Part shown: one piece after another, positions 1 through 22,661 of the stretch
How the letters are laid out: each line of letters opens with the position of its first letter
Position numbering within the stretch: the stretch's first letter is position 1
DNA from: an uncultured Fibrobacterota bacterium
GTDB taxonomy: Bacteria; Fibrobacterota; OXYB2-FULL-49-7; JAEUSG01
Assembly: GCA_964590225.1 (NCBI GenBank)
Contig: CAZPWS010000051.1
Location: forward strand, 1 to 22,661
Direction: 5' to 3'
DNA: 22,661 nt
Notes under the pieces: model-generated
The model's input: only the letters and a program-made list of their open reading frames with translations
Database searches by the model: none
What the model was told of the DNA's origin: nothing
Position numbers and translations under genes: made by a program

Positions 1-29
1 TGCCAAATCTTTTTCTATTTTCTCGGGAT

Positions 30-1235
30 ATGCTTAAAAAACCAGAAATATCCATGCGCAGCAGGCAGGTACCAAAATCTGCAATCCGTAAACTTATCCC
101 ATTATCCTTGCAGGCAGAGCAGCGGGGAATAAAGGTTCATAAACTCAATATTGGTCAACCCGATGTCGAAACTCCGAAGGAGTTCTGGACGGGAGTAAAA
201 AACTTCAAGGAGAGGGTTCTTGCCTATTCGCCCTCCGAAGGACGGCCAGAGTTTGTTAATTCAATGGTTGAGTACTATCGCCGCAACGGGATTAATGTAA
301 GTAAAGACCAGATTATTACTCTTGCAGGCGGAATCGAGGGTGTTCAGTTCGCATTGCTAACAGTTGCAGAGTCGGGCGACGAAATAATTACGCCGGAGCC
401 CTACTATTCGAATTATGTTGGTGTATCTACCATGACTAATGTCCGATTTGTTCCCATTACTACCACTTCGGAAAATGGCTACCACCTGCCTGATATTAGC
501 GAATTCGAAAAAAAGGTTACAACCAAAACCAAAGCCATTCTGATAACTACGCCCGGGAATCCAACTGGATGTGTATATACGCCAAAAGAGATGGCCGATA
601 TCGCTGCCTTCGCAAAAAAGCATAACCTATTTATCATTTCCGATGAGGTTTACAGGGAGTTTTCGTACGAAGAGGCCCCAGTTACAAGTATAATGCAGAT
701 TGATGGCATTGAAGATCACGCGATACTTATCGACAGCGTTTCAAAACGGTATAGTGCCTGTGGTGCCCGTCTTGGTTGCATCTTAAGCCGTAATGCGGCC
801 TTTATGGAAGCTGTTAAGGGCTATGCCACGGTCAGACTCTCTGCTCCTACTCTCGACCAAATAGGCATTGCCGAGTGCATAAACACACCAAAAGAATATT
901 TTGAACAGGTGCGGAACGATTACCGTGAGCGGCGGGATATTGTTGTCAAAACAATGAACGAGTTAAAAGATGTTTATTGCCCGACTCCTGGCGGTGCTTT
1001 TTATGCAATGGTAAAAATCAACGGGGTTGACACGGAGGATTTCGCGCAATGGCTCCTTACAGATTTTTCCTTTGAAAACGAAACTGTACTTGTTGCCCCT
1101 GGCGCTGGATTTTATGCAACGCAGGGGCTTGGCCGTGACGAAATCCGTCTTGCGTATGTATTAAAAACGGATGAGATGAAAAGAGCCGCGCTTGTGCTAC
1201 AAAGGGCTATTGAATCTTACCGAGAAAAAAAGTGA
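30..1235 (+). CDS. pyridoxal-phosphate-dependent aminotransferase class I/II (aspartate aminotransferase-like)
   Basis: 401-aa ORF with fold type I aminotransferase motifs: NIGQPDVETP, TTPGNPTG, ISDEVYREF, DSVSKRYSACGARLG (PLP lysine region), RLAYV. Confidence 0.93.
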   Translation: MLKKPEISMRSRQVPKSAIRKLIPLSLQAEQRGIKVHKLNIGQPDVETPKEFWTGVKNFKERVLAYSPSEGRPEFVNSMVEYYRRNGINVSKDQIITLAGGIEGVQFALLTVAESGDEIITPEPYYSNYVGVSTMTNVRFVPITTTSENGYHLPDISEFEKKVTTKTKAILITTPGNPTGCVYTPKEMADIAAFAKKHNLFIISDEVYREFSYEEAPVTSIMQIDGIEDHAILIDSVSKRYSACGARLGCILSRNAAFMEAVKGYATVRLSAPTLDQIGIAECINTPKEYFEQVRNDYRERRDIVVKTMNELKDVYCPTPGGAFYAMVKINGVDTEDFAQWLLTDFSFENETVLVAPGAGFYATQGLGRDEIRLAYVLKTDEMKRAALVLQRAIESYREKK

Positions 1236-3196
1236 ACAGTAAAACAAAGACTTCCATTTTATTAATTCTTGCATTTGTTTTTTCCACCTACGCGCTTGTT
1301 TACACTCCAAGGATATCAATAAAAGGGCAGGACGACTATCACTCCCTTGAGTCGATACTATCAACTGTTATTTCAGACCAAATGACAAATGCCCAAAAAG
1401 CAGAAGCAGTGTGGCGCTTTGTATTATCGGCAACCTTTCACTATAAGGCTCCGGAGGAGGGCTTAATTGATAATAGCCTCAAGTTTGAAATGAATACGCT
1501 TGAGGATCCTGTTAAGCTTCTTAACTCTTATGGCTATGCTTATTGTTTCTCCAATGTGTCAATTTTAACAAAATTATGGGAGGTTGCCGGTTTTGATTCA
1601 ACGCGGACATGGGGTATTGGTGGCCACATGATCGCGGAAGTATTTTACGATGGCGCGTGGCACCATTACGACAGCGACCAAAGTGTTTCTGCTTATTTTA
1701 TCAAGCATGACGGCAAAACAGTAGCATCTGTATCCGATATTATTGAGAGTCCAAATTTTTATATAATCGACCCAAAATATCGGTCAATTCCGCAAATGCC
1801 TTATGATAAAAATCCGATTTATTCTCACGAATCCCGTGCCGTACTTGCAAGCTATTATGCGTCGAAAAACGATAACTATATTCGGGATAGAATTGGCATA
1901 CTAACTCATAGAATGGATTATTACCTCAGAAAGAATGAGGAGCTGACTCTTTACTTTCATCCGACGGGAAAATGGCGACATACCGGTATGGATGTTTCAG
2001 TAATTAATCCGGCGTTAGGCCCTTACGACGCACATGGAACAAGAACCTATGGAAATGGAGTATTTGTTTACAAGCCAGATTTATCTTCTATTGCGGCCGT
2101 GGAAGACGGTCTTCATTCGTACAATAATGTTGTTATAAATAAAGGGATCAGACCGGCAGATCCCTCTAAAATTAGTAAGACTGTAATAAAAGTTCTTTCT
2201 CCATGGGTAATTACTGGCAGACCATTAAGTCCATCTGCTTCTGTCGATAAATATGTCGATTACTGCGATGCGGCCGTTGTTTCTGGGTTTCTAAAAAAAA
2301 CAGAGGACAAATCAGCAAAGAATGGCCCATTACTCTTCTCAATACAAATAAAAACAGAAAAACAGCCAGAATGGCAACATGTTTACTCGCAGCAACGGGA
2401 GGGATATTTCACCGTTGATTTGTCTAAATGGTTTTCTGAGGCTAATTACTACTACGAACTATCCTTTATTTTTGGTAAGGATTCCGGAAATGGATCCATT
2501 GAAGAACTGCAGATTACCACATCAGTTCAGGTTAATCCTGCTTCTCTTCCGCAACTCAAACCAGGCAATAATGAACTGATCTATTCTATGGACGGACCTG
2601 CCGTGGACAAAATATCGGTAGAAAATGGCGCTATAATTGGTCAATGCGTTGAGAAATACATCCATTCAACAGAAAATATTACAGTAACAAATGAGCAAGT
2701 CCGTCGCTTCGTGCAAACCGATAATAAAAAACCTGCGACAATAATTCTTAAACAACTGATGGAGGAGGGTACTGTAATCGACTACTGGTATGAAATGTTG
2801 TTTCACCAGAGAAAAAGTAGTACGGTGACAATAGAAAAAGCGGAGAACAAGACGGAAGAATGGGGTCTTATCGAAAAGAAAGATAAAGTACACCACGACC
2901 ACTGGGCCGAATGGCATTCTAAAATATTTAAGCCATCAACAGGGAATGCAAAAACTGTTTACTATCGCGTTACGCTTAGTGGTGGTTCTGCTTTAGTTTT
3001 GTTTAATGGCGGATACAGATATGCGTATAAGCCACCGGAGGGAAGCATCTCTGTTGAGCAAACGGCCATAATTGACGGAAAAGAGAAAGTTTTTAAATGG
3101 AACTTTAAAGAGCGCAATGGCAAAAAAGAAATTTTGATAGATGGTAAATCAGTTATCAATAAAAGTATCCGTTTTGTCTGTGGAAAACAGCCTTAA
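1232..3196 (+). CDS. secreted protein with transglutaminase-like (Cys-His-Asp) domain
   Basis: 654-aa ORF, GTG start overlapping the upstream stop; N-terminal signal-like segment (TSILLILAFVFSTYALVY); putative triad in YGYAYCFSNVSIL ... GGHMIAEVFYDGAWHHYDSD. Confidence 0.7.
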   Translation: MNSKTKTSILLILAFVFSTYALVYTPRISIKGQDDYHSLESILSTVISDQMTNAQKAEAVWRFVLSATFHYKAPEEGLIDNSLKFEMNTLEDPVKLLNSYGYAYCFSNVSILTKLWEVAGFDSTRTWGIGGHMIAEVFYDGAWHHYDSDQSVSAYFIKHDGKTVASVSDIIESPNFYIIDPKYRSIPQMPYDKNPIYSHESRAVLASYYASKNDNYIRDRIGILTHRMDYYLRKNEELTLYFHPTGKWRHTGMDVSVINPALGPYDAHGTRTYGNGVFVYKPDLSSIAAVEDGLHSYNNVVINKGIRPADPSKISKTVIKVLSPWVITGRPLSPSASVDKYVDYCDAAVVSGFLKKTEDKSAKNGPLLFSIQIKTEKQPEWQHVYSQQREGYFTVDLSKWFSEANYYYELSFIFGKDSGNGSIEELQITTSVQVNPASLPQLKPGNNELIYSMDGPAVDKISVENGAIIGQCVEKYIHSTENITVTNEQVRRFVQTDNKKPATIILKQLMEEGTVIDYWYEMLFHQRKSSTVTIEKAENKTEEWGLIEKKDKVHHDHWAEWHSKIFKPSTGNAKTVYYRVTLSGGSALVLFNGGYRYAYKPPEGSISVEQTAIIDGKEKVFKWNFKERNGKKEILIDGKSVINKSIRFVCGKQP

Positions 3197-3205
3197 AAAG
3201 AAAAT

Positions 3206-3234
3206 TTGACTTAATTTTTTGTGAGTTATATATT
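3206..3234 (+). promoter_or_regulatory. putative sigma-70-type promoter of the ars cluster
   Basis: TTGACT (3206-3211), 17-nt spacer, TATATT (3229-3234), about 40 nt upstream of the arsR1 ATG. Confidence 0.65.
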
Positions 3235-3273
3235 CCAATATGACCATATAGCCATTATTGATTGGGATGTAAT

Positions 3274-3609
3274 ATGAAAAAGACGATTACAGATTCAAAA
3301 AACGGTACAAAGTATAAAGAACGGGCAAACATCTTTAAGGCGTTGGCCCACCCAACAAGGCTTAGGATATTAGATGAATTGTCAAAAGGTGAAAAATGTG
3401 TTTGCGAACTTATAGGTCTCGGTGATAGCGATCAATCAACAATATCCAAACACCTTGCATTAATGAAATCAGCCAAGATTCTTGAATCTGAACGAAGAGG
3501 TACGCAGGTTATATATAGGCTGAAAATGACCTGTGTTGTCATGTTTCTTTCGTGTATTGACAACTCAATAATTGCCGCTGCTAAAGAGAAAATCAAGGGG
3601 CTTTCATGA
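3274..3609 (+). CDS. arsR: ArsR-family metalloregulator (copy 1)
   Basis: ORF track starts at TTG 3262; ATG at 3274 gives MKKTITDSKNG. Winged-helix motif IFKALAHPTRLRILDELSKGEKCVCEL..DQSTISKHLALMKSAKIL, plus C-terminal cysteines MTCVVMFLSCIDN. Confidence 0.92.
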   Translation: MKKTITDSKNGTKYKERANIFKALAHPTRLRILDELSKGEKCVCELIGLGDSDQSTISKHLALMKSAKILESERRGTQVIYRLKMTCVVMFLSCIDNSIIAAAKEKIKGLS

Positions 3610-4904
3610 GTATAAAAGATGAAATCAAGCCATTTTTCTGGCTAATTGGTGGCTTTATTCTCGCATACTATTTACCCTTAGGCACAACCCGTTTTGACAA
3701 TGCAATATTCGAAGCATTTCATCTTGTAAAGTGGTATGCCCGTGAACATGTTCTGCTCTGCCTTGTTCCAGCTTTTTTTATAGCTGGAGCCATTAGTGTT
3801 TTTGTAAGCCAAGCATCCGTGATGAAATATCTGGGTGCAAAAGCGAATAAAGTTCTTGCTTATGGAGTTGCTTCTGTTTCCGGAACGGTACTAGCCGTTT
3901 GTTCATGCACGGTGTTACCACTATTTGCAGGTATATACAAAATGGGAGCAGGAATTGGTCCGGCCACTGCTTTTCTTTACTCTGGCCCAGCTATTAATGT
4001 TCTAGCCATTGTAATGACAGCACGAATCTTAGGTGTGGAAATGGGAATCGCAAGAGCTGTTGGCGCTATTGGCTTTGGTTTGATTATTGGGCTCGTAATG
4101 CAGTTTATTTTCAGAGAAGATGAAGCAAAAAAGATTGCCGTACAAAAAGAGATGCCGGATCCTGAAGGTGTCAGACCTCTTTCCCACACAATCATCTATT
4201 TCGCTTCCATGATAGCCATTCTTGTGTTTGCTAATTTCGGTAAAACCGAATCGACGACAGGAGTTTGGCATGTAATTTATTTAAGCAAATGGATACTGAC
4301 CTCTGTCGCAGGAGTTGTGTTCGCCTTTACCCTTGTTGCTATTATTAAAATAAAATTGTGGAAAGTAATTTTATCTTCATTGGTAGTTGCTTTTCTGGGC
4401 TTAAAATTCGGCAATAATCCTCTTGTTCCTTTTACCATTGGCGCACTTATGCTTTCGTGGATGACTGCAACAGATAAAAATGAAGGCAGTGACTGGTTTT
4501 CTTCCACATGGGGATTTATAAAGCAGATAACACCTCTCTTAATTATGGGTGTTGCGGCTGCCGGCTTCTTTTTGGGGCGCGTAGGTAATGAAGGGGTTAT
4601 TCCATCAGAATGGATTGCAAAACTTGTTGGGGGAAATTCACTGCCTGCTAACTTTTTTGCTTCGATTGTAGGTGCGTTCATGTATCTCGCAACACTCACA
4701 GAAGTTCCGATCATTCAGGGACTCATGGGAAGTGGAATGGGAAAGGGACCGGCTTTAGCGCTTCTATTGGCAGGGCCTGCGCTATCGCTTCAAAGTATGC
4801 TAGTACTCAGCACGATAATGGGTTGGAAAAAGACAGCCGTTTATATCACCCTTGTTGTGGTAATGGCAACGACATCCGGTTTGATGTATGGAAATTTATT
4901 TTAG
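3606..4904 (+). CDS. ArsP-like permease (DUF318/SO_0444-type family), putative organoarsenical exporter
   Basis: 432-aa polytopic protein, ATGA overlap with arsR1; duplicated core motifs CSCTVLPLFAGIYKMGAGIGPATAFLYSGPAINVLAIV and LTEVPIIQGLMGSGMGKGPALALLLAGPALSLQSML. Confidence 0.82.
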   Translation: MSIKDEIKPFFWLIGGFILAYYLPLGTTRFDNAIFEAFHLVKWYAREHVLLCLVPAFFIAGAISVFVSQASVMKYLGAKANKVLAYGVASVSGTVLAVCSCTVLPLFAGIYKMGAGIGPATAFLYSGPAINVLAIVMTARILGVEMGIARAVGAIGFGLIIGLVMQFIFREDEAKKIAVQKEMPDPEGVRPLSHTIIYFASMIAILVFANFGKTESTTGVWHVIYLSKWILTSVAGVVFAFTLVAIIKIKLWKVILSSLVVAFLGLKFGNNPLVPFTIGALMLSWMTATDKNEGSDWFSSTWGFIKQITPLLIMGVAAAGFFLGRVGNEGVIPSEWIAKLVGGNSLPANFFASIVGAFMYLATLTEVPIIQGLMGSGMGKGPALALLLAGPALSLQSMLVLSTIMGWKKTAVYITLVVVMATTSGLMYGNLF

Positions 4905-4914
4905 CTCACTATTA

Positions 4915-4971
4915 GACTCTGTATCGAAAAGATATACGCTTTTTGCGGATATCTTTGACGATTACAGAGTC
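4915..4971 (+). repeat. long imperfect inverted repeat (RNA hairpin or binding site) between permease and arsE
   Basis: GACTCTGTA (4915-4923) pairs with TACAGAGTC (4963-4971); AAAGATAT (4928-4935) pairs with ATATCTTT (4949-4956); apex CGC-TTTTT-GCG (4937-4947). Confidence 0.85.
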
Positions 4972-4976
4972 TTATT

Positions 4977-4990
4977 TCGGCCTTAGCCGA
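4977..4990 (+). repeat. short hairpin immediately upstream of the arsE ribosome-binding site
   Basis: TCGGC-CTTA-GCCGA, followed by TTTAGGAGAATATC-ATG (start 5005). Confidence 0.55.
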
Positions 4991-5004
4991 TTTAGGAGAA
5001 TATC

Positions 5005-5238
5005 ATGAAGAGAATACAAGTACTTGGAACGGGATGTCCAAAATGCAAAAAACTTGCTGAAGCAGCTGACACTGCTGCAAAGGAACTTGGGTTAGAGTAT
5101 GAACTTGTAAAGGTTACGGATATTAACCAGATTATGGATTTTGGTGTTATGATGACACCGGCACTGGCTGTTGATGGGACTGTTAAAGTTGTTGGTCGGG
5201 TTCCTACAGTTGAAGAAATAAAAGGATTAATTAATTAG
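5005..5238 (+). CDS. arsE: small thioredoxin/glutaredoxin-like protein (TM0996/MTH895-type), ArsE-like
   Basis: 77 aa; MKRIQVLGTGCPKCKKLAEAA (CxxC), MMTPALAVDGTVKVVGRVPT (cis-Pro thioredoxin feature); AGGAG RBS; followed directly by arsF and arsG-like genes. Confidence 0.82.
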   Translation: MKRIQVLGTGCPKCKKLAEAADTAAKELGLEYELVKVTDINQIMDFGVMMTPALAVDGTVKVVGRVPTVEEIKGLIN

Positions 5239-5262
5239 CTTTTTTAAAATAGGGAGAATGCG

Positions 5263-5772
5263 ATGGATCATAAAACAAAAAAAATGGCAAAAAGTATTCT
5301 GATAATTGTGGTTGTTGCATTTGTTTTGGCTGGCATTGCCGCTGGAACCGCAAAAAGTTCAGCAACTAAAATCCCAGAAGACACCACAGCAGCAAAAAAA
5401 GATACTATTGCGACAAAGGTTTCCGAACCTCTTGCTGCTTCACAAACTATTGTCTATTACTTTATGACTACATACCGTTGCAGATCATGCAATTTTATTG
5501 AGAACACTACAAAAGCTGCAATCGAACAAAATTTTGCAGACCAAATTAAAAACGGTAGTATGGTATTTAAAACAATCAATGTTGATGAAAATCAGAACAA
5601 GCACTTTGTTAATAAATATGGTTTATACACAAAAACAGTTGTTGTTTCTTCTGTAAAAAATGGCGAAGAATTAAAGTGGAAGAATCTTGATCAGATCTGG
5701 AACCTCATTGGTCAGGATGAATCATTTAAGGTTTATATTGCTAACGAAATTAAAGCCTTTCTGAAATTGTGA
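5263..5772 (+). CDS. arsF: ArsF-family (nitrophenyl compound nitroreductase subunit-like) thioredoxin-like protein, N-terminally anchored or exported
   Basis: 169 aa; hydrophobic N-terminal segment SILIIVVVAFVLAGIAAG, then YYFMTTYRCRSCNFIENTTKAAIEQNF (CxxC) and a thioredoxin-like remainder; located between arsE- and arsG-like genes. Confidence 0.8.
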   Translation: MDHKTKKMAKSILIIVVVAFVLAGIAAGTAKSSATKIPEDTTAAKKDTIATKVSEPLAASQTIVYYFMTTYRCRSCNFIENTTKAAIEQNFADQIKNGSMVFKTINVDENQNKHFVNKYGLYTKTVVVSSVKNGEELKWKNLDQIWNLIGQDESFKVYIANEIKAFLKL

Positions 5773-5781
5773 AATAAGATA

Positions 5782-6471
5782 ATGGAGAAATTTTTTCTGG
5801 ATTTCTGGATTGCTCTATGGCTTGGTATTACAACTTCAATAAGTCCATGTCCTCTTGCAACTAACATAGCAGCAATTTCATATGTAGGCAGACGCGCCGG
5901 TACAGTGCGCGGAATAATTACCGCTGGACTCCTTTATACGCTTGGAAGAATGATTTCTTATTTGGCAGTCGGTTTTATAGTTACAAAAAGTCTTCTATCG
6001 ATACCTCAGCTTTCCATGTTTCTGCAAACACATATGAATCAGATAATTGGTCCGTTGCTGATTGTTGTCGGTCTTGTACTGTTTGGATTCATAGACTTCA
6101 GCACAGGTGGAGGAGGTTTTACAGAAAAACTCAAGGCAAAAGTAGATAAAGCCGGAGTTTGGGGAGCCTTGATTCTTGGTTTATTATTCGCGCTAACATT
6201 CTGTCCTGTTTCTGCCGCTCTCTTTTTTGGAAGTTTGATTCCCATAGCTGTCCGCCACTCTTCGACATTTATAATCCCATCAATTTATGGCATAGGTACG
6301 GCCGTTCCAGTTCTGGTGTTTGCAATAATCATGGCTTTTAGTGTTAGGGCGGTAGGTAAGGTTTTCAGCAAAATCACTTCCATAGAAATATGGATTCGGA
6401 GGATTATGGCTCTGGTTTTCATCGGTGCCGGTGTTTATATGACACTTGTTCATACGCTGAAATTGCTGTGA
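5782..6471 (+). CDS. arsG: ArsG-family membrane protein (CcdA/DsbD-like fold)
   Basis: 229 aa polytopic protein; two CcdA-like Cys-Pro motifs, TSISPCPLATN and LTFCPVSAALFFGSLIP; gene order arsE-arsF-arsG. Confidence 0.82.
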   Translation: MEKFFLDFWIALWLGITTSISPCPLATNIAAISYVGRRAGTVRGIITAGLLYTLGRMISYLAVGFIVTKSLLSIPQLSMFLQTHMNQIIGPLLIVVGLVLFGFIDFSTGGGGFTEKLKAKVDKAGVWGALILGLLFALTFCPVSAALFFGSLIPIAVRHSSTFIIPSIYGIGTAVPVLVFAIIMAFSVRAVGKVFSKITSIEIWIRRIMALVFIGAGVYMTLVHTLKLL

Positions 6472-6488
6472 GTCCAAAAAAATAATAA

Positions 6489-6517
6489 TTGGTAGAGATA
6501 TTTTTATTTATTATATT
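6489..6517 (+). promoter_or_regulatory. putative internal promoter upstream of arsM
   Basis: TTGGTA (6489-6494), 17-nt spacer, TATATT (6512-6517) in the 89-nt arsG-arsM gap. Confidence 0.45.
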
Positions 6518-6535
6518 TCGTTATGTGGCGAAATA
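6514..6535 (+). repeat. perfect 7-bp inverted repeat overlapping the putative arsM promoter -10 (candidate operator)
   Basis: TATTTCG (6514-6520) - 8 nt - CGAAATA (6529-6535). Confidence 0.6.
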
Positions 6536-6560
6536 AGAACATATAAATCCGGAGAATTTC

Positions 6561-7364
6561 ATGAACCCAATCTCAGTAAAATCAATGGTTAAAAAAAAAT
6601 ACGCTTCAATTGCAACAGGAGGGGGCAGCGGGTGTTGTTCTTCCGGCTGTTGCGGCAGTGGTGAGGTTGACTATTCAATATTTAGCGATGATTATTCCAA
6701 ACTGGATGGCTATGTCCCTGAAGCCGACCTTAACCTTGGCTGCGGAATGCCAACAAAATATGCTGCCATAAAAGAGGGACAGACTGTAGTCGATCTTGGA
6801 TCGGGGGCCGGTAACGACTGTTTTGTGGTTCGCAGAATTGTCGGCGAGACAGGAAATGTCATTGGTCTTGATATGACCGAAGAAATGGTGACCAAGGCAA
6901 AAGAAAACAATAGGAAAATGGGTTATACAAATGTCGATTTTCGCTTAGGTGACATAGAGGACATGCCTATTGAATCCAATATTGCTGATGTTGTAGTCAG
7001 CAACTGCGTGTTAAATCTTGTACCAGATAAAGGAAAAGCTTTTTCTGAAATTTTGCGCATACTCAAGCCTGGTGGCCATTTTTGCGTCTCTGACATCGTA
7101 ATTAAGGGTGAGATGCCGGAGAAACTAAAACGAGTTGCTGAACTGTACGCAGGCTGTATTTCAGGAGCACTTGCAAAGAGTGAATATCTTGATATAATTA
7201 GTTCCACAGGTTTTGAGAGTGTTAGCATCGAAAGTGAAAAAGAATACCATATACCAGATGAAGTATTAGCCGAATACATGGATATAAATGCGTTGCAGAA
7301 TTTTCGAAAGAGTAATGTTAAAGTACTAAGCATAACGGTTGTTGCAAAAAAACCGAAGGGATGA
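6561..7364 (+). CDS. arsM: arsenite S-adenosylmethionine methyltransferase ArsM
   Basis: 267 aa; DLGSGAGNDCFV SAM site; conserved ArsM cysteine contexts DLNLGCGMPTKYA, SNCVLNLVPDK, AGCISGALAK; N-terminal GGGSGCCSSGCCGSG. Confidence 0.95.
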   Translation: MNPISVKSMVKKKYASIATGGGSGCCSSGCCGSGEVDYSIFSDDYSKLDGYVPEADLNLGCGMPTKYAAIKEGQTVVDLGSGAGNDCFVVRRIVGETGNVIGLDMTEEMVTKAKENNRKMGYTNVDFRLGDIEDMPIESNIADVVVSNCVLNLVPDKGKAFSEILRILKPGGHFCVSDIVIKGEMPEKLKRVAELYAGCISGALAKSEYLDIISSTGFESVSIESEKEYHIPDEVLAEYMDINALQNFRKSNVKVLSITVVAKKPKG

Positions 7365-7723
7365 TTATGAAAGAAATTGTTGCCATTGCCAAAGCTTTAT
7401 CTGATGAAAATCGTGTCAAGGCTCTATTGCTTTTATGTAAGCGGGAAGTCTGCGTTTGTCAGATTGTTGACTTTTTAAAGTTGGCGCCTTCCACTGTCTC
7501 GAAACATATGAGCATTCTTAAAGCTGCCGGCCTTGTGGAGAGCCGAAAGGAAGAGCGATGGATGTATTATCGACATGCTCAGAAAGGAGTTTCTGCTGTA
7601 GTTGACGAGGCTTTGTCATGGCTATCAAAAAACTTAAACTGTGATATTAACAAAAAAGAATGCTGCGGCATTCAAATACCGAGAAGCATATTGGAGAAAA
7701 AATGTATAACAAAGAAAAACTAA
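7361..7723 (+). CDS. arsR: ArsR-family metalloregulator (copy 2)
   Basis: 120 aa; ALSDENRVKALLLLCKREVCVCQIVDFLKLAPSTVSKHMSILKAAGLVESRKEERWMYYR; C-terminal NCDINKKECCG; ATGA overlap with arsM (ATG at 7367 is an alternative start). Confidence 0.93.
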   Translation: MIMKEIVAIAKALSDENRVKALLLLCKREVCVCQIVDFLKLAPSTVSKHMSILKAAGLVESRKEERWMYYRHAQKGVSAVVDEALSWLSKNLNCDINKKECCGIQIPRSILEKKCITKKN

Positions 7724-8145
7724 AGATATTGTTTCTTTGTACAGGAAATTCCTGTAGAAGCCAAATGGCTGAAGGGTGGGCACGATACTTAAAAGGGGAT
7801 ATTATTGAAGCATATTCTGCGGGAATTGAAACACACGGTCTTAACCCAAATGCAGTGAAAATAATGGCTGAAGCTGGGGTTGATATTTCAAACCATGCAT
7901 CAAAAAATGTTCGGGATTTAATGCACATTAAATTCGATTATGTAGTAACTGTTTGTGGCCACGCCAACGAAAACTGCCCTTTTTTTCCCGGAAAAGCAAA
8001 AATTGTTCATAAAGGATTTGATGACCCACCGCAACTTGCAAATAACTCAAGAAATGAAGAGGAAGCGTTAAATCACTATAGACGGATAAGAGATGAGATT
8101 AGAGATTTTATAAAGCAGCTCCCAGAAAATCTTTCCACTTTATAG
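7702..8145 (+). CDS. arsC: thioredoxin-type arsenate reductase (LMW protein tyrosine phosphatase family)
   Basis: ATG 7702 preceded by GGAG; P-loop ILFLCTGNSCRSQMAEGWAR and C-terminal redox pair VVTVCGHANENCPFFPGKAK. The ORF track start at 7660 is probably too far upstream. Confidence 0.94.
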   Translation: MYNKEKLKILFLCTGNSCRSQMAEGWARYLKGDIIEAYSAGIETHGLNPNAVKIMAEAGVDISNHASKNVRDLMHIKFDYVVTVCGHANENCPFFPGKAKIVHKGFDDPPQLANNSRNEEEALNHYRRIRDEIRDFIKQLPENLSTL

Positions 8146-8162
8146 TTTACAAAGGATTAACT

Positions 8163-9242
8163 ATGGAAAACAATAAAAATATTGGCATAAATTTTTTTGA
8201 AAAATATCTCACTGTTTGGGTCATACTTTGTATGATTACAGGGGTCTTAATTGGTAAATTTTTACCAGCCATACCTGCCTTTCTTTCAAATTTTGAATAT
8301 GCGCGAGTCTCTATTCCCATCGCCATCCTCATCTGGTTAATGATTTATCCAATGATGATGAAAGTTGATTTCGCAAGTATTAAAGATGTTGGCAAGAATC
8401 CAAAAGGATTGTTTTTAACATGGATCATAAACTGGTTGGTTAAGCCATTTACAATGTATGCGATTGCATGGTTTTTTTTCTACATTGTATTCAAAAACAA
8501 TATCTCCCCCGACCTTGCAAAGAGCTATTTAGCCGGAGCTATTCTGCTTGGCGCTGCACCATGTACGGCTATGGTATTTGTCTGGAGCCATTTAACAAGA
8601 GGCAACCCTGCTTATACGGTAGTACAGGTTGCAACAAACGATATTATAATTCTTGTAGCATTCACACCAATAGTCGGATTTCTTCTTGGTATTAGCAACA
8701 TTGTTATTCCATGGAACACTTTACTCCTGTCTATGGTTCTTTTTGTTGTTTTTCCTCTTACAGGAGGCATAGTCACAAGATTATTGATTGTAAAAAATAA
8801 AGGCGAGGAGTACTTTACAAAATCATTTATACCAAAGTTCAGCAGTGTAACAATCGGGGGGTTGCTTCTTACGCTGATTCTGATCTTTTCGTTTCAGGGA
8901 GAAATTATTCTTAATAAACCTCTCCACATATTCATTATTGCTATCCCGTTAATAATCCAGACCGTTTTAATATTCTTTATTGCCTATTTGGTAGCCCGAA
9001 AACTAAGACTGCCACATAATATCGCAGCTCCTGCCGGAATGATCGGCGCGTCAAACTTTTTTGAACTTGCTGTTGCTGTTGCAATCGCACTTTTTGGAGC
9101 AACCTCCCCAGCTGTGCTTGCCACAATTGTTGGGGTTCTGGTAGAAGTTCCTATAATGTTAATGCTGGTACAAGTAGCAAATAAAACGGCGTATCTTAGT
9201 ACTCAAAACTCCACCAGTACCAAGCATTTAGACCTACACTGA
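8163..9242 (+). CDS. acr3: Acr3-family arsenite efflux transporter
   Basis: 359 aa; YLTVWVILCMITGVLIG, LIWLMIYPMMMKVDFASI, LGAAPCTAMVFVWSHLTRGNPAYTVVQVATND, GMIGASNFFELAVAVAIALFG. Confidence 0.95.
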   Translation: MENNKNIGINFFEKYLTVWVILCMITGVLIGKFLPAIPAFLSNFEYARVSIPIAILIWLMIYPMMMKVDFASIKDVGKNPKGLFLTWIINWLVKPFTMYAIAWFFFYIVFKNNISPDLAKSYLAGAILLGAAPCTAMVFVWSHLTRGNPAYTVVQVATNDIIILVAFTPIVGFLLGISNIVIPWNTLLLSMVLFVVFPLTGGIVTRLLIVKNKGEEYFTKSFIPKFSSVTIGGLLLTLILIFSFQGEIILNKPLHIFIIAIPLIIQTVLIFFIAYLVARKLRLPHNIAAPAGMIGASNFFELAVAVAIALFGATSPAVLATIVGVLVEVPIMLMLVQVANKTAYLSTQNSTSTKHLDLH

Positions 9243-9876
9243 TATCTTTTTCCTTTATGCCACTTATTGGAAATGAAATCGCCCAATTGTGTGGGGTTTC
9301 TTTTATGCCAAACCAAAATCCCGGATCAATCGAGAAGGTTATTGCCGTTGCAGCAGTGCCGTAACTTTTGGCTGGATTAAATTCAAGAAACGGATAAAAC
9401 TGATCAGGAATTGATTTATAAACTATGCCAAAACTCGCCCAGACCGTTCCCTCGCTAAAGTCAGAGGCCGAAAGGTCAAGCGCTGCATTTAATTCTAATA
9501 CGACTTTACTAAACTCCTTATTCAAGTGATATTGCGGAGAAAAAGACCAATTATCAAAATCGGTACCAATTTTAAGAGCAAGGACATTGCTTTCATTTAA
9601 CGCAAATCGGGGCATTACCTCAACACCACCCCATGAAAAATCGTTTAACGGTGAGATCTTTGAGAGATTAACTATTGCGTCAAACCTTTCGCCAATCCCA
9701 AAAGCTGTGTTAATATCCAGAGTTGAAGAGCCAAAATCTGAGATACCTCCTCCCCAGATTGTTGGTGCAATGGCAAGTGTTCTATTGCCGGTCATTGTTG
9801 TCCACGCGGTATAGGTGTAACAAAAAGAGAGCGATACCATAGCAATAAGTAGTAGATATATCTTCTTGGCTAACAT
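9196..9876 (-). CDS. outer-membrane beta-barrel-like protein of unknown function
   Basis: ORF track 9915-9196; likely ATG 9876 (GAAAGGAATTAC upstream) gives signal-like MLAKKIYLLLIAMVSLSF; alternating beta-strand pattern and terminal aromatic residue (SFEY). Confidence 0.65.
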   Translation of the reverse strand: MLAKKIYLLLIAMVSLSFCYTYTAWTTMTGNRTLAIAPTIWGGGISDFGSSTLDINTAFGIGERFDAIVNLSKISPLNDFSWGGVEVMPRFALNESNVLALKIGTDFDNWSFSPQYHLNKEFSKVVLELNAALDLSASDFSEGTVWASFGIVYKSIPDQFYPFLEFNPAKSYGTAATAITFSIDPGFWFGIKETPHNWAISFPISGIKEKDISVGLNAWYWWSFEY

Positions 9877-9955
9877 GTAATTCCTTTCAGATTTAAATGG
9901 ATTCTTTTCAACCATGCAAATATACGGTATTGATGGGCATCGTGCTCATGGTATT

Positions 9956-10447
9956 TTAAGTATGATGATAAGCCATCTTCAGCGCCATCGCAACTTCAGG
10001 ACAGGTAAGCGGGTTTGTATATTTAGTGCAATTAATACAGCCCAAATAAATTTTATTGTAAAGATGTTTTTTTGAAATTCTTCTGAATCCAAGTTTGCTG
10101 AAAAATTTTGGCGAAAAGGTAAGAAGAATTATTTTTGTTGGTCGCAACTCCCTGATATGTTCAATAACCCGTTCTACAAGAGCTCGCCCAATGCCATGTT
10201 TATGAAGGCCTTTTTTTACGCATAAAGATACAATTTCAATTATATGCTCCGTCTCTTTGCCAACTTCTGGCAAAACCTTGTAAGCCACAACTCCGACAAT
10301 TTCTTTTTCTTCTCTATAAACAAAAAAACGGTCGATATTTATTGTTATATCCGAAATAGATCTCGGAAGCACCTCAACCGGATACTCTTTTATCAAATGA
10401 TAAATATCAAAAACATCCTTGAAAAATGCCTTCTCAACAGCACCCAT
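9956..10447 (-). CDS. GNAT N-acetyltransferase, short N-acetylglutamate synthase (ArgA)-like
   Basis: 163 aa; IIEIVSLCVKKGLHKHGIGRALVERVIEHIRE acetyl-CoA motif; C-terminal GCINCTKYTNPLTCPEVAMAL. Confidence 0.78.
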   Translation of the reverse strand: MGAVEKAFFKDVFDIYHLIKEYPVEVLPRSISDITINIDRFFVYREEKEIVGVVAYKVLPEVGKETEHIIEIVSLCVKKGLHKHGIGRALVERVIEHIRELRPTKIILLTFSPKFFSKLGFRRISKKHLYNKIYLGCINCTKYTNPLTCPEVAMALKMAYHHT

Positions 10448-10459
10448 TTACACCCCCTC

Positions 10460-11227
10460 TTAACTGATCATACTTTTTAATATCGAGAGGCTCGATAATC
10501 TAATATTTCGTCCGAAAGAAACACCAAGAAAAGAATCGATAATTTTGCTTATTACATCTGTATCGATAAATGCAACCAGATGGAGATTATCTGCTGTAGC
10601 TGTTACAAGGGCAGTGATCTCATTAAGTGTTTCTCGCTTTACCCAAATTGTATCAGATTCTAATTTATAGCATTTGTTGCAAACGCATCCTCCATGCGAA
10701 ATCACAATTGCTATCCGCTCAATAAAATTTGTTTCTCCACATTTTACACATTTATTTAGCACCGGCTCTCCACCCATAATCCGTAAAAAATGAATTATAA
10801 AAAGCCAAGCTGCCTTAAGCAGCCAGCAAGGTTCATACTTAACTTTTTTATCAAGCCTCTCAAGATAGGCTTTTACAAGCTTGAAAAGAGCACGCTGTTC
10901 TGCTCCTGCATGAACTGTGTTGAAAACAAGTTCTATTGCGCTTTCTGCAGCGGTTATTTTGTCACAGTCGTTTCTTATATGCGAGTAATAATTTATAATT
11001 AACGCACTGGAAAGGGGTAAGACCTCCCTATTTCTGCTTGCAGATGCGGTAAATTCGCAAAAAGCAAATGGTTCAAGTGCTCCGCGAAATGGTGAATTTT
11101 TCCTAAAGGCTCCCCGTGCAGAAAAGGTAACAAGTCCGTGGTTTTCAGTCAAAACAGAAATAATCGCACTGCTTTCCGCAAAGCGGGTAACTTTAAGAAT
11201 TAGTCCCCGATGAATTAAATTTTCCAT
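10460..11227 (-). CDS. recO: DNA repair protein RecO
   Basis: 255 aa; N-terminal RGLILKVTRFAESSAIISVLTENHGLVTFSARGAFRKNSPFRGALEPF, and cysteines VNKCVKCGETN...HGGCVCNKCY. Confidence 0.85.
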   Translation of the reverse strand: MENLIHRGLILKVTRFAESSAIISVLTENHGLVTFSARGAFRKNSPFRGALEPFAFCEFTASASRNREVLPLSSALIINYYSHIRNDCDKITAAESAIELVFNTVHAGAEQRALFKLVKAYLERLDKKVKYEPCWLLKAAWLFIIHFLRIMGGEPVLNKCVKCGETNFIERIAIVISHGGCVCNKCYKLESDTIWVKRETLNEITALVTATADNLHLVAFIDTDVISKIIDSFLGVSFGRNIRLSSLSILKSMIS

Positions 11228-11304
11228 TAGTAGAAGAATCTAAATTGTTGCACACTACTGTGAAAAGACTCATCAGAAGATTAACATAATGTATTTTTAT
11301 ATTT

Positions 11305-13305
11305 GTGGTTATTCCTTTTTTTTTACTCCTAACAGCAGTAGCATTTACTCAAACAGCGAATCGTGATACTTCGTTTGTAGTTGATGTTAATGGGCATGAA
11401 AATGAGCTTGTGTGGCAACATAATAGCAATAGCCGTAGGATTTTAAAGATTGATCGCGCTGCAGCTATTTATGGACAAAAAGGCATTCAGATAATACGGG
11501 ATCTCAGCAAGAGCGCAGAGGGGTATTTAACGCAAAGTACGCTGTTTATAAAAGAGTCATGGCAAAGATTTTACTTTTGCATCGACTCCATAATTCCGGG
11601 CCAAGATTCCTTATATAAAAATCATTTGATATTCCTCCAATACATGGTTTCAGAAAAACTAGGCCCTCAGCAACCCGACAATATTGTTTTCTTTACCATA
11701 GTAAATAATGCACCAGAAAAGACAAATTTGCTAACCATAAGCAGCATCGGCATATCAAAAAAAGAACCATTAGTATGTGCCAATTTTCCGCTAACTACTG
11801 GTAAACCATATTGCGTTGAAAGCAGGCTAACTTTTTTCTCGACGGATAGTGTTGAGCTTGTTTTTTGGATAGATGGAATTGAGATCGGCAATTGCCGGAT
11901 TGCCTACCATTTCCCAAAGGAAGAATTCCGCGTCACCGTATCCAACCAGGGATGGATGGACTTCTGTAAATGGTATCTCTCTTTCGATGAATTTGTTTTT
12001 TCCGATAAACGAATTATGGGGCTGCCAAAACCCCCTACAAATATCGCCATCAATATTTCCGGCAATAGCGCATGGATAAAATTTCCTCCATTTAGATCTA
12101 CTTACCTTAATGAGAGCGCTGTTTCGATTCAGAGTACCCTCTTTAGACACGATGAATCAGACTTTCCAATTTATAATTCAGTGGATCCGGTTAGCGTATA
12201 TTTAAATGATTACCTAATTCCTGCTCTGTTAGACAGCGGAAATTTTCTGTATCGCGTACGGTATCTTAATAACTTTGGCAAATGGAGCGACTGGACAAAT
12301 AGAGTTATACACATCGATTCTGCAAGGACAGTAAATGTAAAAATTGAACAAGTGGTAATTACAGAAGCCGGTTTTAAAACAGTCACCAACGAAATAACTC
12401 CTGGTAAATGGTACGACATCAATCTTCATATTGATGCTAAAATTGCGTGGAAAGACATTGCCTACACACTTATTTGGCTAAACGATACCAGCTACACTTT
12501 TGGGCACGCATTAAATAAAGGCGGGAGGTTCTTTAAAGAGTCAAGTTATATTCTGAACCTTTCCATGCTCGACCACAACTATCTTCTTTTTGAAAAAGAG
12601 AGGGAAAACTCAGGAAGATCAATATGCCTGCCTCCGGAAACCACCGGTAAATATCTTGACGGGACTAAAAATGGCTTTGCTGTTGATACCATAAGCGGCC
12701 ACATTAGACTCCGATTCCGGCTCCTTGAGCAATCAAACAAGGGGGCGTGGTCTGTTTCTACCGTAGTCGCTTATCGTAATAAGAAGGAGGAAATCCCAAA
12801 TAAAAAGGAAAAAACTACTGATAATTTTTCTAATATTTACCGTTTTAAGATTTATGTAAATGACAAGGAAAATGATAAGCCGTATAGTATAATTCTACTG
12901 CTTTCTTTTTCCGGCATAGCATTAGCACTGCTAATATACCGCCAAAAACGATCTCTTAAAGGACAAAGTGAATTAACCATGCCTATTATTAATGCAAAGC
13001 TGCTTGATTATATTGATAATAATCTATCCGAAAAGCTAAGCGCCGAAAAAGCATACAAAGATCTTAAGATGCGAAAGCACCTCTTTTATAAAATGCTTCG
13101 CGATTCCGGAATAACATCTTTTCCAAATTTTGTAAATGCACGAAGAATCGAGAAAGCAAAAGCCCTTCTTAAAGACCAGACCAAAAACATCACTGAAATA
13201 GGCTACTTGGTTGGTTTCGAAAACACTGCCTATTTTATAAAGCTATTTAAAGACATTGAAAAATGCACACCAAAAGAGTATCAATTGGCACAAAACAGAT
13301 ACTAA
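11305..13305 (+). CDS. membrane-tethered AraC-family regulator with large N-terminal extracytoplasmic domain
   Basis: 666 aa, GTG start; late TM segment PYSIILLLSFSGIALALLIY followed by C-terminal AraC HTH (KDLKMRKHLFYKMLRD..FVNARRIEKAKALLKDQTKNITEIGYLVGFENTAYFIKLFKDIEKCTPKEYQ); N-terminal beta-rich region. Confidence 0.85.
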   Translation: MVIPFFLLLTAVAFTQTANRDTSFVVDVNGHENELVWQHNSNSRRILKIDRAAAIYGQKGIQIIRDLSKSAEGYLTQSTLFIKESWQRFYFCIDSIIPGQDSLYKNHLIFLQYMVSEKLGPQQPDNIVFFTIVNNAPEKTNLLTISSIGISKKEPLVCANFPLTTGKPYCVESRLTFFSTDSVELVFWIDGIEIGNCRIAYHFPKEEFRVTVSNQGWMDFCKWYLSFDEFVFSDKRIMGLPKPPTNIAINISGNSAWIKFPPFRSTYLNESAVSIQSTLFRHDESDFPIYNSVDPVSVYLNDYLIPALLDSGNFLYRVRYLNNFGKWSDWTNRVIHIDSARTVNVKIEQVVITEAGFKTVTNEITPGKWYDINLHIDAKIAWKDIAYTLIWLNDTSYTFGHALNKGGRFFKESSYILNLSMLDHNYLLFEKERENSGRSICLPPETTGKYLDGTKNGFAVDTISGHIRLRFRLLEQSNKGAWSVSTVVAYRNKKEEIPNKKEKTTDNFSNIYRFKIYVNDKENDKPYSIILLLSFSGIALALLIYRQKRSLKGQSELTMPIINAKLLDYIDNNLSEKLSAEKAYKDLKMRKHLFYKMLRDSGITSFPNFVNARRIEKAKALLKDQTKNITEIGYLVGFENTAYFIKLFKDIEKCTPKEYQLAQNRY

Positions 13306-14186
13306 CCAATTTTAGATTCAGTCGTAGCAGCTACTATTTCGCGTGCTGCGTCAACTAACGCTTCCGAGATATCGTTGGTAGGTATCCATTTCGCAAACTT
13401 AACGGGGTCATTAATAGAAGCGAAGGAGTCCAATTTTCGCATTACTGCTGCATCAACCCCTTTGCTTTTCAGCATTTGTGAAAGTTCCGTTGTGGTTGAT
13501 TCGAGTGCTTCAAAATTATATCTCGCCCCAAGAAAGCGCCTTAGTATTTCTGACAGTTTAAGATGGAATTCCTTAACCTCTCCCTTATCGAGATGGTGTG
13601 CCGAAATAAGTCCTTCAATTTCCCTATTGAATACATTTAAAGGAGGTTCCGGCGGAGGGGGCGGAGGGACAAAAACTTTTCGCCTCTTTCTTACGAAGCG
13701 GTCGAATAATAGAAGCGAAACAATCAGTAATACTACTACAAGAACGATTACAACCCAAAATAAACGGGAAAGTGGCAAAGAGAGAGGACCATGTATGTCT
13801 TGTATATCCGCTGTATCACTTGGCAACAAAGATGATTTGACAATAACACTAACCGAATCAGTAAGTTTTTTGATAGCAGTATCTGTTGCCAAAATAACAA
13901 CAAGTTGCGGAACAACTACGGTTCCCAATTTAAACACTTGAAGGCTATACTGTTTTTTTTCGATTATCCGGCCATTTTTTTCCTCCTGCTCTGCTCGCAT
14001 GTCTCTTAACTCAAAATCTCCAAAGGAAGCATCAGGAGCGGGAAAGAGCAGTTTTTCGTTTTTGTCCCTTTCTGCGGTCAGAGTAAGAGTTAACAATTCG
14101 CCCAGTTGAAGCGAGGTTCTGTCAACCGACCTTGTTAATTCAAAGCCCTGTATATGAAGAATCAGCAATAGGATTACTATTATCAT
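13302..14186 (-). CDS. BatD/oxygen-tolerance-like single-pass membrane protein
   Basis: 294 aa; beta-rich N-terminus (RTSLQLGELLTLTLTAERD..), central TM segment LFWVVIVLVVVLLIVSLLLF, proline run PPPPPPEPP, cytoplasmic helical C-terminus. Confidence 0.55.
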   Translation of the reverse strand: MIIVILLLILHIQGFELTRSVDRTSLQLGELLTLTLTAERDKNEKLLFPAPDASFGDFELRDMRAEQEEKNGRIIEKKQYSLQVFKLGTVVVPQLVVILATDTAIKKLTDSVSVIVKSSLLPSDTADIQDIHGPLSLPLSRLFWVVIVLVVVLLIVSLLLFDRFVRKRRKVFVPPPPPPEPPLNVFNREIEGLISAHHLDKGEVKEFHLKLSEILRRFLGARYNFEALESTTTELSQMLKSKGVDAAVMRKLDSFASINDPVKFAKWIPTNDISEALVDAAREIVAATTESKIG

Positions 14187-14271
14187 ACGGTAATAAAATT
14201 ACATTAAAATCTCCATTGACTTCAAGCAATAGCTTTTATTGTTCCCAATCACTTACTATATTACACGGTAT

Positions 14272-14475
14272 ATGAGTAAAAAAATTTTTATATCGTTAGC
14301 TGCTTTTATATTTCTATCAAAGTGCTCTTCGGAAACAGGAAAAATAGACCACGCAAAATTCGAAATAGAACAGGGCAATTTCGCTTCTGCGCGCCGTTAC
14401 CTTGCAGCTGTGGACTCTACCTCTCCTCTTTTCAGATCGGCGGATTCAATTCTTAAATCAATAGAGGGACGATGA
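14272..14475 (+). CDS. small putative lipoprotein
   Basis: ATG 14272: MSKKIFISLAAFIFLSKCSSETGK (signal plus imperfect lipobox); ATGA overlap with ftsX. The ORF track start at 14239 (TTG) is upstream of it. Confidence 0.6.
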   Translation: MSKKIFISLAAFIFLSKCSSETGKIDHAKFEIEQGNFASARRYLAAVDSTSPLFRSADSILKSIEGR

Positions 14476-15320
14476 GAAAACTCTCCTTTATTCTGAGTGA
14501 AGCGCTGAGAAATCTTATGCATAATAAGTTTATGACGCTTGTCGTAATAGTAAACATCTCAATTTCCCTTTATTTCGCCTCTGTTTTTATGACCTCTTTT
14601 CTCCATTTGAGCCGGCTGATAGGCGATGCCGAAGATCGAATAAGCCTTGAGGTCTTTCTTGAGGACGATAAAACCGACACTGCAATAGTTCGCAGCGACA
14701 TAATGGCAACAACTGGCATTGCTTCGCTCCGTTACATCTCAAAACAGGAGGCTCGCGATATATTCGTTAAAGAAGTTGGCAGCGAAATACTTAATGCCGT
14801 TGAAGGCAACCCTCTTCCTGCATCTTTTCGCTGCGCTATTCTTCCCGAATACCGTACGCCCGAAAAAATTGCTGTTATAAGAAATTCACTTAAAGGCATT
14901 AAGCAGGTCGAAGATGTAAGCGAAATGCGAGGATGGGTACCGTTGTTGCAAAAAGTTAGAAGGATATTCGCTGCGGTTTCTCTTGTAGCAATCTCAATTC
15001 TTAGTATGACAATATTTTTCACGGTCTTCTCAACTATACGCCTCGCATATCAGTCACGACATGAACATATAAAGGTTATGTCTCTTGTTGGTGCATCAGA
15101 ATTCGATATCAAGATGCCCTTTATTATTGGAGGGGGAATACAGGGATTTTGCGGTGGCCTTTTATCCGTTGCAGCTCTTTATATCACAATCCATTTCGCT
15201 CGTAAATTTATAAGCGGAATAGTGTATGATCCACGAATACCCTTAATTCTTGTTATTACCGGATTTCTTCTTGGAACACTTGCCAGTTTTCGCTCAATAC
15301 CTACGGAGGAGCGGGTTTAA
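14472..15320 (+). CDS. ftsX: cell-division ABC transporter permease-like protein FtsX
   Basis: 282 aa; N-terminal TM, extracytoplasmic loop (ISLEVFLEDDKTD..IRNSLKGIKQVEDV), C-terminal TM bundle with FTVFSTIRLAYQSRHEHIKVMSLVGASEFDIKMPFIIGG. Confidence 0.88.
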   Translation: MRKLSFILSEALRNLMHNKFMTLVVIVNISISLYFASVFMTSFLHLSRLIGDAEDRISLEVFLEDDKTDTAIVRSDIMATTGIASLRYISKQEARDIFVKEVGSEILNAVEGNPLPASFRCAILPEYRTPEKIAVIRNSLKGIKQVEDVSEMRGWVPLLQKVRRIFAAVSLVAISILSMTIFFTVFSTIRLAYQSRHEHIKVMSLVGASEFDIKMPFIIGGGIQGFCGGLLSVAALYITIHFARKFISGIVYDPRIPLILVITGFLLGTLASFRSIPTEERV

Positions 15321-15322
15321 TT

Positions 15323-16474
15323 TTGTTTATTCAATCGTTAGTTTTAGTTGTTATGCTTGCATTTTCTGCCGCCTTCACTGACGACGATATTGACAACAGG
15401 CGTAAAGAACTTGAATCAATAAAAAAAGATATCGATAAAAATAGGTCGGAAATAAAAAAACTCTCTTCAAGAGAGAGTAATCTCATGAACCTTTTAAAAC
15501 GACTCGATAATGATATAGCATTAATTACAAGATACATGAAAAAACTTGATGATCAGGAATTAGCGCTAAAGAAAGATGTAAATTATACTGAATTTTTGCT
15601 TAATAAAACATCCGGCAATCTTGATGAAAGAAAGTCTTTATTAAAAAAAAGAATAAGAAATATTTACAAAAAAGGACGCTATGACGACCTTGATCTTCTT
15701 TTTAATTCGGCCTCTGTCTCCGATTACCTGAGGCGCAATGCTTTTTTTCGTTACATAGCTGATAGCGACCGCGCTCTTATAAAGGGTATAACCAAGAAGC
15801 AGACAGAATACGAGAATATCAAAAATCGGCTCGAAAATAGACTTTCCGATGTTCACGCGGTGCGAAATGAAAGAGAGAAAGAGCAGATTTCCCTTGAGAA
15901 GCAAAAAAATGCACGGGCAAAAGTACTTAACGAAGTAAAAGGAAAAAAGGGAGAATATACGCGGCAAGTAAGAGAGCTTGAACAGCGACAAGCTGAAATC
16001 AACAAAATCATAGCTGCTCTTCAGTCAGCAAGAAGGAAAAAGACAGCTGTCCCACTAAGCGCCAACTTCGGAGAATTTGGCAAATTAAGAGGCTCCATGC
16101 CATGGCCAGTTAAGGGAAACATAATCAAGCCTTTTGGAACAAACATCCATCCTGTTTATAAAACGCGTACCGTAAACAATGGTGTCGATTTTGAAACCGA
16201 TGATGGAGCTCCGGTTATTTCCGTTGCTAATGGTGAAGTTGCATACACCGGTGTTTTGGGCAGCTTCGGCAATATTGTAATCATTGAGCATAGTGACGGT
16301 TTTTACACCCTTTACGCAAACCTTGAGAAAATAAGAGTAAAAAAAGGGGAAAAGGTCGGTGCTAAAAGTATAATTGGTTCAACCGGATCGACATCTTCTA
16401 TTGACGGAGCAAAACTTCATTTCGAATTACGCCGAGAGAGAAGCGTAATGGATCCAACGAACTGGCTTGAATAA
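15323..16474 (+). CDS. EnvC-like murein hydrolase activator (coiled coil + M23/LytM domain)
   Basis: 383 aa, TTG start with upstream GGAGGA; signal peptide; long coiled coil; C-terminal LytM domain PVKGNIIKPFGTN..NNGVDFETDDGAPVISVANGEVAYTGVLGSFGNIVIIEHSDGFYTLYANL..LHFELRRERSVMDPTNWL. Confidence 0.9.
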   Translation: MFIQSLVLVVMLAFSAAFTDDDIDNRRKELESIKKDIDKNRSEIKKLSSRESNLMNLLKRLDNDIALITRYMKKLDDQELALKKDVNYTEFLLNKTSGNLDERKSLLKKRIRNIYKKGRYDDLDLLFNSASVSDYLRRNAFFRYIADSDRALIKGITKKQTEYENIKNRLENRLSDVHAVRNEREKEQISLEKQKNARAKVLNEVKGKKGEYTRQVRELEQRQAEINKIIAALQSARRKKTAVPLSANFGEFGKLRGSMPWPVKGNIIKPFGTNIHPVYKTRTVNNGVDFETDDGAPVISVANGEVAYTGVLGSFGNIVIIEHSDGFYTLYANLEKIRVKKGEKVGAKSIIGSTGSTSSIDGAKLHFELRRERSVMDPTNWLE

Positions 16475-16475
16475 T

Positions 16476-17039
16476 TTATTCTTTTTTTGCCTCGACTATC
16501 GATTCCACCTGAAAAACAAATAAATCAACATCATCACTTTTATAACTATCGGAGGAAAGACCTGCCTTTTGAGTACAGAGTATGGATAAAAAGGTATCGA
16601 TATCCCACCCAGTTTCGATGGCTACCTGCGGCAGAAAAACACCACTTCGTTGCCCTTTCCTTATCCAAACTCCATCAATGCCAAGATTTATCTCTTTGTA
16701 TGAAATTATTTTCTGCATTGGAGTGAGAATTGATATTTCAATAACAACATCTCCAAGCTCGCTTCTTGTAATCTTTTTAAAACGGTAGTCATTAAAAGCG
16801 GCCGCTTTAGCCATTTCCGCTACTGCCACATAAAGCGGATCGGAAGCAACCATTTGTCCTATGCAGCCACGAAGATTATTATTAAGCTTAAGCGTGACAA
16901 ATACAGCACGGCGCTCTCTCAGTTTTGGATTGGCTGGTTCTAAGCAAGGACATATACAGGATTTATCCAATGTTGAGGCAATTGACGCCCGTGCAATGTC
17001 AATAAGATATTTTTTTTCGTCATCAGTATATGTACTCAA
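16476..17039 (-). CDS. amrA: AmmeMemoRadiSam system protein A (AMMECR1 domain)
   Basis: 187 aa; RRAVFVTLKLNNNLRGCIGQMVASDPLYVAVAEMAKAAAFNDYRF and LPQVAIETGWDIDTFLSILCTQKAGL. Confidence 0.92.
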   Translation of the reverse strand: MSTYTDDEKKYLIDIARASIASTLDKSCICPCLEPANPKLRERRAVFVTLKLNNNLRGCIGQMVASDPLYVAVAEMAKAAAFNDYRFKKITRSELGDVVIEISILTPMQKIISYKEINLGIDGVWIRKGQRSGVFLPQVAIETGWDIDTFLSILCTQKAGLSSDSYKSDDVDLFVFQVESIVEAKKE

Positions 17040-17051
17040 GATAGTTCCCCT

Positions 17052-17888
17052 TTAGTTAAAAACCATGGCCGAATATCCCACTACACCATTAGCACGACTA
17101 TCCGGAACCGTGTCACCGCTTGTTTCATACATTATAAGCCTTCCATGCTCTTTATCAAGTTCGTTTAGAGCGGTGAAAAAAGCTATAAGAGCATAATAAG
17201 CACAAAGTTCGCATTCCCGCGATTCCAACAGTTGAAATAACATATCATAATCGCCACTTACTATAGAGCTTATAGCTTTCCGGTCCATCCGGAGAGCCTC
17301 ATCGTATTTATGATAATGAGACATATCTGTACTTACCACAATCAGTGTATCCATCCATTTTGTTTTAACTGCTTCAGCTATGGATTTTCCGAGTGCGACA
17401 AGAGCACTATGCTCATTTGTAGCAGTTAATATTGGTACAATTTGAGGCTGGTCCATATAATAGCGAATAAATGGAAATAGTGCTTCAAGCGAATGCTCTT
17501 TTTCGTGAATCTTTTTATCGAATTTCGCTTCTGTATTTTTCATAAGTAAAAAGTTAGCGATTTCCAAGTCTTGCTCAAGACTGCCAATGGGTGTATCCAC
17601 CTTTTCCCAGTCGGAAAAAGCGATTGTTCCATCAAGGTACTTGTGGCTTGTTCCAAGAAGTATAATCTTATCAATTTTTTTTCCACCAACAGCCTTAAAA
17701 CCAGAAGCTGCTGTTCTGCCGCTATACGCGTAACCGGCGTGCGGGACCATAAGCCCAAAAGGATTATCTATTTTATCCACCACAACAGCGGTATTGTCAA
17801 GCACATTAAGCGTGGCAAGAAGCTCATCTCTTTCGGAAGGATACCACAAACCACTTACCGCACATTTTCTTATGCTCTCTTTTCCCAT
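17052..17888 (-). CDS. amrB: AmmeMemoRadiSam system protein B (MEMO1 family)
   Basis: Start at ATG 17888 preceded by AAAGGAGATATACGGAAA; GLWYPSERDEL, LMVPHAGYAYSGRTAASGF, ILLGTSHKY, DTLIVVSTDMSHYHKYDEA. The ORF track gives 17921. Confidence 0.92.
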   Translation of the reverse strand: MGKESIRKCAVSGLWYPSERDELLATLNVLDNTAVVVDKIDNPFGLMVPHAGYAYSGRTAASGFKAVGGKKIDKIILLGTSHKYLDGTIAFSDWEKVDTPIGSLEQDLEIANFLLMKNTEAKFDKKIHEKEHSLEALFPFIRYYMDQPQIVPILTATNEHSALVALGKSIAEAVKTKWMDTLIVVSTDMSHYHKYDEALRMDRKAISSIVSGDYDMLFQLLESRECELCAYYALIAFFTALNELDKEHGRLIMYETSGDTVPDSRANGVVGYSAMVFN

Positions 17889-18907
17889 TTTCCGTATATC
17901 TCCTTTCCACAATTTCTGCACTTCCCGTCAACCATACTAATTGACTCTATACAATATCCCGATCTTGATACAGATGTAGATAAGCAGCGCGGACAGACTG
18001 TATTATCGTACTCAGAATTATGCATGTTTCCCGCATAAACAAAATTCATCCCCCTTTCTTTTGCCCTGTTGCAAATAGAGAGCACAAGTTCTGGAGGAGT
18101 CGGCTTATGGCCAAGAAGCTTAAATGAAGGGAAAAAACGGGAAAAGTGCAAAGGAACATCCACACCAAGATTTTTAATAACCCACTCAATCAATGCATCA
18201 ATTTCACCAATATCATCGTTCACTTGAGGTATGATAAGGTTCGTAATTTCCATGTGAATTTGTCGCTTCTTTATACTTAATAAAGTATCAAGTACCGGCC
18301 TCAATGAGCCGCCGGTATATTCATGATAAAAGGCTTCGGAAAATCCTTTGAGATCAATATTGGCAGCATCGATAAAAGGAGCAAGCTCCGTAAAAGGGGC
18401 AGGGTTTATAAATCCATTACTTACGAGAACTGTTAATAAGCCATTCCGTTTCGCTTCCACTGCGGTCTCAAGCACCATTTCAAATGAAACTATTGGTTCA
18501 CTATAAGTAAACGATATGCTTTGGCATCTATTTTTAAGTGCCTTATTGACCAATTCCATAGCGGATACTTTGTGTGCAAGAATTTCACCTGAATAGACCT
18601 GCGAAATTGAGCTGTTCTGACAAAACAGACACTTTAGATTACAACCAGCTGCACCCAAAGAGAGCGTTTTACTTCCAGGTAAAAAATGAAATAGTGGTTT
18701 TTTTTCAATTGGATCAATGTTTAACGCTACTACTTCATTATGTGTGGCCGCATAGAGATTTCCTGAGCAATTGATTCTTGCGCCGCACAAACCTCTTTTA
18801 CCTTCAGATATCCTGCACCCGTGCGGACAAAGAGTACAGATAACTGTTGAATTCTCTCCTTTTTCAAAATAGTTAGCCTGTTTCATATTACTTACAATAA
18901 AATACAT
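17870..18907 (-). CDS. amrS: AmmeMemoRadiSam system radical SAM enzyme
   Basis: 345 aa; GAAGCNLKCLFCQNSSIS (CxxxCxxC), upstream CTLCPHGCRISEGKRGLCG, C-terminal CPRC...CRNCG. Confidence 0.93.
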   Translation of the reverse strand: MYFIVSNMKQANYFEKGENSTVICTLCPHGCRISEGKRGLCGARINCSGNLYAATHNEVVALNIDPIEKKPLFHFLPGSKTLSLGAAGCNLKCLFCQNSSISQVYSGEILAHKVSAMELVNKALKNRCQSISFTYSEPIVSFEMVLETAVEAKRNGLLTVLVSNGFINPAPFTELAPFIDAANIDLKGFSEAFYHEYTGGSLRPVLDTLLSIKKRQIHMEITNLIIPQVNDDIGEIDALIEWVIKNLGVDVPLHFSRFFPSFKLLGHKPTPPELVLSICNRAKERGMNFVYAGNMHNSEYDNTVCPRCLSTSVSRSGYCIESISMVDGKCRNCGKEIYGKWEKRA

Positions 18908-18926
18908 ATCATCATTTATCTTATGT

Positions 18927-21116
18927 TTGATGCTTAAAATCGCCTACATATTTGCACTCGTAGTCTTAAAAGCCGCAATTTTTCCGGAAGGTGCGGTTAC
19001 AGATTTAAATTCTTCAAAATGGCTATCCGGTCCGCTGTTCGGCAGAGCAGGGATTTTCGATACCGTTTTTATTAAAAAGAATGGAATTAATAGGCCATTA
19101 TCTGAATCTGACAAGCCAGAAATAATAACGCTTCAGCCATTAGAAAAGTTTTACCTTACAGGAACGGCAAAAGTTGACATAACAGCTCTGGACAGGTCGT
19201 TGGACGCAATTAATGCAACGGTTGCCCATTCCCTTGGCATAAAAGGAAAGGGCGTTGCTATCGGAATATACGACACAGGCATCGACTGGACACATGCAGA
19301 TTTTACCAACAGCGATGGAACAACCCGCATAGCAGCTCTATGGGATCAATCCATTAATCCAAAGGGAACTGAGAAAAGTCCATCCTATAACAACTGTGGG
19401 TTTGGCGTAGAATATACCTCCGATGATATAAACAGGGAGCTACGGGGCGAAACAAATGGCAATGTCCGCTCCCGTGATTACAGTGGGCACGGAACCCATG
19501 TTGCCGCAATTGCCGCATCAAACGGACTCGCCCGCAATGAGCGAAGTCCTACTACCGGATACTCTGGAGTGGCTCCCGAGGCCTCACTAATAATTATCAA
19601 AGGCAGCTATGGCGATGGAGCGGTAAGTGCTGGCCTCGAATATATGGTTAAAAAGGCTGCCGATCTTGCTGTTCCGCTTTCTGTTAATTTTAGCTTTGGG
19701 GGGCACACCGGAGCTCATGATGGCACAAGTGAAACTGAAAAAAAGATTGATTCTCTTTTTAATGCAACCATTTCAGGGAGATTTATCACTGTTGCCGCGG
19801 GTAACGATAATCTTGATAGTATTCACTTATATAAATATTTCCAGCGGGGCGAAGACAAATGGGAGATCCCCTTTTCAATTGCTCCATATACCCCAGTGAC
19901 TGGACAATATAATGACGCGGTTGCCTTCTCTTTCTGGCATTCCGGAGGAAGAAACAACCGCATTACGGTATCTCTTTTAGGGCCAGATTCAAACGGAAAT
20001 CCAACAAGAGAGTTTGGTCCGTTTCAATACAGTCTAATGGCCCCCGCAAAAGGTCAATTGATAGACAGTCTTGGTTATGTGGAAGTATATAATGCTACAA
20101 ATACTGCGAACGGCAAGGATCAGATTATTGTCTATCTTGTTGATTCAATAGTGAATGAAAGACCTATACAGCCAGTTGAAGGCAACTGGAAAATTGTATT
20201 AACAAGATCAGGAACATCCTCAACCGGTGAAATCCATGGCTGGTACCTTACCCATCCTGAAGGTTTTGACCACACCTCAATACATGCATCGATACCTTCA
20301 GCCGACAACACACATTCAGTGGTAGTACCGGCAACCTCAAAGGAAGCGTTAACAACAGGAGGGTTTATATCAAAAAACCATTGGGTTGCGTCAACGGGCG
20401 ACACAGTGAACTACTATATGGCAGATTGGCCCTATTATCCAGGTATCGATACATTGCCTGTTGTTGGTTCGCTATACCCGGAAAGCAATGCCGGACCAAC
20501 AGTTGACGGCAGAATGAAGCCTGAAATTGTCGCTCCTGCGCAAGCCATCACGGCTTCAAGATCAATAAATCTTTCGTACAATGTAGCTGGTCTTAATTCG
20601 TGGGATACAATTCACCTCATAAATTCCGGTACAAGCATGGCGGCACCACATGTAGCTGGTGTTGCTGCCCTATTTCTTTCTATCAATCCTTCGCTTAACC
20701 AACAATCATTAAAAAGTTTGCTGATGCAATCCGCAAAACGGGATAACTACACCGGTGATAGCGCATCAAGCGCCTACTGGGGGGCAGGTAAACTATGGAT
20801 CGACTCAGAAATGTTTAGTAACGCTTCTAATAATCGCGTTCACATTGAAAAACAGCAGCCAATATTTATCTCTCCGAATCCCTTTTCGCGCTCAATTAAT
20901 ATCCACTTTAATGCCCCCAGTAGAGGGGTGTGGAAACTCAAAATTTTTTCCATAAACGGACAATTAATCTCTGCTTCAAGCCACGGAGTGGAAAAAATAG
21001 GCCACAATAAAATCAGATGGGTTAATAGCGACAGATACATCCATGAAAACATCCTTTTTATTACACTTTCAAACGAAACCCACCGATTTTGCAGCAAAAT
21101 TATCCAGTTAAAGTAA
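18927..21116 (+). CDS. secreted S8 (subtilisin-like) serine protease with C-terminal sorting-like domain
   Basis: 729 aa; triad motifs GIYDTGIDWTHADF, YSGHGTHVAAIAA, NSGTSMAAPHVAGVAALF; C-terminal ISPNPFSRSINIHFNAPSRGVWKLKIFSINGQLI..IIQL resembles type-A (Por/T9SS) secretion-sorting domains. TTG start; ATG 18930 is equally possible. Confidence 0.92.
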   Translation: MMLKIAYIFALVVLKAAIFPEGAVTDLNSSKWLSGPLFGRAGIFDTVFIKKNGINRPLSESDKPEIITLQPLEKFYLTGTAKVDITALDRSLDAINATVAHSLGIKGKGVAIGIYDTGIDWTHADFTNSDGTTRIAALWDQSINPKGTEKSPSYNNCGFGVEYTSDDINRELRGETNGNVRSRDYSGHGTHVAAIAASNGLARNERSPTTGYSGVAPEASLIIIKGSYGDGAVSAGLEYMVKKAADLAVPLSVNFSFGGHTGAHDGTSETEKKIDSLFNATISGRFITVAAGNDNLDSIHLYKYFQRGEDKWEIPFSIAPYTPVTGQYNDAVAFSFWHSGGRNNRITVSLLGPDSNGNPTREFGPFQYSLMAPAKGQLIDSLGYVEVYNATNTANGKDQIIVYLVDSIVNERPIQPVEGNWKIVLTRSGTSSTGEIHGWYLTHPEGFDHTSIHASIPSADNTHSVVVPATSKEALTTGGFISKNHWVASTGDTVNYYMADWPYYPGIDTLPVVGSLYPESNAGPTVDGRMKPEIVAPAQAITASRSINLSYNVAGLNSWDTIHLINSGTSMAAPHVAGVAALFLSINPSLNQQSLKSLLMQSAKRDNYTGDSASSAYWGAGKLWIDSEMFSNASNNRVHIEKQQPIFISPNPFSRSINIHFNAPSRGVWKLKIFSINGQLISASSHGVEKIGHNKIRWVNSDRYIHENILFITLSNETHRFCSKIIQLK

Positions 21117-21121
21117 TTTTT

Positions 21122-21150
21122 TTGTTGGTTTGGAGCTTTTGAGTTATATT
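21122..21150 (+). promoter_or_regulatory. putative sigma-70-type promoter upstream of flgM-like gene
   Basis: TTGTTG (21122-21127), 17-nt spacer, TATATT (21145-21150). Confidence 0.45.
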
Positions 21151-21201
21151 TTCCTTAAAGTTCCCATAATTTTTGCCGATATCCTTCTACAGGAGTAGTC
21201 T

Positions 21202-21513
21202 ATGAGAATAGGTGCAATTATTCAAAGCCTTAATGTTGAGAGCACAAAGAAGCTCGATCAGCAGAAGAAAACTACTGTTGAAAAGAGTTCTAAGGCTGTA
21301 AATACAGACTCCTCTTTTATTTCTGGGGACGCAAAAAGATTAAGCGAAAGCTCTGCCGACGCTTCAATAGTTAAGATGCGAGCTGCGCACGAACCAGAAA
21401 TCCGAATGGACAAGGTACAGGAAGTTCGCGAAAAGATAAAAAGCGGCTATTATAACTCCTCCGAATTTGCCGACATTTTAGCTGAAAAGATGATTAAAGA
21501 GTTCAAAATTTAA
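21202..21513 (+). CDS. flgM: FlgM-like anti-sigma-28 factor
   Basis: 103 aa; C-terminal RMDKVQEVREKIKSGYYNSSEFADILAEKMIKEF matches the FlgM core pattern. Confidence 0.82.
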   Translation: MRIGAIIQSLNVESTKKLDQQKKTTVEKSSKAVNTDSSFISGDAKRLSESSADASIVKMRAAHEPEIRMDKVQEVREKIKSGYYNSSEFADILAEKMIKEFKI

Positions 21514-21547
21514 TATATACCCTGTATAAGGGACGATTACAGAGGGG

Positions 21548-21583
21548 CCGGTTGAACAGAAAGCGTTTGACCGGTTTTTTATT
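21548..21583 (+). terminator. rho-independent terminator after flgM
   Basis: CCGGTTGAAC (21548-21557) - AGAAAGC - GTTTGACCGG (21565-21574), 10-bp stem allowing two G-U pairs, followed by TTTTTTATTTT. Confidence 0.85.
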
Positions 21584-22112
21584 TTAACCCGGCTAACTGG
21601 TTTTTATAGATAGCCCTCAGATTATTAAAAAACCTTAAATAGTGCTCACTTCCATAGTCTTTGTAGGTGTGCTCAAACGGCATAAAAGTCTTACCCTTAT
21701 ATCGCAGCGTCACCTCTTCGTATATACCATCACGGATATAAATTCTGCAAAAGTTGTCCTTTGTGGACGCAAGAAAAAGTTGTCCCAATGTAAGATAGCC
21801 TGGATCTAAATTGCAACACCGCGAGCCATCAGGAGAAAAGTATTCTTTTTCCATAACAATGGTTTTTCTTTTTATATCAGGAAGAGTTGTTCGATTGGCC
21901 AACTCATGAAAACCAACAAAAACTCTTTTTAGATTACTTCCCATTTCGTCCTTATAGTAGTCCGAAAATAAAGAGAAGTCAACAGAGGAGCTTTCTGTAT
22001 CGATGGCTCCAATCTTTTCTGTCAAAGCCTTCTTAACAATATTAAAATCCATTCCCTCAGAAAGAATTATTCCGCAGAACAATTTTACTAAAACAGGTTC
22101 TTTTTCTATCAT
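21579..22112 (-). CDS. DUF4416-like protein
   Basis: Start at ATG 22112 (MIEKEPVLVKLFCGIILSEG); conserved-looking FSLFSDYYKDEMGSNLKRVFVGFHEL, CCNLDPGYLTLGQLFLASTKDNFCRIYIRDGIYEEVTLRYKGKTFMPFEHTYKDY. The 22271 track start would run through the promoter region. Confidence 0.78.
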   Translation of the reverse strand: MIEKEPVLVKLFCGIILSEGMDFNIVKKALTEKIGAIDTESSSVDFSLFSDYYKDEMGSNLKRVFVGFHELANRTTLPDIKRKTIVMEKEYFSPDGSRCCNLDPGYLTLGQLFLASTKDNFCRIYIRDGIYEEVTLRYKGKTFMPFEHTYKDYGSEHYLRFFNNLRAIYKNQLAGLK

Positions 22113-22127
22113 AACAGTCCTATTTTT

Positions 22128-22156
22128 AAGATATAAAACAAAAATAAATATGTCAA
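22128..22156 (-). promoter_or_regulatory. putative promoter of the DUF4416-like gene
   Basis: On the minus strand TTGACA (22156-22151), 17-nt spacer, TATCTT (22133-22128). Confidence 0.55.
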
Positions 22157-22303
22157 CTTTTACGAACATATTTAAAAATACGCAGATAAAAAGGTTGTCA
22201 TGCAGCCTTGCTTGCCTGAAAAAGAGAGGCACGAGCCTTACATAGCAACCACGAATAATTAAACAAAGCAACGAACATAATTTACGAACAGATTATTAAA
22301 ACA

Positions 22304-22333
22304 TTGACTAGCGAAAACAGCATATTATATATT
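22304..22333 (+). promoter_or_regulatory. putative promoter of the small HTH protein
   Basis: TTGACT (22304-22309), 18-nt spacer, TATATT (22328-22333). Confidence 0.5.
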
Positions 22334-22370
22334 CCAATTATAGAAACCTTAACTGTATAGGAGGGTCAGA

Positions 22371-22661
22371 ATGGCAAGAATCTCGAAAGCTGAGCTTGTT
22401 AAGCTCCAGAAAACACTCAAGACGGACGCCCTTATTGGGGATAAGTTCGGTATTTCACGGCAGGCAGTTCACCAGCTCCGCCAGAAGTACGGTCTTGACT
22501 ACAACAAGACCAAAAACAAAGAGAGAAACGACAAAATCATGTCTCTCTACAAAAAGAATGTAACCGGGACAAAGATCGCCGAAGCAGTTGGCGTATCAAT
22601 TTCTCAGGTTTACCGTATCATTGCGATTGGCAAAAGAGCTGCAAAAAAAGGCAAGAAATAA
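22371..22661 (+). CDS. small basic protein with two helix-turn-helix-like segments
   Basis: 96 aa, RBS AGGAGGG; LIGDKFGISRQAVHQLRQKYGL and GTKIAEAVGVSISQVYRIIAIGKRAAKKGKK. Confidence 0.7.
   Translation: MARISKAELVKLQKTLKTDALIGDKFGISRQAVHQLRQKYGLDYNKTKNKERNDKIMSLYKKNVTGTKIAEAVGVSISQVYRIIAIGKRAAKKGKK

Follow-up and report, generated by a model that had tools for sequence, protein, structure and literature searches.

A candidate CcdA-type thiol-disulfide relay encoded by arsE, arsF and arsG in an ars operon of an uncultured Fibrobacterota bacterium

The closest described counterparts of the proteins analysed here are membrane thiol relays. In the CcdA relay, a cytoplasmic thioredoxin feeds CcdA, which in turn feeds an exported, tethered thioredoxin-fold acceptor with a CxxC, such as ResA, StoA or CcmG; CcdA itself, for example that of Thermus thermophilus (PDB 5VKV), has six helices in an inverted repeat, a Cys-Pro motif in both TM1 and TM4, and its N-terminus outside. 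In DsbD of E. coli and ScsB of Salmonella, the membrane core is fused to periplasmic domains; DsbD has eight helices, an immunoglobulin-like alpha domain and a C-terminal thioredoxin domain.

The products of arsE, arsF and arsG go by other names. Those of Shewanella putrefaciens 200 were named a nitroreductase pair (ArsE and ArsF) and an efflux permease (ArsG), and it is the study of that ArsEFG set on which the names of the NCBIfam families TIGR00412, NF040494 and NF040495 rest. In what appears to be the only experimental study, Chen, Zhang and Rosen (2019) reportedly found that, in E. coli, the efflux of trivalent aminophenyl arsenicals depended on ArsG and nitro reduction on ArsE and ArsF. 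In a literature search that covered citations of the original ArsEFG study, we found no proposal of a relay.

Here we describe an arsE-arsF-arsG set in a window of 22,661 nucleotides, the whole stretch of DNA analysed, from an uncultured Fibrobacterota bacterium. The set resembles the CcdA system in its six-helix membrane protein with an inverted repeat, Cys-Pro motifs in TM1 and TM4 and a predicted N-out orientation, together with a candidate cytoplasmic thioredoxin donor and a candidate exported, tethered thioredoxin-fold CxxC acceptor. It differs in that donor and acceptor are encoded alongside the membrane protein, in its control by ArsR, and in having no link to cytochrome c maturation. 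On balance, and with modest confidence, we lean towards reading arsE, arsF and arsG as the genes of a thiol-disulfide relay of the CcdA type that crosses the membrane and serves specifically under arsenic stress.

The ars operon of the window

The features of the locus are collected in Table 1. On the + strand, arsE, arsF and arsG follow one another directly, with arsR-arsP before them and arsM-arsR-arsC-acr3 after. An initial annotation had placed the three ORFs and quoted their cysteine motifs; coordinates and strand were correct, and every motif is present. ArsE, ArsF and ArsG have two cysteines each, all within the named motifs, which, judged by their conservation, are far from chance. A candidate donor, ArsE, and a candidate exported acceptor, ArsF, are encoded beside ArsG. 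Each protein passes the curated cut-off of its NCBIfam model: ArsE with 112.5 bits against 62 (TIGR00412, 'MTH895/ArsE'), ArsF with 108.3 bits against 60 (NF040494, residues 64-165 only) and ArsG with 281.2 bits against 200 (NF040495). The gene order within an ars operon is also that of Shewanella putrefaciens 200; in contrast to the roles named there, ArsE is here predicted to lie in the cytoplasm and ArsF outside it, separated by ArsG in the membrane.

Table 1. Coordinates of arsEFG, their motifs and domains, and the neighbouring ars genes in the window
Feature	Positions	Strand	Description
arsR, likely operon repressor	3262-3609	+	HTH_5 9.8e-11; true start probably ATG at 3274
ArsP-like permease	3606-4904	+	Pfam ArsP_1 1.1e-67; membrane CSC pair, residues 99-101
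arsE	5005-5238	+	77 aa; cytoplasmic thioredoxin-like, MTH895 family, no signal sequence
ArsE active-site codons C11-P-K-C14	5035-5046	+	GCPKC = residues 10-14
arsF	5263-5772	+	169 aa; predicted membrane-tethered exported thioredoxin-fold protein
ArsF signal anchor, residues 5-26, after KTKKMAK	5275-5340	+	AF2 helix 5-26
ArsF low-complexity linker, residues 27-59	5341-5439	+	pLDDT about 48-65, no secondary structure
ArsF thioredoxin-fold domain, residues 60-168	5440-5766	+	AF2 and Foldseek
ArsF active-site codons C73-R-S-C76	5479-5490	+	YRCRSC = residues 71-76; family motif R-C-x-[ST]-C
arsG	5782-6471	+	229 aa; CcdA/DsbD-type six-helix membrane protein
ArsG TM1 motif SISPCPLA (Cys23)	5836-5859	+	invariant S21-P22-C23-P24
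ArsG TM4 motif LTFCPVSA (Cys141)	6193-6216	+	invariant F140-C141-P142
arsM	6561-7364	+	NCBIfam arsenite methyltransferase, 338 bits
second arsR	7361-7723	+	
thioredoxin-type arsC	7702-8145	+	arsC_pI258 family, 155 bits, under its 174.3-bit cut-off
acr3	8163-9242	+	NCBIfam acr3, 385 bits

Anatomy of ArsE, ArsG and ArsF

ArsE matched Pfam Thioredoxin_3 (4.9e-28), aligned over its full length with PDB 1ILO (MTH895; 6.9e-18) and carries no signal sequence, which bears out its description in the initial annotation as a cytosolic-looking thioredoxin with GCPKC. Its ATG is preceded at 7 nt by AGGAG and, by reading of the sequence, it keeps a typical cis-proline context, MMTPALAV. All 68 complete ArsE proteins encoded next to arsFG have kept the CxxC, mostly as CPKC or CAKC. 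Among the 63 loci with room for it, arsE was found in 60. Its absence from a few loci, and its frequent position next to arsP, count against the relay, as ArsE may serve the permease instead; service to the ArsP permease only was ruled out by some E-F-G sets that occur without arsP.

The affinities of ArsG are with CcdA and DsbD, as the initial annotation had proposed. PF13386 (DsbD_2) matched it at 4.1e-14 and 53.4 bits, against a cut-off of 24.9, over profile positions 2-198 of 199, and was its sole Pfam match at E<=0.01, with no transporter family; some close ArsG homologues also matched PF02683. The two halves of ArsG align with each other (E 1.7e-4), SPCP over FCPV, revealing an internal repeat. 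In an hhalign comparison with E. coli DsbD (E 2.4e-4, 43% probability), Cys23 of ArsG fell on DsbD Cys182, the catalytic Cys163 of the mature protein, and Cys141 no more than two residues from DsbD Cys304/285. We relied on this alignment and on the internal repeat, instead of a residue-level comparison with CcdA, because a bridging search from E. coli DsbD returned its soluble domains only. ArsG differs from DsbD in having six helices, not eight, and no C-terminal thioredoxin domain.

Structure comparison leaned the same way, though less clearly. Foldseek found one credible match in the PDB for the AF2 model of ArsG (pLDDT 68), CcdA 5VKV (prob 1.00, E 0.02, TM 0.46, 226 columns), and matches to transporters stayed at prob <=0.47 throughout. 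The two proteins share about 22% identity, and neither ArsG by itself nor a 31-sequence profile found any match when PDB sequences were searched. The moderate confidence of the model, the E and TM values of the CcdA match, the 43% probability of the DsbD alignment and this lack of a PDB sequence match count against the relay. Helix breaks in the model fall at residues 20-22 and 139-141. Over 78 ArsG sequences, K+R averaged 3.2 in loop 1, 3.6 in loop 3 and 4.7 in loop 5, compared with 1.5 in loop 2, 0.7 in loop 4 and 0.03 for the N-terminus; the predicted orientation is N-out/C-out, as in CcdA.

C23 and C141 were invariant in 78 ArsG homologues of 52-81% identity. The patterns used to search for ArsG held the Cys motifs, and the conservation might have been an artefact of the scan. 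This was ruled out by a repeat seeded with ArsF only and with no selection on ArsG, in which C23 was present in 73/73 and C141 in 67/67 ArsG. The CcdA-like cysteines, whose conservation in an ArsG alignment the initial annotation had left for checking, are invariant and occupy equivalent places in both halves of the repeat.

These results bear on the published model, in which trivalent aminophenyl arsenicals leave the cell through ArsG as an ordinary secondary efflux permease, a nitroreductase is made up of ArsE and ArsF, and the cysteines act separately and form no chain. The model is the basis of the curated NCBIfam names, which PGAP carries on (for example, on a Prevotella plasmid), and it draws on the experiments described above. 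The LysE transporter superfamily takes in DsbD-type folds, which makes them distant relatives of LysE-type exporters; the fold alone is therefore also compatible with transport by ArsG. Against the published model stand the Pfam result, DsbD_2 and no transporter family, and the sheer size of the family: at the 90% level we counted at least 8000 ArsG clusters, and a very large family spread over anaerobic phyla ill fits a native role against synthetic nitro-arsenicals. In the heterologous tests, moreover, E. coli DsbD could have fed ArsF. We regard the published model as very improbable, also for reasons of topology given below.

ArsF had no Pfam match above threshold; its sub-threshold matches were Glrx-like, Thioredoxin_2 and Thioredoxin. 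A profile built on it collected 3724 representatives (50%-identity clusters) at E<=1e-3 out of 1.84 billion clusters. The AF2 model has a pLDDT of 95-98 throughout the domain and the order beta-alpha-beta-alpha-beta-beta-alpha (E60-68, H74-90, E100-106, H114-119, E125-132, E135-141 and H152-168), and its CxxC lies where helix 74-90 starts, at the N-terminal end. Foldseek returned 82 PDB matches at E<=1e-3, the best at 1.1e-5, and the best 50 of the 82 were almost all thioredoxins. In hhalign, the CxxC helix of ArsF aligned onto the CPKC helix of ArsE (E 2e-5). ArsF differs from DsbD-alpha in this thioredoxin fold and in being, normally, a separate polypeptide. Among 150 ArsF representatives that share <50% pairwise identity, R72, C73 and C76 were invariant (150/150), and position 75 was S or T in 137/150; the commonest variant, CP[ST]C, is the active site of CcmG, a DsbD-fed reductase.

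A positive n-region followed by an N-terminal hydrophobic segment was present in 148/150 of these representatives, with a lipobox in at least 16. In the window protein, the predicted signal anchor covers residues 5-26 and the CxxC follows it, in agreement with the earlier description of an export segment and then YRCRSC. A location of ArsF in the cytosol, the other point left for checking, is contradicted by the export signals in 148/150 and by a natural fusion in the order signal peptide-ArsF-ArsG (see below); a role as cytoplasmic enzyme subunit was ruled out by the export signals. The published model has difficulty here, since ArsE has no export signal whereas ArsF has one in 148/150: with ArsE and ArsF on opposite membrane sides, there can be no soluble two-subunit enzyme. 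Searches of Pfam and NCBIfam also found neither a nitroreductase or flavodoxin-like domain nor one that would bind flavin (FMN) or NAD(P)H in ArsE or ArsF, both of which are thioredoxin folds.

We note that the export signals of the ArsF representatives include lipoboxes and cleavable signal peptides. The linker behind them differs in length and sequence among homologues, and in one, P0236, it is Cys/Pro-rich and metal-binding-looking.

One feature of ArsF speaks against the relay. Residue 124, just before E125-132 and at the expected cis-proline place, was P in none of the 150 representatives, and 140 of them have K or R there. Hence ArsF appears to do without the usual cis-proline of thioredoxin-fold oxidoreductases, an equivalence drawn from secondary-structure register only, because a global hhalign of ArsF with ArsE failed and the CxxC helix alone aligned. 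This apparent lack sets ArsF apart from the CcdA acceptors, as does the invariant Arg before its first Cys. The invariant Arg72, Lys140 and His114, together with Lys124, lie in loops expected around the CxxC; with the cis-proline place itself basic, they give a hint, though no more, that the substrate may be anionic, for example a pentavalent arsenical. Other small thioredoxin-like folds of ars operons, the As(III) chaperone ArsD and the arsenate reductase ArsC (R773 type), act on arsenic through their cysteines (and, in ArsC, arginines). ArsF resembles ArsC in the basic residues around its cysteines, but it has no detectable sequence relation to either protein and is exported, whereas both are cytoplasmic.

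Coupling of arsF to arsG, and the arsP neighbour

arsF and arsG are strictly coupled. Among 80 ArsG-seeded loci, arsF lay directly upstream of arsG in 76, and in the remaining four a contig ends at arsG or no more than about 700 bp from it. From the ArsF side, arsG followed arsF in 59/59 loci with room and likewise in 3/3 look-ups. The stop of arsF and the start of arsG overlap in 56/76 loci, and the genes are <=20 nt apart in 73/76. A natural fusion, P0235, consists of a signal peptide, an ArsF domain and ArsG. This order is possible only if ArsF and the N-terminus of ArsG are both outside, and it recalls DsbD, in which an N-terminal periplasmic domain likewise precedes the membrane core. No further ArsF-ArsG fusion was found among 160 loci, so the argument from fusion comes down to one protein. 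The trans-membrane thiol relay suggested in the initial annotation gains support from this constant adjacency of arsF and arsG, together with the CcdA-like ArsG and the predicted export of a thioredoxin-fold ArsF.

arsEFG are nearly always under ArsR control and occur in many, mostly anaerobic, phyla. The order arsR-arsP-arsE-arsF-arsG was found in 42/63 loci. The ArsP-like permease may be a fourth partner of arsEFG: arsP lies upstream in 47/63 loci, 49 of 50 ArsP proteins keep the motif CSC[TS][VI][LM]P, and in Prevotella the same four genes stand together in another order. This neighbourhood suits a variant in which the relay is real and its target is a protein, ArsF keeping outward thiols, such as the ArsP CSC pair or those of other envelope dithiol proteins, reduced or free of arsenic. 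The known clients of CcdA and DsbD are indeed proteins. However, about a fifth of the loci have arsEFG without arsP, and we saw no other exported protein conserved in the operon. In other thioredoxin-fold members, cis-proline supports the handling of protein substrates, and its apparent lack in ArsF again speaks against a protein target. We judge this variant improbable.

What the chain may carry

In the relay that we favour, the cytoplasm would reduce ArsE, a small CPKC thioredoxin, and ArsE would reduce the Cys23-Cys141 pair of ArsG. This pair would sit mid-protein on the kinked TM1 and TM4, the six helices forming two inverted three-helix repeats. ArsG would then turn the pair outward in the manner of CcdA or DsbD and reduce the CxxC of ArsF, whose thioredoxin fold would be held on the outer membrane face by its signal anchor or by lipid. 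Reduced ArsF would be the working end, and its target is most likely a small arsenical, not a protein; the initial annotation had named a nitroarsenical, a pentavalent methylarsenical or arsenate as possible substrates. The direction and nature of the transfer, and ArsE as its donor, are what we consider most plausible from homology and position.

More tentatively, ArsF could be the first detoxifying arsenical reductase outside the cytoplasm. Its CxxC, lined with Arg, Lys and His, would act on periplasmic arsenate, a methyl- or aryl-arsonate or a thio-arsenical, with electrons from cytoplasmic thiols arriving through ArsE and ArsG. We consider this a possibility, though a doubtful one. What arsenic resistance would gain from an extracytoplasmic reductase is not obvious, and this is a point against the relay.

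The same anatomy would equally fit a chain that hands over arsenic. The CxxC of ArsE would bind a trivalent arsenical and pass it to Cys23/Cys141 of ArsG and on to ArsF for release outside, which would make ArsG a thiol-dependent exporter. Such a chain would work by thiol ligand exchange and a CcdA-type outward flip; it would amount to a MerP-MerT-type relay in reverse, with the CcdA fold re-used for thiol-bound As(III). We use the Mer proteins as an analogy for this rival only: MerP, MerT and the N-terminal domain of MerA also hand over between Cys pairs (a periplasmic CxxC, a membrane pair and a cytoplasmic CxxC), but they have no homology to ArsEFG, and the Mer chain runs inward, pulled by reduction to Hg(0).

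Invariant Cys pairs in three compartments, the coupling of arsF to arsG and the fusion suit this alternative as well as they suit the relay, and under it the curated label 'efflux permease' and the reported efflux phenotype would both agree with the anatomy. It also accords with the conserved membrane CSC pair of the frequent partner ArsP (49/50) and with the linker of P0236. ArsD sets a precedent as an As(III)-binding thioredoxin-fold protein of ars operons, and in other thioredoxins the loss of cis-proline favours ligand binding at the CxxC, which in the case of ArsF again speaks for hand-over. However, the chain has neither an energy source nor a sink outside, and pure exchange would come to equilibrium instead of pumping. 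By chemical reasoning, dithiol-As(III) complexes are tight, and a tethered ArsF present in stoichiometric amounts would release the arsenic slowly. Neutral trivalent arsenicals, moreover, have no need of the basic residues that are invariant near the CxxC of ArsF, and no CcdA/DsbD homologue is known to carry a metalloid. We hold hand-over to be rather unlikely.

For the family, the labels of nitroreductase pair and efflux pump may be wrong, because the anatomy is that of a chain from thioredoxin through a CcdA-like protein to an exported thioredoxin. The NCBI pipeline takes its names for arsEFG from a single study, which used a heterologous host and synthetic arsenicals of poultry feed, and the existing data carry a specific confound, in that E. 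coli DsbD may feed ArsF. Should the relay be real, a whole family is annotated with a mechanism that is unlikely for its cell topology. Should either periplasmic reduction of arsenicals or As(III) hand-over be true, 'nitroreductase subunit' and 'efflux permease' would describe side effects in E. coli. The chain would export reducing power, or thiol-bound arsenic, from the cytoplasm, and, if the relay holds, arsenic resistance would have an unrecognised extracytoplasmic arm.

The ars operon of the window

The plus strand of the window carries an ars operon, running from arsR through acr3 and identified by Pfam and NCBIfam matches (see table). The genes arsE, arsF and arsG are already known and named, and their products exceeded the curated NCBIfam cut-offs (ArsE, 112.5 bits vs 62; ArsF, 108.3 vs 60; ArsG, 281.2 vs 200). 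Each of the three proteins has exactly two cysteines, all within the motifs singled out in the initial annotation: GCPKC in ArsE, YRCRSC in ArsF, and SISPCPLA and LTFCPVSA in ArsG.

Features of the ars operon and its flanks (window positions)
Feature	Position	Strand	Remark
ORF, 654 aa	1232-3196	+	N-terminal hydrophobic segment; no Pfam match
arsR (first)	3262-3609	+	listed from TTG at 3262
ArsP-like permease	3606-4904	+	
Nested inverted repeat	4914-4972		between arsP stop (4904) and arsE start (5005)
arsE	5005-5238	+	
arsF	5263-5772	+	
arsG	5782-6471	+	
arsM	6561-7364	+	
arsR (second)	7361-7723	+	
arsC, thioredoxin-type	7660-8145	+	ORF as listed
acr3	8163-9242	+	
ORF, 239 aa	9196-9915	-	overlaps acr3 3' end antisense; no Pfam match

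For the first arsR, the ATG at 3274 (MKKTITD...), four codons past the TTG, is a more plausible start; the stop of this gene shares 4 nt with the arsP start. The listed arsC ORF and the 3' end of the second arsR share 64 nt. The likelier arsC start is the ATG at 7702, preceded by GGAG, and public gene calls on identical contigs give a product of 126 or 147 aa, vs 161 as listed. The inverted repeat forms a long hairpin (-30.1 kcal/mol as RNA; z-score -6.6; 0 of 200 shuffles equally stable) with a T-rich stretch on its 3' side, and could separate arsP from arsEFG as an attenuator, a processing site or an mRNA stabiliser. No Rfam match was found across the entire window.

ArsE and ArsG as thioredoxin and CcdA-type membrane protein

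ArsE lacks a signal sequence: its first residues already form strand 1 of an MTH895-type thioredoxin (PDB 1ILO, 6.9e-18), in agreement with its initial description as a cytosolic-looking thioredoxin. The CxxC is conserved in all 68 complete ArsE proteins encoded beside arsFG.

ArsG, initially read as a CcdA/DsbD-like membrane protein, has a single Pfam match, to the full DsbD_2 profile ("cytochrome c biogenesis protein transmembrane region"; 4.1e-14). Its N- and C-terminal halves form an internal repeat (E 1.7e-4) that places SPCP over FCPV, so that one Cys-Pro comes from each three-helix repeat. When profiles were compared (E 2.4e-4, probability 43%), Cys23 fell exactly on precursor Cys182 of E. 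coli DsbD, the catalytic Cys163 of the mature protein, and Cys141 within 2 residues of Cys304/285. The initial reading would have failed had the CcdA-like cysteines not been conserved; S21-P22-C23-P24 and F140-C141-P142 are invariant among 78 homologues (52-81% identity). Family-wide Lys+Arg counts are high in loops 1, 3 and 5 (3.2, 3.6 and 4.7) and low at the N-terminus (0.03) and in loops 2 and 4 (1.5 and 0.7), which predicts a CcdA-like orientation with both ends outside. PDB sequence searches with ArsG gave no match. The AlphaFold model, of moderate confidence (pLDDT 68), has helix breaks at both cysteines. Of the solved structures, a single one matches it credibly, the membrane electron transporter CcdA (5VKV; probability 1.00, 226 aligned columns, 22% identity); all transporter matches had a probability of 0.47 or less. 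ArsG showed the CcdA/DsbD family features examined at the level of sequence, internal repeat, predicted orientation and gene neighbours; its three-dimensional resemblance to CcdA is tentative (E 0.02, with the pLDDT 68 model).

ArsF as an atypical thioredoxin fold with predicted export

No Pfam family matches ArsF. Its model comprises a helix (5-26), a disordered linker (27-59) and a domain (60-168, pLDDT 95-98) of order beta-alpha-beta-alpha-beta-beta-alpha, in which the CxxC opens the first helix; the initial annotation had likewise placed a membrane/export segment ahead of YRCRSC. Foldseek gave 82 hits at or below 1e-3 (best E 1.1e-5), and the top 50 were almost all thioredoxins. An exhaustive profile search gave 3724 representative clusters, and the residue counts that follow use the best 150 of these, mutually below 50% identity. 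All 150 have R72, C73, C76 and W146, nearly all have E80 and H114, and the family motif is R-C-x-[ST]-C. A positively charged N-terminal stretch followed by a hydrophobic segment is present in 148 of 150, with a lipoprotein box in at least 16 and plain cleavable signal peptides in several. We therefore predict that ArsF is exported and tethered on the outer face of the membrane; a cytosolic location, which would have told against the initial proposal, is not what these N-termini indicate.

Envelope thioredoxin-like reductases and ArsF have the fold, the CxxC and the predicted location in common, but ArsF appears to lack the cis-proline. This residue is standard just before strand 3 in thioredoxins; at the corresponding ArsF position, assigned from secondary-structure register, Lys or Arg occurs in 140 of 150 and Pro in none.

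Homologues P0131 and P0132 are exported proteins with two fused ArsF domains, each carrying R-C-x-[ST]-C, and some loci have a tandem arsF duplication ahead of arsG (L152, 870-1895; L165, 585-1609). Homologue P0236 (269 aa) has a lipoprotein signal, approximately 120 residues of Cys/Pro-rich repeats (CPxxxxxACPK-like) and a thioredoxin domain; judged by sequence, the repeats look like extracellular soft-metal or metalloid binding sites.

The published model, with ArsE plus ArsF as a nitroreductase and ArsG as an ordinary permease, is very improbable in unchanged form. ArsE and ArsF are predicted on opposite sides of the membrane, both lack a flavin or nitroreductase domain, neither showed any feature of flavin nitroreductases, and the family's size and spread across anaerobes are at odds with a native role against synthetic arsenicals. 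In E. coli, ArsF could have been supplied by the host's DsbD, and this would account for activity without ArsG.

Gene linkage and the proposed relay

We examined linkage from both ends. Among 80 ArsG-seeded loci from many phyla, arsF lies directly upstream of arsG in 76 (77 by a looser count of ArsF presence); in the remainder, arsG is at a contig end or within about 700 bp of one. The two genes overlap, stop on start, in 56 of the 76 loci and are at most 20 nt apart in 73 (9 nt in the window). Because the ArsG scan patterns contained the Cys motifs, so that cysteine conservation was built in, we repeated the count with ArsF-only seeding. All 59 loci with sufficient downstream sequence had arsG after arsF or after a second arsF in tandem. 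The ArsG proteins found in this way share 42-57% identity with that of the window, and cysteine conservation held without motif selection (Cys23, 73/73; Cys141, 67/67). In all three ArsF look-ups, including the window's own protein, the neighbour was arsG. P0235 is a natural fusion of a signal peptide, an ArsF domain (43-158), a Pro/Ser-rich linker and ArsG (DsbD_2, 180-385), an order that makes sense only with ArsF and the N-terminus of ArsG both on the outside; a survey of 160 loci gave no second fusion.

Of 63 loci with enough flanking sequence, 60 encode ArsE, in most cases next to arsF on its upstream side; arsR-arsP-arsE-arsF-arsG is the most frequent arrangement, seen in 42 of the 63. 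A Prevotella nigrescens plasmid (L168, NZ_CP072340.1, 4117-8566) carries arsR-arsF-arsG-arsE-arsP-arsC-acr3 beside integrase, VapE and toprim genes, so a mobile element carries the module, in another gene order, in a bacterium of the human mouth. In other organisms, arsEFG adjoins thiol/redox genes (L085, 7407-10501; L087, 748-4988; L152, 424-873; L165, 139-588), including Cys-rich DGC-domain proteins (PF08859), glycine-cleavage H-like lipoyl carriers, OsmC and a pyridine-nucleotide disulfide oxidoreductase, which may supply the relay with its own reductant. An Anaerolineales genome (L050, 6718-7893) encodes, immediately after arsG, another DsbD_TM-family protein that is longer (391 aa; PF02683 at 158-388).

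A cytoplasmic thioredoxin, a CcdA-type membrane protein and a tethered thioredoxin-like protein outside are the anatomy of a reductive cell-envelope pathway. We therefore take as most likely, and somewhat better than an even bet, the relay first suggested by the initial annotation and supported here within the limits of sequence analysis, comparative genomics and predicted structures: reducing equivalents would pass from ArsE to ArsG to ArsF by thiol-disulfide exchange, with reduced ArsF as the working end. The same cysteines might instead pass trivalent arsenic outward, pair to pair, which agrees with the "efflux permease" label and with the ArsP cysteine pair (the membrane CSC motif is kept in 49 of 50 ArsP); such a route would have no driving force, release from ArsF would be hard, and we consider it unlikely. 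It is less probable still that a real relay serves to protect a protein, for instance the cysteine pair of ArsP; E-F-G sets without arsP exist among the surveyed loci. These loci encode no other conserved exported protein in arsEFG operons, and the ArsF active site has an unusual basic surround (R72, K124, K140, H114) without cis-proline; both hint at a small, possibly anionic arsenical rather than a protein as the ArsF substrate.

A literature search found no published relay proposal for ArsEFG. New here are this account of how ArsEFG works and the obligate pairing of a CcdA homologue with ArsF, a predicted exported protein whose thioredoxin fold is atypical. The relay reading would correct an annotation of ArsEFG that has spread widely, and it can be tested directly.
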